64,000 bases of DNA, from assembly GCA_965237415.1 (NCBI GenBank), contig CBDEFM010000002.1:3360001-3424000 (forward strand), written 5' to 3'. The translations under genes were made by a program, and so were the position numbers. Shown one piece after another: positions 1 to 64,000 of the stretch. Within the stretch, counting starts at the first letter, position 1. Each line of letters begins with the position of its first letter. Source of the stretch: Alphaproteobacteria bacterium (GTDB lineage Bacteria > Pseudomonadota > Alphaproteobacteria > UBA828). The notes under the pieces were generated by a model. The model was not told where the DNA came from, ran no database searches, and was given only the letters and a program-made list of their open reading frames with translations.

Positions 1-137
1 GCTCCCCTACGCGTGCCAGGCCGGCACGGCCCTCCCGCCCCGCCGGCGCCGCATGATAGCGCACGTCCGGTTCCGCGGTGCCAGCTTTGGTGGCATCATG
101 CGCGGCCTTGAGTTTCGAGTGGGATAGGGAGGCGCAC

Positions 138-1319
138 GTGCAAATCGCCGAGCGCATGGGGCGGCTCGGGACCGAGACCGCCTTCGACGTATTGGCCCGC
201 GCGGGCGCCCTGCAGGCGGCCGGACGCAGCATCATCAATCTCGGGATCGGTCAGCCCGATTTCCGCACCCCCGACCATATCGTCGAGGCGGGCCGCAAGG
301 CACTGGCGGACGGCCACCACGGCTACACGCCGGCAAACGGCATCCCGGCACTGCGCGAGGCGGTGGCGGCGGACATCGCCACGTATCGCCACTGCGAGGT
401 AGATCCCGACAACGTCGTGGTGGTGCCGGGCGGCAAGGTCACCATGTTCTTCGCCGCGCTGATGTTCGGCGAGCCGGGGGCCGAGATCCTGTATCCCAAT
501 CCGGGCTTCCCCATCTACGAATCGGCGATCAAGTTCTCCGGCGCGACGCCGGTGCCGATCCCGCTCTACGAGGAGACCGGCTTCTCCTTCGACGCCGACG
601 AGGTGCTGGCCAAGATCACGCCGCGTACCCGGCTCGTCATGCTCAACAGCCCGGCCAACCCGACCGGCGGCGTCGTTCCGCGGGAGACCTTCGACCGCCT
701 GGCCCAAGGGCTCGAGGCCCATCCGCACGTCGCGATCATGAGCGACGAGATCTACAGCCGCCTGCTCTACGAGGGCCGCGAGCATGTCACGATGCTCGAC
801 TATCCGGCGCTCCGGGACCGCGTGATCGTGCTCGACGGCTGGAGCAAGACCTATGCGATGACCGGCTGGCGCATCGGCTACGGGGTCTGGCCCGCGTCGC
901 TGGCGGAGCATGCCACCCGGCTCGCGATCAACTGCAACTCCTGCGTCAACGCGCCGACCCAGCACGCGGCGCTTGCGGCCCTCACCGGCCCGCAGGAGTC
1001 GGTCGAGATCATGCGCCGCACCTTCGACGAGCGACGCCGCCTCATCGTCGCCGCGCTCAACCGGATCGAGGGCATCAGCTGCGTCGATTCCGCCGGTGCC
1101 TTCTACGCCATGCCCAATATCACTGGCACCGGGCTCGACGCGCGGACGATGCAGGACGGGCTGCTGGAGGAGGCCGGCGTCGCCACCGTCGCCGGCACCA
1201 GCTTCGGCGCCTACGGAGAGGGCTACCTCCGCCTCTCCTACGCCGCGAGCACGGAAGAGATCGAGGAGTCCATCGCCCGCATCGAGGGCTGGCTCGCGGA
1301 GCACGCGGCCGCTGCGTGA
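138..1319 (+). CDS. PLP-dependent aminotransferase class I/II (aspartate aminotransferase-like)
   Basis: INLGIGQPDF, NSPANPTG, SDEIY, DGWSKTYAMTGWRIG (PLP lysine) motifs; GTG start at 138 after GGGAGG RBS. Confidence 0.93.
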   Translation: MQIAERMGRLGTETAFDVLARAGALQAAGRSIINLGIGQPDFRTPDHIVEAGRKALADGHHGYTPANGIPALREAVAADIATYRHCEVDPDNVVVVPGGKVTMFFAALMFGEPGAEILYPNPGFPIYESAIKFSGATPVPIPLYEETGFSFDADEVLAKITPRTRLVMLNSPANPTGGVVPRETFDRLAQGLEAHPHVAIMSDEIYSRLLYEGREHVTMLDYPALRDRVIVLDGWSKTYAMTGWRIGYGVWPASLAEHATRLAINCNSCVNAPTQHAALAALTGPQESVEIMRRTFDERRRLIVAALNRIEGISCVDSAGAFYAMPNITGTGLDARTMQDGLLEEAGVATVAGTSFGAYGEGYLRLSYAASTEEIEESIARIEGWLAEHAAAA

Positions 1320-1590
1320 GGGGGGCATTTCAATCAGAGACGACGAAGACGGGCCTACCCGTCATCGCTTAGGGCTGACTGGGCCATCGTCACGGGAAAA
1401 TGTAGATTGCAACGGCCGCCGCAGCCTTCGCGTCTCAGTAACCGGTGCCGCAGAAGATTGGGGTGATACCGCTCGGAACTTATTGATGACGCGAAGGATA
1501 TCCCTTAGGTATTGTAGGGGAACGACTCTAAAAGGCGTCTAATAGAAGCCTCCATGCATTTGGAACGCCGTTTTGGACACCGCGAACCAG

Positions 1591-1872
1591 TTAATCCGGT
1601 GGACCCACCAGTCCTTCGTAATCATCGCGCGACATAGAACAGTCTACCAACTCGCCGAACTCGCCTATTGTCAATTTGCACTGTTTCGCCATTGAACTGA
1701 CGAGGTCGTCGCCAAGATCCTTGTATTTTGTTCCTCGACTTACAAATGTGCTGATTTCCGTTTTCTGTCCGTCCGCATTATGATAAATCAAAAAGACGTG
1801 GCGACTACGCTCCTTACTTATAAAACCTTTTCTTTGCAAGTTAGACAAAACATCTCTGCGCTTCAACCGCAT
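1591..1872 (-). CDS. HicA-like mRNA interferase toxin
   Basis: 93 aa; L-x-x-KGF...RH-hydrophobic strand...VSRG...L...MAKQCKLT pattern resembling the HicA dsRBD-like fold; AT-rich. Confidence 0.7.
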   Translation of the reverse strand: MRLKRRDVLSNLQRKGFISKERSRHVFLIYHNADGQKTEISTFVSRGTKYKDLGDDLVSSMAKQCKLTIGEFGELVDCSMSRDDYEGLVGPPD

Positions 1873-1874
1873 TG

Positions 1875-2333
1875 CTATACCACATAAAAATCGTTCAACA
1901 TGAGATTCTTTAGCTCCCGAGCATTAGCTGTCAAGTTAGCATCATCCTCTAGCGCATATTCATTCCAAAGTACGACAATAAAATCATGCAATAAATCAAC
2001 GAGCTCCTCACGGGTATAGGCTGTAATGGAAATTTCTAACTCTTTCACATCCAATTGATAAAGTTCGCCGGACTCGGAAGACATCGGATGCAGAATAAGA
2101 GGTTCTCTCCTACGCAAAGTACCTCGCTCGAACTGGACGTCTTGAACGACAATCTCAGAGAGATCGAATTCGTTGTTGGTGCTTGTCCAACGCAAACGCC
2201 CGACATAGGGAGCGTCACTACCAGCGGTAGCTGTATCATCCCATCTTTTTACAATTAGAGCGGAAATAAAGCTATCCGACTGAACCGCACCGGACGCAAT
2301 ATAGCTGCTGCGGTAAGTGTCAATATTGGTCAT
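1875..2333 (-). CDS. putative HicB-like antitoxin with N-terminal extension
   Basis: C-terminal half ELYQLDVKELEISITAYTREELVDLLHDFIVVLWNEY resembles the HicB partial RNase H fold; stop 2 nt before the HicA-like start. Confidence 0.55.
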   Translation of the reverse strand: MTNIDTYRSSYIASGAVQSDSFISALIVKRWDDTATAGSDAPYVGRLRWTSTNNEFDLSEIVVQDVQFERGTLRRREPLILHPMSSESGELYQLDVKELEISITAYTREELVDLLHDFIVVLWNEYALEDDANLTANARELKNLMLNDFYVV

Positions 2334-2337
2334 TCCA

Positions 2338-2604
2338 CTATCCCGCTCTCTTCACGCCATTTGGAGCGTGCAATACGTTCATTAAAACGCCATGCCGCAC
2401 ATTATATAGCGGATTGCCATCCTGATCATAGTCATCTTCACCAAGAAAACGAGAAACCTCTACCACGTCCACTTTGATTCTCAGCACTGTGCCGTCGGCG
2501 AGTGTGATTGTCGTTGGTCGTTCAGAAATCTCGACAATGTTGACAACGTCGACCTCGACCATTTCACCTGTTACTGGGTGCGGGAGTTGGCGCTTAGCCA
2601 TCAT
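2338..2604 (-). CDS. small beta-rich hypothetical protein, first gene of the TA-like operon
   Basis: MMAKRQLPHPVTGEMVEVDVV...LADGTVLRIKVDVVEVSR...DGNPLYNV; AGGTGG immediately upstream; stop 4 nt before the next start. Confidence 0.7.
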   Translation of the reverse strand: MMAKRQLPHPVTGEMVEVDVVNIVEISERPTTITLADGTVLRIKVDVVEVSRFLGEDDYDQDGNPLYNVRHGVLMNVLHAPNGVKRAG

Positions 2605-3154
2605 CCACCTGCCTGTTGTATTGAGCGCGCACGAATCCGTCGCCAAGATCGTGGCCGCGGCCTCGGCGCGCCTGATCACTTCTGGCACTGCTGCTCACTC
2701 GGGGAAGCTTTCGGTCACGGCTACGACCGTTGGACAATGGACATCCGCACGCCTCCACTCAGGCTGCGTCGTGTCATTGTGCTTCTCCCCGAGAGCCAGT
2801 ATTGCAGTGCCTTGTCAACCACAAAAGTGCGGCTAGCGCAAATAATGTATGTCGCATGGTATCCGTACTCAAGGCTCGGCAGCCTAGCGCAGGAAGCTGA
2901 AGCATCGTATGGGCCGTGTAGCCGGCGAGCTCGTCGCTGACGTGCGCGGCGGCCCTCCCTCACCGAGACACACAAGCCCCCGCGTCGTGATCGCGTGTCT
3001 CTGACGCGCTCTTGGGCGTCAGAAGACGGTGTGATACTGCGCGATAGGTCGGCAGGTCACGGCTTGTCGCGAGTCCGCCAGAGACGGACTCGCTCTCGCG
3101 CGCCGATGATCGATCACATTTGGAACCGTTCGTGATAGGAACGGTGCAGTGTCG

Positions 3155-3230
3155 GCGCCCGTAGCTCAGTGGATAGAGCACGAGCCTTCTAAGCTTGGGG
3201 TCGCAGGTTCGAGTCCTGCCGGGCGCGCCA
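3155..3230 (+). tRNA. tRNA-Arg (anticodon UCU)
   Basis: GCGCCCG/CGGGCGC acceptor stem, D arm TAGCTCAGTGGATAGAGC, anticodon loop CTTCTAA, T loop GGTTCGAGTCC, encoded CCA; 76 nt. Confidence 0.97.
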
Positions 3231-3278
3231 CTCTTTTCAAGGGGTTACGGGAGTCCATGTCAGCAATGTTGCCCTTTG

Positions 3279-4298
3279 TTAGACAGTTGATTTGGGGGTG
3301 TTAGACACTTTTGTTCGCGATTCGAGCTTCACGATGGCCGCTCGGGCGAGTCGTTCCTGCTCGGCGCCGCGCGTGTAGCGCGTGACCATCGCGGTCGTGC
3401 GGTGGCCCAGAATCGCCATGATTTCGCGGTCGGTCGCGCCCGCCTCGGCAAGCTGTGCGGCGGCTGTGTGGCGCAACCCGTGGAACTGGAGCCCGCCCAA
3501 GCCGAGGCGCCGCTTCTCGCGCTGGAAAATCGACGCGAACCCCGAGCCCGTGTAGGCGCGCCCATCCTGGCGGTGGACGATGTTCGTGCCCACGCGCGGG
3601 ATGCCTTTGAGGACGGTGGCAAGCTCCTTGTGGATCGGGATGAGAAGCCGCTGGCCGGTCTTCTGCTGCGCGACCGAGATCATCCCGCCCTCGATGTGGC
3701 GCCACTGCATCGCGAGCACGTCCGCGCGCCGCTGGCCGGTGAAGATCGCAAGCTCCATCGCCCACACCAAGCACGGGTTCGCGCCGGCGCGGAACCGCTC
3801 GATCGCGACCTCCGGCCACGGCTCGTAGCTCTTGCCGCCGCGCAGCTTCTTGACGTACCGGGCCGGGTTGTCCGGCCGCCAGCCGCGGGCGACGGCGAAG
3901 TTGAGCAGGACCGAGAGGATCGACAACAGGATGTCGGCGGAGCGTGGCGTGTCGGCCACGCCGTCACGGGCTTGGTAGAGCCAGGCGGCGTCGATGTCGG
4001 CGACCGTCGTATCGGCGACGGCGCGCTCGATCAGGTCGAGATAGCGGAGATAGGTCTCGCGGGTGGACGCCGCGAGGCGCGTGAACTCCGGGGCCGCCTT
4101 GTAGCAGCAGATCAGGTCGCCGAGGGAGCCGGGGATCACGTCGTCACGCCGGTCGTCGAGGGTGGCGTTGATCTCCAGCACCCGCGCGATGCGCTTGGCC
4201 TCGTCGTCGGGCAGGCGCCCCTTGGTCAGCCGGTGATACCAGAAGACCCGACCGCGGCGCCGGTAGGACTTGACGTGCTTCACTCTAACCACCTGCAT
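3279..4298 (-). CDS. phage-type tyrosine integrase next to the tRNA 3' end
   Basis: TGQRRAD(R), QQKTG(K), FHGLRH(HxxR), LGH, RY motifs; likely ATG start at 4298 after GGGAGAGG. Confidence 0.9.
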   Translation of the reverse strand: MQVVRVKHVKSYRRRGRVFWYHRLTKGRLPDDEAKRIARVLEINATLDDRRDDVIPGSLGDLICCYKAAPEFTRLAASTRETYLRYLDLIERAVADTTVADIDAAWLYQARDGVADTPRSADILLSILSVLLNFAVARGWRPDNPARYVKKLRGGKSYEPWPEVAIERFRAGANPCLVWAMELAIFTGQRRADVLAMQWRHIEGGMISVAQQKTGQRLLIPIHKELATVLKGIPRVGTNIVHRQDGRAYTGSGFASIFQREKRRLGLGGLQFHGLRHTAAAQLAEAGATDREIMAILGHRTTAMVTRYTRGAEQERLARAAIVKLESRTKVSNTPKSTV

Positions 4299-4426
4299 GG
4301 CGCCTCTCCCGTCGGAACTTACCTGTCGGGGATTCTGATGGGACCCGCGATAGGTCGTCAACGGCGCGGTCGATGGCGAGCCGGTCGTAGAGCTTGCGCC
4401 GGCCGATGCGGAGTGCCGCCGGCCAT
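4285..4426 (-). pseudogene. excisionase-like C-terminal fragment
   Basis: WPAALRIGRRKLYDRLAIDRAVDDLS overlapping the integrase start, like Xis-type small genes; N-terminus missing. Confidence 0.5.
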
Positions 4427-4727
4427 GCGCGAGCACGTAGACCCGCCTCCCTCGCGACAGGCTCACCTTGCGGAAGTACCGGGCCGCGACCCACTGCGTG
4501 CACCCGACCTGCCGGCCCTTGAGCACCATGAGCCCGACCATGCCCATCTCTTCGATCTGCGCTTCGGCCTGCGCCTGGAGGTACGTCTGCGCCTTGTTCA
4601 CCAGCATCGGCACAGTGTCGCCGGTCACCGCGTCCTTGATTTTCAGGACTTCGGCGCAATAGAACCCGAAGTGGGATGCGACCATCCTGTCGAGATCATC
4701 GCTGGAAACCGCTATGTCATTCCCCAC
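4425..4727 (-). pseudogene. terminase large subunit N-terminal fragment
   Basis: LKIKD...NKAQ...LMVLKGRQVGCT (TerL Walker A-type motif)...VYVLAH, then homology breaks off. Confidence 0.7.
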
Positions 4728-5229
4728 ACAGCCGAAGCGCGAGAGAGCCGACCACCGGACACGCCAGACCGCGCTGAAACACGAATCGTTCGCGTGGGCG
4801 GCTACATTATACCCGGACGACCCTGAAAAGGTGATGGAACTCGCCGGCTACAAGCCCTCGCTCGCGGGCCACAAGAAGGTTCTCGAGTCCCCGCATGTCA
4901 AGAAGCGGATGCAGGACCTCAAGGAACGGGTGCTCTGCGACGGCTGGCGCCAGGCGGCCGAGATCGTCGTCGAGGAGCCCACCAAGGAGGCCGTCATCAC
5001 GAAGCTGTGGGAATTCGCGACGGCGCCCAATCCGCCAGCTGCCTCCCAGGTGACGGCGCTAAACGCGCTTGCCAAGCACGACGGCATCAGCGTGGGAGTC
5101 GAGGAAGGTGGGGGCAGCGCCTCCGACGACGAGGACCGCCCTGCACCGCTTCACAAGCGCATTGACGCCGGCAGATTCCAGGTGGCGGGCACGAACAAGA
5201 TCCCCGTCAATTCCGCCCATGACAACTGA
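4714..5229 (+). CDS. putative terminase small subunit-like protein
   Basis: LAGYKP HTH-like segment, HVKKRMQDLK helix, TKEAVITKLWEFA...QVTALNALAKHDG pattern; adjacent to terL fragment. Confidence 0.5.
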   Translation: MSFPTQPKRERADHRTRQTALKHESFAWAATLYPDDPEKVMELAGYKPSLAGHKKVLESPHVKKRMQDLKERVLCDGWRQAAEIVVEEPTKEAVITKLWEFATAPNPPAASQVTALNALAKHDGISVGVEEGGGSASDDEDRPAPLHKRIDAGRFQVAGTNKIPVNSAHDN

Positions 5230-5319
5230 CCACGATCTGCCTGGTGAGGTTTACGGTCGTGGCCTGGGAATGTGCCGAACACCTCCGGATTTAGGGGCAA
5301 TATCGGGATTGTCTTCATA

Positions 5320-5353
5320 CCTGACAGCAGCCCGCCCCTGACAGCAGCCCGCC
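5320..5353. repeat. 17-bp tandem duplication CCTGACAGCAGCCCGCC x2
   Basis: exact copies at 5320-5336 and 5337-5353. Confidence 0.8.
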
Positions 5354-5625
5354 AGGGAGCGCTGGGCCTCCACCGGGAATCTCCGGAACTCGACAACATG
5401 GCCTCTGGTGGCGACAAACGACGGAGCCGTGACCATCCTGCGAGCTGTCGACAAGTGGCTGCGGCTAGCCCGGTGGTCTTCCGCTTTTCTCCAGCGCCGC
5501 GTCGCGCACCGCCTGTCGGAGCAGCCGGAACGCCGCCAGGTCCTCGGCCGAGCGCCGGGCGATGAAGCCGGTCCGGTAGCAGTGGCGTCCGAAGCTCACC
5601 GGCAGGGGCCGGAGGTCGCGGTCGA

Positions 5626-6012
5626 ATGCATGAAGGAACTTCAACGGCAGCCAGGCGAGATACGGACCGGACGCCATGCGCCGAGGCGGAGCCGGGCAGA
5701 GAGTGCGCGATCTCCCGTGGACGGGCCGGCTCACGGCGCGTCGGGGGCCGGGAAGCCGGAGAGCGTCGGAAGCGCCCGCTCCGGAAAGCGGGCACGTCCG
5801 AGAAAACCGGGGCAGCAGGGAAAATCCCCGAGGGCCGGGACGGAACCGTCGCCGGGAGTTCCGCAACCGGCTCCCGCGTCGGGACACCGCTTCGGATCCC
5901 TTACGGAAACAAGGAGCTGGCGTTCCGCCTGGGCGCCAGGTACGGGGCGGACGGATGGTATGCCCCGCCCGGCGTCGATCTTGCGGGTTTTCGCGAGCGC
6001 GGATGGCTGTAG
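5626..6012 (+). pseudogene. DUF5710-like domain fragment (plasmid/ICE type)
   Basis: LRIPYGNKELAFRLGARYGADGWYAPPGVDLAGF resembles the VPYxxKxxAxxLGARW..WY motif; N-terminal part looks like a remnant. Confidence 0.55.
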
Positions 6013-6209
6013 GGGCTATCCGGACGCGCCGCGGATGGGGTGCTGGAGTCGTCGCATGCGGCGCCTGGCGCCGCCATGTTCATGGGTCCGGATGCGGTGT
6101 TGGTTTAGTGTTGATTCGTGGGAAAGAGCTTCCTGGAGGCGAAGGAATAACCAACTGAATAACAACATAAATATCGGCGTCTATATCCGATTGCTACTAA
6201 AACCGAAGT

Positions 6210-6299
6210 CATGGTCTTCTCCTTCAGGTCTGGTTGATGACGATGGAATGCGAACGGCGGGGACGACTCTCTCCGCCCCCTTCTCCGTTCACCCTTCCC
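6210..6299 (-). promoter_or_regulatory. repeated gene leader, copy 1 (ends TGAAGGAGA-N-ATG)
   Basis: shares TTCTCCTTCA, TGATGACGATGG, TGCGAnCGGCG, CTCTCC and CCGTTCA blocks with 6591-6691. Confidence 0.6.
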
Positions 6300-6449
6300 G
6301 CGCTTCACTCCAACTCCGGTCTGACGCCTGACCCGGTATCGGAGAAAAGGGAACGATGTGGCTTGAGTTCGGCTGCACCATATGGAGTGCAAGGGGACGG
6401 CATGATCACTAGATCTGCCGGATCGACCTCACAGTCCCAACAAGGTGCA

Positions 6450-6593
6450 TCATGAAACACGAGACCGGTTGATGTACGACTCATCGGTCGCGATGCTCAG
6501 GTTGGCCACGCGGCCGCCCGAAGCGAGGTGATTGACGGTGACGTCGGCGCCGAGGCGGCCGATCAGCTCGACTCTGTTCAATCCGAAGGCCAT
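6450..6593 (-). pseudogene. ssb: truncated single-stranded DNA-binding protein
   Basis: MAFGLNRVELIGRLGADVTVNHLASGGRVANLSIATDESY is the classic SSB N-terminus; stops after 47 aa; not in the ORF track. Confidence 0.85.
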
Positions 6594-6691
6594 GATTCAT
6601 TCTCCTTCATGGGTCTCGATGATGACGATGGGTTGCGAGCGGCGAAGGTCCGGGCGATCTCTCCCCCCGGCCCCCCGCCGTTCATCCTCCC
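6591..6691 (-). promoter_or_regulatory. repeated gene leader, copy 2, upstream of ssb
   Basis: see copy 1; strong RBS GAAGGAG. Confidence 0.6.
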
Positions 6692-6711
6692 AAAGCCCTC
6701 CTCCACCTCCG

Positions 6712-6960
6712 CTACGCCGGCCGGCGCGCCGGGGACGGGCCCAGGATCTCGATGAGCGCCGCCTCGTGCAGACCCCGTTCGAACGGCGTCCGGGCGTCGA
6801 GGGTCGCGACGGTGCGGCCGGGCAGCGCCGGGTCCCGGTCGGGACAGCGGATCGCCCGGTCGTCCTCGATCATCTGCTGAACGACGTGCGGGTCGATCCC
6901 GATTTCCGCGAGCAGCTCGCTGGTGGAAGGGATGTCGGATTCGGAATAGGGGTCGAACAT
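6712..6960 (-). CDS. hypothetical protein (mobile-element type)
   Basis: 82-aa ORF MFDPYSESDIPST... co-oriented with ssb. Confidence 0.5.
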   Translation of the reverse strand: MFDPYSESDIPSTSELLAEIGIDPHVVQQMIEDDRAIRCPDRDPALPGRTVATLDARTPFERGLHEAALIEILGPSPARRPA

Positions 6961-7282
6961 GCCGGACCGCCTTCAGGGACGCGATCGTGCGCTTCGCCTT
7001 GCGCCGGGCCTTCGCGGGCGCCGCCTCGCCGGGGTACCGGCGGATGTCGCCGTCGGCCATGGCCTGGAACCTCTCGACGACGTAGCGCTCGTCCGCCAGG
7101 CCGCGGCCGAACACGTGGGTCAGGATCGTGGATGCGCTGCCGGCTACCGCTATCGCTGCGTGCATGGCGCCGTCTCCTTCATGCCGATTGTCGGGAACGG
7201 CGGCGAGGCCCTCCCCCGGGCCATCCAACCGCCGTCCTGCTCACGGCCGGGCTCCCCTCTCGGCGGCGTACAGGCGCGAAGG

Positions 7283-7845
7283 TGCGGCGCGACGATCAAG
7301 ATGAGACTCGCACGACAATCAGGGTGAGACGGGAGGCGGCGGCCTGGAACGGAGGGAGGGCGTAGCCCGACCGGAGTTTCAGGCCGCCGCCTTGCGAAGA
7401 TTTCGCCCCGGGCCTCCTGGCGTCGGTGGCCGGTCGGGCAACACTTGGGCTTTCCCGAGTCGAAGGAGAGCGCAGGGGTGCCCGGTCGCCACATCACCGA
7501 TCGCCAGAGGAGGCTTTTCATGATCCTGAAGAAGACCCACACAATCGACGTCGCGGCCGCGAAGGCGGGCTTCAGCCGCGCCACGGGATATCGGCTCGCC
7601 GAGGATCCGTCCCTCCTTTCGGGGAAGGCGGCACCACGGGGCCGGCGCCGACCGGACCCTCTGGTCGATATCTTCGAGACCGAGGTGGTGCCGATCCTGG
7701 AGAACAGTCCGGGCATCCGCCCGGTCGGCGTGTTCGAGGCGCTGATGCAGCGGCACCCGAAACTGGACCCCGGCGTCCGGCGCACCCTGGAGCGGCGGAT
7801 CCGCGCCTGGCGCGCCGAGCACGGCCCCGAGCAGGAGGTGGCAAG
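7283..7845 (+). mobile_element. istA: IS21-family left end plus 5' fragment of istA
   Basis: TG-initiated end TGCGGCGCGACGATCAAGATGAGAC with internal repeat; GTG at 7478 PGRHITDRQRRLFM...AAAKAG...GRRRPDPL...RTLERRIRAWR; truncated. Confidence 0.85.
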
Positions 7846-8466
7846 GTAACCCTTGCATGGTGCTGGTCTCACCAAAGACGAGACTTTATCGAGTGCGCCG
7901 CCGGCCAGGTGGGGTTGACGCACTGGTGCCAGCGCTGGATCGAGCGGATCGCGTCGATCTACCGTCTGAACGAGGCGAGGCTGGCTCATTACCACCCTGG
8001 GATCGAGCCCCGGACACCGGCGTTCCACGCGGCACAGGGCGCGCTGAAGGAGGCGCTCGCCGGCCTGTTCGCGGAGGCCGAACAGGAGTTGGCCGGCCTG
8101 CCCGACCGGGCGCGCGAGGGCAAGGCGCTGCGCTCGCTGGTGAACCATCGCGAGGGGCTGAGCGTCTTCGTCGACCGCCCGCAGGTGCCGCTGGATAACA
8201 ATCTCGCCGAAAGGATGCTCAGAGGGCCCGCGATCGGAAGACGGATGTCGTTCGGCTCCGACAGCGAGGACGGCGCCAGGTTCACGGCGATGATGTACTC
8301 GACGATCGGCACCCTCGCCTTGAACGGCATCGACGTCCTGCGCTGGCTGGAGGCGTGGCTGGAAACATGCGCGAAGAACGGTCGCCGGCCACCGGACGAC
8401 CTGTCGCCGTGGCTGCCATGGTCGATGAGCGAGGAGCGCAGGGGCAGCTTCACTGCGCCGGCATGA
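7846..8466 (+). pseudogene. IS66 transposase (TnpC) C-terminal fragment
   Basis: CWSHQRRDF, PLDNNLAERMLRGPAIGRR, WLPW motifs. Confidence 0.85.
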
Positions 8467-9344
8467 CCGGCACGGTCGAGTGCCGCTATTACGGCCGCGA
8501 CTTCACGGCGCAAGAAATGGCGCTGCTGCGCGCGCTGATCGCCGGGCCGGCGCCGTTGAACCGCCATACGCTGTCGAAGGAGTTCTGCCGGCGCATCGAC
8601 TGGCTCAAGCCCGACGGCGGGCTCAAGGACATGATGGCCAGGGTCACCATGCTGGCCATGCACAGGGACGGCCTGATCGCCCTGCCGGCACCGCAGGGAC
8701 GGCAGAACCGGCCCGGGCCGATCGTCTTCGGGCCGGACACCGAAGCGCCGCTGTTCACGGCGCCGTCCACCCTCGATGACGTCCGCCCGCTCGACCTGCG
8801 GACCGTCGTGCGCGGCACCCGGGAGGGAAAGCTCTGGAACGAGTTCGTCGCCCGCTACCACTATCTCGGATACAAGACCCTGGTCGGCGCCCAGATGCGC
8901 TACGCCGTTCATGACCGAAACGGCTGGCCGCTCGCCATGCTCGGCTTCAGCACCGCCGCGTGGAAGCTCGCCCCACGCGACACCTTCATCGGATGGACAC
9001 GGCAACTGCGCGAGAAAAACCTCCCCCTCGTGGTCGACAACCCGAGGTTCCTGATCCTGCCCTGGATCAAGATCCCCAACCTCGGCTCGCACATCCTCGC
9101 CCTAGTCCGCCGGCGCCTGCCCGACGACTGGACCGAGCGCTACAGCACCGCGCCCGTGCTCGTCGAGACCTTCGTCGAGACCCCGCGCTACACCGGCGCC
9201 GTCTACAAGGCATCGGGCTGGATCCATGTCGGCGCCACCAAGGGGCGCGGCCGATACGATCGGGACAAGCTCTACGACAAGCCCAGAAAGGACATCTGGC
9301 TCCGGCCCCTGCGAAAAGACTGGAAACACACCCTCAATCGCTAA
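8463..9344 (+). CDS. DUF4338-family (DruA-like) protein carried inside an IS66-type element
   Basis: WNEFVARYHYLGY..LVGAQMRY, AAWKLAPRD.FIGW, RFLILPWIKIPNLGSHIL, ETFVE..RYTGAVYKASGW; ATGA overlap with tnpC. Confidence 0.8.
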   Translation: MTGTVECRYYGRDFTAQEMALLRALIAGPAPLNRHTLSKEFCRRIDWLKPDGGLKDMMARVTMLAMHRDGLIALPAPQGRQNRPGPIVFGPDTEAPLFTAPSTLDDVRPLDLRTVVRGTREGKLWNEFVARYHYLGYKTLVGAQMRYAVHDRNGWPLAMLGFSTAAWKLAPRDTFIGWTRQLREKNLPLVVDNPRFLILPWIKIPNLGSHILALVRRRLPDDWTERYSTAPVLVETFVETPRYTGAVYKASGWIHVGATKGRGRYDRDKLYDKPRKDIWLRPLRKDWKHTLNR

Positions 9345-9360
9345 AATCCACCGCCCCATA

Positions 9361-9381
9361 CCGGCCCAACCGAACCGTTAC
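9361..9381 (-). mobile_element. IS66-type terminal inverted repeat (right end)
   Basis: reverse complement GTAACGGTTCGGTTGGGCCGG begins with the IS66 GTAA terminus. Confidence 0.6.
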
Positions 9382-9735
9382 ACGACAAGTGGGGACGCGG
9401 TGGGTCGAATGTTAGATTCGCTCCGGTTGCGCTATGAAGACGGCTTAGTGAAGAAGGTTGACGGGAGGTTTTGGGAAAGGGGAAATTTATACATATATTA
9501 CAACGGACTATGAATGAAATAGCGACGGAAAACCCCGCTATATTGGCAAACGATCGGCGAGCACCGGGAATTGAAGCGGCGCGCGGGTCTGACGAGCGTT
9601 GACATCCGGATCGCGCCCCACCGCTAACGCTACAGCAGCGGGATAACTACGGCCAATCGCCCGAGTCTTGCAGGCCCGGCTTCTCCATGGGAAAGGCGCA
9701 GCACGGACTGTGAAACGAGGCCGGTGTGTATCGCG

Positions 9736-10020
9736 CTACGATTTGGCGTGCTCGACGATGATCCGGCCGCGCCCGCGCCGGAGCAGGTAGCCACCGCGCG
9801 GGATCGCCAGCGTGCCCTCCTGGACCAGGGGCCAGAGCGTGTCGACGATCGTCTGCGCGTTGGTGTCGGCCTCTGCCTTGGCTCCCGCCGATTGCCCGGA
9901 AAGCCACGCGGCGAACGCCTGCTCGCCGATCTCTTCGCCCACGGACTTGCGCAGTGCATTGAGCTTGCGGCGCTGTCCCTTCGTCAGGGTGGTCTCATCG
10001 ATCCGGGATGTGTCTGCCAT
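9736..10020 (-). CDS. small basic hypothetical protein
   Basis: 94-aa ORF with GGAGAGG RBS, LTKGQRRKLNALRKSVG and RRGRGRIIV motifs. Confidence 0.7.
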   Translation of the reverse strand: MADTSRIDETTLTKGQRRKLNALRKSVGEEIGEQAFAAWLSGQSAGAKAEADTNAQTIVDTLWPLVQEGTLAIPRGGYLLRRGRGRIIVEHAKS

Positions 10021-10227
10021 GGACTTGCCTCTCCAGTGCGTCTTGCGTGGCCGGGTCGTCGGCTCGGGGCCTTATAGCAGACAGTTTGCAGATTGAGAGC
10101 AGCGCCGCGCGCGAAGCGTGCTGCAGAGATGCAATCCGTGAGAATTGAAGCGCTTCGGCGGAGGGATCCGGCGCAGAGCCGTCGGTCCGGCGATCTTCTG
10201 GAGCTTCCTGGAATGGCAGGAGGGCGC

Positions 10228-10379
10228 CCGACGACGACTTCGCGATGGTCTACGAGACCGGCAAGGCGGCCACGCGGACCCTGGGCGCGGTGGCGAGGGC
10301 CCTCAAGGGCGCCGAAAGCCTGGTCCTGGCGACCGACCCCGACCGCGAGGGCGAGGCCATCGCCTGGCAGGTGCTGACC
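10228..10379 (+). pseudogene. type IA topoisomerase Toprim fragment
   Basis: AESLVLATDPDREGEAIAWQVL signature; ends where the IS1182 begins. Confidence 0.8.
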
Positions 10380-10380
10380 T

Positions 10381-10885
10381 AGCAGTCTGTCGGACTTTGG
10401 ATTGGATTTGTCTTAGGATCGCGCGATGAGCAACTTCGTCGAGTGTGATTGGGAGCAGGCGTTTCTGCTTCCTCCCGATCTGCGGGACTGGCTCCCGGCG
10501 GATGATTTGGGGCACTTCGTGATCGAGGCGGTGGAGCGTGTCGATCTGGGCGCCTTCAAGGTGAACCATCGCGGCACGGGCTCGGCGCAGTATCACCCCC
10601 GGATGATGCTGGCGCTGATGATCTACTGCTACGCCAACGGGATCTTCTCCAGCCGTCGGATCGAGCGGGCGACGCACCGCGATATCGGGGTTCGCTTCGT
10701 CGCGGCGAACCGTCACCCCGACCACGACACGATCGCGCGCTTCCGGCGGGAGAACTTCGCTGCGGTGTCGGAGAGCTTCTTGCAGGTTCTGCTTCTGGCC
10801 AAGGAGTTGAAGCTGTTGCGCGTGGGCCTGGTGAGCGTCGACGGCTCCAAGTTCAAGGCCAACGCCAGCAAGCATCGCTCGGTGA
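10381..10885 (+). mobile_element. IS1182-family left end and transposase 5' fragment
   Basis: [56 protein letters not shown]; CDS from 10426, truncated. Confidence 0.85.
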
Positions 10886-11078
10886 CCCGATGGCGGTGGT
10901 GGACGCCCGGCTCGCCGTCCACGGCATCGAAGGGCTCCGGGTCGCCGACGCGTCCGTCATGCCCGTCATTGTCAGCGGCAACACCAACGCGCCGGCCATC
11001 ATGATCGGCGAGAAGGCGGCCGAGTTCATTCGAGGGGGGCCCACGCCCCAGGCGAAAGGGGAGAGGAGCGAGCAATGA
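10884..11078 (+). pseudogene. GMC oxidoreductase C-terminal fragment
   Basis: [43 protein letters not shown]. Confidence 0.88.
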
Positions 11079-11392
11079 TCGCGCACCTACACGTTCCGTC
11101 CCGGCACGGTGGACGACTGGCTGGAGCGTTACGAGACGGACGCCTGCCAGTCCAGAAGCGCCATCTCGGCCGCTTCGTCAGCCTCTACGTGTCGGAGATC
11201 GGCCGGCTACACCGGATCGTCCTGATCTGGGCCTACGAGAGCCTGGCCGATCGCGAGCGGCGGCGGGCGGCGATGACGGCGGATCCCGCGTGGCAGGCCT
11301 TCATCCAGTCGGTGTGGGCGCTCGACGCGATCCAGGAGCAGGACGTGATGGTGATGAACCCTGCGCCCTGCTCGCCGCCGCTCGGCGCCTGA
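11075..11392 (+). pseudogene. NIPSNAP-family protein, frameshifted near the N-terminus
   Basis: SEIGRLHRIVLIWAYESLADRERRRAAM.ADP.W; RTYTFRPG motif lies in another frame. Confidence 0.75.
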
Positions 11393-11469
11393 ACGGCCCA
11401 TTGGGATGGGCTTGCCGTCCAACGAATACCGGGCGCAATGGGCGCCCGTGAGAGAGGAGGAGTGAGGAC

Positions 11470-11535
11470 ATGTCGAACAAGACGACAGCGAACGAGAAGG
11501 AGGCACCGCTCGCGCGCCTCAGCCGCCGCGGGTTC
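11470..11535 (+). pseudogene. orphan 5' end of a Tat-exported protein
   Basis: MSNKTTANEKEAPLARLSRRGF (twin-arginine motif) after GAGGAGGAG RBS; remainder replaced by IS sequence. Confidence 0.5.
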
Positions 11536-12470
11536 TCCAGCACGATCTCGCGAACACGCACCTCGCCCCGCTCACGGGTACCGAGGATGTACTCCAGGCC
11601 CCGCTCCTCAAGCGCCGCAATCGTCGCCGCCGAGATCATGCCCCGGTCCGCCACCACGCACACACGGCCGATGCCGAAGCGCCGGCGCAGCCGATCCACG
11701 ACCGGCACCAGCACCGTGCTGTCGGACGTGTTGCCCGCCAGCATCTCCGTGCACACCGGCCGCCCCGCGCCGTCGATGACCACCGCCAGGATCATCTGCT
11801 TCAGGTCCGGCCGCTGGTCCTTCGAGTGGCCGTGCGCCCCCAGCGTCTCGCCGCTCGCCCCTTCGAAGCTCAGCGAGGTCGTGTCCATGAACACAAGGCC
11901 AAGCTCGCTGAACAGGTCGCGCCGGCGCGCGAACAGCGCCTCCTCGATCAAATCCTTCTCGCAGCGCGGCGCAAGATCGCCGTCTGCGGCCGGCTCGATC
12001 TCCTCCCCCAGCCAAGCCATCGCCCGGTGGAAGTGGTGAAGCGCCAGACCCTCGGCACCCGGGATGGCGTAGTCCGTCATCCAGTGCGCACACGAGCGGT
12101 CTGAGCCCGAGACCATGAGGCGGTGAAGCACCGCCGCGAACACCACCCGTTCCGCATCGAACCCGAAGCCCCGCCCGGCCAGACGCTCCGACACCACCGC
12201 TCGGCACCCGCTTTCCTCCCACAGCCGTCCGAACAGAAGCGGCGCGCCGATCCGGCGCACTTCGAAGCGCGCATCCCCCTCCTCGATGAGGCGCAGCACC
12301 AGGGAGCGCTCGGCAAAGCGGTCGATCGAGGCGACTAGCCTGTCCAGCGCGACCGAGGCGAGGACGGCTTTCTTGCGACCCAGGTTGCGGATGATGCGCT
12401 GCTTGGTGCGTCAGTTCTCGCGCACACTCTCGACCAGATAGAGGTAGGTGCAGCCGTTGACACGAAAGTA
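11530..12470 (-). mobile_element. IS1634-family transposase pseudogene
   Basis: YLYLVESVRE..KQRIIRNLGR, VFMDTTSLSFEG, GHSKDQRPDLKQM, VVADRGMIS; internal stop and 3' truncation. Confidence 0.8.
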
Positions 12471-12877
12471 CAAACGCTGCTGTGGGGCGAACTCACGCTG
12501 TGTGGGTCGTGTGCAGAGATGCGAATGACCGGCAGCACCCGCAGTTGGAATCAACGAGCAGCTCGGCGCCGACAGCGCTGCGCAGGCGTTCGAATCCGAA
12601 TGCTTCCGGAGCGCTTGCGCCGCGACTTCAGGCGTTCTGGTCAGCGTGGCTTGTGACCGGATGAAACTCGTGCGGTAGCAAAGGGTTGGATGGCTCACGC
12701 GGGGCCGCGAGGATGGTCACGCGACGAACAGCGCGAAGTTAGCTGTAATTGAGACGGTAAGCGCCTGTGAGCGCCGCTCCGATAGTCGTGTGACGGCCGG
12801 GGGTATGATCAAGCGGCCTCTCGTTCCGCCTGCCGGTTGGTGATGGCGATGCGGGTAGGGTGCCGAGGACGCCGATT

Positions 12878-14725
12878 TCAGCCTGCGTCGGACAGCGCAC
12901 CGTCGATGGCGGTGAGGAACGGCTCGGCGAACTGCTCCAGCTTGGCGGCGCCGACGCCGTTGACCTCGGCGAACTCCTCTCTCGTGCGCGGCCGCCGGCG
13001 CACCATGTCGATCAGGGTGCGATCATGAAACACCACATAGGCCGGCACGCCGCGCTCCTTGGCCAGCTCCAGCCGCAGCGCCTTGAGCACGGCGAGCAGG
13101 GTCGACTGATCGCTGGTCAAGGTCTCTTCCGGCTCCGTCCCCCGCCTCTCGCGCGGCGCGGCCGGGGAGTCTGGAACCACGGTGTCGGCGCGGTAGTGGA
13201 AGGTGCCGTCGCCGCGTAGAAGGTCGAGACCCTCTTCGGTAATGGCGAGCCCGCCATAGCCCGCGATGTCGAGCCGCAGAAACCCCGTCGCAACCATCTG
13301 GCGGATCAGCGAGCGCCAGTCATTCTTGCCGCGCGCCTTGCCCGCCCCGAAGACCGGAAGCCGGTGATGACCGAAGCGCACGATCTTCTCGGTCTCGCTT
13401 CCCCGCAGGATGTCGATCACGTGTGCCGCGCCGAAGCGCTGACCTGAGCGCTGGACCGCCGAGAGGACCATCCGGGCCTCCTCGGTCCCGTCCAAGCGCT
13501 CGGCCGGATGGAGGCAGTCGTCGCAGTTTCCGCAGGCGCCGATGCATTCACCGAAATAGTCCAGCAGCGCCACCCGCCGGCATGCCGGCGCCTCGCAGTA
13601 GCCCAGCAGCGCGTCAAGGCGCTTGTGCTCGCGGCGCTTGCGCTCGGGGCCCGCATCCTCCTCCTCGATGAACTGGCGACGCATCCTGATGTCGTCGAGG
13701 CCATAGAGCATGTGAGCCTCGGCCGGTGCGCCGTCGCGCCCGGCACGGCCGATCTCCTGGTAGTAGGCCTCGACGCTGCCAGGCAGGTCGGAGTGGAAGA
13801 CGTAGCGCACATCCGCCTTATCGATCCCCATGCCGAAGGCGATGGTGGCGACGATGACCACGCCCGGATCGGTCATGAAGATGTTCTGGTGCGCCTCCCG
13901 CTCCTCCTTCTCCATCCCTGCGTGATAGGGGAGCGCCCGAACGCCCTCCGCCGCCAGCATGGCGGCGGTCTCCTCGGTCTTCTTGCGGGAGAGGCAGTAG
14001 ACGATGCCGCTCTCGCCTTCGTGGCGGGCGACGAAGCTCCGCAACTGCCGCTTCCACTCGCGCTTCATCTCCACCGTGAGCTTGATGTTGGGACGGTCGA
14101 AGCCGAGCACGAACTGCTCTGCCCGGCCGCCGAACAGCTTGTCCACGATGTCGACCCGGGTCACCTCGTCGGCCGTGGCCGTCAGCGCCGCGATCGGGAC
14201 GCCGGGGAAGAGCTCGCGCAAGCGGCACAGGTCCTCGTATTCCGGGCGGAAGGCCGGGCCCCATTGCGAGATGCAGTGGGCCTCGTCGATGGCGAAGAGC
14301 GTGACCGGCAGGCGGGCGAGGGCCGCCAGCATGCGCTCGGTCATCAGCCGTTCCGGAGCCATGTAGAGGAGCCGCGTCTCGCCCGCCGCCGCGCGGCGCC
14401 AGGCGGTGACGTTGCGGCTGCGGTCGTTCGCGGAGTGGATGCAGTCCGCCGCGACACCCGCGAGCCTGAGCGCGGCCACCTGGTCCTGCATTAGGGCGAT
14501 TAGCGGAGACACCACCACCGTGAGCCCGTCCATGACAAGCGCCGGGATCTGGAAGCAGAGCGACTTGCCCGATCCTGTCGGCATCACTGTGAGCGCGTGA
14601 CGCCCGGCAAGAAGCGCCTCGATCGCCGCCTCTTGGCCGGGCCGAAAATCCTCGAAGCCGAAGACCTCCCGCAGCACCCTGCGAGCCTCGAGAATGGGTT
14701 CTCCCGTCGTCTCCATCAGCCGCAT
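12878..14725 (-). CDS. recQ: ATP-dependent DNA helicase RecQ
   Basis: MPTGSGKSLCFQ, DEAHCISQWG, ALTATA, YYQEIGRAGRDG, RQC Cys cluster, HRDC domain. Confidence 0.96.
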   Translation of the reverse strand: MRLMETTGEPILEARRVLREVFGFEDFRPGQEAAIEALLAGRHALTVMPTGSGKSLCFQIPALVMDGLTVVVSPLIALMQDQVAALRLAGVAADCIHSANDRSRNVTAWRRAAAGETRLLYMAPERLMTERMLAALARLPVTLFAIDEAHCISQWGPAFRPEYEDLCRLRELFPGVPIAALTATADEVTRVDIVDKLFGGRAEQFVLGFDRPNIKLTVEMKREWKRQLRSFVARHEGESGIVYCLSRKKTEETAAMLAAEGVRALPYHAGMEKEEREAHQNIFMTDPGVVIVATIAFGMGIDKADVRYVFHSDLPGSVEAYYQEIGRAGRDGAPAEAHMLYGLDDIRMRRQFIEEEDAGPERKRREHKRLDALLGYCEAPACRRVALLDYFGECIGACGNCDDCLHPAERLDGTEEARMVLSAVQRSGQRFGAAHVIDILRGSETEKIVRFGHHRLPVFGAGKARGKNDWRSLIRQMVATGFLRLDIAGYGGLAITEEGLDLLRGDGTFHYRADTVVPDSPAAPRERRGTEPEETLTSDQSTLLAVLKALRLELAKERGVPAYVVFHDRTLIDMVRRRPRTREEFAEVNGVGAAKLEQFAEPFLTAIDGALSDAG

Positions 14726-14815
14726 CGTGCCGCCCGCATGCCGATCACCGACGAGCGAGGTGGCAGCGTTGCCTCTCCATCACTGATTCTTGCAGTACGG
14801 TTCGCTCTCTTGCGT

Positions 14816-15574
14816 TCACCTACGATGATCCTCGGCGGAATCCTGCGGCGAGAAGCCCAGCACCTCTCTGGCGTGGGAGAGATCGCGATAGCCCCACTTG
14901 TTGTCGGACTGGATAAAGAAGATGTCGTAGCGGATCGATTCGTTCAGGTCGACGGCGCGTTCGATGGCGTTGACGACATCACGCTGGCTGCACCACACGG
15001 AGAACGTCCGCGCATCGACCGGCCGGTCTTCGGCGTTGACGAAGCCGATGCGCAACGCGATCACGGAGAGATCGAAGCTGTCTGCGTAGTAACGCGCGAG
15101 GGCCTCGCCCCAAATCTTGGAACTGGCGTAAGGGCCGTTGGGGCGTGTGGCCATGTCATGGCGTATCCGCACCCAGTCGGCGGGCACGTCGTCGTAACGG
15201 CCCTCGACGAGCGCGCGGTACGGCTCCTCACGCTCCCAGCCGGCGACGGCCGCACCGGAGCTGGCGAACACCACGCGCTTGCAACCGCCGAGCCTGGCCG
15301 CTTCGAGCACGTTGCGGGTGCCAATGACGTTGGTGTCGCGAAGTTCTTCCCACGTATGGCCGTCGCCGGCCTTCGCTGCGAGGTGGATGACGGTGTCCCG
15401 GCCTTCGAAGGCAGGTCGGATCGCGTCGAGATCGGAGAGATCCGCGCGCACCGTGGTGACGTCGGGCACGTCGCTCCGATTGAGGGCGGCGAGCCGCGCA
15501 CGGGGTTCGAGACGCTTGCGCACGGCCGAGCCGATAAGGCCGCTCATGCCGGTAATCAGGATGTCCTGGCTCAC
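14816..15574 (-). CDS. NAD-dependent epimerase/dehydratase (uronate dehydrogenase-like)
   Basis: ITGMSGLIG, VIHLAA, VFASS, YASSK motifs. Confidence 0.85.
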   Translation of the reverse strand: MSQDILITGMSGLIGSAVRKRLEPRARLAALNRSDVPDVTTVRADLSDLDAIRPAFEGRDTVIHLAAKAGDGHTWEELRDTNVIGTRNVLEAARLGGCKRVVFASSGAAVAGWEREEPYRALVEGRYDDVPADWVRIRHDMATRPNGPYASSKIWGEALARYYADSFDLSVIALRIGFVNAEDRPVDARTFSVWCSQRDVVNAIERAVDLNESIRYDIFFIQSDNKWGYRDLSHAREVLGFSPQDSAEDHRR

Positions 15575-16046
15575 GGTCCGTTATCCCTCTCCGAAGCCCG
15601 CTTTGCTATCGCCTCTGCGGCACTCGTTTGTGGTGCCGGACGGGCGCGCACCCTGCCGGGCCGTCGACGGCATCGCAATAGCGGATCCGCATGCAATTTG
15701 ATGGTGGACGGTGGTACGGAGACGTCCGGCTTGGCTGCCATGGTCGAAGAATATGAATGAGTGGAAGGGGTAGTTTTAGTGTCTGTCTTATCTGCCACGA
15801 CATCAGGAACCGCGGCACGGTGGCGTACAAGCCTCGACAACCGTCATCCTGTCGACTGTCGGCAGCGTCATCGCCGGGACATGCCGTGAACACGCTTGAG
15901 ATTTCTTGCCTTGCTGCCGATATGGTCCCTGAACGCAGTTAGGTCCATTCAATCTACCCAGGGAAGCTTATCTACCTCACTGAAACTGCGTCAGTTTCGA
16001 CAGCAGCGAGATTTGATCCCGACTCTTGTCGTTCAACTATTCCATT

Positions 16047-17076
16047 GGCTCAATTCGCAAACCGTAGGCACCGGCGGTAGAATGGTTCCCGATTCGCGTG
16101 GGAGGTCAGGCAGATGGATCACGAGCGGTTTCGGGACTGGTTCTCGCATGTTGATGAGTTGACGGCGGCGCAGCGCAAGGAGGTTGCGACGGTGCTGTCG
16201 GACCCGCCGGAGGGCGCGGCCTCGCTGGCGGCGATCGAGCTGGGCGTGGATGACGAGCGGCGCTGTCCGCATTGCGCCAGCGCCGGGGCGGTGTCGCGCG
16301 GCAAGGCACGCGGTCTTCGCCGCTATCGGTGCAAGGCCTGCGGGAAGACATTCGGCGCGCTCACGGGCACGGCGCTGTCGGGCCTGCACCACAAGGAACG
16401 CTGGCTGGCCTTCGGCGCCTCGCTTGGCGCAGGCGAGACGATCCGAGAGGCAGCCGAGCGCTGCGGGATTGCGCCGAGCACGGCGTTTCGCTGGCGCCAC
16501 CGCTTCCTGGAGGCGGTGCGCCAAGCGCCGGACCGGCTTGCCGGGATCGTCGAGGCGGACGAGACCTTCGTTCTCGAGAGCCGGAAGGGGGAGCGGAAGC
16601 TGGATCGCAAGCCGCGCCGGCGCGGCGGCAAGGCCCGCAAACGCGGCCTCTCGCGCGAGCAGGTGCCGATCCTGGTCGCCGCCGATCGCGCCGGCGCGAC
16701 CCTCAGCCAAACCCTGCCCGCTCTCAACGCAAAGAGCGTGAAGGAGGCGCTGGAGCCGGTCGTCGCCCGCGATGCCTTGCTCGTCTCCGACGCCAACCGC
16801 TGCTATCCGCCCGTCGCAGCGGCGCTCGACATCCCGCACGAGAGCATCAACGGCGCCGCCGGCGAGCGGGTCCGCGGCGCCCTGCACATCCAGACGGTCA
16901 ACAGCCGCCACAGCCAGATCAAGGGCTTCCTGCGAGGCTTCCGCGGCATCGCCACCAAGTACCTCGACAGCTATCTCAGGTGGTTCCATCTCATCGAACT
17001 CGGCGACCAGCCATCGCCAAGAGCGTGTCTCAAGGCGGCAATGGCCAGACCATGCCTACGCTTCGCTAATTGAGCC
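16047..17076 (+). mobile_element. intact IS1595-family element
   Basis: 24-bp imperfect IRs GGCTCAATTCGCAAACCGTAGGCA / TGCCTACGCTTCGCTAATTGAGCC; near-perfect 8-bp TSD ATTCCATT/TTTCCATT. Confidence 0.92.
16114..17073 (+). CDS. IS1595 transposase
   Basis: CPHC...C..C zinc ribbon, VEADET, LVSD, HIQTVN, FRGIATKYLDSYLRWF. Confidence 0.93.
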   Translation: MDHERFRDWFSHVDELTAAQRKEVATVLSDPPEGAASLAAIELGVDDERRCPHCASAGAVSRGKARGLRRYRCKACGKTFGALTGTALSGLHHKERWLAFGASLGAGETIREAAERCGIAPSTAFRWRHRFLEAVRQAPDRLAGIVEADETFVLESRKGERKLDRKPRRRGGKARKRGLSREQVPILVAADRAGATLSQTLPALNAKSVKEALEPVVARDALLVSDANRCYPPVAAALDIPHESINGAAGERVRGALHIQTVNSRHSQIKGFLRGFRGIATKYLDSYLRWFHLIELGDQPSPRACLKAAMARPCLRFAN

Positions 17077-17125
17077 TTTCCATTTGAGGGTCTCGCGTGA
17101 AGCCCGCAGACATATGGGCGGCCGT

Positions 17126-17809
17126 TCACAGGTCCTCGATTGACTCAGCCCGTCCGGTTTCGACTGTGGCGTCTGAACGTGCATCAGGCTCGAAAAAGGC
17201 GTCGTGCCATATCCGAGTCACGATCCTTGCGGCGTCGTCGACGGAGACCGGGTGCTCGTTTAATTGTTCCTCCTGCGCAAACCAAACATAAGCGCATTGC
17301 TCGACCATCGCAGCCATGGCTTCCGCAACGAGGCGGGCCGGAACGCCGTCTACCTCTTCTATCCCGTACTTCGCCTTGAGAGCGCCCACGAACCGATCGA
17401 CATGGCGGTTCCGCATCGCCCACCAGACGCTGCGGAACCGCTTGTCAACCGTGGAGGCCTCGATAAGGGCGCGCATCACGTCGCGATTTTCGCTGTAGAG
17501 CGCGAGATAGCCGCGGTTTGCTTCGAGCAAGGCCCCCATGGGGTCGGTTGCCAGTTGCTTGTTCGGCGCTCGACTCGCTTCGAACAATGCCTCGTGAATG
17601 CCGTCGATCAAGGCCCTGAACAAATCCTCCTTATTGCGGAAATACCGATAGAGAGCGCCGAGCGATACTCCCGCCTCTTCGGCAACGTCGATCATCTTGA
17701 GGGAGACATAGCCGTTGCGAGCCAGCACTCTTCGGGCACTCGCCAGGAGACGGCTGCGCGTACGCCGGCCTTTGGGAGTGGTCGGGAATTGGGTCATCTG
17801 CGCCGCCAT
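17126..17809 (-). CDS. TetR/AcrR family transcriptional regulator
   Basis: TRSRLLASARRVLARNGY...DVAEEAGVSLGALYRYFRNKEDL; divergent from the catabolic operon; start uncertain. Confidence 0.92.
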   Translation of the reverse strand: MAAQMTQFPTTPKGRRTRSRLLASARRVLARNGYVSLKMIDVAEEAGVSLGALYRYFRNKEDLFRALIDGIHEALFEASRAPNKQLATDPMGALLEANRGYLALYSENRDVMRALIEASTVDKRFRSVWWAMRNRHVDRFVGALKAKYGIEEVDGVPARLVAEAMAAMVEQCAYVWFAQEEQLNEHPVSVDDAARIVTRIWHDAFFEPDARSDATVETGRAESIEDL

Positions 17810-17994
17810 TCCAGCGACCTCCACCCGCTTTGCGCACCGCACTTCCTCGGGCGTCGCCGGCTCACGCTCTTCACCGGCCATCCTCCGGGTGGTGTCGTGG
17901 TTGCTCCCGGGCGGCCCCGCGGAAGCCCCGTTCCCGGTCATGCCAAGATGGTATCAAGAGAAAACAAGACGGTCATTAAAAATACAATCAATAA

Positions 17995-18021
17995 AAAAAC
18001 CGACATCACCATATTGATTTT
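17995..18021. promoter_or_regulatory. candidate TetR operator in the AT-rich divergent promoter region
   Basis: imperfect palindrome AAAACCGACAT-CACC-ATATTGATTTT. Confidence 0.4.
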
Positions 18022-18103
18022 GGATCAATGCGCTTCTACGTTAGGCGTGAGCGGGGATGCCTGTGGAAGTGTGGTGAATCCGGGCCGGCGACGGGAGCGG
18101 CAG

Positions 18104-19777
18104 ATGAGCGGGTTTCGTCTCGGAGATCCCGATAGTTCGCAGGCCACGCGAGCAGCGTTTCCGGATACCGCCGCTGCCAACCGCGCCGAACGTCAACGCC
18201 GGTACCGCGCGAAGGGGTGGTGGCCAGGCGAGCGCTTATGCGACCGCTACACCGTCCTCGCCCAGCGCTTTGAAAACCGCCTCGCCGTCGCCGATTCAAG
18301 CGGTCGGCGGCTTAGCCACGGCATGTTGTGGCGGGAGGGCGCACGCCTCGCCGAAAAGCTGGAAGCGGGCGGAATCGGTCGCGGCGACATCGTGATCCTT
18401 CTTCTGCCGAACATCGTCGACGGGCAGGTGGCGTTCGTCGCATTGCTGCGTCTCGGTGCCATACCCGCGAGTTTGCCGACCCGCACCGATCCCGAAACGG
18501 TCGCCTACGCTGCTCGACTGACAGGCGCGCGGGCACTGGTTTCATTGGAACGCCACGGCACCGCGCGGCTGGGAGATATCGCCCGGGAAGCCGCCTCGAC
18601 CTGCGGGCATGGGCTGGGCGTCTTCCTGTTCGACGATTCCGTCGGGACGTGGTGGACGACGCCAGCAAATCGAAGAGCGCCCTTGCTGGCGAGCGCCGCC
18701 GACCTCGCGCACATTATGTTCACGTCGAGCACGACCGGCCGGCCCAAGGCTGTCATGCACACCGAAGACACCCTCGCCGCACTGAATATTGGGTTCACGG
18801 AGCGTTTCTCGCTTGGCCCGGATGCGCCGATCTTTCTCGCCTCTCCCCTCGGACACAGCATTGGTGCCATCCACGGCATCCGATTGGCGCTCCATACCGG
18901 CGCGTCGCTCATTCTTCAGGATGTCTGGAATCCCGAGCGCGCGCTCGAAGCGATCGAGGAGTTCGGCTGTGCGTTCACCGCCGCGGCGACGCCGTTTCTG
19001 AAGGATCTGGTCGACGCTAGCTGGCCGCGCTCGACGCCGAAGCTGGCACCGCTCCGCTCGTTTCTATGCGGCGGCGCGCAGGTGCCGCCGTCACTGATGG
19101 AGGCCGCGCAGGCCCAGTTTTCGAACACGTTTGTGACGGTCCTTTGGGGCATGACCGAGGGCGGGCTCGTCACCTGCGACCGCGAGAGCCCCTGCGAGAA
19201 ACTGATGAGTACCGCAGGCATCGGACTGCCAGGGCTTGAACTGCGTTGCCTCGACGCCGAGGGCGGTACGTTGCCTGTGGGTGAGGAGGGAGAGCTGGCC
19301 ATGCGGGGGCCGGGCGTCTTCATCGGCTATTTCGGCCAGCAAGACCTCTACGAATCCCTGATCACAGACGACGGGTTCTTTCGCACCGGCGATCTCGCGC
19401 GGATCGACGCGGAAGGATATGTGCGCATCACCGGCAGACTGAAGGACCTGATCATTCGCGGCGGCGTCAACATCTCACCGGCGCCGATCGAGAATGCGCT
19501 TGCCGACCATCCAGGCGTCAACGCCGTGGCCGTCATCGGCCATCCCGACGAGCGCTTGGGCGAACGCATCTGTGCGGTGGTGGTGCCTGACGGCGAGGCC
19601 CCGAGCCTCGACGACCTTATCGCCCACGCGCAAGCGAGGCGCCTGCCGAAGCATCACTGCCCCGAGGTCCTGCGCATCGTCGAAACGATGCCAATGACGC
19701 CGGCAGGGAAGATCCGCAAGGCCGACCTCCGCGCCATCGTGAGCGGCGATGGCGCCGGATCCGGTGAAGGGGCATGA
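18104..19777 (+). CDS. acyl-CoA ligase (cyclohexanecarboxylate-CoA ligase/FadK-like)
   Basis: MFTSSTTGRPKAVMH, WGMTEG, FRTGDL, GRLKDLIIRGG, GKIRK motifs. Confidence 0.9.
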   Translation: MSGFRLGDPDSSQATRAAFPDTAAANRAERQRRYRAKGWWPGERLCDRYTVLAQRFENRLAVADSSGRRLSHGMLWREGARLAEKLEAGGIGRGDIVILLLPNIVDGQVAFVALLRLGAIPASLPTRTDPETVAYAARLTGARALVSLERHGTARLGDIAREAASTCGHGLGVFLFDDSVGTWWTTPANRRAPLLASAADLAHIMFTSSTTGRPKAVMHTEDTLAALNIGFTERFSLGPDAPIFLASPLGHSIGAIHGIRLALHTGASLILQDVWNPERALEAIEEFGCAFTAAATPFLKDLVDASWPRSTPKLAPLRSFLCGGAQVPPSLMEAAQAQFSNTFVTVLWGMTEGGLVTCDRESPCEKLMSTAGIGLPGLELRCLDAEGGTLPVGEEGELAMRGPGVFIGYFGQQDLYESLITDDGFFRTGDLARIDAEGYVRITGRLKDLIIRGGVNISPAPIENALADHPGVNAVAVIGHPDERLGERICAVVVPDGEAPSLDDLIAHAQARRLPKHHCPEVLRIVETMPMTPAGKIRKADLRAIVSGDGAGSGEGA

Positions 19778-20559
19778 GGGCCCGGCTCGCCGACATCGAC
19801 GTCGGCTACACGCGCATGGGAGAGGGACCGACGGCGGTCATGCTCCACGGCCTTGCGGAGGACCGGAACAGCTGGGCGGATGTCCAGCGCCGACTGAGCG
19901 ATTTCACGACCTACGCCTACGACCTTCGCGGTCACGGCGAAACCGACCTGGGCGAGGCCGAGGGCTCGCTGGAACAGCTGGGCGGCGACCTCATTGCCTT
20001 CCTCGAGGCGTTGACGGGTCCCGCCGACTGCATCGGCTACTCGCTCGGCGGCGCCGTGGTCCTCTGGGTCGCGGCCAGGCGGCCCGATTTGGTGACCCGA
20101 GCCACGGTCGCCGGTACCTCGACCGTTGTCGGACGGCGCGCCGCCGGGTTCTTCCGCGACCGCATCGAGACGATTCGGAGCGATTTCTCCGGCTTTGGCA
20201 GCGTGCTGAAGGAGGATACGCGCCAGCAGCTCGTCGTCGCCGGCGACCGACTGGAAGAAGTCACGGCCCGACGCCTGAAAGCGATCGGCGCTGGGGATGG
20301 CTACGTCAATGCCGCCCGCGCGATGGCGCGACTCAACGAGGATCCGCTCACCCAGGTCCTGCCGGAAATCACCTGCCCGGTCCATGTGATCGGCGGCGAG
20401 GCCGACGTGTTCTGTCCGCGCAAGGCGGCGGAGATCATGATCGCCGCTCTGCGCCACGGAACCTATCACGAGGTGGCTCGGGCCGGGCATCTGATGAGCG
20501 TCGATCAACCCGAGGCCTATGCGCAGGCCATTCGCAACGCACTCGAAAGCAGCGCCTGA
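19774..20559 (+). CDS. alpha/beta hydrolase
   Basis: LHG, DLRGHG, GYSLGG nucleophile elbow, AGH. Confidence 0.9.
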   Translation: MRARLADIDVGYTRMGEGPTAVMLHGLAEDRNSWADVQRRLSDFTTYAYDLRGHGETDLGEAEGSLEQLGGDLIAFLEALTGPADCIGYSLGGAVVLWVAARRPDLVTRATVAGTSTVVGRRAAGFFRDRIETIRSDFSGFGSVLKEDTRQQLVVAGDRLEEVTARRLKAIGAGDGYVNAARAMARLNEDPLTQVLPEITCPVHVIGGEADVFCPRKAAEIMIAALRHGTYHEVARAGHLMSVDQPEAYAQAIRNALESSA

Positions 20560-21563
20560 TGGTGAAGAGGTTTGGAATTTCGAGAGGAGTCAGCCCGCGA
20601 GAGACGTTCGGCCAGGTCGGGGAGATCGCGAGGAAGGCCGAGGAACTCGGCTTCGAAGCACTGTGGTTCATCGATCATCAGCTCGGAATGAAGGACGTCT
20701 ATGCGGCGATGAACGTTGCGGCGATGGCGACCGGTTCGATCGAGATCGGTTGTGCGGTCACCAACCTTCGGACGCGTCATCCGACGGTCACCGCCAACGC
20801 CACGACCGCACTCGACGAGCTTTCCGATGGACGCGCCCTGCTGGGCCTCGGCGCGGGTTGGGTCGCCGTCCATTCCATCGGCGAGAAGCCGAACAGAATC
20901 GCCGAACTTCGGGAGGGCATAGAGCTGTTTCGCGAGCTGTTCTCGGGCGAGGAAATCGATTTTGCCGGCGCCAAGGGGCGGCTCGCCACCGCGCGCCGGC
21001 AGATCCCGATCTATCTCGCCGTCTCGCAGCCCCGCATGCTCGAGCTTTCGGGCGAGCTTTGCGACGGCGCCATCCTGATGGGGGCGGCTGACCCGGACTT
21101 CTGCAACTGGCAGATCGAACACATCTACCGGGGTCTTCGAAAGGCCGGGCGCAAGCGCGAGGACATCCTGATCGATCTCATCGTCACGATGAGTATCGAT
21201 GAGGATGCCGAACAGGCGGTCGACGACGTCCGTGCCTGGGCGACCAGCCAAGCCGCGACCTTCGCCGTTTGGAAGTCGATGCCGCCGGGGTGGGAACGCT
21301 TTCGACCCGAATTCAAGGCCGCCGAGGATGCCTACCACTTCGAGGAACACCTATCGCTGCGTGCCGAGCACAAGGAGATCGTGAGCGAGGAGTTCGTGCG
21401 TTCGGTGACGATATCCGGCGATCGGGATCATTGCCTCTCCCGACTGCTCGAACTCTCGACGGTCGACATCGATCGCATCAGCTTCGCCCTGCTCTCCAGA
21501 GGCCGCCTGCGTCGACTGGAAGAACTCGGCAAGCACGTGATCCCTCGGCTCAAAACGGATTAG
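20559..21563 (+). CDS. luciferase-like (LLM) flavin-dependent oxidoreductase
   Basis: AEELGFEALW, IGCAVTN..TRHP.VTA, LDELSDGRALLGLGAG. Confidence 0.88.
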   Translation: MVKRFGISRGVSPRETFGQVGEIARKAEELGFEALWFIDHQLGMKDVYAAMNVAAMATGSIEIGCAVTNLRTRHPTVTANATTALDELSDGRALLGLGAGWVAVHSIGEKPNRIAELREGIELFRELFSGEEIDFAGAKGRLATARRQIPIYLAVSQPRMLELSGELCDGAILMGAADPDFCNWQIEHIYRGLRKAGRKREDILIDLIVTMSIDEDAEQAVDDVRAWATSQAATFAVWKSMPPGWERFRPEFKAAEDAYHFEEHLSLRAEHKEIVSEEFVRSVTISGDRDHCLSRLLELSTVDIDRISFALLSRGRLRRLEELGKHVIPRLKTD

Positions 21564-21575
21564 ACGGAGGCAGAA

Positions 21576-22355
21576 GTGCCGGCGCGGAATGAACATGACG
21601 GAGAACGCCGGGTGGCACTCGTCACCGCGGCGGCCGGTGCCGGCATCGGCGCCGCGATTGCGCGCCAACTCGCCACCGACGGCTACGACGTGGTGATTAC
21701 GGACGCCCACGAACGCCGTTGCGACGCGTTCGCCAGCCAACTCGCCGATGAACACGGCAGAGAGTTCCTGTCGATGCCGCTCGATGTGACCGATTTCGAC
21801 GCGGTGGGCGCCGTCACCCACGCCGTCGTCGGGCGGCGCGGCCGGATTGACGCCCTCGTCAACAACGCAGGGTGGAGCAAGATCGAGCCGGTCGCCGAGA
21901 TGACGCCCGACACTTGGCGGCGCTGCTTGGATGTCGACTTGAACGGCACCTTTTACGCTATGCGTCACGTACTCCCGCACATGATCGCGCGAGGCTCGGG
22001 GGCCATCGTCAACATCTCGTCGATTGCGGCCTGGGAAACGACGACCGAGCACGGCGCCGCCTATTCCGCGGCCAAGGCGGGGATTCTGGCGCTCACACGG
22101 GTCGCCGCCGCCGAGAACGGCCGGCATGGCATCCGCGTGAATGCCGTGGCGCCCGGGCTGATCTACAACGACTTTCTGCGCCGGATCTACCCCGACACGT
22201 TCTTTGACGGCTACGCGGAATCGCGGTCTCTGGTCGGCCGCGTCGGACAGCCCGGGGACATAGCGAATCTCGTTTCGTTCCTCATCAGCGACCGGGCCGG
22301 ATACATCACCGGGGAGGTGTATGGCATCAGCGGAGGCGTGTCTCCGAATGCCTGA
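21576..22355 (+). CDS. short-chain dehydrogenase/reductase
   Basis: TAAAGAGIG, VNNAG, YSAAK, VNAVAPG. Confidence 0.92.
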   Translation: MPARNEHDGERRVALVTAAAGAGIGAAIARQLATDGYDVVITDAHERRCDAFASQLADEHGREFLSMPLDVTDFDAVGAVTHAVVGRRGRIDALVNNAGWSKIEPVAEMTPDTWRRCLDVDLNGTFYAMRHVLPHMIARGSGAIVNISSIAAWETTTEHGAAYSAAKAGILALTRVAAAENGRHGIRVNAVAPGLIYNDFLRRIYPDTFFDGYAESRSLVGRVGQPGDIANLVSFLISDRAGYITGEVYGISGGVSPNA

Positions 22356-23748
22356 TTGCAGCAGCGAGAGCCCGATCTTCTGGCCGATCGCATCCCTGAT
22401 CGAGTCCTACCGAGAGGGCCTGTTGTCGCCGGTCGAGGTGGCGGATGAGGTGCTCGCGAGAATCGATCGACTGAATCCATCGCTTCATGCCTATCTCGTC
22501 CGCTTCGACGATCTCACGCGCCGGCAGGCGCGCGAGGCCGAGGCCGCCTACCGGGCCGGCCGGGCGTTGCCGCTAAGCGGCGTGCCGATTTCGATCAAGG
22601 ACACCTACCCGCTTGCCGGGGCGGTGACGACCTTCGGTTCGGTCGTGCACCGCCATAACCTCACGCGGCAGGACAGCGGGGTTGTTCGCCGGCTGAGAGC
22701 CTCGGGCGCCGTGTTCACTGGCAAGACCAACACCGCCGAATTCGGCCAGTCGGCGACCAGCGACAACCGCCTCGGGCCGGAGGCCTGCAACCCGTGGGAT
22801 ACCACGCGCACGCTGGGCGGCTCGAGCGGCGGCGCGGCGGTTTCGATCGCGGCCGGACTTGCCAGCGTCGCGCTTGCCGCCGACGGCGGCGGGTCGATCC
22901 GCATTCCGGCATCGTTCACCGGATTGCTCGGATTCAAACCCACCTACGGCCTTTGCCCCGACGAAGGCGGCCTGCCGGCGATGTCGGATTTCGTTTGCCC
23001 AGGTCCATTGGCAAGGCGCGCGGCCGATGCGCGGGCGTTCCTGGGCGCGCTTCTCGGTCGCAGGATGAGCCGTGCCAGCGCGGGGAGAGGGTTACGCATT
23101 GCCTGGTGCCCGCGCCCCGAAGGACGCCCCGTCGACCCTGGCGTCGCGGCGACCGTCAGTGCCGCCGTCGCGAGTCTCGGGGCCCTGGGCCATGAGGTCG
23201 TCGACACCGCGTTGCCCCTCGAAGGATGGAACCAAGCCTTTGGGCCGCTCGTCCTCGCCGAAGAACGCCGTGAGCGCGGTGACCTGCTCCACCGGTTCCC
23301 GGACGTGCTGAGCGACTATGTACGCAAGTCGCTGGTGGCGGCACGGACGCTCAGCGACGACGAAATTGCTGCTGGCCGCGCGGCGCATCGCAGCTATCGC
23401 GCCCGCATTGCGGCGCTGTTCGAAACCTGGGACGCGATCGCGACACCGGCAACGGCCGTCACCGCTTTTCCCTTCGATAGGCGGCCGAAGCGGATCGCCG
23501 GCCGCGAGGTCGACTGGCTTTGGGGCGCATTCCCCTTCGCCGTGCCGTTCAATGTCTCCGGCAATCCCGCCGCATCGCTGCCGTGCGGGCTCGCCGACGG
23601 TCTGCCCGTGGGTCTGCAACTCGTCATGCCGTTGAACGAGGACGAGAGACTTCTCGATCTTGCCGAAGATGTGGAAGAGGCGATCGCATTCGACTGGAGC
23701 CTGATGGGCGATCCAGCGCCGCGGCCGGCGGTGGGGGCGGCTTCGTGA
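22348..23748 (+). CDS. amidase (amidase-signature family)
   Basis: GVPISIKD, GGSSGG, DGGGSIRIPAS (Lys-Ser-Ser triad). Confidence 0.92.
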   Translation: MPDCSSESPIFWPIASLIESYREGLLSPVEVADEVLARIDRLNPSLHAYLVRFDDLTRRQAREAEAAYRAGRALPLSGVPISIKDTYPLAGAVTTFGSVVHRHNLTRQDSGVVRRLRASGAVFTGKTNTAEFGQSATSDNRLGPEACNPWDTTRTLGGSSGGAAVSIAAGLASVALAADGGGSIRIPASFTGLLGFKPTYGLCPDEGGLPAMSDFVCPGPLARRAADARAFLGALLGRRMSRASAGRGLRIAWCPRPEGRPVDPGVAATVSAAVASLGALGHEVVDTALPLEGWNQAFGPLVLAEERRERGDLLHRFPDVLSDYVRKSLVAARTLSDDEIAAGRAAHRSYRARIAALFETWDAIATPATAVTAFPFDRRPKRIAGREVDWLWGAFPFAVPFNVSGNPAASLPCGLADGLPVGLQLVMPLNEDERLLDLAEDVEEAIAFDWSLMGDPAPRPAVGAAS

Positions 23749-24494
23749 GCGGGCGTGTGGCCACGTGGTCGCACGACGGTGTGCTCGAGGTTACCTTCGA
23801 GAACGCTCGACGCCGGAACGCGCTTTCCCGCACGCTTCTGTCGGCGCTCAGTCGGGCGATTGACGATGCCCGCGCAGGCGACTTCCGGGTGGTGGTTCTC
23901 GCCGGCGCGGGCGACGGGTTCAGCGCCGGCGCCGATCTCGCCGACCTGAAGGGCACGATCGACGACCGTGCCGTGGACGACGCCATACAGGGTGTCGCCG
24001 AATCTATTCGCGATTGCCCGGCACCGGTCATCGCGGCCGTCGAGGGTCCGTGTATCGGCGGCGCGCTTGAATTGGCGCTGAACTGCGATGCCATCGTGGC
24101 CGCCGAGGGTGCGTATTTCGCGCTTCCCGCGACGCATCTCGGCTTGCTTTACGATCCACGTGCCGTGGCGCGCCTCCGCCTTCGCTTGAATCCTGCCGCT
24201 CTGAGATGGCTGCTTCTGCTTGGCGAGCAGATCGATGCCCATACCGGGGCGGCGATGGGCCTGGTTGCCTGTGTCGTCCGCGAGGGCACCTCCAGGGCCG
24301 AGGCGCGGGCGCTGGCCGAGCGGGTATCGGCTCGCTCACCACACGCCGTCGCGGCAACCAAGAAGCTGCTCAACGAGTTCGAGCAGGGCTGCGCCCGGCT
24401 CGACGAGTGGGAACGCGCGCGCCTCGACATCCTCGACTCGACCGAGCGACGCGAGCGGGTCGAACAGGCGAAGGTGCGTCTGGGGCTGGCGTGA
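23745..24494 (+). CDS. enoyl-CoA hydratase/isomerase family protein
   Basis: RNALS, FSAGADL, PVIAAVEGPCIGGALELA. Confidence 0.9.
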   Translation: MSGRVATWSHDGVLEVTFENARRRNALSRTLLSALSRAIDDARAGDFRVVVLAGAGDGFSAGADLADLKGTIDDRAVDDAIQGVAESIRDCPAPVIAAVEGPCIGGALELALNCDAIVAAEGAYFALPATHLGLLYDPRAVARLRLRLNPAALRWLLLLGEQIDAHTGAAMGLVACVVREGTSRAEARALAERVSARSPHAVAATKKLLNEFEQGCARLDEWERARLDILDSTERRERVEQAKVRLGLA

Positions 24495-24675
24495 TCGGCT
24501 CGCTCGGATCGCGCTCATGACGAACGGGAGGGACCCGATGAAATGATGACGTCGAGATCATATCGCCCCGTCACCGGACACCGGGTCCGGAACGGTCGCC
24601 ATCGTGGCGCGGCTCTCAAGGAATTCGTCTGACAAGCGAGTACCGCGCGAGATTCTGGTTCATTGGGAGGAGAAG

Positions 24676-25902
24676 ATGAGACCTTTCAAGGCGCTTCTAA
24701 CAGCGACCAGCGCCGCCGCCGTGATCGCGGCCGGCGTCGCGGTCGGGTCCGCGTTCGGGTCCGCCGAGGCAGAGACCATTCGCATCGGCGACATCAATTC
24801 GTACACGCGGCTGCCGGCACACACGGTTCCCTACCGGCAAGGGGCAATTCTCGCGATCGAGGAGGTCAACCGCTCGGGCGGCGTGCTCGGGCGCGAGCTC
24901 GAGCTCATATCGCACGACGATCAGGGGAAACCGGGCGAGGCGGTCAAGGTGGCCGAGCGGCTCTTCGCCCGCGACAAGGTGGCCCTGATCTCGGGCTCGC
25001 TGTTCAGCCACGTCGGGTTGGCGCTGACCGCCTACGCCAAGCAGAGCAAGCAATTGTACATCGCGGCCGAGCCGCTGGCCGACGCCCTGGTCTGGGCTCA
25101 GGGCAACCGCTACACCTTCCGGCTGCGCCCGTCGACCTACATGCAGGCGGCAATGCTCGCCGCCGAGGTGGCGAAGGTCGAGGACGCCAAGCGTTGGGCA
25201 ACCATCGCGCCCAACTATGCCTACGGCAAGGATGCTGTCGCGGCGTTCCAGAGGGTGTTGACAGAGTTGCGACCGGATGTGGAGTTCGTCGGTTCGCAAT
25301 GGCCGGCGCTGTTCAAGATCGACGCCGGGGCCGAGGTCGAGGCGCTCAAGCGCCTGGAACCGGACGCGATCTACAATGTCACCTTTGGCAGCGATCTCGC
25401 CAAGTTCGTGCGCGAGGGCAGGTTGCGCGGCCTCTTCGAGGGGCGACTGATGGTCGGATTGCTGACCGGCGAGCCCGAATACATCGATCCCCTGAAGGAC
25501 GAGGCACCCGAGGGCTGGCTGGTTACCGGTTACCCCTGGTACGACATCGAGACTCCGGCGCACAAGGCGTTCGTGGACGCCTATCAGCAGCGTTGGGACG
25601 ACTATCCGCGGATCGGCTCGGTCGTCGGCTACAACACGATGCTGGCCATCAAGGCAATGTTTGAACGGGCCGGCTCGACCGACACGGAGAAGATGGTCGA
25701 TGCCATGGAAGGGCTGAGTTACGAGTCGCCGACCGGGCCCATCACGTTTCGGGCGATCGATCATCAATCGACAATGGGGGCCTATGTCGGCTGGACCAAG
25801 TTGCGCGACGGAAAGGGCGTCATGGTCGACTGGAAATACCTCGACGGCGCCGACTACCTGCCGTCGGATGACGAGGTCCGGAAACTGCGCAGCGGAGGCT
25901 GA
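24676..25902 (+). CDS. ABC transporter substrate-binding protein (LivJ/LivK-like)
   Basis: signal peptide, IRIGDINSY, AIEEVN..GGVLGR.LEL...DD, PNYAYG. Confidence 0.92.
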   Translation: MRPFKALLTATSAAAVIAAGVAVGSAFGSAEAETIRIGDINSYTRLPAHTVPYRQGAILAIEEVNRSGGVLGRELELISHDDQGKPGEAVKVAERLFARDKVALISGSLFSHVGLALTAYAKQSKQLYIAAEPLADALVWAQGNRYTFRLRPSTYMQAAMLAAEVAKVEDAKRWATIAPNYAYGKDAVAAFQRVLTELRPDVEFVGSQWPALFKIDAGAEVEALKRLEPDAIYNVTFGSDLAKFVREGRLRGLFEGRLMVGLLTGEPEYIDPLKDEAPEGWLVTGYPWYDIETPAHKAFVDAYQQRWDDYPRIGSVVGYNTMLAIKAMFERAGSTDTEKMVDAMEGLSYESPTGPITFRAIDHQSTMGAYVGWTKLRDGKGVMVDWKYLDGADYLPSDDEVRKLRSGG

Positions 25903-25994
25903 GCCGGCGCATCGTCAGGGGCCGGGCAGCCGGCCCCTGACGCTGGTGCCGGGAATAAAAGTAGTCTGAGCGAGAGAGCCGGAAGAGCCGGAGC

Positions 25995-27935
25995 GTGGCG
26001 GATTTCATTGTCAGCTTACTGACGGGGTTGTCCAGCGCCTCAGCCATGTTCCTGGTCGCGTCGGGGTTGTCGATCATCTTCGGGGTGACCCGGATCGTGA
26101 ACTTCGCCCACGGCTCGTTCTACATGCTGGGCGCCTACATCGGATACACGTTGGTCCAGACGATCGGCTCCACGGGGATCGGCTTTTGGGCTGCCGTCCT
26201 GATTGCCGCCGTCGCCGTCGGCGTGATCGGCGTGGTCATGGAGATCCTGCTGCTTCGTCGGATCTACAAGGCGCCGGAGCTTTTTCAGCTGATCGCGACC
26301 TTCGGGGTCATCTTGGTAATCCAGGACGTGACTCTATGGGTCTGGGGATCGGAGGACCTCGTCGGCCCGCAGGCCCCTGGCCTCAAGGGCGCAGTCAATA
26401 TCCTCGGCAAGCCGATTCCCGAATACGATCTGGCCCTGATCGCGATATCGCCGCTGGTGCTGATCGGCTTGTGGGCGCTGTTCAAACTGACACGCTGGGG
26501 CACGCTGGTCCGGGCCGCGACGCAGGACCGGCAGATGGTGGCGGCGCTGGGCGTCAACCAACGCTGGTTGTTTACCGGTGTTCTGTTTCTCGGCTCCGCT
26601 CTCGCCGGGCTGGGTGGCGCCGTTCAGATCCCCAAGGGCGGCGCCGACCTGCTGATGGATTTCAATATCCTCGCCGTCGCATTCGTCGTGGTCGTCGTGG
26701 GCGGCATGGGCAGCATTTTCGGCGCCTTCTGGGCCGCGGTGCTGTTCGGCGTCCTCCAGACCTTCGGCATCCAGATACTGCCGAACTCGACGCTGGTGCT
26801 GATGTTCCTGGTCATGGCGGTGGTCCTGATCTTCCGGCCGTGGGGGCTGCTCGGTATGCCGGAAACATTGGGTCAAGCGCCCCCCGGTCCACCCGAGCAG
26901 CCACTGCGTCCGGCCTTGCCGCGGGTACGCGCATTGGGCGGCGCGGCTACCGCGGTGCTCCTCGTGCTTCCGATCGTGCATATCGTCTTCCCCGAGGTGG
27001 TCGGCACTTTCACATTGGTTCTGGTGATCGAGATCATGGTCTTTGTGCTGTTCGCGGCGGCGCTCCATTTCATCATGGGCCCGGGCGGGATGGTCAGCTT
27101 CGGCCACGCCGCATATTTCGGTGGCGGTGCTTATGCGGCCGCGCTCCTGGTGAAGTTCGCGGATGCACCGTTCGAGCTCGCGTTTTGGGCCGCGCCGGTC
27201 GGCGGGGCGCTGCTTGCTTTTCTGTTCGGCTGGTTCTGCGTGCGTCTGAGCGGTGTCTACTTTGCGATGTTGACGCTCGCCTTCGCGCAGATCGCATGGG
27301 CGTTCGTGTTTCAGGACATGCCGGGCAGCGTGCTCAAGATGTTTGGGATCGCAGACGAGTTCGGCACGCCGCTCAAGATAACCGGCGGTGACGACGGCCT
27401 GAACGACATCTGGCCGTCGCAATGGGCGAGTACGCGTATCTCATACTACTACATCACCGTGGGACTCAGCGTGGCCGCGCTCTGGATCATGCGGCGGTTC
27501 TTATATGCGCCGTTCGGCTATACCTTGCGCGCCGGTCGCGACTCGCCGTTGCGGGCAGCCGCGATCGGGATCGATCTCACGCGCCATCGTTGGCTGGCCT
27601 TTGCGGTCTCCGGCGCGTTTACAGGCCTTGCCGGTGCCCTGTTCCTGTTCTCGAAGGGCAGTATCTTCCCAACCACGCTGGAAATCGCGCGCTCCTTCGA
27701 CGCTTTGTTGATGGTGCTCTTCGGCGGCGTGCAGTCGCTGTTCGGCCCGATCTTCGGCGCCGCCGCCCTAACCTGGCTCAACGATCTATTCAGCGTCCTC
27801 AGCTATTGGCGGTTCCTGCTTGGTGTGACCATCATCGCCCTGGTGCTGCTGCTTCCCCAGGGGCTCGCCGGTTTCGCCGGCACGCGGCTGGGCCGGCGAC
27901 TCCGGCTGGCGCGGCCGGAGGAAATGGCGGCATGA
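25995..27935 (+). CDS. fused LivH/LivM ABC permease
   Basis: GLSIIFG...NFAHG, VVVGGMGS and SFGHAAYFG halves; 646 aa. Confidence 0.92.
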   Translation: MADFIVSLLTGLSSASAMFLVASGLSIIFGVTRIVNFAHGSFYMLGAYIGYTLVQTIGSTGIGFWAAVLIAAVAVGVIGVVMEILLLRRIYKAPELFQLIATFGVILVIQDVTLWVWGSEDLVGPQAPGLKGAVNILGKPIPEYDLALIAISPLVLIGLWALFKLTRWGTLVRAATQDRQMVAALGVNQRWLFTGVLFLGSALAGLGGAVQIPKGGADLLMDFNILAVAFVVVVVGGMGSIFGAFWAAVLFGVLQTFGIQILPNSTLVLMFLVMAVVLIFRPWGLLGMPETLGQAPPGPPEQPLRPALPRVRALGGAATAVLLVLPIVHIVFPEVVGTFTLVLVIEIMVFVLFAAALHFIMGPGGMVSFGHAAYFGGGAYAAALLVKFADAPFELAFWAAPVGGALLAFLFGWFCVRLSGVYFAMLTLAFAQIAWAFVFQDMPGSVLKMFGIADEFGTPLKITGGDDGLNDIWPSQWASTRISYYYITVGLSVAALWIMRRFLYAPFGYTLRAGRDSPLRAAAIGIDLTRHRWLAFAVSGAFTGLAGALFLFSKGSIFPTTLEIARSFDALLMVLFGGVQSLFGPIFGAAALTWLNDLFSVLSYWRFLLGVTIIALVLLLPQGLAGFAGTRLGRRLRLARPEEMAA

Positions 27936-28720
27936 GTGTGGCGCAGCACGAGCGCGTTCCGGTGCTTGAGGTCGAAGCGCTGAGCAAGTCGTTCGGCGGG
28001 GTGCGGGCGGTGGAGCGGGTCTCGTTCACGCTCTCGTCGAGCGAGCTCCTGGCCATGATAGGACCCAATGGCGCGGGCAAGACGACCTGCTTCAACATGG
28101 TGAACGGCCAGCTCCGGCCCGATGCCGGCTCGGTACGGCTCAACGGTCGAAGCATTCTGGGCCTGCCACCCCAGTCTATCTGGCGGCTCGGCGTCGGGCG
28201 GACATTCCAGATCACCGCGACCTTCGCGTCGATGACCGTGCGCGAAAATGTGCAAATGGTGTTGATCAACTACCATCGCCGATCGCGGGCATTGTGGCGG
28301 CCGGCGAAGAACCACTACGTCGACGAGGCCATGACGTTGCTGGAACGCGTCGGCATGGACCAGCAATACGACAGAGCCTGTGGGGTGCTGGCCTATGGCG
28401 ACCTCAAGCGGGTCGAGCTTGCGATCGCGCTGGCGAACGAACCCAAACTCCTGCTCATGGACGAACCGACCGCGGGCATGGCGCCCAGGGAACGCATGGA
28501 GTTGATGCAGCTCACCGCCGAGATCGTGCAGGAACGAGGCATCGCCGCTCTCTTCACCGAACACGACATGGACGTGGTCTTCACCCACGCCGACCGAATC
28601 ATGGTGCTGGATCGGGGAGAGCTGATTTCCGAAGGCCCGCCGATGGCGGTGCGGTCGAACAAGAAAGTCCAAGAGATCTATTTGGGCAGCGGCACCATGC
28701 ATGGCGTCGAACTCTCATGA
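27932..28720 (+). CDS. ABC ATP-binding protein (LivG-like)
   Basis: GPNGAGKT, RTFQ, MDEPTAG, EHDMD. Confidence 0.93.
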   Translation: MSVAQHERVPVLEVEALSKSFGGVRAVERVSFTLSSSELLAMIGPNGAGKTTCFNMVNGQLRPDAGSVRLNGRSILGLPPQSIWRLGVGRTFQITATFASMTVRENVQMVLINYHRRSRALWRPAKNHYVDEAMTLLERVGMDQQYDRACGVLAYGDLKRVELAIALANEPKLLLMDEPTAGMAPRERMELMQLTAEIVQERGIAALFTEHDMDVVFTHADRIMVLDRGELISEGPPMAVRSNKKVQEIYLGSGTMHGVELS

Positions 28721-29442
28721 CCGTGGCGACAGGCGCCAGAGTCCTCGAGTTGACCGGTGTCGACACCTTCTACGGTCGGGCGCAGATCCTGTCCGAAGTT
28801 TCGCTCGAGGTTCGTCGAAGCGAGGTCGTGGCGCTGCTCGGCCGCAACGGCGCAGGCAAGTCGACGACGATCAAGTCGATCATCGGCCTGGTCCGACTCG
28901 CGAAGGGCGAGATCTCCTTCGAGGGGAAGCCGATACAGGGATTGGAACCGTTCCAAATCAGCCGTCTCGGACTGGGATACGTACCCGAGGACCGGCGAGT
29001 GTTCACCAGCCTGACCGTCGCCGAGAACCTCGAGGTCGGTCGCCAGCCCCGGCGCGAGAATGCGCCGGAATGGACGCACGACAAGCTTTTCGCGTTGTTT
29101 CCCAACCTCGCGGCGATGAGCGACCGGCTCGGTGGCTTGATGAGCGGAGGGGAACAACAGATGCTGACCATCGCGCGCACGCTGATGGGCAACCCAACGA
29201 CCATGCTGCTCGACGAGCCGTCCGAGGGTCTCGCACCCGTCATCGTCGAGCAGGTGGCGAAGACCATCCTCGATCTCAAGGCGCAGGGCCTGTCGATCCT
29301 GCTCTCCGAACAGAACCTCCATTTGTCGACCCTCGTTTCGGATCGCGCCTACATTATCGAAAAGGGCCGCATCCGCTACGAGGGGTCGATGACGGAACTT
29401 GCCGAGAACGAGGAGATCCGCGCCGCTTACCTCATGGTCTGA
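28717..29442 (+). CDS. ABC ATP-binding protein (LivF-like)
   Basis: GRNGAGKST, MSGGEQQML, LDEPSEGLAP. Confidence 0.93.
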   Translation: MTVATGARVLELTGVDTFYGRAQILSEVSLEVRRSEVVALLGRNGAGKSTTIKSIIGLVRLAKGEISFEGKPIQGLEPFQISRLGLGYVPEDRRVFTSLTVAENLEVGRQPRRENAPEWTHDKLFALFPNLAAMSDRLGGLMSGGEQQMLTIARTLMGNPTTMLLDEPSEGLAPVIVEQVAKTILDLKAQGLSILLSEQNLHLSTLVSDRAYIIEKGRIRYEGSMTELAENEEIRAAYLMV

Positions 29443-29491
29443 AAAGCGCAAACCAGCGCCTCGGCGGCGGCATAGAGGAGAACGCGATCCC

Positions 29492-30283
29492 ATGGAGCTC
29501 AAGGACCTGGCCGGGCAGGATCTTGGCACCCGAACCATCGCCTACGACGCACGCGACGCGATACTCTATGCGCTCGCCGTCGGGGCCTCGAGCGATGAGA
29601 CGGACCTCGTCTACGAGCGGGACCTCAGGGTGTTGCCGACCTATGCCTGTGCCCTCGGTCTTTGGGCGGTCGAGAAGGCAGGCGGCCTCGGTGCCTATGA
29701 CCGGAACATGTCGCTCCATGCCGCCCAGAGCCTGGAGCTGCATGCGCCGATGCCGCGCAGCGGCTCGTTCGAGGCTCGCGGGTGGATCGCCGAGGTATGG
29801 GATAAGGGCAAAGCAGCGATTGTCACAATCGTCGTGGAGTGCGAGATCTTCACAGCGCGCTACGGCATCTTCCTACCGGGGCGCGGAGGTTGGGGAGGCG
29901 AGCGGGGGCCGTCGGCTTCGTCTCAGGAATGCCACCCGTCCTGGCAAGGCCGCCACGCGACCGATCGTAGCCGGGCGGCGCTTTACCGACTGACCGGCGA
30001 CCTGCATCCGATCCACATCGACAGCGAGGTCGCGCGCGCCAACGGCTTCGATCGACCGATCCTGCACGGCCTTTGCACGCTCGGAATCGCGGCGCGAATG
30101 CTCGCCGAGCCGGCAGGAGCTCATCCGGGCGAACTCAGGCGCCTCGAGGCGCGCCTCGCGGCGCCGGTGATGCCGGGGGATGCGATCGACGTGACCGCGG
30201 ATGGTAATGCCGCCGGGCTGTTCTTCCAGGCGAAGGTTGGAGAGATCGCGGTCCTCACAGGCGGGCGTGCGGTCTTCGGCTGA
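29492..30283 (+). CDS. MaoC-family (R-specific) enoyl-CoA hydratase
   Basis: ILYALAVGA and YRLTGDLHPIHID...AGFDRPILHGLCT hydratase-2 motif. Confidence 0.9.
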   Translation: MELKDLAGQDLGTRTIAYDARDAILYALAVGASSDETDLVYERDLRVLPTYACALGLWAVEKAGGLGAYDRNMSLHAAQSLELHAPMPRSGSFEARGWIAEVWDKGKAAIVTIVVECEIFTARYGIFLPGRGGWGGERGPSASSQECHPSWQGRHATDRSRAALYRLTGDLHPIHIDSEVARANGFDRPILHGLCTLGIAARMLAEPAGAHPGELRRLEARLAAPVMPGDAIDVTADGNAAGLFFQAKVGEIAVLTGGRAVFG

Positions 30284-30310
30284 CATTGCGGGATCGAGAG
30301 CCCCCGGTCC

Positions 30311-30785
30311 CAGAGTTCTGATCGAGAAGTTTATTGGAAAATTTTCATAAGTTGTGTTGGAGCGATGACTGGTGAGAAAAGCAGCGGTAGCAATCGCCTT
30401 GTCGGATGTGGATCGCCGAGAGCTGGAAGGCTTCGCCCGCCGACGGAAAACGGCCCAAGGACTGGCGCGGCGGGCGCGGATTGTACTGGCGGCGGCCGAG
30501 GGGCTTGAGAACAAGGCGATCGTGGAGCGGGTGGGCGCCGACGCGAATACGGTCGGCAGGTGGCGTCAGCGCTTTGCCGAGCGCAGGCTCGACGGCCTTT
30601 ACGATGAACCGCGCTCCGGGGCTCCGCGCCAGATCGGTGATGAGAACATCGCGGAGATCATCGGCCGCACTCTGGAAGAGACGCCACCGGGTGACACTCA
30701 TTGGAGCCTGCGCTCGATGGCCCGCGCCTCAGGCTATGCGTCTTCGATCATTCACCGGACTTGGCAGAACACTCACGGTCCGTAA
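30311..30785 (+). mobile_element. IS630-family transposase 5' fragment
   Basis: LARRARIVL, TVGRWRQRF...GL.DEPRSGAPR, THWSLRSMA; DDE domain absent. Confidence 0.85.
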
Positions 30786-31065
30786 GGGCTCCGCCGTGCG
30801 GTGATGGCGTGGACCGCAGCACCGGCCGGCGAAGCTCGACGGCCGGCGCAACGACGTGTCTGCCGAGATGACGACGCTGGTCAAGACAGGATTCGCCTGA
30901 GCATCCTGCCGCCCTCGCCGAAAATGGCGAAAGCACCGGACTGCGCCAACCATACTGGCATTAGCACACGGAACCATCGGCGCTCCTGGTGCCACCTCAG
31001 ACGGGGGTCTTCTCCTGAAGAGGTGTGTGGAAGAGCTGAGTTGATGCGTCCCGGTACGGGACAGA

Positions 31066-31362
31066 TTACGCGGCGTCGGCGGGTCGCACGCGTTCAGCGA
31101 TCTCGGTTCCACGCTCTCGTTCGACCCGAGCGATGTCGTACTGGCTCTGGAGACCGATCCAGAATGGCGCGCCGTTGCCAAAATAGAGGCCGAGACGCAC
31201 CGCCGTGTCGGCGGTGATCGACCGGCGGCCGTTCAGAATGTCGGTCACGCGGCCGGACGGAACGCCGATGTCCAGCGCCAGCCTGTTGGCGCTCAGGCCC
31301 CGCGCCTCTAGTTCGCGCTTCAGCAATCTACCGGGGTGTGAAATCGGGGTCATGGCCTTCAT
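31066..31362 (-). CDS. higA: HigA antitoxin (XRE HTH)
   Basis: HPGRLLK, LSANRLALDIGVP..RV..ILNGRRSITADTAVRL..YFG....WIGLQ.YD. Confidence 0.92.
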   Translation of the reverse strand: MKAMTPISHPGRLLKRELEARGLSANRLALDIGVPSGRVTDILNGRRSITADTAVRLGLYFGNGAPFWIGLQSQYDIARVERERGTEIAERVRPADAA

Positions 31363-31646
31363 CCCCTGTGGTAGTCGACGATCTCGACCTCGTAGGCTTC
31401 ACCCACCCGAAACTCGAAGCAAATCCGCCAAGGCCCGTTCACCGTCATCGCCCATTGACTTGCGCGCGTCCCCTTGAGCTTGTGCAACCCGACGCTCTTG
31501 AGCGGACTCAGGTCGCGGAGCGTGTCGGCGGCATTGAGCGCAAGCAGCAAGTCGATGGCGGCCGCGACGTCCAAGCCACGAAACCGGTTCGGCGTCTCAC
31601 CTTCCCAGACCCTTCGGCTGGCCGCGTTGCGCCATGAGCGGCTCAC
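31359..31646 (-). CDS. higB: HigB/RelE-type toxin
   Basis: LHKLKG.RASQWAMTVNGPWRICFEF...EVEIVDYH; toxin-first order with 4-nt overlap. Confidence 0.9.
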   Translation of the reverse strand: MSRSWRNAASRRVWEGETPNRFRGLDVAAAIDLLLALNAADTLRDLSPLKSVGLHKLKGTRASQWAMTVNGPWRICFEFRVGEAYEVEIVDYHRG

Positions 31647-31828
31647 GGCAAAAACATACTACGTCGGTCGGAGAACTACAACGTCACGCCGAGCGTGAGA
31701 GCCGATGGTCGTGATGTCCGCCGTTGGACATGTCCTCGAATCCAGAAGCCCGGCTGGTCTGCTCACGTGGCGATGTGCTGTCCCGCATGAAGCCTGGCCC
31801 CGCCGGGATGACCGGAACATAACAGGCG

Positions 31829-33025
31829 TCATGGCAGCGCGGGTCGATCGGTGCCGCTCCCGGCTTTGGAGCTCAGGAGATCGGTCCCGATGCTGGCGGC
31901 AATCAGGGCCGCAGCCTCGTGCATCGAGTCGCGCGCCAGATGGGCGTACCTGGCCGTTGTCTCCACCTGAGAATGACCGAGAAGCCGGCCGATGACGGGC
32001 AGGCTCTCGCCGAGCGCCAGTGCCCGGGAAGCCCAGCTGTGTCTGAGGTCGTGAAGCCGCACGTCCTCAAGCCCGGCTCGTTTCCTGACGCGATACCATT
32101 GGGTGCTGATGTTGGACAGGCGCCCGCCCGGCCTTTGACCCAGGGATTGCCCGGAACGCGGGGAACGGCCGCGAGCACCTCCCCTGACCGTCGGCGTCAA
32201 CGGCACCGACCGCGGGCCCGTCTTGCCATCGCGGATGCGGAGCTCACCCGCCGTCCGGTCCACATCGTCCCACCGCAGGGACAGTACCTCGTTCAGCCGG
32301 CAGCCGGTGAGCATCAACAGGCGGATGGCCGCCACCGCGTACACCGATGCGCCGCCCTCGGCCTCGGCCTGGTCCAGCACCTCGCCGAGACGGCGGGTCT
32401 CGTCCGGTGAGAGGAAACGCTCGCGTTTCCTCTCCTTGTAACGGCGCACGGTGCGGCGGGGGTTGGAGCCGGCCGACCGCAGCTCCCAAGCCTCGGCCAG
32501 AGAGAGCATCTTGCTCAGAATGTCGATCACTCGGTTGGCCGTGACGGGCTTGCTTCGAAGCGCGTAGTGAAGGGGCGAGACATGGGCGGGTTCAACCGCG
32601 CGGACGGGCATGGCACCCAGGGCGGGAAGAATGTGTTTGTCGAGGGCGAGGCTGTAGAATCCGGCAGTGGCCGGCTTGCAGTTGACCTCCACATGGGCGC
32701 GCATGAATCTCTCGGCGAGGTCGGCCACGGTAGGTTCGGGTTGGGCCGGCGCGGGCACCGGGTCCTCGCCGCGCTTGATGCGATCGATGATGGCGGCGGC
32801 CTGCTTGCGGGCCTCATCGGCCGTGATCGTTCCATGCTGCCCGATGGTGACGCGCTGCGACCCATTGGGCCCCCGGCATTGGACGACATAGGACTTCCGT
32901 CCGGAGGGGTAGACTCGGACACCGACGCCGGGAAGGTCACGGTCCCAGTAGAGAGCATCGCTTCCGTCGGCGGGAAGGGCGTGGACGGCGCGCTTGGCGA
33001 TGGTACGGTGGTGTGGTCGCGGCAT
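31829..33025 (-). CDS. tyrosine integrase with N-terminal Arm DNA-binding domain
   Basis: WDRDLPGVGVRVYPSGRKSY, TGCR, GKTG, HDLRHS, LLGH, RY; short internal compensated frameshift near 32135-32185. Confidence 0.88.
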   Translation of the reverse strand: MPRPHHRTIAKRAVHALPADGSDALYWDRDLPGVGVRVYPSGRKSYVVQCRGPNGSQRVTIGQHGTITADEARKQAAAIIDRIKRGEDPVPAPAQPEPTVADLAERFMRAHVEVNCKPATAGFYSLALDKHILPALGAMPVRAVEPAHVSPLHYALRSKPVTANRVIDILSKMLSLAEAWELRSAGSNPRRTVRRYKERKRERFLSPDETRRLGEVLDQAEAEGGASVYAVAAIRLLMLTGCRLNEVLSLRWDDVDRTAGELRIRDGKTGPRSVPLTPTVRGGARGRSPRSGQSLGQRPGGRLSNISTQWYRVRKRAGLEDVRLHDLRHSWASRALALGESLPVIGRLLGHSQVETTARYAHLARDSMHEAAALIAASIGTDLLSSKAGSGTDRPALP

Positions 33026-33351
33026 GGTGTGCCCCGATGTGTCGCATGTGTCTTCCCGCTTCCGGCGGCGAGTAAACGAACCGCAAGCGGGTGATATCCA
33101 GCGTGCGGGTATTGGAGCGTAGGATTGTGACGAGCGCACGGGAAAATTGGGCCGGGGCGGAAGCGAAAGATGCGACAAAACAGTTAGTTATCGTATCTAC
33201 GCGTGCTGCAGCGTGCTCGTGACACAGAGGGATATCGCGGAATCACATTTATATCCCTCAGGCGCCGGGCGCTCGCCTCGCGGTCGCCGCAGGCGGCGTC
33301 TATAGTAGCCACGCGGCTGCAATGACCGGCGGGAGGACGCGAACCACTGCG

Positions 33352-34242
33352 ATGAGCGCCCAGTTCTACGTCGTACTCGAAGACCGCGGGGTCGTTTCCG
33401 TCGACGGCCCCGAGGCCGGGCCCTTCCTCCAGGGGCTGATCTCCAACGATATCGAGCGCGTAACCGACGCGCGCGGCATCTACGCAGCGCTGCTCACGCC
33501 GCAAGGCAAGTATCTGCACGATTTCTTCGTGCTGCGCAGGGGCGAAGGCTACCTGCTCGACTGCGAAGGGCCGCGCACCGGCGATCTCGGACGCCGGCTG
33601 TTGGCTTACCGGCTGCGCGCCGATGTCGCACTTGCCGACGCCACCGAGGATTTCCGGGTGATCGCGCTCTTCGGCCAAGGGGGCGGCGACGCCGCGTTCG
33701 ACCTGCCGTCCGGCGAAGGCAGCGCGGCACTCTTGGAGGGCGGCTGGGTCATGCGCGACCCCAGGGGCGTGGCGCTGGGGCTCCGCGCGGTCTTGCCCGG
33801 CGACGCAGACCTCGCGTTCTTGGAGCAAGCGGGCTTCGCCCGCGGCAGCCCCGCCGACTACGAGCGCCACCGCATCGCCCACGGCGCGCCCGACGGCAGC
33901 CGCGACATGGAGGTCGGCAGGGCGACACTGATGGAGTGCGGCTTCGAGGCGCTCAACGGCGTCGATTTCGAAAAGGGCTGCTATGTCGGCCAGGAGCTCA
34001 CGGCGCGGACCAAGCACCGGGGCCTCGTGCGCCGGCGCTTGGCAGTCGTAACGCTCGACGGGCCGCTGCCGCCAGCCGGCACGCCGATCGTGGCGGGCGA
34101 GCGTGAAGTGGGCGAGATCCGCTCCGGCCAGGGCGGGGCCGCGCTAGCGGTGCTTCGCCTGGAGAGGATCGCCGCCGCCGCCGAGGCGGGGACACCGCTC
34201 ACCGCAGGCGAAACGCGGGTTATTCCTCCCGACTCTCCCTGA
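33352..34242 (+). CDS. ygfZ: folate-binding Fe-S assembly protein YgfZ
   Basis: FLQGLISND, LLTPQGK, KGCYVGQE signature. Confidence 0.95.
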   Translation: MSAQFYVVLEDRGVVSVDGPEAGPFLQGLISNDIERVTDARGIYAALLTPQGKYLHDFFVLRRGEGYLLDCEGPRTGDLGRRLLAYRLRADVALADATEDFRVIALFGQGGGDAAFDLPSGEGSAALLEGGWVMRDPRGVALGLRAVLPGDADLAFLEQAGFARGSPADYERHRIAHGAPDGSRDMEVGRATLMECGFEALNGVDFEKGCYVGQELTARTKHRGLVRRRLAVVTLDGPLPPAGTPIVAGEREVGEIRSGQGGAALAVLRLERIAAAAEAGTPLTAGETRVIPPDSP

Positions 34243-36913
34243 GCGGCCCTGCGCCCTTCGCGTGCGCGATGGCGGCCTGCGCTGCCGCGAGACGCGCAAC
34301 CGGCACGCGATAGGGGGAGCAAGAGACGTAATCGAGGCCGACCTCCTCAAAGAAATCGATCGACGCCGGGTCGCCGCCATGCTCGCCGCAGATGCCGAGC
34401 TTGAGGTCGGCGCGGGTGCGACGGCCGCGCTCCACGGCAATCTGCACGAGCTCGCCCACACCCTCGCGGTCGAGGCTCGCGAAGGGGTCGCACGCCAGAA
34501 TTCCGGCCCGCTCGTAGTCGCCGATGAAGCTCGCCGCATCGTCGCGCGAGATACCGAAGGCGGTCTGCGTCAGGTCGTTGGTGCCGAAGCTGAAGAACGC
34601 CGCGCTCTCGGCAATCTCGCCGGCGCGGAGCGCCGCACGCGGCAGCTCGATCATGGTGCCGATCGAATAGGCGATCTCAGCGCCGGTCTCCCCCTCCACC
34701 GCGCCGTGGATGCGTTCGATCGCGCCCTTGAGAATGTCGAGCTCGCGCTTGGTCGCCACCAGCGGAATCATGATTTCGAGCTCGACCGGCCGCTCGCCCC
34801 GGGCCTCGGCCGCCGCCTCGAAGATGGCACGCGCCTGCATCTCGTAGATTTCGGGATAGGAGATCCCGAGGCGGCAGCCGCGATGCCCCAGCATCGGGTT
34901 GATCTCGTGCAGCTGCGCGATGCGCCCGCGCAGGGCCTCCACCGCGACCCCGGCGGCGGCGGCAACGTCTGCGATCTCGGCGTCGGAGCGCGGCAGGAAC
35001 TCGTGCAGCGGGGGGTCGAGCAGGCGGATCGTCACCGGGAGCCCCGCCATGATGCGGAACAGCGCGGCGAAGTCGGCGCGCTGGGTCGGCAGCAGCTTTG
35101 CGAGCGCGGCGCGGCGGCCATCCCCGTCGGCGGCCACGATCATCTCGCGCACCGCGACGATGCGCTCGCCGTCGAAGAACATATGTTCGGTGCGACAAAG
35201 GCCGATCCCTTCGGCACCGAAGCGGAGCGCCGTCTCGGCATCGCCCGGCGTCTCGGCGTTGGTGCGGACGCCCAAGCGCCGCGCATCGTCCGCCCAGCCC
35301 ATGAGCGTCGTGAAATCGTCGGAGAGCGCGGGCTCGATCGTCGGCACCTCGCCCTCCAACAGCTCGCCGCTCGCGCCGTCGATGGTGACGACATCGCCCG
35401 CCGCGATCACCGTGTCGCCCGCCCGGCACAGCCGTGCCGCCTCGTCGATGCGAAGCTCTCCGACGCCGGTGATACACGGGCGTCCCATGCCGCGGGCCAC
35501 GACGGCGGCGTGGCTGGTCATGCCGCCCCGGCTGGTGACGATGCCCCGGGCAGCGTGCATGCCGTGGATGTCCTCAGGGCTGGTCTCGGTGCGCAGCAGG
35601 ATCACGGCCTCGCCGCGATTGGCGCGGTCCTCCGCCTCGTCGGCGTCGAAGACGACCTTGCCGCAGGCCGCACCCGGCGATGCCGGCAGGCCGCGCGCCA
35701 TCACCCGGCGGGGCGCTTCCGGGTCGAGGGTGGGGTGAAGCAGCTGCTCGAGCGCCAGCGGGTCCACCCGCGTGAGCGCCTCCGCCTCGTCCACCAGTCC
35801 CTCGCGCGCCATGTCGACGGCTATCTTGAGGGCCGCCTTGGCGGTGCGCTTGCCGGACCGCGTCTGGAGGATCCAGAGCGTGCCCCGCTGCACCGTGAAC
35901 TCGACGTCCTGCATGTCGCGGTAGTGGCGTTCGAGCCGCCCCATGACCGTCTGCAGGGCGGCGAAGGCCTCAGGCATCGCCCGCTCCATCGAGGGCCCTT
36001 CTGTGCCGCTTACCTCGCGTCCTGCCTCGCTCACCGCGCGCGGCGTGCGGATGCCGGCGACCACGTCCTCTCCTTGCGCGTTGATGAGATACTCGCCATA
36101 GAGCGCGGCTTCACCGGTCGACGGGTTCCGCGTAAACGCGACGCCGGTGGCGCAGTCCTCCCCCATGTTGCCGAACACCATGGCCTGCACCGTAACCGCC
36201 GTGCCCCAGTCGGCGGGAATGCCGTGCAGCCTGCGGTAGGTGACGGCGCGGGCGTTCATCCATGAATCGAGGACCGCGCGGATCGCGCCCCGCAGCTGCA
36301 CCCGCGCGTCTTGCGGGAAGTCGCTGCCGGTTTCGTCCCGCACCAGCGCCTTGTAAGCCTCGATCAGGCGGAACCAGTCGCCTGCCACCATCTCGGTATC
36401 GAGGCGGTAGCCCCGCGCCTCCTTCTCCTGCTCCAGCAGCTCCTCGAAGGCGCGGTGCTCGACGCCGAGCACGACATCGCCGTACATTTGGATGAGGCGG
36501 CGGTAGCTGTCGTAGGCGAAGCGGGCGTCGCCGCTCACCCGCGCGAGCCCATCCGCCGTCTCGTCGTTGAGGCCGAGATTGAGGACGGTGTCCATCATGC
36601 CGGGCATCGACGCGCGGGCGCCTGAGCGCACGGAGACGAGCAGCGTGTGATCCGGGTCGCCGAAGCCCGCGCTTGCGATCCCCTCGATATGGGCGAGGCC
36701 TGCCTCGATCTCCGCATCGAGGCCATCGGGCAGGGTGCGGCCTGCGTCGTAGTAGCTGTTGCAGAGCGCCGTCGTGATGGTGAAGCCGGGCGGGACAGGC
36801 AAGCCGATGGCGGCCATCTCGGCCAAGTTGGCACCCTTGCCGCCGAGCAGCGCGCGCATCCCGGCATTGCCGTCCGCCGCACCCCCGCCGAAGCGATAGA
36901 CCCAGCCGCCCAC
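34220..36913 (-). CDS. ppdK: pyruvate, phosphate dikinase
   Basis: LLGGKGANLAEM, SVRSGA..SMPGMM, GGMTSHAAVVAR (phospho-His), GICGEHGG. Confidence 0.98.
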   Translation of the reverse strand: MGGWVYRFGGGAADGNAGMRALLGGKGANLAEMAAIGLPVPPGFTITTALCNSYYDAGRTLPDGLDAEIEAGLAHIEGIASAGFGDPDHTLLVSVRSGARASMPGMMDTVLNLGLNDETADGLARVSGDARFAYDSYRRLIQMYGDVVLGVEHRAFEELLEQEKEARGYRLDTEMVAGDWFRLIEAYKALVRDETGSDFPQDARVQLRGAIRAVLDSWMNARAVTYRRLHGIPADWGTAVTVQAMVFGNMGEDCATGVAFTRNPSTGEAALYGEYLINAQGEDVVAGIRTPRAVSEAGREVSGTEGPSMERAMPEAFAALQTVMGRLERHYRDMQDVEFTVQRGTLWILQTRSGKRTAKAALKIAVDMAREGLVDEAEALTRVDPLALEQLLHPTLDPEAPRRVMARGLPASPGAACGKVVFDADEAEDRANRGEAVILLRTETSPEDIHGMHAARGIVTSRGGMTSHAAVVARGMGRPCITGVGELRIDEAARLCRAGDTVIAAGDVVTIDGASGELLEGEVPTIEPALSDDFTTLMGWADDARRLGVRTNAETPGDAETALRFGAEGIGLCRTEHMFFDGERIVAVREMIVAADGDGRRAALAKLLPTQRADFAALFRIMAGLPVTIRLLDPPLHEFLPRSDAEIADVAAAAGVAVEALRGRIAQLHEINPMLGHRGCRLGISYPEIYEMQARAIFEAAAEARGERPVELEIMIPLVATKRELDILKGAIERIHGAVEGETGAEIAYSIGTMIELPRAALRAGEIAESAAFFSFGTNDLTQTAFGISRDDAASFIGDYERAGILACDPFASLDREGVGELVQIAVERGRRTRADLKLGICGEHGGDPASIDFFEEVGLDYVSCSPYRVPVARLAAAQAAIAHAKGAGPLRESREE

Positions 36914-36962
36914 GGCCTAGTGTCCTGCCCCGAACGTACCTATCGGCAGAGCTACCCTTCTA

Positions 36963-37071
36963 TCGTCATGGCCGGGCTTGTCCCGGCCATCCACGGGGAC
37001 GCACGGCCTCGCCCGGCGCGACGAGATGCCCGGATACCCGGAACGAGTCCGGGCATGTCCGGGCATGACGA
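36963..37071. repeat. intergenic REP/REPIN-like palindromic element
   Basis: GTCATGGCCGGGCTTGTCCCGGCCATC...CCGGAACGAGTCCGGGCATG(TCCGGGCATG)AC; related to 39272-39366. Confidence 0.85.
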
Positions 37072-37111
37072 GAAGGGGGATGCTGGAAGCAGTCTGTTTC
37101 CGGGCCACGGC

Positions 37112-39187
37112 TCAGCCCTCGATCTTCGAGAAGTCGGCGACGAGATCCAGCGTGAGACGGATACGCGACAGCATCAGCAACCTGTTGCGGCGGAGCGGGG
37201 GCTCCTCGCAATTTACTGTGACGCCATCAAAAAACGCGTCGACCGGGGCGCGCAACATTGCCATGGCCGCCATCGCCTCCTCGAACACTTCGCGCCTGAG
37301 CGCGTTGTCCGAGCGGACGATAGCCTTGTTGATACACTTGTAGAGGACGTGTTCCTCCGCTTCGACGAAGAGTGATCGGTCCTCCGCCCCGTGATAGCGC
37401 TCGCCGTCTTTTTTCTCCTCGATACGGAGGATGTTGGCTGCGCGGCGGTAGGCGGTGAGCAGGCTGGCACCATCCTCAGTGTCGAGAAAGTGCTCCAACG
37501 CGTTGACTCGCGCTAGTAGACGTACCAGGTCGTCCTCGTCACCCGTACCGAAGACTGCGCTCACCAGATCGTGGCGCTTACCCTGATCGCGCAGATGCAC
37601 TCTGAGCCGATCGGCGATGAAGGCGAGCAACGCAGGCCACTTATCCGCAATATTTGGCGCCTCCGGCAACATCACGCTGTAGCCAGCGAACGCGTCGTTC
37701 AGCACATGCTTGAGGGGCAGCCGCAGCCGGTTCTCGACGATGAGGCGGATCACGCCCAGAGCGGCGCGGCGCAGCGCGAAAGGGTCCTTGGAGCCGGTCG
37801 GCCGCTCGTCGATGGCGAAAAACCCGGCCAGCGTATCGAGCTTGTCGGCGAGCGCCACCGCGACGCTCTCCGGCGCCGTCGGACACGATTCGCCCGGGCC
37901 TCGCGGCGCGTAGTGTTCGGCGATGGCCTCGTAGACTGCCTGCACTTCACCGTTCTTCCACGCATAGTAGCGGCCCATGATGCCCTGGAGATCGGGGAAC
38001 TCGCCCACCATCTCGGTCACGAGATCGGCCTTGCAGAGAATGCCGGCGCGTGTTGCCTGGTTTGGATCGGCACCCGCGACCCTCGAACAGAGCGAGCGTG
38101 CGAGTGCCGCGATGCGCTGCGCCTTCTCGGCCATGGAGCCGAGGCGCGCGTGGAAGACGACGCCTTCCAGCGCTGGCAAGTATTCTTCCAGTTTCTTGCG
38201 CTGATCCTGGTCCCAGAAGAAGCGCGCATCGGCGAGGCGAGCGCGAAGCACCCGCTCGTTGCCGGCGATGACGGCGGCAGAATCGTTCTCGGTCTCGATA
38301 TTGGCGACCATGACGAAGCGGGGCGCTGGCCGTCCATCCTTATCGAGTAGCCGGAAATAGCGCTGGTGGGTGCGCATGGCCGAGCGCAGCACCTCGGGCG
38401 GCAGGTCCATGAAGCGCGCGTCGATGCTGCCCATCAGCACCACCGGCCATTCCACGAGGCCGGCGTTCTCTCTCACCAGTTGATGGTCATGAGGAAACTC
38501 AAGTGTCTCACTTTGTGCCCGCGCGTTGGCCGTGTCCGCAATCTCGTTCGCCCGGGCCGGCCAATCCAGCATGACCTTGGCGTCTTCGAGCGTCGCCGCG
38601 TAGCTGGCCGCTTCGTCTATCGTAAGCGGCCCTAAGGAAAGGAAGCGGTGGCCTAGCGTTGTTCGCCCGCTCTCGACCGAGCCGAAGCGGAAGGGCACCA
38701 CGTCGCTATCCAGAAGGCAGAGGATGGAGCGGATGGGGCGCACCCAGCGCGTACCACTCTCCTCCCAGCGCATGGACTTGGGCCAGGAGACTGCGGCCAG
38801 CGCCTCCGGCAGCAGGTCAGCGAGGAGATCGCCGGTGGGGCGTCCCTTCTCTTGGGTGACCGCGAACCAGACCGGCCCCTTGGGCGTCTCCCGCTGCTCG
38901 CAGTCTTCCAATGTGAGGCCGGTGGACTTGAGGAAGCCCTGGATGGCCTTCTCCGGAGCGTCCACGCGCGGCCCCTTGCGCTCGACCGTGATGTCGGGCT
39001 GTACCGCCGGCACGCCGCGCACGAGCAAGGCAAGGCGGCGTGGCGTGGCGAAGGTCTCCGGCTTCTCGAACGTGAGCCGCGCCGCTTCGAGCCGGGAGCA
39101 GACCTGCTTCTCAAGCTCCCTCGCCCCGCGCGCCTGCATGCGCGCCGGGATTTCCTCGGAGAGCACCTCCAACAGCAGGTCAGGCAT
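37112..39187 (-). CDS. glyS: glycine--tRNA ligase beta subunit
   Basis: LLLEVLSEEIPA, ATPRRLA, WPKSMRW, KADLVT.MV.EFP.LQG.MG, GSKDPFALRR. Confidence 0.97.
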   Translation of the reverse strand: MPDLLLEVLSEEIPARMQARGARELEKQVCSRLEAARLTFEKPETFATPRRLALLVRGVPAVQPDITVERKGPRVDAPEKAIQGFLKSTGLTLEDCEQRETPKGPVWFAVTQEKGRPTGDLLADLLPEALAAVSWPKSMRWEESGTRWVRPIRSILCLLDSDVVPFRFGSVESGRTTLGHRFLSLGPLTIDEAASYAATLEDAKVMLDWPARANEIADTANARAQSETLEFPHDHQLVRENAGLVEWPVVLMGSIDARFMDLPPEVLRSAMRTHQRYFRLLDKDGRPAPRFVMVANIETENDSAAVIAGNERVLRARLADARFFWDQDQRKKLEEYLPALEGVVFHARLGSMAEKAQRIAALARSLCSRVAGADPNQATRAGILCKADLVTEMVGEFPDLQGIMGRYYAWKNGEVQAVYEAIAEHYAPRGPGESCPTAPESVAVALADKLDTLAGFFAIDERPTGSKDPFALRRAALGVIRLIVENRLRLPLKHVLNDAFAGYSVMLPEAPNIADKWPALLAFIADRLRVHLRDQGKRHDLVSAVFGTGDEDDLVRLLARVNALEHFLDTEDGASLLTAYRRAANILRIEEKKDGERYHGAEDRSLFVEAEEHVLYKCINKAIVRSDNALRREVFEEAMAAMAMLRAPVDAFFDGVTVNCEEPPLRRNRLLMLSRIRLTLDLVADFSKIEG

Positions 39188-39271
39188 GGCTCATGCTCGC
39201 AGGTGTGCTGTTACTGAAGTACGCAAAATTCCTGTTAGGGCGTGCGACCTCTCCGGCCCTGCCACTCTCGT

Positions 39272-39366
39272 CGTCATGCCCGGACTTGTTCCGGGCATCT
39301 CCCTCAACCTCGTCGGTCGGACGTTGGGCACACACGTGGATGGCCGGAACGAGTCCGGCCATGACG
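39272..39366. repeat. intergenic REP/REPIN-like palindromic element, second copy (inverted)
   Basis: CGTCATGCCCGGACTTGTTCCGGGCATC...GATGGCCGGAACGAGTCCGGCCATGACG. Confidence 0.85.
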
Positions 39367-39412
39367 TGGTCGGGACACCGTGCAGGCGCATGAGAATTTC
39401 TCGAACAGGACA

Positions 39413-40285
39413 CTAGGCGGCCCCCGCCAGCCAGGCCTCGCAGCAGGCCTTGGCCAGTGCACGCACGCGCCCGATATAGGCCGCGCGCTCGACCACGCTG
39501 ATCGCGCCGCGCGCATCCAGCAGGTTGAAGAGGTGACTGGCCTTCATGCACTGGTCGTAGGCCGGCAAGGCCAGCGGCGGGTCTGTCGCGAGCAGGGCGG
39601 TGCACTCGGCCTCCGCATCGTCGAAGTGGCTTCGCAGGCGCTCGACATCGGCATGCTCGAAATTGAAGGCCGAGAATTCGCGCTCGGCCCGCAGGAACAC
39701 GTCGCCGTAGCGGGTGCCATGCCCGTCCCAGTCGAGGTCGTACACGTTGTCGACGCCCTGGACGTACATGGCGAGGCGTTCCATGCCGTAGGTAAGCTCG
39801 ACCGGCACCGGGTCGCAGTCGATGCCCCCCACCTGCTGGAAGTAGGTGAACTGGGTCACCTCCATCCCGTCGCACCAGACCTCCCAGCCGAGACCCCAGG
39901 CGCCGAGCGTGGGGCTCTCCCAGTCGTCCTCGACGAAGCGGATGTCGTGGGCGTGAACGTCGATTCCAAGCATCTCCAGGCTGCCCAAATACTGGTCCTG
40001 TACGTCCTCGGGCGCGGGCTTCAGGATCACCTGGAACTGGTAGTAGTGCTGGAGCCTGTTGGGGTTCTCGCCGTAGCGCCCGTCGCCGGGCCGGCGGGAG
40101 GGCTGCACGTAGGCCGCACGCCAGGGATCGGGCCCCAAGCTGCGCAGCGTCGTCGCGGGATGGAAGGTGCCGGCGCCGACCTCCATGTCGTAGGGCTGCA
40201 GGATGACGCAGCCGCGCTCCGCCCAATAGGCCTGCAGGCCAAGGATGAGCGACTGGAACGACCGGTCGCGTCGAGTGGCGTCCAT
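39413..40285 (-). CDS. glyQ: glycine--tRNA ligase alpha subunit
   Basis: [48 protein letters not shown]. Confidence 0.98.
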
Positions 40286-40387
40286 CGAAGGTCAGCGGGT
40301 CGGATGAATGGGCGGGCGGACAATGCCCCCCGCCAAGGCAGCGGTCAACCGCGCGAACTCCCCGCGGTTGCCGCGGAAGCGCGTGCG

Positions 40388-40540
40388 TTAGCGGTTGTTA
40401 TCGTCGATGTTCTGGTGCTCCTCGTGCTCGAGCGGCTCGGGGGCCCTGGCCTTGGCGCGCACCCGGCCGATCGCCTTGAAGCCGAACCAGACGGCCCCAA
40501 TCACCACCACGAGGATAAGCAGCTTCATCGGGCTGAACAT
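40388..40540 (-). CDS. small single-TM protein (50 aa, not in ORF track)
   Basis: MFSPMKLLILVVVIGAVWFGFKAIGR...; GGGAG RBS. Confidence 0.6.
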   Translation of the reverse strand: MFSPMKLLILVVVIGAVWFGFKAIGRVRAKARAPEPLEHEEHQNIDDNNR

Positions 40541-40680
40541 GTCTCACGCTCCCATCGCACAACGAACCACGCGGCGCCAGACGCAGGCGCGCCGTTCCTA
40601 TTGCCGGTGACTCTGAAGCCCCCGAGCGGGCAGGTCAAGCATTGTCTCGGGGTGCTCGACCGACGGGATTGACGCTGCAC

Positions 40681-41406
40681 ATGCCAGCAGCCATCGTCCG
40701 CCCCGTGCCGCCCGTCCTCAGCATCGTGATCCCGACCCTCGACGCCGCCGGTGTTCTCGGCGCGACCCTTGCCGATGCGGCGCCCGGGATCGTGCGGCTG
40801 GCCGAACGCGGGACCGAGGTCGAGGTCGTGGTCGCCGACGGCGGCTCGCGGGACGGCACCGCCGATGAAGCCCGCCGGCACGGGGCGCGGCTTCTCGAAG
40901 CAGAAGCCGGGCGCGGCCGGCAGCTCGCGGCCGGCGCGGCCGCCGCCGGGGGTGCGTGGCTGCTCTTCCTCCACGCCGACACGCGCCCTGCACCCGGCTG
41001 GGATGAGGAGGTGAGCGCTTTCATCGCCGCACCTGGCAACCAGAGCCGGGCCACCTGCTTCCGCTTCGCCCTCGACGACCGAGGCACCGCCGCGCGGTTG
41101 CTGGAACGGCTTGTGGCGCTCCGCTGCCGTCTCTTCGCGCTCCCCTACGGCGACCAGGGGCTCTTGATCCACCGCAGCCTCTACGACGCACTCGGCGGCT
41201 TCCGCCCGTTGCCGCTCATGGAGGATGTCGATCTCGTGCGCCGGATCGGCCGAAAGCGCCTCACCTATTTGACGACACCGGCGGTCACCTCGGCCGTGCG
41301 CTATCGGCGCGCAGGCTACGCATCGCGCATGGCGCGCAACCTTTGCTGCCTGCTGCTCTTCTCCTTAGGGGTGCGGGCCGAGACGGTGGCCAGGCTCTAC
41401 GGATGA
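40681..41406 (+). CDS. GT2 glycosyltransferase, TIGR04283-like
   Basis: LSIVIPTL, VADGGSRD, GRG.QL..GA, LLFLHADT, LPYGDQG, PLMED. Confidence 0.88.
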   Translation: MPAAIVRPVPPVLSIVIPTLDAAGVLGATLADAAPGIVRLAERGTEVEVVVADGGSRDGTADEARRHGARLLEAEAGRGRQLAAGAAAAGGAWLLFLHADTRPAPGWDEEVSAFIAAPGNQSRATCFRFALDDRGTAARLLERLVALRCRLFALPYGDQGLLIHRSLYDALGGFRPLPLMEDVDLVRRIGRKRLTYLTTPAVTSAVRYRRAGYASRMARNLCCLLLFSLGVRAETVARLYG

Positions 41407-42212
41407 AGCCGGGAGAGCGCCACCTCGCAATCTTCCTCAAGGAGCCAAGGCTCGGCCGGGTGAAGGGGCGCCTCGCCCGCGACATCGGGCACGCGGAGGC
41501 CTGGCTCTTCTACCGGCGGCTGGTGCGTAGCGTGCTGCCGCCGCTTGCGCGCGATGCACGGTGGACGACATGGCTCGCGACGACACCCGCCGGTTGGCGC
41601 GGGCGGGAGCCCTTCTGGCCGCTCGCGCTGCCCCACCTTGAGCAGGGCCGGGGCGATGTCGGCCAGCGCATGCTGCGCGTCTTCCGCAGCCTGCCGCCGG
41701 GGCCCGCGATCATCGTCGGCAGCGATATTCCCGACCTCTCACCCGACCATGTGGCGCGTGCCTTCGCCGCCCTCGGACGCACCGACATGGTGTTGGGGCC
41801 GGCAGCCGACGGCGGCTACTGGCTGATCGGGCTGTCGGTTCGGGCGCGGGCGATCGATCCCTTCCAGGGTGTGCGCTGGTCGAGCCCGTGGGCGCTCGCC
41901 GATACCGAGCGCGGCCTGCCGGCGGGATTTCGACTAGCCCTGGTCGACCGCCTCGCAGATGTCGACGACGGGCCTGCCCTGCAAAATTGGCGCGCTCATA
42001 AGAGCGCGACCTGGCGCTGGCACGCTCAGGCGAGTGGAAATTCAAGCCCGTGCACTGAGACGAGCGCGAACGCTGATCCGCGCGCTCAGGCGAGCGCGAC
42101 GTCCGATCCGCGCGCTCAGGCGAGCGCGACACACTCGATCTCGATGTCGAACTCCATCGGCCAGGACGCCATGGCGACGAAAGTCCTGGCCGGCGGGTCG
42201 TGGGGGAAGTAG
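41403..42212 (+). CDS. TIGR04282/DUF2064-like (CofC-related) transferase with repeat-derived C-terminal extension
   Basis: KEPRLGRVKGRLA, QGRGDVGQRM, IVGSDIP, LGPAADGGYWLIG, WSS, DVDD. Confidence 0.85.
   Translation: MKPGERHLAIFLKEPRLGRVKGRLARDIGHAEAWLFYRRLVRSVLPPLARDARWTTWLATTPAGWRGREPFWPLALPHLEQGRGDVGQRMLRVFRSLPPGPAIIVGSDIPDLSPDHVARAFAALGRTDMVLGPAADGGYWLIGLSVRARAIDPFQGVRWSSPWALADTERGLPAGFRLALVDRLADVDDGPALQNWRAHKSATWRWHAQASGNSSPCTETSANADPRAQASATSDPRAQASATHSISMSNSIGQDAMATKVLAGGSWGK
41991..42130. repeat. cluster of CGCGCTC-N4-GAGCGCGAC hairpin repeats
   Basis: exact 26-mer GATCCGCGCGCTCAGGCGAGCGCGAC at 42075 and 42105, plus degenerate copies near 41991 and 42022. Confidence 0.8.
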
Positions 42213-42508
42213 CGGCCGTAGATCTCGTTCACGATCCGGTAATAAGCGGCGTTGGTGATGAAGACCTGGCACTTCACCACGCGATCCAGCGACGAGCCGG
42301 CGCTTTCCAGCGTGTGCTTCATCACCTGCATCACCTGCTCGGTCTGCACGTCGATCCCGCCCTTCACCATTTGGCCCGAGTCGAGGTCGAGCGGGGGCAG
42401 GCCCGAGACGTAGAGGAAGCCGCCCGCGCGCACGCAGGGCGAAAGCGGCACGCCGATCTTGCGGAGCGCCTCCGAGAGCTTGGGGATCTCGACGATTTCC
42501 TTCTCCAC
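42116..42508 (-). CDS. RidA/YjgF family protein
   Basis: FLYVSG, LESAGSSLDRVVK, NEIYGRYF...PART, IEIECVA. Confidence 0.92.
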   Translation of the reverse strand: MEKEIVEIPKLSEALRKIGVPLSPCVRAGGFLYVSGLPPLDLDSGQMVKGGIDVQTEQVMQVMKHTLESAGSSLDRVVKCQVFITNAAYYRIVNEIYGRYFPHDPPARTFVAMASWPMEFDIEIECVALA

Positions 42509-42538
42509 TTTCCTTCTCCTCTTCTCGTCGGGGAGCCT

Positions 42539-42625
42539 TACATTCCGCGCGCGCCAGGCTGCGCGGGCGCGCGACTCAGGCGGTGCCCTACATTCCGCGC
42601 GCGCCAGGCTGCGCGGGCGCGCGAC
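42539..42625. repeat. 37-bp direct repeat x2 (period 50) overlapping the moaB 3' end
   Basis: TACATTCCGCGCGCGCCAGGCTGCGCGGGCGCGCGAC at 42539 and 42589. Confidence 0.85.
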
Positions 42626-43157
42626 GTTCGGTCTCCTGCAACCGGGGCATCAGCTCGACCAGATTGCAGGGGCGCCAGCGATAGTCGAGCTGGTAGCGCA
42701 GTATCTTGTCCCAGCCGTCCTTGCAGGCGCCGGGCGATCCGGGCAGCGCGAACAGGTAGGTGCCGCCGGCGACGCCGCCGGTGGTGCGCGATTGCATGGT
42801 GGACGTGCCGATGAGGTCGTAGCTCAGCTGGCGGAACAGCTCACCGAAGCCCGGAATCTCGCGCTCGTAGACGTCGTGGAAGGCCTCCGGCGTCACGTCG
42901 CGGCCGGTGACCCCGGTACCGCCGGTCGCGATCACCGCGTCGATCTCCGGGTCGGCGATCCAGCGTTCAAGCGCGGCGACGATCTCGGCCCGCTCGTCGT
43001 GGACGATGCGACGGTCGGCGACACGATGGCCGGCCCCTTCGATCCGCTCCACCAGCACTTGGCCCGAGCGGTCCTCGGCGAGCCCGCGGGTGTCCGAGAC
43101 CGTGAGGACTGCGATGTTGACGGCGCGGAAAGGCCTCTTCTCGTCGATCCCGATCAT
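42588..43157 (-). CDS. moaB: molybdenum cofactor biosynthesis protein B
   Basis: IAVLTVSDTR, TGGTG...RDVTPEA, PGFGELFR, LPGSPGAC, RPCNLVEL. Confidence 0.93.
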   Translation of the reverse strand: MIGIDEKRPFRAVNIAVLTVSDTRGLAEDRSGQVLVERIEGAGHRVADRRIVHDERAEIVAALERWIADPEIDAVIATGGTGVTGRDVTPEAFHDVYEREIPGFGELFRQLSYDLIGTSTMQSRTTGGVAGGTYLFALPGSPGACKDGWDKILRYQLDYRWRPCNLVELMPRLQETERRAPAQPGARGM

Positions 43158-44008
43158 TGCACCGTCTCTCCGTTCTTCATCTTGTCCTCGATCGCAAGCA
43201 GGTCGCGCCACACCTCGCGCTTCGCCGAAGGTGTACGCAGCAGGTAGGCAGGGTGGAAGGTTGCCGTGGCCTGGATCGTGCCCTCCATGCGAGGCGTCGA
43301 AAAGGGGAACCACTGGCCGCGCAGGCGGGTGATGCCTTCGCGCCGATTGAGCAGGGCCTTGGCGGCGATGCCGCCGACCAGCACCAGGATTCGGGGTGCG
43401 ATCAGCTCGATCTGGCGTTCGAGGAAGGGCTGGCAGATGGCAAGCTCCTCGGCGGTCGGCGAGCGGTTGCCGGGCGGCCGCCAGGGCAGCATGTTGGTGA
43501 TGTAGACCGCCGAGCGGTCGAGGCCGATGGACGCCAGCATCCGGTCGAGAAGACGCCCCGCCGGCCCGACGAAGGGAAGACCCTGGCGGTCCTCTTCGGC
43601 GCCCGGCGCCTCGCCCACGATCATCAGTGCGGCCCCCGGATTGCCGTCCCCGATCACGGTGTTGGTGGCGGTGCGCTTGAGCGCGCAGCCATCGAAGGCG
43701 CGCACGGCCGCCACCAGCTGATCGAGGCTGGCGCAGGCGGTGGCGATCTCCTGCGCGCTCCAGGTGGCATCGCCCGAAGGGAGCAGCGGCGCGGGCGGCG
43801 CAGACGGCGCAGGGTCTTGCGGAGCAGCCATGGCAGGCTTAGGCGCGCTGGGCGGCACGGCTTCCGGCACGGGCTCACGGGCGACGGCGGCGGACGTTGC
43901 GGCGGCGGCTTCCCGGTAGCGATCGCGCGGCGCATCGTCGATCGCCTGGTCGACGCCGGCGAGCACGTACCAGTCCAGCAACGCCCGGATCGCTTGGTCA
44001 CCGCTCAT
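43154..44008 (-). CDS. uracil-DNA glycosylase family 4
   Basis: GEAPGAEED..G.PFVG.AG.LL, RPPGNR, TFHPAYLLR. Confidence 0.93.
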   Translation of the reverse strand: MSGDQAIRALLDWYVLAGVDQAIDDAPRDRYREAAAATSAAVAREPVPEAVPPSAPKPAMAAPQDPAPSAPPAPLLPSGDATWSAQEIATACASLDQLVAAVRAFDGCALKRTATNTVIGDGNPGAALMIVGEAPGAEEDRQGLPFVGPAGRLLDRMLASIGLDRSAVYITNMLPWRPPGNRSPTAEELAICQPFLERQIELIAPRILVLVGGIAAKALLNRREGITRLRGQWFPFSTPRMEGTIQATATFHPAYLLRTPSAKREVWRDLLAIEDKMKNGETVQ

Positions 44009-44072
44009 CGCCGGCACGATATCAGAGCCGGACCGCAAGCTCATCCGGCGGCACGCCGTCGGACGCTGGCAC

Positions 44073-44339
44073 TCAAGGCTTCTTGTCCCCGCTCCGCGGC
44101 AGGTCGATGACCCGGCCGCCGTCCCGGCGCGGATCGAAGGCGTATCCCTTGCGCACCTCGACGTTGCGGAGAATGACTTCGAGGGCGGTTGCGTCGAAGG
44201 GATCGACATCGATCGGCTCGCGATATTTCGCGCGCAGGCTGTGCAGCATCTCGCGCTCGTTCGGCATGAGGCTCTCTTCGACCGCCTCCGCCGCCTCTAC
44301 TAGGTGTTGAAGCGCGACGAAAGCCACCAGCTCGACCAT
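44073..44339 (-). CDS. hypothetical protein
   Basis: 88-aa ORF with GGGAG RBS, co-oriented with the UDG gene. Confidence 0.65.
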   Translation of the reverse strand: MVELVAFVALQHLVEAAEAVEESLMPNEREMLHSLRAKYREPIDVDPFDATALEVILRNVEVRKGYAFDPRRDGGRVIDLPRSGDKKP

Positions 44340-44507
44340 CCCGATCTCCCTTCTCTCCGCGCCGACCCCCAAATCGGCGCCGAATGGCGCAGCCTAACCC
44401 GGATGTTGCGCCGGGGTCATGGCCTGCGCACAGTCGATTGCAACGCCCGGCCCGGCGGCCCAGGATGGGGCGAGGCGGCCATCCACATGCGGCAGGGGGA
44501 GAGAGGG

Positions 44508-45518
44508 ATGAGCGACTACGAGATGTTCGACGCGGGCGACGTGGTGCTGCAGAAGGGCGCGACGCTGCGGGGCGCCAAGCTCGCTTACAAGACCTACGGC
44601 ACGCTGAACGCCAAGAAGGACAACGTCATCATCCAGCCGACCTGGTACTCCGGCCACCACACCGACGTGGAGTGGACCATCGGCGAGGACCAGGCCCTCG
44701 ACCCCAGGCACTACTTCATCATCGTGCCGAACATGCTGGGCAACGGCCTCTCGTCGTCGCCCAGCAACACGCCGCCGCCCTACGACAAGGCGCGCTTCCC
44801 CCATGTGACGGCCTACGACAACGTGCGCCTGCAGCACAGGCTGGTCACCGAGGTGTTCGGGATCGAGCGGATCAAGCTCGTGACCGGCTGGTCCATGGGC
44901 GCGCTCCAGACCTTCCACTGGGGCTGCCTCTATCCCGACATGGTGGAGCGCATCGTGCCGACCTGCGGCTCTGCCAAGTGCTCGCGGCATAATTTCGTCT
45001 TCTTGGAAGGGGTAAAGGCGGCGCTGACCGCCGACGACGCCTGGAACAATGGCTGGTACGACGCACCGCCCACCAAGGGGATCCGCGCCATGGCCCGCGT
45101 CTATGCGGGCTGGGGCTTCTCGCAGACCTTCTACCGGGTGGAGGAGGACCTCGCGCTCGGCTTCTCCTCGCTCGAGGACTTTCTGGTCGGGTTCTGGGAA
45201 GGGTTCTTCATCCACAAGGACGCGAACAACCTGCTCACCATGCTGTGGACCTGGCAAAACGGCGATATCGGCGACAACGAGCTCTACGGCGGCGACATCA
45301 AGAAGGCGCTCGCCGGGATCAAGGCCAAGGCCATCGTGATGCCGGGGCGCACCGACCTCTACTTCCCGACGGAAGACAGCGAGATCGAGGTGGCCAACAT
45401 GCCGAATGCCGAGCTTCGCGTGTTCGAATCCTATTACGGCCACTTCGCCTCGAGCTCCCTCAACCCCGCCGACGTGGCCTTCCAGAACGAGGCGATCAAG
45501 GAGATCCTGGCAAGCTAG
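44508..45518 (+). CDS. homoserine O-acetyltransferase-like (MetX family) alpha/beta hydrolase
   Basis: LAYKTYGTLN, NMLGNGLSSSPSN, GWSMGA, DLYF, YGH. Confidence 0.85.
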   Translation: MSDYEMFDAGDVVLQKGATLRGAKLAYKTYGTLNAKKDNVIIQPTWYSGHHTDVEWTIGEDQALDPRHYFIIVPNMLGNGLSSSPSNTPPPYDKARFPHVTAYDNVRLQHRLVTEVFGIERIKLVTGWSMGALQTFHWGCLYPDMVERIVPTCGSAKCSRHNFVFLEGVKAALTADDAWNNGWYDAPPTKGIRAMARVYAGWGFSQTFYRVEEDLALGFSSLEDFLVGFWEGFFIHKDANNLLTMLWTWQNGDIGDNELYGGDIKKALAGIKAKAIVMPGRTDLYFPTEDSEIEVANMPNAELRVFESYYGHFASSSLNPADVAFQNEAIKEILAS

Positions 45519-45580
45519 CCCGCATGTCTCGCCGTGGTCGCGGTCCGCTTCCGCAGCCCACCTCGGGCAAAACGAAAAAT

Positions 45581-45640
45581 TTGTCCGGGATTCGCCGGGA
45601 TTAAGTGGGATTAAGTGGGATAAGTGGGATTCCATGGGAC
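45581..45640 (+). repeat. six GGGA motifs phased at about 10 bp
   Basis: TTGTCCGGGA TTCGCCGGGA TTAAGTGGGA TTAAGTGGGA TAAGTGGGA TTCCATGGGA. Confidence 0.8.
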
Positions 45641-45750
45641 AGGGGTGCGGACGCCCGAAGGGGCGTGCGCGCGGGAAAAGGTCGCGCACGCCCCTGTTGC
45701 GCGTGCCTGCAAGGTCAAGCGCGCGTCGCATAACGCCGTGCGCGGGGGAT

Positions 45751-45828
45751 GTCGGCCGCGCCTGAAAGGTCGCGGGCGCGGAATGTAGAGTCGGCCGCGC
45801 CTGAAAGGTCGCGGGCGCGGAATGTAGA
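45751..45828. repeat. 39-bp tandem repeat x2
   Basis: GTCGGCCGCGCCTGAAAGGTCGCGGGCGCGGAATGTAGA at 45751 and 45790. Confidence 0.88.
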
Positions 45829-46006
45829 GTCGCGCACGCCCGTTCATCCCGATCGTGCCTCCCTGCGCATACCGCGCATGTGACCCGCTCGTCCTCGTTC
45901 TGCGTCGCGCGGATACGCGCGCGGGAGCATGATCGGCACATCCCGCGATCCTGGCACAGCAGCCGCACACGTTGCACCGCACCGTGGTCGGGGGAATCAA
46001 GAGGGG

Positions 46007-46765
46007 TTAACCCCGCCCGATGAACGGCATCTTGGTGGCCATCACCGTCATGAACTGGACGTTCGCGTCGAGCGGCAGGCGCGCCATATAGACCACGGCT
46101 TCGGCGACGTTCTCCACCGCCATGGTCGCCTCGGAGGCCATGGAGCCGTCGGCCTGCGGCACCCCCTGGCTCATGCGCTGGGTCATCTCGGTCGCCGCGT
46201 TGCCGACGTCGATCTGGCCGCAGGCGATGTTGTACTTGCGCCCGTCGAGGGAGGTCGAGCGGGTCAGGCCGGTCACGGCGTGCTTCGTCGACGTATAAGG
46301 CGCGGAGTTGGGCCTGGGCACGTGGGCCGAGATCGAGCCGTTGTTGATGATGCGCCCGCCCTTCGGATTCTGCGCCTTCATGATGCGAAAGGCCTCCTGG
46401 GTGCAGAGGAAGACCCCGGTGAGGTTGGTGTCGACCACCTGCTGCCACTTGTCGAAGCGGAGGTCCTCGAGCGGCACGGGCGGCGCGCTGATGCCGGCGT
46501 TGTTGAAGAGCAGATCGAGCCGGCCGAACTTGTCTTGCGTCTCGGCAAAGAGCGCCGCGACCTGGTCCTGCTTGCCGACATCGCAGGGCACCGCGATCGC
46601 CGTATCGGGGCCAGCGCCGGCCTCGGCGATGGCGCTCTCCAGCGTCTCCCGCCGGCGGCCGGAGAAGACCACGGCCCAGCCGTCCCCCAGCAGCGCGTGC
46701 GCCGCTGCCTTGCCGATCCCCTGCCCCGCGCCGGTGACCAGCGCCACTTTGCGCTCGGCGTTCAT
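46007..46765 (-). CDS. short-chain dehydrogenase/reductase
   Basis: [32 protein letters not shown]. Confidence 0.93.
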
Positions 46766-46882
46766 AAGCTGCGCTCCTGTGCCCTTGTGGCGGCGCCAGA
46801 CACCTGCGCCGGCTTGTTCATGGCTTTCATGGCCGCCGCATATAGCACGGGGCGGGAGCGTGGTTAACGCCGCCGAGACGCA

Positions 46883-48313
46883 TCATTTGGAGCGCTTGCG
46901 GTCTCGCAAGTCGTGGCAGCCCGCGACCTGGCGCGGGTCCGTATCGGCGGGGAAGAGCCGCACCTTCTGCGTGCTGGTCACCGGCAACGTGTCGAGGAAG
47001 AGCAGATAGCCCGGCGCCTTGTAGTAGGCGAGCCGCTCCAGGCAGAGGTCCTGCAGCGCCTCTGCCGCGTCCTGGTTCGCACCCGCGCCCAGCGCCGGCA
47101 CGATGCAGGCCATGACCTCCTCCTGCCGCAGCTCGTCGGGCACCGCGATCACCGCCGCCTGGGCCACGCGCTCGTCGGCCTGGAGCACCGCCTCGACCTC
47201 GCCGGCGGCGATATTCTCGCCGCTGCGGCGAATGATGTTCTTCTTGCGGTCGACGAAGCAGAGCATGCCGTCGGCGGCGCGGGTCACGACGTCGCCGGTG
47301 TGGAACCAGCCGCCCCGCCAGGCCTCTTCGGTCGCCGCCGGGTCCTTCAGATAGCCGGAAAAAAACCCACTTCGCGGATCTCCGCCGGTCATCCGCAGCG
47401 TGAGCTCGCCCGGAACGTCGGGCGGCGCCTCGCGATCTTCGTCGTCCACCACGCGCACTTCGCAGCCCGAAAGGGGGCGGCCGAAGGCGCGTGTGTCGGT
47501 CTGCCGCGGCTCGACGCTCGCCCATGTGGGCATCGCGACCTCGGTCATGCCCCAGCCTTCGATCAACGGGAAGCCGAAGCGCTCTTCGAACGCCTTGTGA
47601 TGCTTCGGATCGATGCCGGCACCTGCGCCGAACCTGACGGAGTGGGCGCGGTCGTGCGGACCCGACGGCAGGCTGAGCAGGAGCGGCGGCATGATCCCGA
47701 GATAGTGGATGATTGTGGCCTTGGTCGCGGCCACATCGGCCCACCAGCTCCGGGGGTGAAAGCGGTCGGCCATGACGATGCAGCCCGCCGCGCTCAGCAT
47801 CGCCATGCTGCCGATGGCGAGCGCGTTTGCATGATGGAGCGGCAGCGGGTTCAGCAGGCGCTCGCAGCCGTCTTCCAGCGTCATGAGGCCGCCGGCATCG
47901 CGATACCAGCGGGCAGCGTTGAGGAAATAGCGGTTGGTGAGGATGCAACCCTTGGGACGCCCCGTGGTGCCCGAGGTGTAGAGAAGCGCTGCCTCGCCGT
48001 CGATGTCGGGCGCGCCACCGCCCCGCGCACCGCCACGGGGGGCCGGGAACCGGGCCGGGAGGGCGGCGGCATCGACAATCGGCACGGCGTCCGTCAGGTC
48101 GCGCTCCGCCGCCTCGACATCGGCCAGCCGCTCCGGCACCGAGACCGCCAGAGCCGCCTCCGAATGGTCGAGGAGATAGATCATCTCGTCTTGTCGGTAG
48201 GCTGGGTTGATGGGCACGATGCCGCAGCCGAGCGCGTTCAGTGCCCACCAATGCAGGTGAAAGTCGGGCCTGTTCTCCAGCAGCAGCGCCACGCGGTGGC
48301 CGCGGCCGTAGCC
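46883..48313 (-). pseudogene. CaiC-like acyl-CoA ligase lacking its native N-terminus
   Basis: LYTSGTTGRPKG, WGMTE, FHTGD, DRKKNIIRRSGEN; homology starts at GYGRGHRVALL, upstream is antisense relaxase. Confidence 0.8.
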
Positions 48314-50678
48314 CTCGGGCAATGCGGCCTGGTATCTCCGCATCTGCGACACCGAGCGGATCGAGCTCAGGGCGGGCGACCGGATCCGCTGGACCCGCAA
48401 CCACAAGGTGCCGCCCAGGAGCGTCGCCCAGACGGGCGCGCCCGATCTGGTCAACGGCGGCGAAGCGGAGATCGTGGAGATCGACTACAGGCGGGTGCGC
48501 TTCCGCGACGGGGAAGGCTCCGAGTTCAACCTTGCGCTGACGGACCCGCAGCTGCGCCATCTCGATCATGCCTACTGCTCGACCGTGCACGCAGCGCAGG
48601 GACGGACGGCGCGTGCGGCGATCGCGGTTCTCGATGCCGGCGGCGTGGCGGACCGGCAGCTCTTCCATGTCGAGCTCAGCCGGGTGAGCGACAGGTTCCT
48701 GCTGCTGACCGACGACCGCGAGGCGTTGATCGAGCTTCTCGAGGCGCGACCCGTGATGGAGGACGGTGCTCTGGAGGCGCTGGGCGTCGATCCCGCGGCG
48801 ATACCGGCCGTGGACCTGGAGGTGTTCGCGGCCCTGGCCGAAGACTGGCGGGCTCTCCGTCAAGAGGCCGAAGAGACGGAGACGATATCCTTCTTCCTTC
48901 CCGGCTACGGGGGCGTGATGGCGCGGGCGGCGGCGCTGTCCACGATCGAGGACCTGCCGGCCGACATGCGCCGTCTCACCGACACCATGCTGGCGGAGCA
49001 CGAGGGCCATCTCGCCCGCGACCGGGAGGTGAGGAACCTGACGGAGCGGATCCAGGAGAACTGGCGGGGCTGGCCGGAGCTCGGCTGGGCGGCCCAGGCG
49101 CGGGGATGCGCCGCGGAAGAGCTTCCCCAATACGATGCCTGGCGAGAGGAAGGAACGGCCCTTCTGGAGGAGGCCCGGGGGACGCTCGAGGCAGACGGCC
49201 ACGCCGGGCGCCATCTCCACGCCATGCCGGGAGGATCGGCCGGGCTTACCGGCGCGGTCGAGACGCTCGAACGGACGCGCTTTCGCGACGAGGCGATCCT
49301 CGGGTTCGAGGCGCGGCTTCAGGAGGTGAACGTGCTGGCCCGGGCGGCGGACACGATCCCGTACTATGCCCAAGGTCACGGCGTCCTCCTCGAGCAGGCC
49401 CAAGCGCTCGCCCTCTTGCCGCATCTGCCCTCGCGCCATGCGGCAGCGGCCGAGAAGGTCATCGCCGATGCCAGGACCTGCGAGAGCTTGCGCACGAAGA
49501 TCGAAGCGCTTCGCGGAAAGACGGCACGGCTTCTCGACGAGCGCTCGGCGCTGGAGAACCTTGCCGCCGGCGAGCCCCTCAAGGGGCTCGGGGACTACGC
49601 CGCCTGGTGGAACCGCTGCCAGGCGGCGAAGCGCAACTGGCAGGGCATGCTCGGCGACCAGGACACGTGGCGGCCCCATCTCGACCGGCTCGGAGAGGAA
49701 GCGGCGGCCATTGAGACCGCCCTCGACCGGTTCGCGAAGCTCCGCGGCCGCGATCTGTTCGACGCCTCGATGAAAGGAATCGAGGAGGCCGCGCAAGCCG
49801 CGCGCGGCCGGGGAATCCTGCCATTCCATGACGACGCCTGTTGCAAGGCGGTCGACGAGGCGAAGCGTCTCGCAGGGAAGCATGAGCTGGACGAAGAGGC
49901 GCGGCAGCGTCTGCAGGCCGTGCTCGAAGAACAGGCGGCCCGCGCGGCGGAATGGATGGTCGTCGTCAAGCTGCTACAGGCAATGGGAAGGCTGGAACGG
50001 CGGAGCCTCCAACTTGAGATCGTCGCCGAGCAGAAGGAGGTCTCACGGACGGAGCTTTCCGGGTGGGCGAAGTTGCAGGGAAGAATCCAACGGTTGACAG
50101 AAGACGCCCGGGCGGCGCTCGATGACGGGAAGCTGCAGGCGCACTGGGAGAGCCGTCCCGACATCCGCGCGAGCATCGAGAAAGGTCTTCTGGACTGGGA
50201 GGGCCGTCTCGACGTCCGCGCGAGCGTCGAGAAAGGGCTTCCGAAGGCGGAGGCGGAGGTGGCGCACGAACGTTCCGTGCCCATCGACGACTTTCCCATC
50301 AAGTGCAAGAGGGACATCGTCCGCGACGACTGGCTGCGGTGGACCGAAGTCATCCAACCGAAGTCGTGGAGGTCGGAGGGAAGCGATCGCGCGGGCCGAG
50401 AGGAGGTCGTGCAATTCGAGGGAGGGCTCGTCGGGAGGACGGCAGCAAGAAAGGAACGCGAAGACCGCTGCACCGTGGAGGTCTATTCGCGTTCGGACGA
50501 CGGACCTCTCGGAGAAATGGAACTGTCGTTCGGCACGCTGATCGGGGGCGGCTGCTGGCGCGCTTACTGGGAGGACGAGGCGATGCGCAGCGACGAAGCG
50601 CGCAAGCAAAACCGGGAGTTGAAGGAAAGTCGGGAGATCGCGTGGCGGCCCGGGCCGTCCATGAGCATGACGCGCTGA
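48314..50678 (+). pseudogene. C-terminal part of a MobF/TraI-type relaxase-helicase with long helical tail
   Basis: IELRAGDRIRWTRN, LVNG, LDHAYCSTVHAAQGRT, FHVELSR (RecD-like helicase motifs V-VI); HUH domain absent. Confidence 0.8.
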
Positions 50679-50829
50679 GGGGCTCGGTGGAACCGTTGTC
50701 CATACGGGCGGGAGAATCGACCCCAAGGGGGTCGGCGGTGCGCGCGCCGTGTTCGTGGCCTGGCCCGCGCCGCAGCGCGATGCCGTGCGTGCCGCTCCCC
50801 TTGCCGGAACCGGAGGTGTCGCTCGGCGG

Positions 50830-52231
50830 ATGAACACTTTCTATTTCATGGACGAGGAGAGCGAAGAACGCCTCGAGGAGATCGAACCGTACCTGGCGGA
50901 CTGCATTGTGGCCGTGAAGGAGGGCCGGGCGAGCCCGGAGGAAGAGCCATACTTCTCGCTGATGCAGGAGGTGCATCGCGACGGATTGAGGATCGAGTGC
51001 GGATGCCGGCCGGACATGCCAAGGAGTCCCCCCCCCTCGGACCCCGCCGGACGCGGCCGAGGCGGATATTCGTCGTCAACCTGCCCAGGCAGGACGTGGC
51101 TCATGCCGTGGACTGCGTGTTTCGCGTGGACGAGCCCGATGCGCCTCCCATCGTTCACAGCGACGTCTTCAACCTCTCCTCCCGCGCGGATGCCGACCAC
51201 GGCGACACCGATCCGGACTCCCCCGTCCACAGGAAGAGCCGGGGTCTGTCGCAGGGCCAGCCGCCCCGGACGATGCGGAACGTTCTGTGGAAGCTGATGC
51301 ACACCGCACGGCTGCACACGCTCGCAGTCGCGGACGGGTTTTCCTCGTCGAGGGGATGGCTCCCGGCAATCGAGAAAGCCGCGGAGCAATTCTACCACCC
51401 GCCGACAGTCCAGGCGTCGGAGTTCCTGTTCACCGACCCCAAGAGCTGGAACTCGGGCGAAGTCGGGAGACGGCTGGACGCCGCCGGGCGGGACTGTCCC
51501 GAGTTCGAAAAACCCTTCGCCCTTCTCTGCTGGCCCGCCCGCGACGTGAGCGAATACGAGGTCAACGGCAGGAACAGGGAGCTGGGTCACGTGAAGGTGC
51601 GCACCCCGGTGGTCCGTCCGATCATCGGCGATAAACCGGTACGCGGGCCGTACCTGCTCCTCGGAGCCGTGGCACGATCGGAGGGCGGCAAGCGGTGGGA
51701 ATGCCTGAAGGCCTGTGCGCAACCGATCGTCGCCCCCGAATGCCCGATCCCGGTCGATTCAGACTACGAGCGGAGGGCTCTCGGATCCCTCCGCTCCCTG
51801 GTCCCGAATCTTGAGAAGAGTGAGAAACTGAAAAAGGCGCTCGGCGGCGCCGTTCGGGTCGAGCTCGAGAAGCCCTTGACCCGGACGGAAGTCGCCGGCG
51901 GCCCCTGCCTGCCGGACTTCCTGATCACCGTCACCCGCCCGAAGGCCTACAGCCACCTCCCCGAGGGTCCCGGTCATCCCAAACACCACGGCCGGTTCAA
52001 TCCCCGCGACAGGGCGCGCTATGTCGTCGAGGTGATGGGATTCAAAGACCAGGGCTACGAAATGGACAAGGAAAAAACACACCCCGGATGGAGCGGATCG
52101 GCCGGCTCTTCCCCATGGAAGGACACCAGTTCGATTCGGCTGACAAACCCCTGAGGCGGCAACGCGAAACGATCACGGCGGATATCGAAGAGGACCTTCT
52201 CGAGCGGTGGAAGGCGTCAGAGTCGATATAG
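50830..52231 (+). pseudogene. DUF1173-like protein (CxC...H..C plus C-terminal PD-(D/E)xK-like motif), two frameshifts
   Basis: IECGC...NLP...HAVDC, PIPVDSDYER, LPDF...VEVMG...Y..K; frame changes at the C9 run 51028-51036 and near 52075. Confidence 0.6.
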
Positions 52232-52471
52232 AACTGCGCATGTCCGATGACGTCGGGCAGGTGGGCCATGTCGATCAGCGAGGAGTGTCGTCTTGATGCC
52301 TGGCATCGGCGGCTGTTGTCAAGCGCGCCTTGTTGACCCCCCGCAATCATGCAAGATCAACGGGTTACCGCGCCGATCGGCACCGAACCCGTGCGCCGGT
52401 CGACACACTACTGCTTGGACCACTCCCGGAACCATCCTACAGTTCCGCCGAGGATCACTGCGGGTACGACC

Positions 52472-52708
52472 ATGTCAGACATAGCCACCCTATCATCCAA
52501 GTATCAAATCTCGATCCCCAAGAGAGTCCGCGAATCTCGCAACTGGAAACCCGGCCAGAAATTCGCGTTCATTCCCGAAGGATCGGGCGTCCTGCTCATA
52601 CCGGTTCCCAAAATCGAAGACCTCCGCGGCATAGCCAAAGGCGCCACAATCACCAACTACCGTGATCGCAAGGGGAATTATATAGCTGACTATGCGCTGG
52701 CCATCTAG
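52472..52708 (+). CDS. AbrB/MazE/SpoVT-family antitoxin-like protein, no cognate toxin downstream
   Basis: ATLSSKYQISIPKRVRE...WKPGQKFAF. Confidence 0.85.
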   Translation: MSDIATLSSKYQISIPKRVRESRNWKPGQKFAFIPEGSGVLLIPVPKIEDLRGIAKGATITNYRDRKGNYIADYALAI

Positions 52709-52860
52709 GCTGGCGCCTCGACCTCGCCTTCCGGCTTCAACCGAAACAGCGCCTGAGCGATCTCTTCCGGGGTCGCGTCGATGGGCGGGAGCGTGACGTT
52801 GGACGAGGGTTTTTCGGTTTTTTTGGATCCGTCAGGGCTGCGGGGCGGCTTTTCAGGCAT
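52705..52860 (-). CDS. small hypothetical peptide (51 aa)
   Basis: MPEKPPRSPDG...LPPIDATPEEIAQALFRLKP; not in ORF track. Confidence 0.35.
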   Translation of the reverse strand: MPEKPPRSPDGSKKTEKPSSNVTLPPIDATPEEIAQALFRLKPEGEVEAPA

Positions 52861-53056
52861 GGCTCACCATCGGTGGTAGGCATATTCTTTTCTGACCGCA
52901 GGATTTGGTATATATCCAGAATGCTACGGTGATTCATAGCGGCCCCAGAAATGCCGAAGGCCGGGTGGCAGCCCGGCCGACAGCTTACAGGGGTTCGGTG
53001 TAGCTCTGGAGGGCGCACCGAACGGATTTCGTGTGAACGCGGTGAATATCGCCGAA

Positions 53057-53222
53057 AGGCTTATCCCCTTGCTTCCGGTTCGTCTAGATATTGACCTACG
53101 CAATGCAACGGTTTCAGCCGGCGGACTCAGAAAATCACAGCGCAGCCCGTGCCTTATCCGGGCCTTCCAGCAGTGGGAAGGCACGCAACATCATGCGCTC
53201 CCGGAGCCAAGGGGATAAGCCT
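53057..53222. mobile_element. 166-bp MITE
   Basis: 22-bp TIRs AGGCTTATCCCCTTGCTTCCGG / CCGGAGCCAAGGGGATAAGCCT flanked by direct repeat TATCGCCGAA (53047-53056, 53223-53232). Confidence 0.85.
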
Positions 53223-53314
53223 TATCGCCGAATCCCGCGAACCGGTCAAGTGTGCCCTCCGCAGATGTCGCCAGCACATGATGTGTCCGGTTTGGTCTCT
53301 CCGTGGGGAGGGAC

Positions 53315-55205
53315 TGCGGCGCGACGATCAAGATGAGACTCCGTATTGCCTCATTCTTGGATGTTCCCGAGCTTCGAGGTGCTTGCCTCACGTCGATGTT
53401 CCCCAAGGTCACGGCTTCGCTTCACTTGTCACGGCTGTGTCCCCAGGCGTGGTGCTGGAGTTCTGGCAGCGTCGGCAGCTGTGGGTAACCGGCTTGCCGC
53501 AGCGACCTCCATGAGTCTGGCGGCGGCGAGCCGGTTATCCACAGCGGTGGCCAAGGCAAGATCGGCCTTGTCGGCTGGTGCCGGTACCACGGTGTCGGAT
53601 TGGCTCGCTCCAAACACCAGGTCGTGGGCTTGCTCCTGGCGCCAGACCTGCACGCGGCGTTGCAGCGTACGCAGAAGATTGTCGGGATAACGGTCGGGAT
53701 GCTTTGCCTGTAGTTGTTCGAGCAGTTGACGGCTCGTTCGCCACGGCTCGGCTTCGAACCATTCCCGCAACTGCTCGGTGACGTCAGCCAGGGGATCGGG
53801 CCTGCGGCGGCCCCGTTTCGGCTTTGCAGCGGGCCGCGCCGTCGGCCGCACATCACCATCCTTCCATGCCGTTCGCAGCCCGGCGAGAAACTCGTCGATC
53901 GGCGGCACACCGGCCGGCGCCGATTGAACCGCCACGGGCCGGTCGGCAAGATCGACCAGACGCTGTTGCGCCCGTCTCATATCCCTCAACAGGCGGATCG
54001 GATCCAGGGTCGCGAACGGCGCGCTCACTTCGTCGCGAACGCTTTGCGGTGTGCGCTGATCCGCGAGCAGGCGTTGAAAGGGCGTTGCCGGAGGATGGTA
54101 GCGTTTACACACGTGGGCGCCGTCGCGCGTCTTGCTGGCGAGCTTGAATGAGGGCTGGAAGAAATTCACGAACAATCTCACTGTGGCGTAAAGCTGCGAC
54201 AGTGCAGCCACGGCCTCCGGGCCCTCCAGGCGGCGATAGCCCACGATGCGGCGAACGATCGCGCCGTTCTTCTGCTCGACAAAGGCCTGATCGTTCTTGC
54301 GCCAGGGGCGGCAACGCGTGAACTCGATGCCGGCGTCGCGGCAATAGTCCCGCACCGTTTCGTTCATGAACACGCTGTCATTGTCGGTGTCGAACCCGAG
54401 CAGGTCGAACGGCAGGAGCCTGCGGACGGCCGTCAAGACCGCGCTCACGAGCGTGCGCTCGCGGAACAGCAAGGGAGCGCACTCCGTCCATCCCGTGGCG
54501 ATATCGGTGAGTACCAGCGTCTGGACAAAGCTCCCGCGCGTCACCGGGCCGCTGTGAGCCACCAGATCGGCCTCGGCGAACCCTGGCGGCGGATCCTGCC
54601 AGTCAGCATAGGTGCGCACCGGAATACTCCGCCGCACCGATGACGATGCGAGCGAAGATCTTCGGCGCCGCCCGCCGGCCTGCTCTCGTATGCTGCGAAG
54701 TGACCGGTCGATCGTCGCCGCACTCATGGTCAGCAAGCGGCATCGGACATCGTCGGCGAGCTCAAGATGACCATGCCGTTCCATGGCTTCGACGAGAGTG
54801 GGAAGCAGCGGCTTCAGGCGCTTCCCGCAAATGCGGTCCGACGCTTCCCACAACACAACCAGTGCCTCGCGCACCGCATCGTCGTAAAGCCGCCGGCCAG
54901 CTCGCAAGGCTGCCGCTGGGCGCGACGACGAGCCGCCTCGCAGCAATCGCATCACGTGCTTCCGGTGATAGCCCGTCACCGCCACGAATTCATCCAGAAT
55001 GCGCGTCTTCTCCTCGCGTCCGCTCTCGCCATACCGCCGTGACAGCGCTGCCACAAGTTCATCCCGTGTCGCCATGCTCACCCTCCTCATACCCAAAGCC
55101 CCCGATCCATTCCCCTCGGGAGCATTTCAGATGAGGCAACGAGTCGCTCAAAAGGAGCAAATCAGGCGAGGCAATGCGGGCTCTCATCCAGATCGTCGCG
55201 CTATA
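53315..55205 (-). mobile_element. nested element: IS21-type outer ends enclosing an IS with its own inner IRs
   Basis: left 27 bp identical to 7283-7309; right end CTCTCATCCAGATCGTCGCGCTATA is its imperfect inverse; flanks AGGGAC/CGGGAC; inner IRs about 53337-53371 and 55115-55145. Confidence 0.75.
53429..55090 (-). CDS. DDE (rve-type) transposase, ISNCY-like, with C-terminal IstA-like HTH
   Basis: ILDEFVAVTGYHRKH N-terminus; EADLVAH, DTDND, DQAFVEQKN catalytic region; GRRRPDPL...RTLQRRV..WR C-terminal domain. Confidence 0.85.
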   Translation of the reverse strand: MRRVSMATRDELVAALSRRYGESGREEKTRILDEFVAVTGYHRKHVMRLLRGGSSSRPAAALRAGRRLYDDAVREALVVLWEASDRICGKRLKPLLPTLVEAMERHGHLELADDVRCRLLTMSAATIDRSLRSIREQAGGRRRRSSLASSSVRRSIPVRTYADWQDPPPGFAEADLVAHSGPVTRGSFVQTLVLTDIATGWTECAPLLFRERTLVSAVLTAVRRLLPFDLLGFDTDNDSVFMNETVRDYCRDAGIEFTRCRPWRKNDQAFVEQKNGAIVRRIVGYRRLEGPEAVAALSQLYATVRLFVNFFQPSFKLASKTRDGAHVCKRYHPPATPFQRLLADQRTPQSVRDEVSAPFATLDPIRLLRDMRRAQQRLVDLADRPVAVQSAPAGVPPIDEFLAGLRTAWKDGDVRPTARPAAKPKRGRRRPDPLADVTEQLREWFEAEPWRTSRQLLEQLQAKHPDRYPDNLLRTLQRRVQVWRQEQAHDLVFGASQSDTVVPAPADKADLALATAVDNRLAAARLMEVAAASRLPTAADAARTPAPRLGTQP

Positions 55206-55339
55206 CGGGACCGCGATGAGCCGGACGACGTTGCTACAGGAACGCAGGATGCAGACGTTTCAGAATGTGCTGGGGCACTGGCAGGCACGACGCCTGTGTT
55301 AACGGCGGAGGAATAATGCTCCACGCGGAGCGACCGGAC

Positions 55340-55425
55340 GGTCCGGTCGCCGGCACTCGCTCGAAAAACTCAGCGAAGACAGCCTCGTCCGTCACTTCGC
55401 TATCGATTATTACATACCCTGCCAT
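55340..55425 (-). pseudogene. DUF1330-family N-terminal fragment
   Basis: MAGYVIIDSEVTDEAVFAEFFERVPAT. Confidence 0.55.
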
Positions 55426-55749
55426 TTGTTCCCGTCTCCTTCCGCATGTCTTGCGCCCGCGCCTCGACCTACAGCTCGAGCAGGTTCCCGATGACGCGGT
55501 CTATGTGACTCACCGCATCGGGCGCGACGCCGAGGCCGGCGGGCTCCCACGGCACCTCGACCGCCGCCGCCACGTCGAGCCATCCACCATCGCGCACCAT
55601 TCAGGTGGTATGTCATTGGAAATGCAAGCGCAGTCTGCGTTTCCGGCACACCACCCGATGCAGGCCGCCCAAGGCCACCGAACAGATTCGGGCCAACGGA
55701 GTATCAGGCTGCTTTCCGGGGTCGCAGCAGTGCCTCTCCCGCTGTCCGG

Positions 55750-57495
55750 CTACTGGCGCGAGCCCTCGACCTGCACGGTAACGATGTCTATGCCGTGATA
55801 TTTCCGGTGGCGCACGGACGAGGCGTAATGGCGCAGCAGGCGGAAGGATATCTCGTGTTCATCCGGGACCTCGGCTTGGTCGCTGAGGTATGCCAGCCGA
55901 TCTTCGATGTTCTCCTTCTCGAAGACTGCCAGGAACTCCATCTCCACTGTCCCGCCGCGGGGACGAGCAATTACGATCAAGCGCGACGCGTTATCAGCCG
56001 CGTAGTCGCCAGCTGGTTGCAACAGACTCAATAGCGTCTCCTCACCGGCGGCACGCAGCCGCTCCGTCGAAGAAACGTTCCAACCGATCTTGGATGCAAG
56101 TTCGAGGAGAAACGCGTCTATCTTGGGCATAACGGAGATGTCCAGCTCAACTTCCAAGCGTGTACGCCGCGGGCTGCTCAGCTCCATGAACCAGGTCATC
56201 AGAATCGTAGCCAGAACGCCGGCCGTCATGCCGTTGCCGAGTACCGCGCTCCATGTCCCGTCCAACAGGTCTGCGAAGATATTCTGATTCTCCAAGCCCA
56301 CGCCGATGGAGAGCGCCACTCCTGCCACCACGGCCTTTCGATGATCGAGGCCGTCCTGCACGACCATCCGCATGCCCTCCACGAAGAGTAGCCCCATTGC
56401 CGTCAATACGAAGACCCCCATGACAGGGCTGGGAACCGTGAGCATGATGGCCGTTAACTTGGGCATGAACGCCAGCCCGACCAAGATGATCCCTATGGCG
56501 TATCCAACACTGCGCGCGGCGACCCCGGTGAGGCTGATGAGAGTCACGCTGATCGGCGAATAGATGATGGTGGGTGGCGTCCCTGCAATTCCGCACAGCA
56601 GAATGCCCACGCCGTTGGTGTTGAGTGCGCCCTGGATTATGCGAAAATCGATCGCCCGCGGTCGGCGCCGCGAAATCTGTTGAATGACGATACCGTCGCC
56701 GCTGGTCCTGACGGCGACCACGAGAGTCACAATCACGAAGGTCGGCAGAAGCGCCCAGAACTCCGCACCCGGTGTCAGGTCCAAACCCGGCCATGCCGCG
56801 ATATCCGGCAGATCAATCCAGGGCGCTTCGATCACTCTCTGAACATCGTATAGTCCGAAGACTGCGGCGACCGCACAACCCGCCGCGATTCCGATGAGCG
56901 GCGACCACAGCCGCCAGATCCCTGAAGCCCGCAACGCCAGTACGGTGACGGCGGCCAACGTCACTGCGGCCACGGAGATACCCGCAGCCGGCAGCGCGCC
57001 CGCGGGTACCTCCATTACACGGCCGACCGCGATCGGCATGACCGTGACTGCTATCAGCATGAGCGACATGCCGGAAACCAGCGGCGTGATGATCCGGCGT
57101 AACAACGGGAGCCAAGCAGTCAGCGCGAACTGAAACAGCGACGAAACGACGATGAGGCTCGCCAGCATGGAAAGCCCGCCCTCCGTCAGCGCCACGACCG
57201 AGACTGCTATGAAAGGGGCCCCGGTGCCCGTCGTGAGCACGTGCCCGGCTCCCAGCCGCCCGAACCGACCCGCCTGCAGAGCGGTAACAGCTCCACCGAT
57301 TATCAGCGCCGCGAAGACGGCCCACGACAGGTAGCTCTCGCTCTGATCGGCCGCCCGGACAGTAATGGTTACTATAAATACCGTGCTTGCCAGGGTGAGC
57401 ATGGCACCCTCAAGGGCGACGCCGAGCGTCACGAGAGGTGGGCACCGCTCGTCCGGCTGATAGCGGATATTCTCGTTTACGTGGGCCGCGGCCAA
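55750..57495 (-). CDS. NCS2 (xanthine/uracil) permease-like protein with C-terminal soluble domain
   Basis: YQPDERCP, many TM helices, LTGVAARSVG, PSPVMG; about 140-aa soluble tail. Confidence 0.8.
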   Translation of the reverse strand: MAAAHVNENIRYQPDERCPPLVTLGVALEGAMLTLASTVFIVTITVRAADQSESYLSWAVFAALIIGGAVTALQAGRFGRLGAGHVLTTGTGAPFIAVSVVALTEGGLSMLASLIVVSSLFQFALTAWLPLLRRIITPLVSGMSLMLIAVTVMPIAVGRVMEVPAGALPAAGISVAAVTLAAVTVLALRASGIWRLWSPLIGIAAGCAVAAVFGLYDVQRVIEAPWIDLPDIAAWPGLDLTPGAEFWALLPTFVIVTLVVAVRTSGDGIVIQQISRRRPRAIDFRIIQGALNTNGVGILLCGIAGTPPTIIYSPISVTLISLTGVAARSVGYAIGIILVGLAFMPKLTAIMLTVPSPVMGVFVLTAMGLLFVEGMRMVVQDGLDHRKAVVAGVALSIGVGLENQNIFADLLDGTWSAVLGNGMTAGVLATILMTWFMELSSPRRTRLEVELDISVMPKIDAFLLELASKIGWNVSSTERLRAAGEETLLSLLQPAGDYAADNASRLIVIARPRGGTVEMEFLAVFEKENIEDRLAYLSDQAEVPDEHEISFRLLRHYASSVRHRKYHGIDIVTVQVEGSRQ

Positions 57496-57642
57496 CAGTC
57501 ACACCCCATCTAGTCACTTGAATCTAAAGTGCGCCACATAAAGACAACTATATTGCACGACCACATTCTTCGACAATAGAGCGACTTAGTGTGACGACAC
57601 TGCCAATTGATAATGATCTCAACTTCAGTGTCAGGTGACTAG

Positions 57643-57790
57643 CCCGGAAACATCACTACGGGTGGCGCATGGGGCCGGGATCTCAGGTATTAGGTGGGTG
57701 ATTCCAAACACTTACTTGCCCAGAGGGACCGTCCCCATGCAAACAGACTGTACCGCGAAGCACTTGTCATTTGAAGGCACCGGACGTCGG
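57643..57790 (+). mobile_element. IS1380-like left end and first codons of transposase
   Basis: MQTDCTAKHLSFEGTGRR from 57737 resembles IS1380 N-termini. Confidence 0.5.
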
Positions 57791-57895
57791 ACTGCGATGG
57801 GTCGTTTCGGCGCGCCGTTGCGGACGGCGGCCATGGAACGCCCGACGAGCTTGGTCCATGCCTCATGGTGGAGACCGAGGCGGGCGTTCAGCTTG

Positions 57896-57927
57896 TCGCA
57901 GCTATGGAGAGTTCTCCATAGCTGCGA
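57896..57927. repeat. perfect 15-bp-arm palindrome
   Basis: TCGCAGCTATGGAGA-GT-TCTCCATAGCTGCGA. Confidence 0.85.
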
Positions 57928-58019
57928 TTGAACTGAGCCGCGTTCCGAAGCGGGGTGCCTTGCCCGCCGGTTGCTCAGAGTGATTTCCCTACCGTAGGCA
58001 AGTTGAGTGGGATCGTCCG

Positions 58020-58232
58020 CCTCACCACCACTCTCGCGACGAAGGGTTTCAACAGGCGGACGATAGCCGCAGTGTTGCCCGTCGCCTCGAGAACGACTTC
58101 ATCATCCGATCTGAGGCCGCGGCCGAACTTGACGACAGCGTCATGCTCCAGGTCCAGGCGCTTTTCCTTGACGATCTCGGTTCCCTCCAGCACCTGTCGA
58201 TGACGGTCCAAAAGTGCGCCTATTCGCTGCAT
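58020..58232 (-). pseudogene. IS110-family transposase N-terminal (RuvC-like) fragment
   Basis: DDEVVLEATGNTAAIVRLLKPFVARVVV. Confidence 0.7.
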
Positions 58233-58335
58233 TCAGCACGTGAGTGCGGTGACGATGTAGCAGCTTGTTTGGCGGGTGGAAGCGTGCCTCGTCGGAGCTG
58301 TGGATAGGCGGCTTGTCGCAGCGACCGCCCTCGTC

Positions 58336-58605
58336 TATGGACGCCCCCGGTAATGCAAGCTTTTCTTTGAACGGCACGGTGCATGCGGTCAGGTGCTGTC
58401 GTCTATCCGGCCTGTTGATGCGGCATTTCGATCGCCGCTGGCCCGTATGGAGATACGCGAACCGGGTCCAAAATCGAGTCTGCGAGCTTGAACGCTCTCA
58501 GGACGGTGCTGGTTTTCCCGATCCGGTCTCATTGACCGTATGCCCTCCTTACCTGTCCTCCGACCTGCCCACATCCCCGACGGCTTCCCGCGATTGTCCG
58601 CCCTG
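58336..58605 (-). ncRNA. IS1111-type right non-coding end (putative bridge/seek RNA locus)
   Basis: about 270-nt non-coding region after the IS110 transposase stop, ending CTTGCATTACCGGGGGCGTCCATA, typical of IS1111-group right ends. Confidence 0.55.
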
Positions 58606-59088
58606 TCAGGCGGTTGCGGGAACCCGATAGATCTCCTTCTTCGCCGTCACCGCCCAGGCGACGCGCGCCATTTTGTTGGCCAGCGCAACCGCGACGAGCA
58701 TCTTCGGCTTGCGCGCCAGCATTTCGGCCAGCCAAGGATCCCTCGTCTCGCCACCACGGCGCTCCGCCGCTTGGATTACAGACATGGCACCCGTGATCAA
58801 GAGCCGCCTGAGATCGCGCTGGCCCATCTTCGATACCTTGCCAAGCCTTGGCTTGCCGCCAGTCGTATGCTGTCGCGGCACGAGGCCTAGCCAGGCGGCG
58901 AAGTCGCGCCCGCGCCTGAAGCTCTCCATCGGTGGGGCGAAAGCCTGTACTGCCATGGCCGTGATCGGCCCGATGCCCGGGATCGTCATGAGCCGTGCCG
59001 CCTCTTCGTCCTGGCGTGCGCAAACGCGGAGCTCCTTCTCCAAATCGTAGATCTTCGCATCGAGGTCTGAGACCTGACCGAGCAGTAG
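58606..59088 (-). pseudogene. IS110/IS1111 transposase C-terminal fragment
   Basis: LMTIPGIGPITA, FRRGRDFAAWLGLVP, SKMGQRDLRRLL, VALANKMAR. Confidence 0.88.
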
Positions 59089-59089
59089 G

Positions 59090-59358
59090 TCATCGTCGCC
59101 GCCCTACTGCGCCTCCTCGACGGGTACGGCGCCGCCGAGCTCGAGGCGGGCATCGACGAGGCCCTGAAGCGCGGCGTCCCCCATCCGAACGCCGTGCGCC
59201 TGAGCCTGGCCCGGCGGCGCGAACTGCGAGACGAGCCCCCGCCCATCCCCGTCGACCTGCCCAAGCATCCACGCCTGCGCGATATCGCGGTGCGCGACCA
59301 CGATCTCGGCGGATACGACGGACTGGCCGGTGAGCCCGAAGAGGACAGCGAAGAATGA
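59090..59358 (+). pseudogene. IS21 IstA C-terminal fragment
   Basis: LLRLLDGYGAAELEAGIDEAL...HPNAVR...VRDHDLGGYD. Confidence 0.6.
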
Positions 59359-59359
59359 C

Positions 59360-59586
59360 CGACACCGTACCGTGCGATCCAAGGGATGCCTCTCCAACAA
59401 GACGGCGCTCGCCATGGTCTTCAAACTCGCCCAGGCGGCACAGAACAGTTGGCGCCGCCTCGACGGACACAACCAGTTGCCCAAGCTGATCGTCGGCGTA
59501 AAGTTCATCGACGGAATCGAAGCCGTCAGGCAACAACCTCAAGCCGCCGCCTGACCCAAACCGTCACCAAGATTCGGCTATAGCTC
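59360..59586 (+). mobile_element. IS256-family transposase C-terminal fragment and right end
   Basis: HRTVRSKGCLS.KTALAMVFKL...WRRLDG...LPKLI.GVKF.DG. Confidence 0.8.
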
Positions 59587-59597
59587 CCATGGCGCTC

Positions 59598-59781
59598 ATT
59601 CGAGGCCGTCGAGCTCGCTACTCTGGAATGGGTCGATTGGTTCAACAACCGGCGGCTCCTGGAGCCCATCGGAAACATCCCGCCGGCCGAAGCCGAGGAA
59701 CGCCACTACGCCATGCTGCAGCAGTCAGACATGGCGGCGTGACTCAAACAAAATGGCCTCCGCCAAACCCGGCGCGGTTCA
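59598..59781 (+). mobile_element. IS3-family orfB C-terminal fragment and right IR
   Basis: EAVELATLEWVDWFNNRRLLEPIGNIPPAEAE; ends ...CCCGGCGCGGTTCA. Confidence 0.85.
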
Positions 59782-60040
59782 GTCCAGGCAGTAGGGGCCC
59801 AAGAATGCCGTCGAACTGTCTACAAAACCGGTGCCCTCATTTGAACAGATTTTCCTGTTTGCCTGCGCGCGGGTTTGACGCTGATCGGCTCGCGAACCCG
59901 TTGATTTTCCGTGAGAAATAGGGGTCATAGCTTCACGCCGAATCACATCTGTTATTAAGCATGCGACTTTGACCCCTCAGAATTTCGCTTTCCCAATAGG
60001 TTACAGTGCCGATCGGCGTCGAGCCCACTAGCCGAACAAC

Positions 60041-60077
60041 AGCGTTCGGAGGATTTGAACCTACGACCCTCAGCTTA
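60041..60077 (-). other. tRNA 3'-half-like att remnant at the integrase stop codon
   Basis: minus strand TAAGCTGAGGGTCGTAGGTTCAAATCCTCCGAACGCT has a variable loop and T-arm (GGTTCAAATCC). Confidence 0.55.
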
Positions 60078-61343
60078 CGGGGACCCAAGCGCCGCCCTTC
60101 CCCCGATAACGCGGCTGGGTTCTGCTCTCATCAAGGCCTCGATGTGATCCGCTATGTGTTGTGCCGGCCCGCGCAGCTGCCCGATCGTCCAGTCCGAGGC
60201 GTACCCCTCGGTGACGTCATTGGGCGGCGCATGGTTCACGAGCCGCTTGGTCAGGGCGTGCGGGAGCATCAACTCGCGCTCGGCCACGGTGATGAAGCAG
60301 TTGCGCAACCCGTGGAACCAGAACTTGGCGCCCCCGGCCTTGCTGATGCGGCGATGGAAATAGGTCAACTTCACGAAATAGCCCGTGCGGCTGGAGCCGG
60401 AGGGAAACACCCAACCGCCCGGCAAGTGACCGATCTCGGCCCACCGGCGATCGAGAATGGCCGCCAGCTGCCGCGTGATGGGCAACTCCAGCGGCTCGCC
60501 GGTCTTGGTCTCGTCCACACGGAAGACGAGCTCCTCCCTGTTCACACGCTCCCATCGGAGCGGCAGCACCTCACCGAGCCGCATGCCGGTGTACATGCCG
60601 AACCAGAACACGTCCCGAAGGGCGGGGTTGCTCACCACGGCCTCGATGCCTTTCCGCCAGCACGGCAGGACCTCGGCCGGCGGCGGGATCTTGCGGCGCG
60701 GCTTGTTATGGAACCTGCCGCCGCCCGCGAGCCAGAGATCCACGGGGTTGGCCAGTCCTTCAAAATCCACGCAGGGCCGGCGATAGACCGAGCGCAGCAG
60801 AGACAGGCACTGGTTGGCCGTCGCCCAACCGTGACGCTCGGTGATGCGGTTGAAACGGTCCTCCACGTCGCTGCGGGTGATGGCGTCGAGGGGGCGACCA
60901 AGCCAGTCGCCTAGGGGCCGCTCGAAACGGTCGCGGTAGGACTCGTTGGTGCTCGCCTTGCGCTTGGGATTGGCCGCCATGTACTGCTCGAAGGCCTGCC
61001 TGAGCGGCGGCATGCGGCGGCTCCTGGCGCGCTCCGCCGCCGGGTCCTCGCCCATGGCGACCATGACAAGCAGCTTGTGAGCCTCGCGACGCGCCTGCTC
61101 GGGCGCTATCCTGTCGCAGCGTCCGAAGACGAGCCGCTTGTTTGGCGCCGTCCTGCCACCCGCACCCAGGCGGTAGTTGACAATGAAGGACTTGACGCCC
61201 GAGGGGTGTACCAGGACGCCGAAGCCGGTGAGTTTGTCGTCCCAGGCGATCCATGGTTTGTCGGCGGGCTTGAAGCTGTCGATCGCGCGCTTGGCGATTG
61301 TGAGCTTGACGCGCGCGACGCGCTTTCCGGATATCATTGGCAT
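60075..61343 (-). CDS. tyrosine integrase with Arm DNA-binding domain
   Basis: WDDKLTGFGV...SGVKSF, TGMR, TKTG, FHGLRN, LVNH, GY. Confidence 0.9.
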   Translation of the reverse strand: MPMISGKRVARVKLTIAKRAIDSFKPADKPWIAWDDKLTGFGVLVHPSGVKSFIVNYRLGAGGRTAPNKRLVFGRCDRIAPEQARREAHKLLVMVAMGEDPAAERARSRRMPPLRQAFEQYMAANPKRKASTNESYRDRFERPLGDWLGRPLDAITRSDVEDRFNRITERHGWATANQCLSLLRSVYRRPCVDFEGLANPVDLWLAGGGRFHNKPRRKIPPPAEVLPCWRKGIEAVVSNPALRDVFWFGMYTGMRLGEVLPLRWERVNREELVFRVDETKTGEPLELPITRQLAAILDRRWAEIGHLPGGWVFPSGSSRTGYFVKLTYFHRRISKAGGAKFWFHGLRNCFITVAERELMLPHALTKRLVNHAPPNDVTEGYASDWTIGQLRGPAQHIADHIEALMRAEPSRVIGGRAALGSP

Positions 61344-61529
61344 GGGAGCATGATCGCATGACGCGGGAGTACGATCAACACCTAGTACAACACCGCAAAG
61401 TCATGTCGGGGGTGTTCCTGAGGCCTCTAGACCTTATACAGGTCGGATGGAGCGCCTGTATTATACTGTTATAGCAACGTTTAGCGGTCTACGGGGATGC
61501 CAGGCTATCAGGAGGGACTATGAGTAACT

Positions 61530-61812
61530 CTAGTTTTTCACCAGGGTCATGGTCTGCGCGGCGCTGTCCGGCCGACAGGGCAAGAGAGGCGCGCAGCGCG
61601 ATGCGGGGCATCGGGCAAGCGGCGTGACGCACACTGTCGGCCGGAGAGCGCCGCCCTTCGGCGGGTCGCGCCCAGGCGCCCGCCCGCGTCGCGCGGCCAC
61701 GCGCGCGGAGCGCACGATGCGGGCCTCAACCGTAGCTCCTTCGGCTCGCTCCTGGCGGATCGAACGCCTGGACGCGACGCAGACCATGACCTTGGTGAGA
61801 AATGCGGGCTAG
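61530..61812. mobile_element. about 280-bp MITE bounded by CTAG
   Basis: IRs TTTTTCACCAGGGTCATGGTCTGCG / CGCAGACCATGACCTTGGTGAGAAA; CTAG at both flanks; interrupts a GGAGG-ATG gene start at 61520. Confidence 0.75.
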
Positions 61813-61879
61813 TGCTGCCCCGCGCGCTGCTGCAACGCGATGGCCGTGCATGGCATGGTGTCGACGGCAGGCAGAATCT

Positions 61880-61996
61880 TGTCGGCGCGGCGAATCCCTC
61901 GCTGAAGCGTAGGCCGAGCACACCCACGATCTCGCTGGCAATCGCGACGCCCAAAAGAAACCATGCTGAAGATGTCGCAGACTTGACTCTTTGCAT
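61880..61996 (-). pseudogene. SMR/DMT small multidrug transporter 5' fragment
   Basis: AWFLLGVAIASEIVGVLGLRFSEGF (conserved TM1 Glu). Confidence 0.7.
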
Positions 61997-62206
61997 GTGC
62001 GGCAGGTTCGTTGGGCCAATGCCTGAATTATCCAAGGAAGGGTCGCACGCGACCATCGGAGCCCGCGTAAAGGTCTCCCTTTCTCCTGATCTGAGCGAAG
62101 GAGATGCGGAGTCTTGCCGGCTCGTCCGTCGCTCGCGTAAGCTGATCTCGGCGATCAACGTCGCGCCCGCCTTTCGTAGCTGGGCGAATTTCGAGAAGGC
62201 GAGCCA

Positions 62207-62590
62207 ATGTCGAGCACCCTCGATTCACAACGGCGTATGGTCAACCTCGATACGGCGGAGTTCGTGCCATACGGGCTGCAAGGGTCGGTCCAGTCTGACC
62301 TCACTTGGTGCAACGTCAGCTATGACGAGACAGAGGGCGGCGGCTGTTTCTTGATTCGTTTCAAACCCGGTGGAACCTCAATCCCTCACGAGCACGTCGG
62401 GTATGAGGAGTTCTTGGTTCTCGACGGCGAGATCGAGGACTGCGATGGCGCTATCTACAAGAAGAACGACCTTGTATCCCTCAAGCCCGGCTCCAAGCAT
62501 TTCTCGGTCTCACACACCGGTTGCACGGTCGCGGTCTTCATTCGTGGCGGCTTCCGCACGCTAGAGAATAACGAGCCAGTTGATGGCTGA
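62207..62590 (+). CDS. ChrR-like cupin domain protein
   Basis: RFKPGG.SIPHEHVGYEEFLVLDG...PGSKH. Confidence 0.85.
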   Translation: MSSTLDSQRRMVNLDTAEFVPYGLQGSVQSDLTWCNVSYDETEGGGCFLIRFKPGGTSIPHEHVGYEEFLVLDGEIEDCDGAIYKKNDLVSLKPGSKHFSVSHTGCTVAVFIRGGFRTLENNEPVDG

Positions 62591-62630
62591 GCTCTGGTCC
62601 ATGGGGCCAACCGTGCAGGCGACGGCCTAG

Positions 62631-63041
62631 TTGAGCACGTCCCTCGCGTCTTATCGCACGGTCGTGAACGTCGAGACCGCGACCTTCGGGACCGTGGCGC
62701 CCCATCGCATGAACCGCGCAGTCCGCGCCGGTCGTCCGGCGTGCCCTGGCGCTAGCTACTGCAACATCAGCTACGACCCCGATGCGGGCGAGGGCTGCTA
62801 CTTGGTTCGATTCGCGCCCGGGACCGGTTCGACGCCCCACGAGCACATCGGCTACGAGGAGTTCCTGGTCCTCGACGGCACGCTGACCGATAGCGACGGC
62901 ACGGTCTACCGCCGCAACGACTTCGTCTCACTGATGCCGGGCTCGAAACATGTCTCGGTCTCGGTTGACGGTGCCACGCTCGCGGTGTTCGTCCGCGGCG
63001 GATTTCGCGTGCTCGACGAGAACGAGGATGTTCACCGCTAA
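62631..63041 (+). CDS. ChrR-like cupin domain protein (paralogue)
   Basis: RFAPG.GSTPHEHIGYEEFLVLDG...PGSKH. Confidence 0.85.
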   Translation: MSTSLASYRTVVNVETATFGTVAPHRMNRAVRAGRPACPGASYCNISYDPDAGEGCYLVRFAPGTGSTPHEHIGYEEFLVLDGTLTDSDGTVYRRNDFVSLMPGSKHVSVSVDGATLAVFVRGGFRVLDENEDVHR

Positions 63042-63065
63042 CGGCGGGTAGAGCGCCGCACTCTC

Positions 63066-63336
63066 CTACTCGGCTGCTTCGGCTTCGGCGAGTTCGGCGC
63101 TAAGTCTCTCGATCGGGGCGCGTTTGGCGTCATCGTCGAGCTTCTTCAACTCGTTGTTCATGGCGCGCTCGTTGACCGATTGGTTCCAGTAGTCCAGCGA
63201 CTCGAACCCGAGGAGCGCCCACTTGCCGACGAACTGGCGCAGCACCTCGTTGGTCGGCCCCATGATCCAACCGGCCTTCGCGTCCCTGACCACGCGCTCG
63301 ATGACGAGACTCTTCTTGTAGCCGGTGCCTCCGCAG
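63066..63336 (-). pseudogene. acyl-CoA dehydrogenase C-terminal fragment
   Basis: CGGTGYKKSLVIERVVRDAKAGWIMGPTNEVLR; truncated at the IS3 end. Confidence 0.7.
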
Positions 63337-63450
63337 TGATCCTCTCCCATCGGATTGATCCATCCATAGGTTTAGGAACGAGGAGGAGCAACGATGGCAA
63401 GGAAGCGCTACAAGCCGGAGGAGATCGTCAGCTTGCTGCGGCAAGCGCGC
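63337..63450 (+). mobile_element. IS3-family left end and orfA start
   Basis: TGATCCTCTCCC end; MARKRYKPEEIVSLLRQA. Confidence 0.75.
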
Positions 63451-63537
63451 CCGCACGCACGCGTGAACCCACCGTCCCAAGACGGGTTGCGGCGTTCGTG
63501 ATCTGGAGGCCGATCGCTTGGGTAGGGTCGTTCGTTA

Positions 63538-63843
63538 CTAGAAATAGAACAGCTGCTCCTGCGTAACGCCCTCTTCTCCGAAACTGATCAAGCCGGCGCC
63601 GACAATATTGCCGACCTGCCATTTGCACCATGCCGTACCGCCCTCGACCACGACATCGGTGATGTCCATCTTGTCACCAATCTTTCTTAGCTCGGCGATG
63701 TAGCCCGGCAGGTCGTTTCTTCCGTAGACGGCCCCGTCTTTGTCGAGAAGCTTGTAGTCGTCGGTGACGTTCGCAGCGATTGCTTCAGCGTTCAGGTCGC
63801 CGAATCCGCTCGCATATCCACCCAACTTGTCTGCTGCTGACAT
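63538..63843 (-). CDS. SnoaL/NTF2-like small protein
   Basis: AEAIAANVTDDY...GRNDL..Y...DVVVEGGTAWCKW; GAGGAG RBS. Confidence 0.65.
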   Translation of the reverse strand: MSAADKLGGYASGFGDLNAEAIAANVTDDYKLLDKDGAVYGRNDLPGYIAELRKIGDKMDITDVVVEGGTAWCKWQVGNIVGAGLISFGEEGVTQEQLFYF

Positions 63844-64000
63844 GCTTCTCCTCCTCGGTGTGTATTGTGGCTGTATCGAATAACAGGGTCGGGCGGCCAT
63901 CGCTCATCAACCCTCGCTACACAAGTCAAGACGCGCCGGACCTGTGGCCGTCGCACGGTCAGTTGTGAGCCGCATTCAAGAAAGTCTCGATATCTGGGGT

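Follow-up and report, generated by a model that had tools for sequence, protein, structure and literature searches.

The unit at 53315-55205 of the 64,000-nucleotide stretch of alphaproteobacterial DNA analysed here (the window) is an intact insertion sequence (IS) of 1891 bp, an active-looking member of a large ISNCY-labelled family, which carries the tips of a resident IS21 element as its own outermost ends (Table 1). We consider it probable that this family is specialised on the ends of one IS21 subgroup, the copy in the window being an inner unit capped by IS21 tips. The IS is present in three genome copies that are 99.8% identical at the DNA level, and their transposases are identical at 548 of 548 residues. 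These otherwise identical copies carry different tip combinations, namely L/R, L/L, and a chimeric TATA+L paired with L. One of the three (copy B) has no duplication, and IS21 sequence adjoins none of them.

Table 1. Features of the unit, its target and the resident IS21 (positions in the window)
Feature	Position	Strand	Remarks
Outer left segment, 27 bp	53315..53341	+	gene's 3' side; corresponds to resident IS21 left tip, L1 and 2-bp spacer
Outer right segment, 27 bp	55179..55205	-	gene's 5' side; corresponds to resident IS21 right tip, R1 and 2-bp spacer
Inner end, gene's 3' side	53342..53405	+	starts CGTATTGCCTCA; family motif at 53346-53367 and 53383-53402
Inner end, gene's 5' side	55115..55178	-	read inwards starts CGCATTGCCTCG; family motif at 55154-55174 and 55119-55139
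Transposase gene, 548 aa	53429..55075	-	ATG preceded by AGGAGG; further in-frame starts at 55090 and 55096
Putative integrase-type (rve) catalytic core, residues 163-259	54299..54589	-	Pfam rve
C-terminal domain, residues 417-483	53627..53827	-	homologous to IstA minor-groove linker and HTH-2
Target duplication, left copy GGGAC	53310..53314		flank sequence; target paralogues carry GGGAC once
Extra C, then right copy GGGAC	55206..55211		flank sequence
Target, left part	53273..53314	+	first ~45 bp of a 1.4-kb IS; continues at 55207-55297
Resident IS21 stump	7283..7848	+	IS21 model E 2.9e-11; cut off by IS66 transposase fragment at 7852-8463
Hairpin	53478..53545		26-nt arms, 88% complementary; within 3' tail of transposase ORF

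The interrupted target is a fragment of a 1.4-kb IS with at least nine uninterrupted paralogues in the genome. Since both window flanks are contiguous in these paralogues, with GGGAC present once, GGGAC is a true target duplication, accompanied by an extra C on the right. The first-pass annotation was therefore right to propose a target duplication. It had also placed this copy in an IS21 element or an IS21-derived MITE, which is not where it lies: the whole 1891-bp unit, tips included, inserted with its own duplication into an unrelated IS fragment.

By comparing the unit with the resident IS21, we confirmed the reported identity of 53315-53341 to 7283-7309 (27 of 27 positions), and found that it stops where the second IS21 repeat begins (the L1|L2 boundary). 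The opposite end behaves in the same way, with 27-28 nt matching IS21 right ends at 100% and stopping at the R1|R2 boundary, so that both ends carry IS21 tips at 27 of 27 positions; the right ends matched adjoin istB (G000, the window's genome, at C1:15981, C2:67513 and C2:3076911). The imperfect inverse copy at 55179-55205 is real as well, with 3 mismatches in a 21-nt core, and the ends of the unit form a continuous 34-nt inverted repeat at 85%. Allowing up to 3 mismatches, the 21-nt core is found three times in the window (0.00 expected from shuffles), and the family motif TTGCCTCR-N6-10-TGYTCC, present in two copies per end, has four matches in the 64 kb, all of them in the two ends (0.01 expected); chance similarity of the end repeats was ruled out by these shuffles. 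The inner repeats noted in the first-pass annotation exist and are contiguous with the outer ones, but their pairing was wrong, the first copy on the left having been matched with the second on the right. Each end consists of a single IS21-type repeat followed by two unrelated motifs; intact IS21 ends show both L1 and L2. The inner ends terminate in CG-3', an atypical terminus for enzymes of this class, and the inner boundary on the 53342 side is also found in relatives. In the window copy, one inner junction reads GACTC and the opposite one GGCTC. The resident IS21 at 7283 is only a stump of ~565 bp, comprising the tip, L1 and spacer (7283-7309), L2 (7310-7330) and the first 123 istA codons (7478-7846); no complete cognate IS21 copy with both flanks, from which its duplication length could be read, was recovered.

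The 1891 bp hold one long ORF and not the second gene (istB) of IS21, and tblastn for IstB gave no match in any of the three copies. The Pfam rve match of the transposase (31.3 bits) falls slightly below the cut-off of 32.6, and PF00665 is precomputed for most of its relatives, of which 7668 among 8000 scored have E<=1e-3. Residues D170, D231 and E267 are invariant in an alignment of 12 family sequences and, judging from their spacing, probably form the DDE triad. When searched against PDB sequences, the family profile reached only weak retroviral integrase cores (E 2e-3), and not IstA. Identity to aligned family members is 64-82%; one of them is named 'ISNCY family transposase', plasmid records likewise annotate relatives as ISNCY, an assignment that holds at full length, and 'ISNCY' and 'DDE-type integrase' are at present the family's only annotations. 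The family is widespread, occurring on rhizobial symbiosis plasmids and in soil bacteria; a class-wide genome search found it in only 3 of 301 genomes. An Rfam search of the 1891-bp element gave no match. Copies of the hairpin at about 80% similarity lie at three other genome sites.

A scan with NCBIfam at E<=0.1 returned IS21, IS481 and IS3 models only, with no ISNCY model among them. The catalytic core scores higher against IS481 than against IS21, and the IS21 model NF033546 gives 41.8 bits against a cut-off of 160, in line with the earlier statement that the enclosed transposase is not IstA. Relatives of the core carry quite different C-terminal domains or none; the modules found are IstA HTH-2, a fuller IstA-like HTH pair, Arm-DNA-bind_3 (the arm-binding domain of P4-type integrases) and AbiEi_4 (AbiEi-type winged helices).

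The C-terminus itself does match IstA, as had been proposed from alignment by eye. First, positions 35-105 of the NCBIfam IS21 model match residues 417-485 (E 9.3e-11), and tblastn against the IstA fragment 7478-7846 gave 40.6% identity over 64 aa. Second, profile comparison by hhalign aligned the domain with IstA over 66 columns (probability 96.6%, E 6.8e-10). Third, for the predicted C-terminal model (pLDDT 78), the top structural match among 48,161 chains was IstA (8b4h_A residues 53-108, Z 6.2, rmsd 2.6 Å, 56 residues), a middling match, with other helix-turn-helix folds (homeodomains, TnsB) scoring within 1 Z of it; Foldseek of the same model against PDB returned nothing under E 0.7. Similarity to the HTH-2 fold of IstA (residues ~55-104) is thus found by profile and by structure, which supports the view that the domain is a putative IstA-type DNA-binding module. 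The idea of a borrowed IstA domain holds insofar as the module is homologous, but not as a recent capture in this genome, which is ruled out by the invariance of the C-terminal motif in the 12-sequence alignment.

In IstA, HTH-2 binds CS1 and the linker binds the minor groove (PMC10122671), these two together covering the tip-proximal half (CS1, AT tract) of every IS21 terminal repeat, and HTH-1 reads the CS2 half. Across outer segments (43 distinct ones), conservation is highest at GCGnCAATC and the TG tip (1.2-2.0 bits), positions that coincide with the tip-proximal half, and low in the CS2 half (0.1-0.7 bits). This pattern fits a protein that has HTH-2 but lacks HTH-1, and the transposase indeed has no HTH-1. 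We infer that the C-terminal domain directs target choice.

The unit thus resembles IS21 in its terminal 27 bp, in tips that start with TG (or TA), in duplications of 5-6 bp and in a domain homologous to the linker and HTH-2 of IstA. These IS21-type tips and the IS21-model match could suggest a degenerate or rearranged IS21 member in which istB has disappeared and the DNA-binding domain has shifted to the C-terminus. However, the model covers only about 70 residues at a score far below its cut-off, and the core stands nearer in score to IS481. IS21 encodes IstA with the helper IstB and carries 2-3 direct repeats per end (L1-L3, R1-R2), whereas the unit has neither an IstA-type core nor IstB nor HTH-1, bears one IS21-type repeat per end before its family-specific repeats, and places its IstA-like module at the C-terminus, a position occupied by quite different domains, or none, in relatives of the core. 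Taking these points together, we find descent by decay from IS21 hardly credible.

Then, we examined the genomic positions of relatives. In these, the inner unit of ~1.8 kb, bounded by CG(C/T)ATTGCCTC with two family-specific motifs per end, is found alone after nucleotide 27 of real IS21 ends, that is between repeats 1 and 2, and is flanked there by 5-bp duplications (GAACC in L024, GAATC in L070 and CCGCT in L057). Together with L007, in which the inner unit occupies a look-alike site, these make 4 of 53 loci, where chance would give about 1/1024 per locus. Nearly all insertions face the same way, the gene's 3' end lying next to the IS21 tip. A metagenome scan for one of the two orientations yielded 35 contigs with a junction between inner unit and IS21, 22 of them with the IS21 leader signature; these junctions fall into 27 sequence clusters and show 13 different pentamers. 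A single inner lineage (L155, L156, L162) was found in three different IS21 contexts. Cognate istA or istB adjoins 12 of 80 loci, and in about 8 of those 12 the IS21 breaks off at the inner boundary or no more than ~50 bp from it. Among the annotated plasmid loci inspected, whose records list no pseudogenes, 0 of 3 had an IS21 neighbour.

As a source of the structures that interrupt IS21, slippage or homologous recombination involving outer segments and IS21 repeats was rejected on paper, as it cannot yield exact 5-bp duplications. A quick tree of the transposases, built after removal of 11 rows that had stops or short matches, shows the three configurations intermixed and rules out homing limited to one clade, the IS21-associated label needing 9 changes for 9 rows. 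Together these data support the conclusion that the family homes on IS21 ends. The homing proposed in the first-pass annotation therefore applies to relatives (L024, L070, L057, the 35 contigs and the 12 loci), for which insertion is target-specific, but not to the copy in the window, whose target is a different IS.

Units with both tips also occur as mobile wholes. A crude scripted motif test, which misclassifies some ends (e.g. in L015 and L018) and gives only approximate counts, found direct repeats of at least 6 bp outside the TG/TA tips in 13 of 31 two-tipped loci; of the loci with an outer segment on one side only, 17 have it at the gene's 3' side and 3 at its 5' side. In this respect the earlier suggestion of the outer repeats as a second set of ends is correct in part. 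G001, G002 and G005 contain two-tipped units, and cognate IstA was not found in them; G001 has three copies at different sites, with different duplications at L050 and L051. Units have also multiplied at different sites in G004, whose only cognate istA is truncated, and G000 holds istA of the matching type only as fragments. Since units multiply in genomes that yielded no matching IstA, the likeliest driver is their own transposase, and the mobilisation of window-type units by IstAB that was suggested at first is unlikely.

These whole units bring in a competing account, an ordinary IS with long compound inverted repeats whose outer 27 bp and C-terminal domain are anciently shared with IS21. 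The outer repeats and the domain would then be a co-evolved pair serving end recognition only, and IS21 neighbours would reflect IS-rich regions. Consistent with it, outer motifs are found at both ends in relatives from the alpha-, beta- and gamma-proteobacteria and diverge in step with the transposase clade, whole units often have 6-bp duplications and also occur without cognate IstA, and the window copy behaves in just this way. However, it leaves unexplained the 27/27 identity to both resident IS21 ends with its stop at the repeat boundary, the different tips on otherwise identical copies, the inner-only insertions with 5-bp duplications at nucleotide 27 of IS21 ends, the 35 metagenome junctions and the 17:3 asymmetry of outer segments. 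We therefore judge it unlikely.

A further account, corresponding to the main model of the first-pass annotation, supposes that the inner element entered a pre-existing mini element made of a left and a right IS21 tip, the composite being moved by IstA/IstB in trans. It would explain why the tips are exactly IS21. The search for an empty IS21 MITE of ~90 bp, which the first-pass annotation had called for, did turn up one tip-to-tip mini element, 50 bp long with a 6-bp duplication (G000 C2:3636354-3636403), but this is a single instance, and G001-G005 yielded none beyond the element pairs. Moreover, insertion into such an element with a 5-bp duplication predicts direct repeats at the inner junctions; these are absent from the window copy, and that version was rejected. 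G000 lacks an intact cognate istA, and the searches of G001, G002 and G005 did not turn one up. In the solved IstA complex, R1 and R2 are both used (PMC10122671), whereas the composite has only the first repeat at each end. This origin thus appears quite improbable.

We favour instead the specialised family introduced above. Its transposase would combine an integrase-type DDE core, preceded by an N-terminal region, with a C-terminal IstA linker/HTH-2 module, the latter binding IS21 terminal repeats and thereby homing the element. At the junction of two such repeats, the DNA of the solved IstA complex is strongly bent (PMC10122671). Later rearrangements starting from the inner 5' end would delete IS21 sequence, and one that ended at the same junction of the other IS21 end would replace the IS21 body. 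The product would be an inner unit capped by 27 bp of the IS21 left tip and 27 bp of the right tip, which is just how the window copy is built; an intermediate occupied at both IS21 ends did not turn up. Such capped units, with TG/TA tips, would then transpose whole with 5-6-bp duplications, most likely by their own transposase, a single enzyme using two putative alternative cleavage points.

More tentatively, the principle may extend to a superfamily of >14,000 clusters that would home through exchangeable C-terminal modules copied from other recombinases, the present branch parasitising IS21. The element might land in the bent junction between two IstA-binding repeats, an adjacent deletion would destroy the IS21, and the element would leave with IS21 tips that now serve as its ends. 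Docking of the domain onto bound IstA is conceivable too, through an HTH-2/HTH-2 contact of the kind that the IstA tetramer shows.

Comparable behaviour exists in other elements. The ISAjo2 subgroup of the IS1202 family is described as 'dif-site hunters' (PMC10132070; see also bioRxiv 10.1101/2022.12.17.520857), and the IS1202 family is marked by 5'-TGT...ACA-3' ends and a Q seventh after the catalytic E (PMC10132070). The present family shares with this subgroup a single large transposase (putatively DDE here) filed under ISNCY (ISfinder/NCBI) with no helper encoded, extra transposase-binding sites within each end (putative here), and insertion next to a defined site at a fixed distance, in a fixed orientation and with 5-bp duplications. 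In contrast, ISAjo2 targets a Xer site and the present family the terminal repeats of another IS; here, the candidate targeting module is a homologue of a domain of the victim's transposase, and the victim's tips are carried along. This comparison with IS1202 draws on published descriptions and NCBIfam models, which makes IS1202 membership no more than possible; the tips of the unit read TGCG/TATA. Tn7 TnsB and Mu MuA, with which comparisons are drawn in PMC10122671 and PMC10132070, also have an rve-type core (putative in the unit) and several transposase-binding repeats per end; unlike them, the unit lacks partners of the TnsA/C/D type, and the transposase itself would be in charge of targeting.

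Likeness to IS4321/IS5075 lies in homing, in a single orientation, on one set point within a terminal inverted repeat that belongs to another transposon. These elements (IS1111/IS110 group) have the 38-bp terminal repeats of Tn21-family transposons as their target; they differ from the unit in using a DEDD-class enzyme, in making no target duplication and in not capturing the ends of the host transposon. To our knowledge, target-choosing insertion sequences are rare and site finding by a lone transposase is mostly unexplained, and we know of no explanation for site finding in the dif-hunting IS1202 group either. Full-text searches of the main text of freely accessible articles gave no account of an IS directed at IS21 ends, nor of a transposase with this arrangement of domains.

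The mechanism proposed here is testable: a transposase with a copy of another element's DNA-reading module would land where the sites of that module adjoin. If true, it would represent a conflict between mobile elements in which one IS inactivates and cannibalises another, it would provide a route to new chimeric ISs with borrowed ends, and its modular principle may be usable for retargeting DDE transposases.

By comparing the ends of the window insertion sequence with the rest of the window, we found that positions 53315-53341, its first 27 bp, recur without a mismatch at 7283-7309, as the first-pass annotation had claimed, and the 21-nt core of this outer end occurs three times in the window versus none expected. 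The annotation had also described separate outer and inner repeat pairs. Both repeats are present, but the terminal inverted repeat runs unbroken over 34 nt (85%) with two copies of TTGCCTCR-N6-10-TGYTCC inside each unit end (four matches in 64 kb, all in the unit ends, versus 0.01 expected), so that they are adjoining parts of a single compound end rather than separate pairs. The source genome (G000, contigs C1 and C2) holds three copies of the unit, 99.8% identical in DNA and 548/548 in protein, which differ at the tips only. The window copy lies within, and splits, a remnant of a 1.4-kb IS that is unrelated to it (nine copies in G000, 92-98% identity). Since both flanks are contiguous in uninterrupted copies of this IS and GGGAC is present there once, the target duplication proposed earlier is a true 5-bp GGGAC duplication from arrival of the whole unit, tips included. 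One additional C directly follows the right tip.

Features of the insertion unit, its copies and its relatives (coordinates without prefix refer to the window; L-numbers are loci and P-numbers proteins of relatives)
Feature	Location	Strand	Remarks
Insertion unit in the window (copy A), 1891 bp	53315-55205		one long ORF, no second gene; left-type tip at the gene's 3' side, right-type at the 5' side
Transposase ORF, 548 aa	53429-55075	minus	ATG with AGGAGG ahead
Hairpin in 3' tail of transposase ORF	53478-53545		26-nt arms, 88% complementary; ~80% similar copies at 3 further genome sites
Target-IS pieces	53273-53314 and 55207-55297		only the first ~130 bp of the IS present
Full copy of target IS (example)	G000 C2:55248-56665
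Copy B	G000 C2:925732-927622		left-type tip on either side; target duplication absent
Copy C	G000 C1:651314-653204		chimeric tip (TATA from right type, then left-type sequence) plus left-type tip; duplication AAGCG
ORF with MazE/AbrB-type antitoxin domain	52349-52705	plus	Pfam E 2.4e-07; ~600 bp upstream of unit
ORF with DruA (Druantia defence) domain	8355-9341	plus	Pfam E 6.4e-40; right after IS66 fragment
Tip-to-tip element, 50 bp	G000 C2:3636354-3636403		IS21 left tip (25-26 nt) joined to right tip (24-25 nt) only; 6-bp duplication GGCGGG at flanks; an IstA-like ORF of a different IS21 type starts 8 bp downstream
603-codon open frame inside istB	G000 C1:16648-18456		reverse-transcriptase-like by eye
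Group II intron in IS21 leader	L070:286-2164		Rfam RF02001, RF00029
RVT_1 ORF	L114:2107-3363; also L118, L121		3 copies, genome G016; directly upstream of repeat L2, at expected place of L1
istA start inside the family's transposase ORF	L071:3716-5188		reverse of usual arrangement
P0182, P0205	C-terminal		Arm-DNA-bind_3 (integrase arm-binding domain)
P0175, P0216	C-terminal		AbiEi_4 (AbiEi winged helix)
P0150, P0249	C-terminal		entire tyrosine recombinase
P0162	C-terminal		HTH_38-type helix then IstA-like sequence (fuller IstA-like HTH pair)

Pfam recognized the rve core alone in the transposase, slightly below threshold; NCBIfam gave a weak IS481-like similarity for the core, and its IS21 model matched residues 417-485 only (profile positions 35-105). 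The resemblance of the C-terminus to the IstA N-terminal region, first noted by eye, was borne out by hhalign: a profile of 12 family members aligned residues 417-483 to IstA 50-116 in a profile of 11 IstA N-termini (probability 96.6%, E 6.8e-10). When the domain was modelled with AlphaFold (38 sequences, pLDDT 78), its top structural match among 48,161 chains was residues 53-108 of 8b4h_A, the IstA cleaved-donor complex (Z 6.2, rmsd 2.6 Å over 56 residues), with homeodomains and TnsB tying within 1 Z; neither Foldseek nor a PDB sequence search reached IstA. PMC10122671 describes IstA residues 55-104 as HTH-2, the domain that recognizes CS1, one half of every terminal repeat; CS2 is read by HTH-1, and the DNA of the complex bends sharply where R1 meets R2. 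The motif RGRRRPDP...LRTLQRR..WR is invariant across the 12-sequence alignment, and thus the IstA-like domain is a family trait. Among 8000 sequences scored, 7668 were relatives at E<=1e-3, one named "ISNCY family transposase"; most are about 500-510 aa long, and it is the hairpin-bearing 3' tail that brings the window protein to 548 aa. The family also occurs in 339 plasmid records, mostly rhizobial (annotated ISNCY or DDE-type integrase), and among 301 genomes sampled from the class only 3 have it, which indicates a patchy distribution.

Then, we inspected the ends of the best 80 of 582 confirmed genome loci. Most had compound ends like those of the window unit, with an outer segment of ~27 bp (T[G/A]nn GCGCGACAATCnnGnTGAGAnn) followed by CG(C/T)ATTGCCTC, and either side of the gene may bear a left-type or right-type outer segment, depending on the relative. 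When 43 distinct outer segments were compared, conservation fell on the TG tip and on GCGnCAATC, with little in the CS2 half, a pattern consistent with a protein having an HTH-2 homologue and no HTH-1. By a crude motif test on the 53 loci with both inner boundaries placed, a CS1-like motif was found on both sides in 31 (13 of them with direct repeats of at least 6 bp just outside the TG/TA tips), and the outer segment at the gene's 3' side only in 17 and at its 5' side only in 3. L050 and L051 are identical units with different duplications, and L016 and L020 are 99.9% identical, both tips included. Whole units, tips included, thus multiply in relatives. No cognate IstA was found in genomes G001, G002 and G005 with a 501-aa IstA query, though two-tipped units are present.

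A cognate istA (52-71% identity) adjoins the element in 12 of the 80 loci. First, at L024, L070 and L057 a bare inner unit lies between 5-bp direct repeats exactly after nt 27, between IS21 repeats 1 and 2, and taking it out restores a normal IS21 end. L007 has a like insertion with a 5-bp repeat at a look-alike site adjoining an efflux gene. Second, ~8 of the other istA-adjacent loci have a truncated IS21, which breaks off at the inner boundary or no more than ~50 bp from it; the breakpoint in istA or istB varies, a pattern that adjacent deletions would produce. Third, judged by eye, the element is oriented with the 3' end of its gene towards the IS21 tip in 10 of the 11 cases that could be interpreted. 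By scanning metagenomes for the second repeat followed after 8 nt by the inner 5' end, we found 35 matching contigs (27 sequence clusters, 13 different pentamers), 22 of them with an IS21 leader signature and a single inner lineage occurring in three different IS21 contexts. End configurations are interspersed on a quick transposase tree. Together these sequence data indicate that the family homes on the repeat-1/repeat-2 junction of IS21 ends, and the IstA-like C-terminal module is the evident candidate for guiding it there. L071 looks like a case in which the element was itself invaded, or else truncated, by an IS21. Retroelements also occur in these IS21 elements, at L070, at L114/L118/L121 and, judging by eye, at G000 C1:16648-18456.

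In G000, position 7283 begins the stump of an IS21-family element (tip, L1, 2-bp spacer, L2 and 123 istA codons; E 2.9e-11 with the NCBIfam IS21 model), truncated at that point by a piece of IS66. Same-type right ends adjoin istB at three other sites and match the window unit's right tip at 27/27; the left and right tip identities both end exactly at the start of the second IS21 repeat. The resident IS21 type has no intact istA left in G000, only four fragments. The inner-junction pentamers of the window copy, GACTC and GGCTC, are those that insertion at each respective IS21 end would create, and its anatomy, with 27 bp of IS21 tip capping each side, left-type on one and right-type on the other, is exactly as would be expected if the inner unit had replaced an IS21 body. 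The inner unit might have inserted at one IS21 end and then, by a targeted intramolecular event into the other end, replaced the IS21 body. Capped units of this kind move whole, probably by their own transposase. No intermediate for this replacement was found, and the model does not account for the CG-3' inner termini, for the varied tips of the three copies, which are otherwise identical, or for the lack of a duplication at copy B. The 50-bp tip-to-tip element may have been left behind by excision of the inner unit, or may derive from IS21 by deletion.

Full-text searches of the literature turned up no report of an IS targeting IS21 ends. The nearest described behaviour is that of the ISAjo2 group (IS1202 family), which hunts dif sites (PMC10132070); PMC10045372 does no more than position IS1202 and ISNCY with respect to IS481. 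A search with the first 400 residues of the transposase returned 14,497 cluster representatives at E<=1e-3. The IstA-like domain is present in 54 of the best 150 of these core relatives; others end at about 390-420 aa, ~20 core relatives stopping right after the core, or bear different C-terminal modules, and those listed in the table show 38-50% identity. This variety of C-terminal modules on a common core suggests that the targeting module may be swappable.
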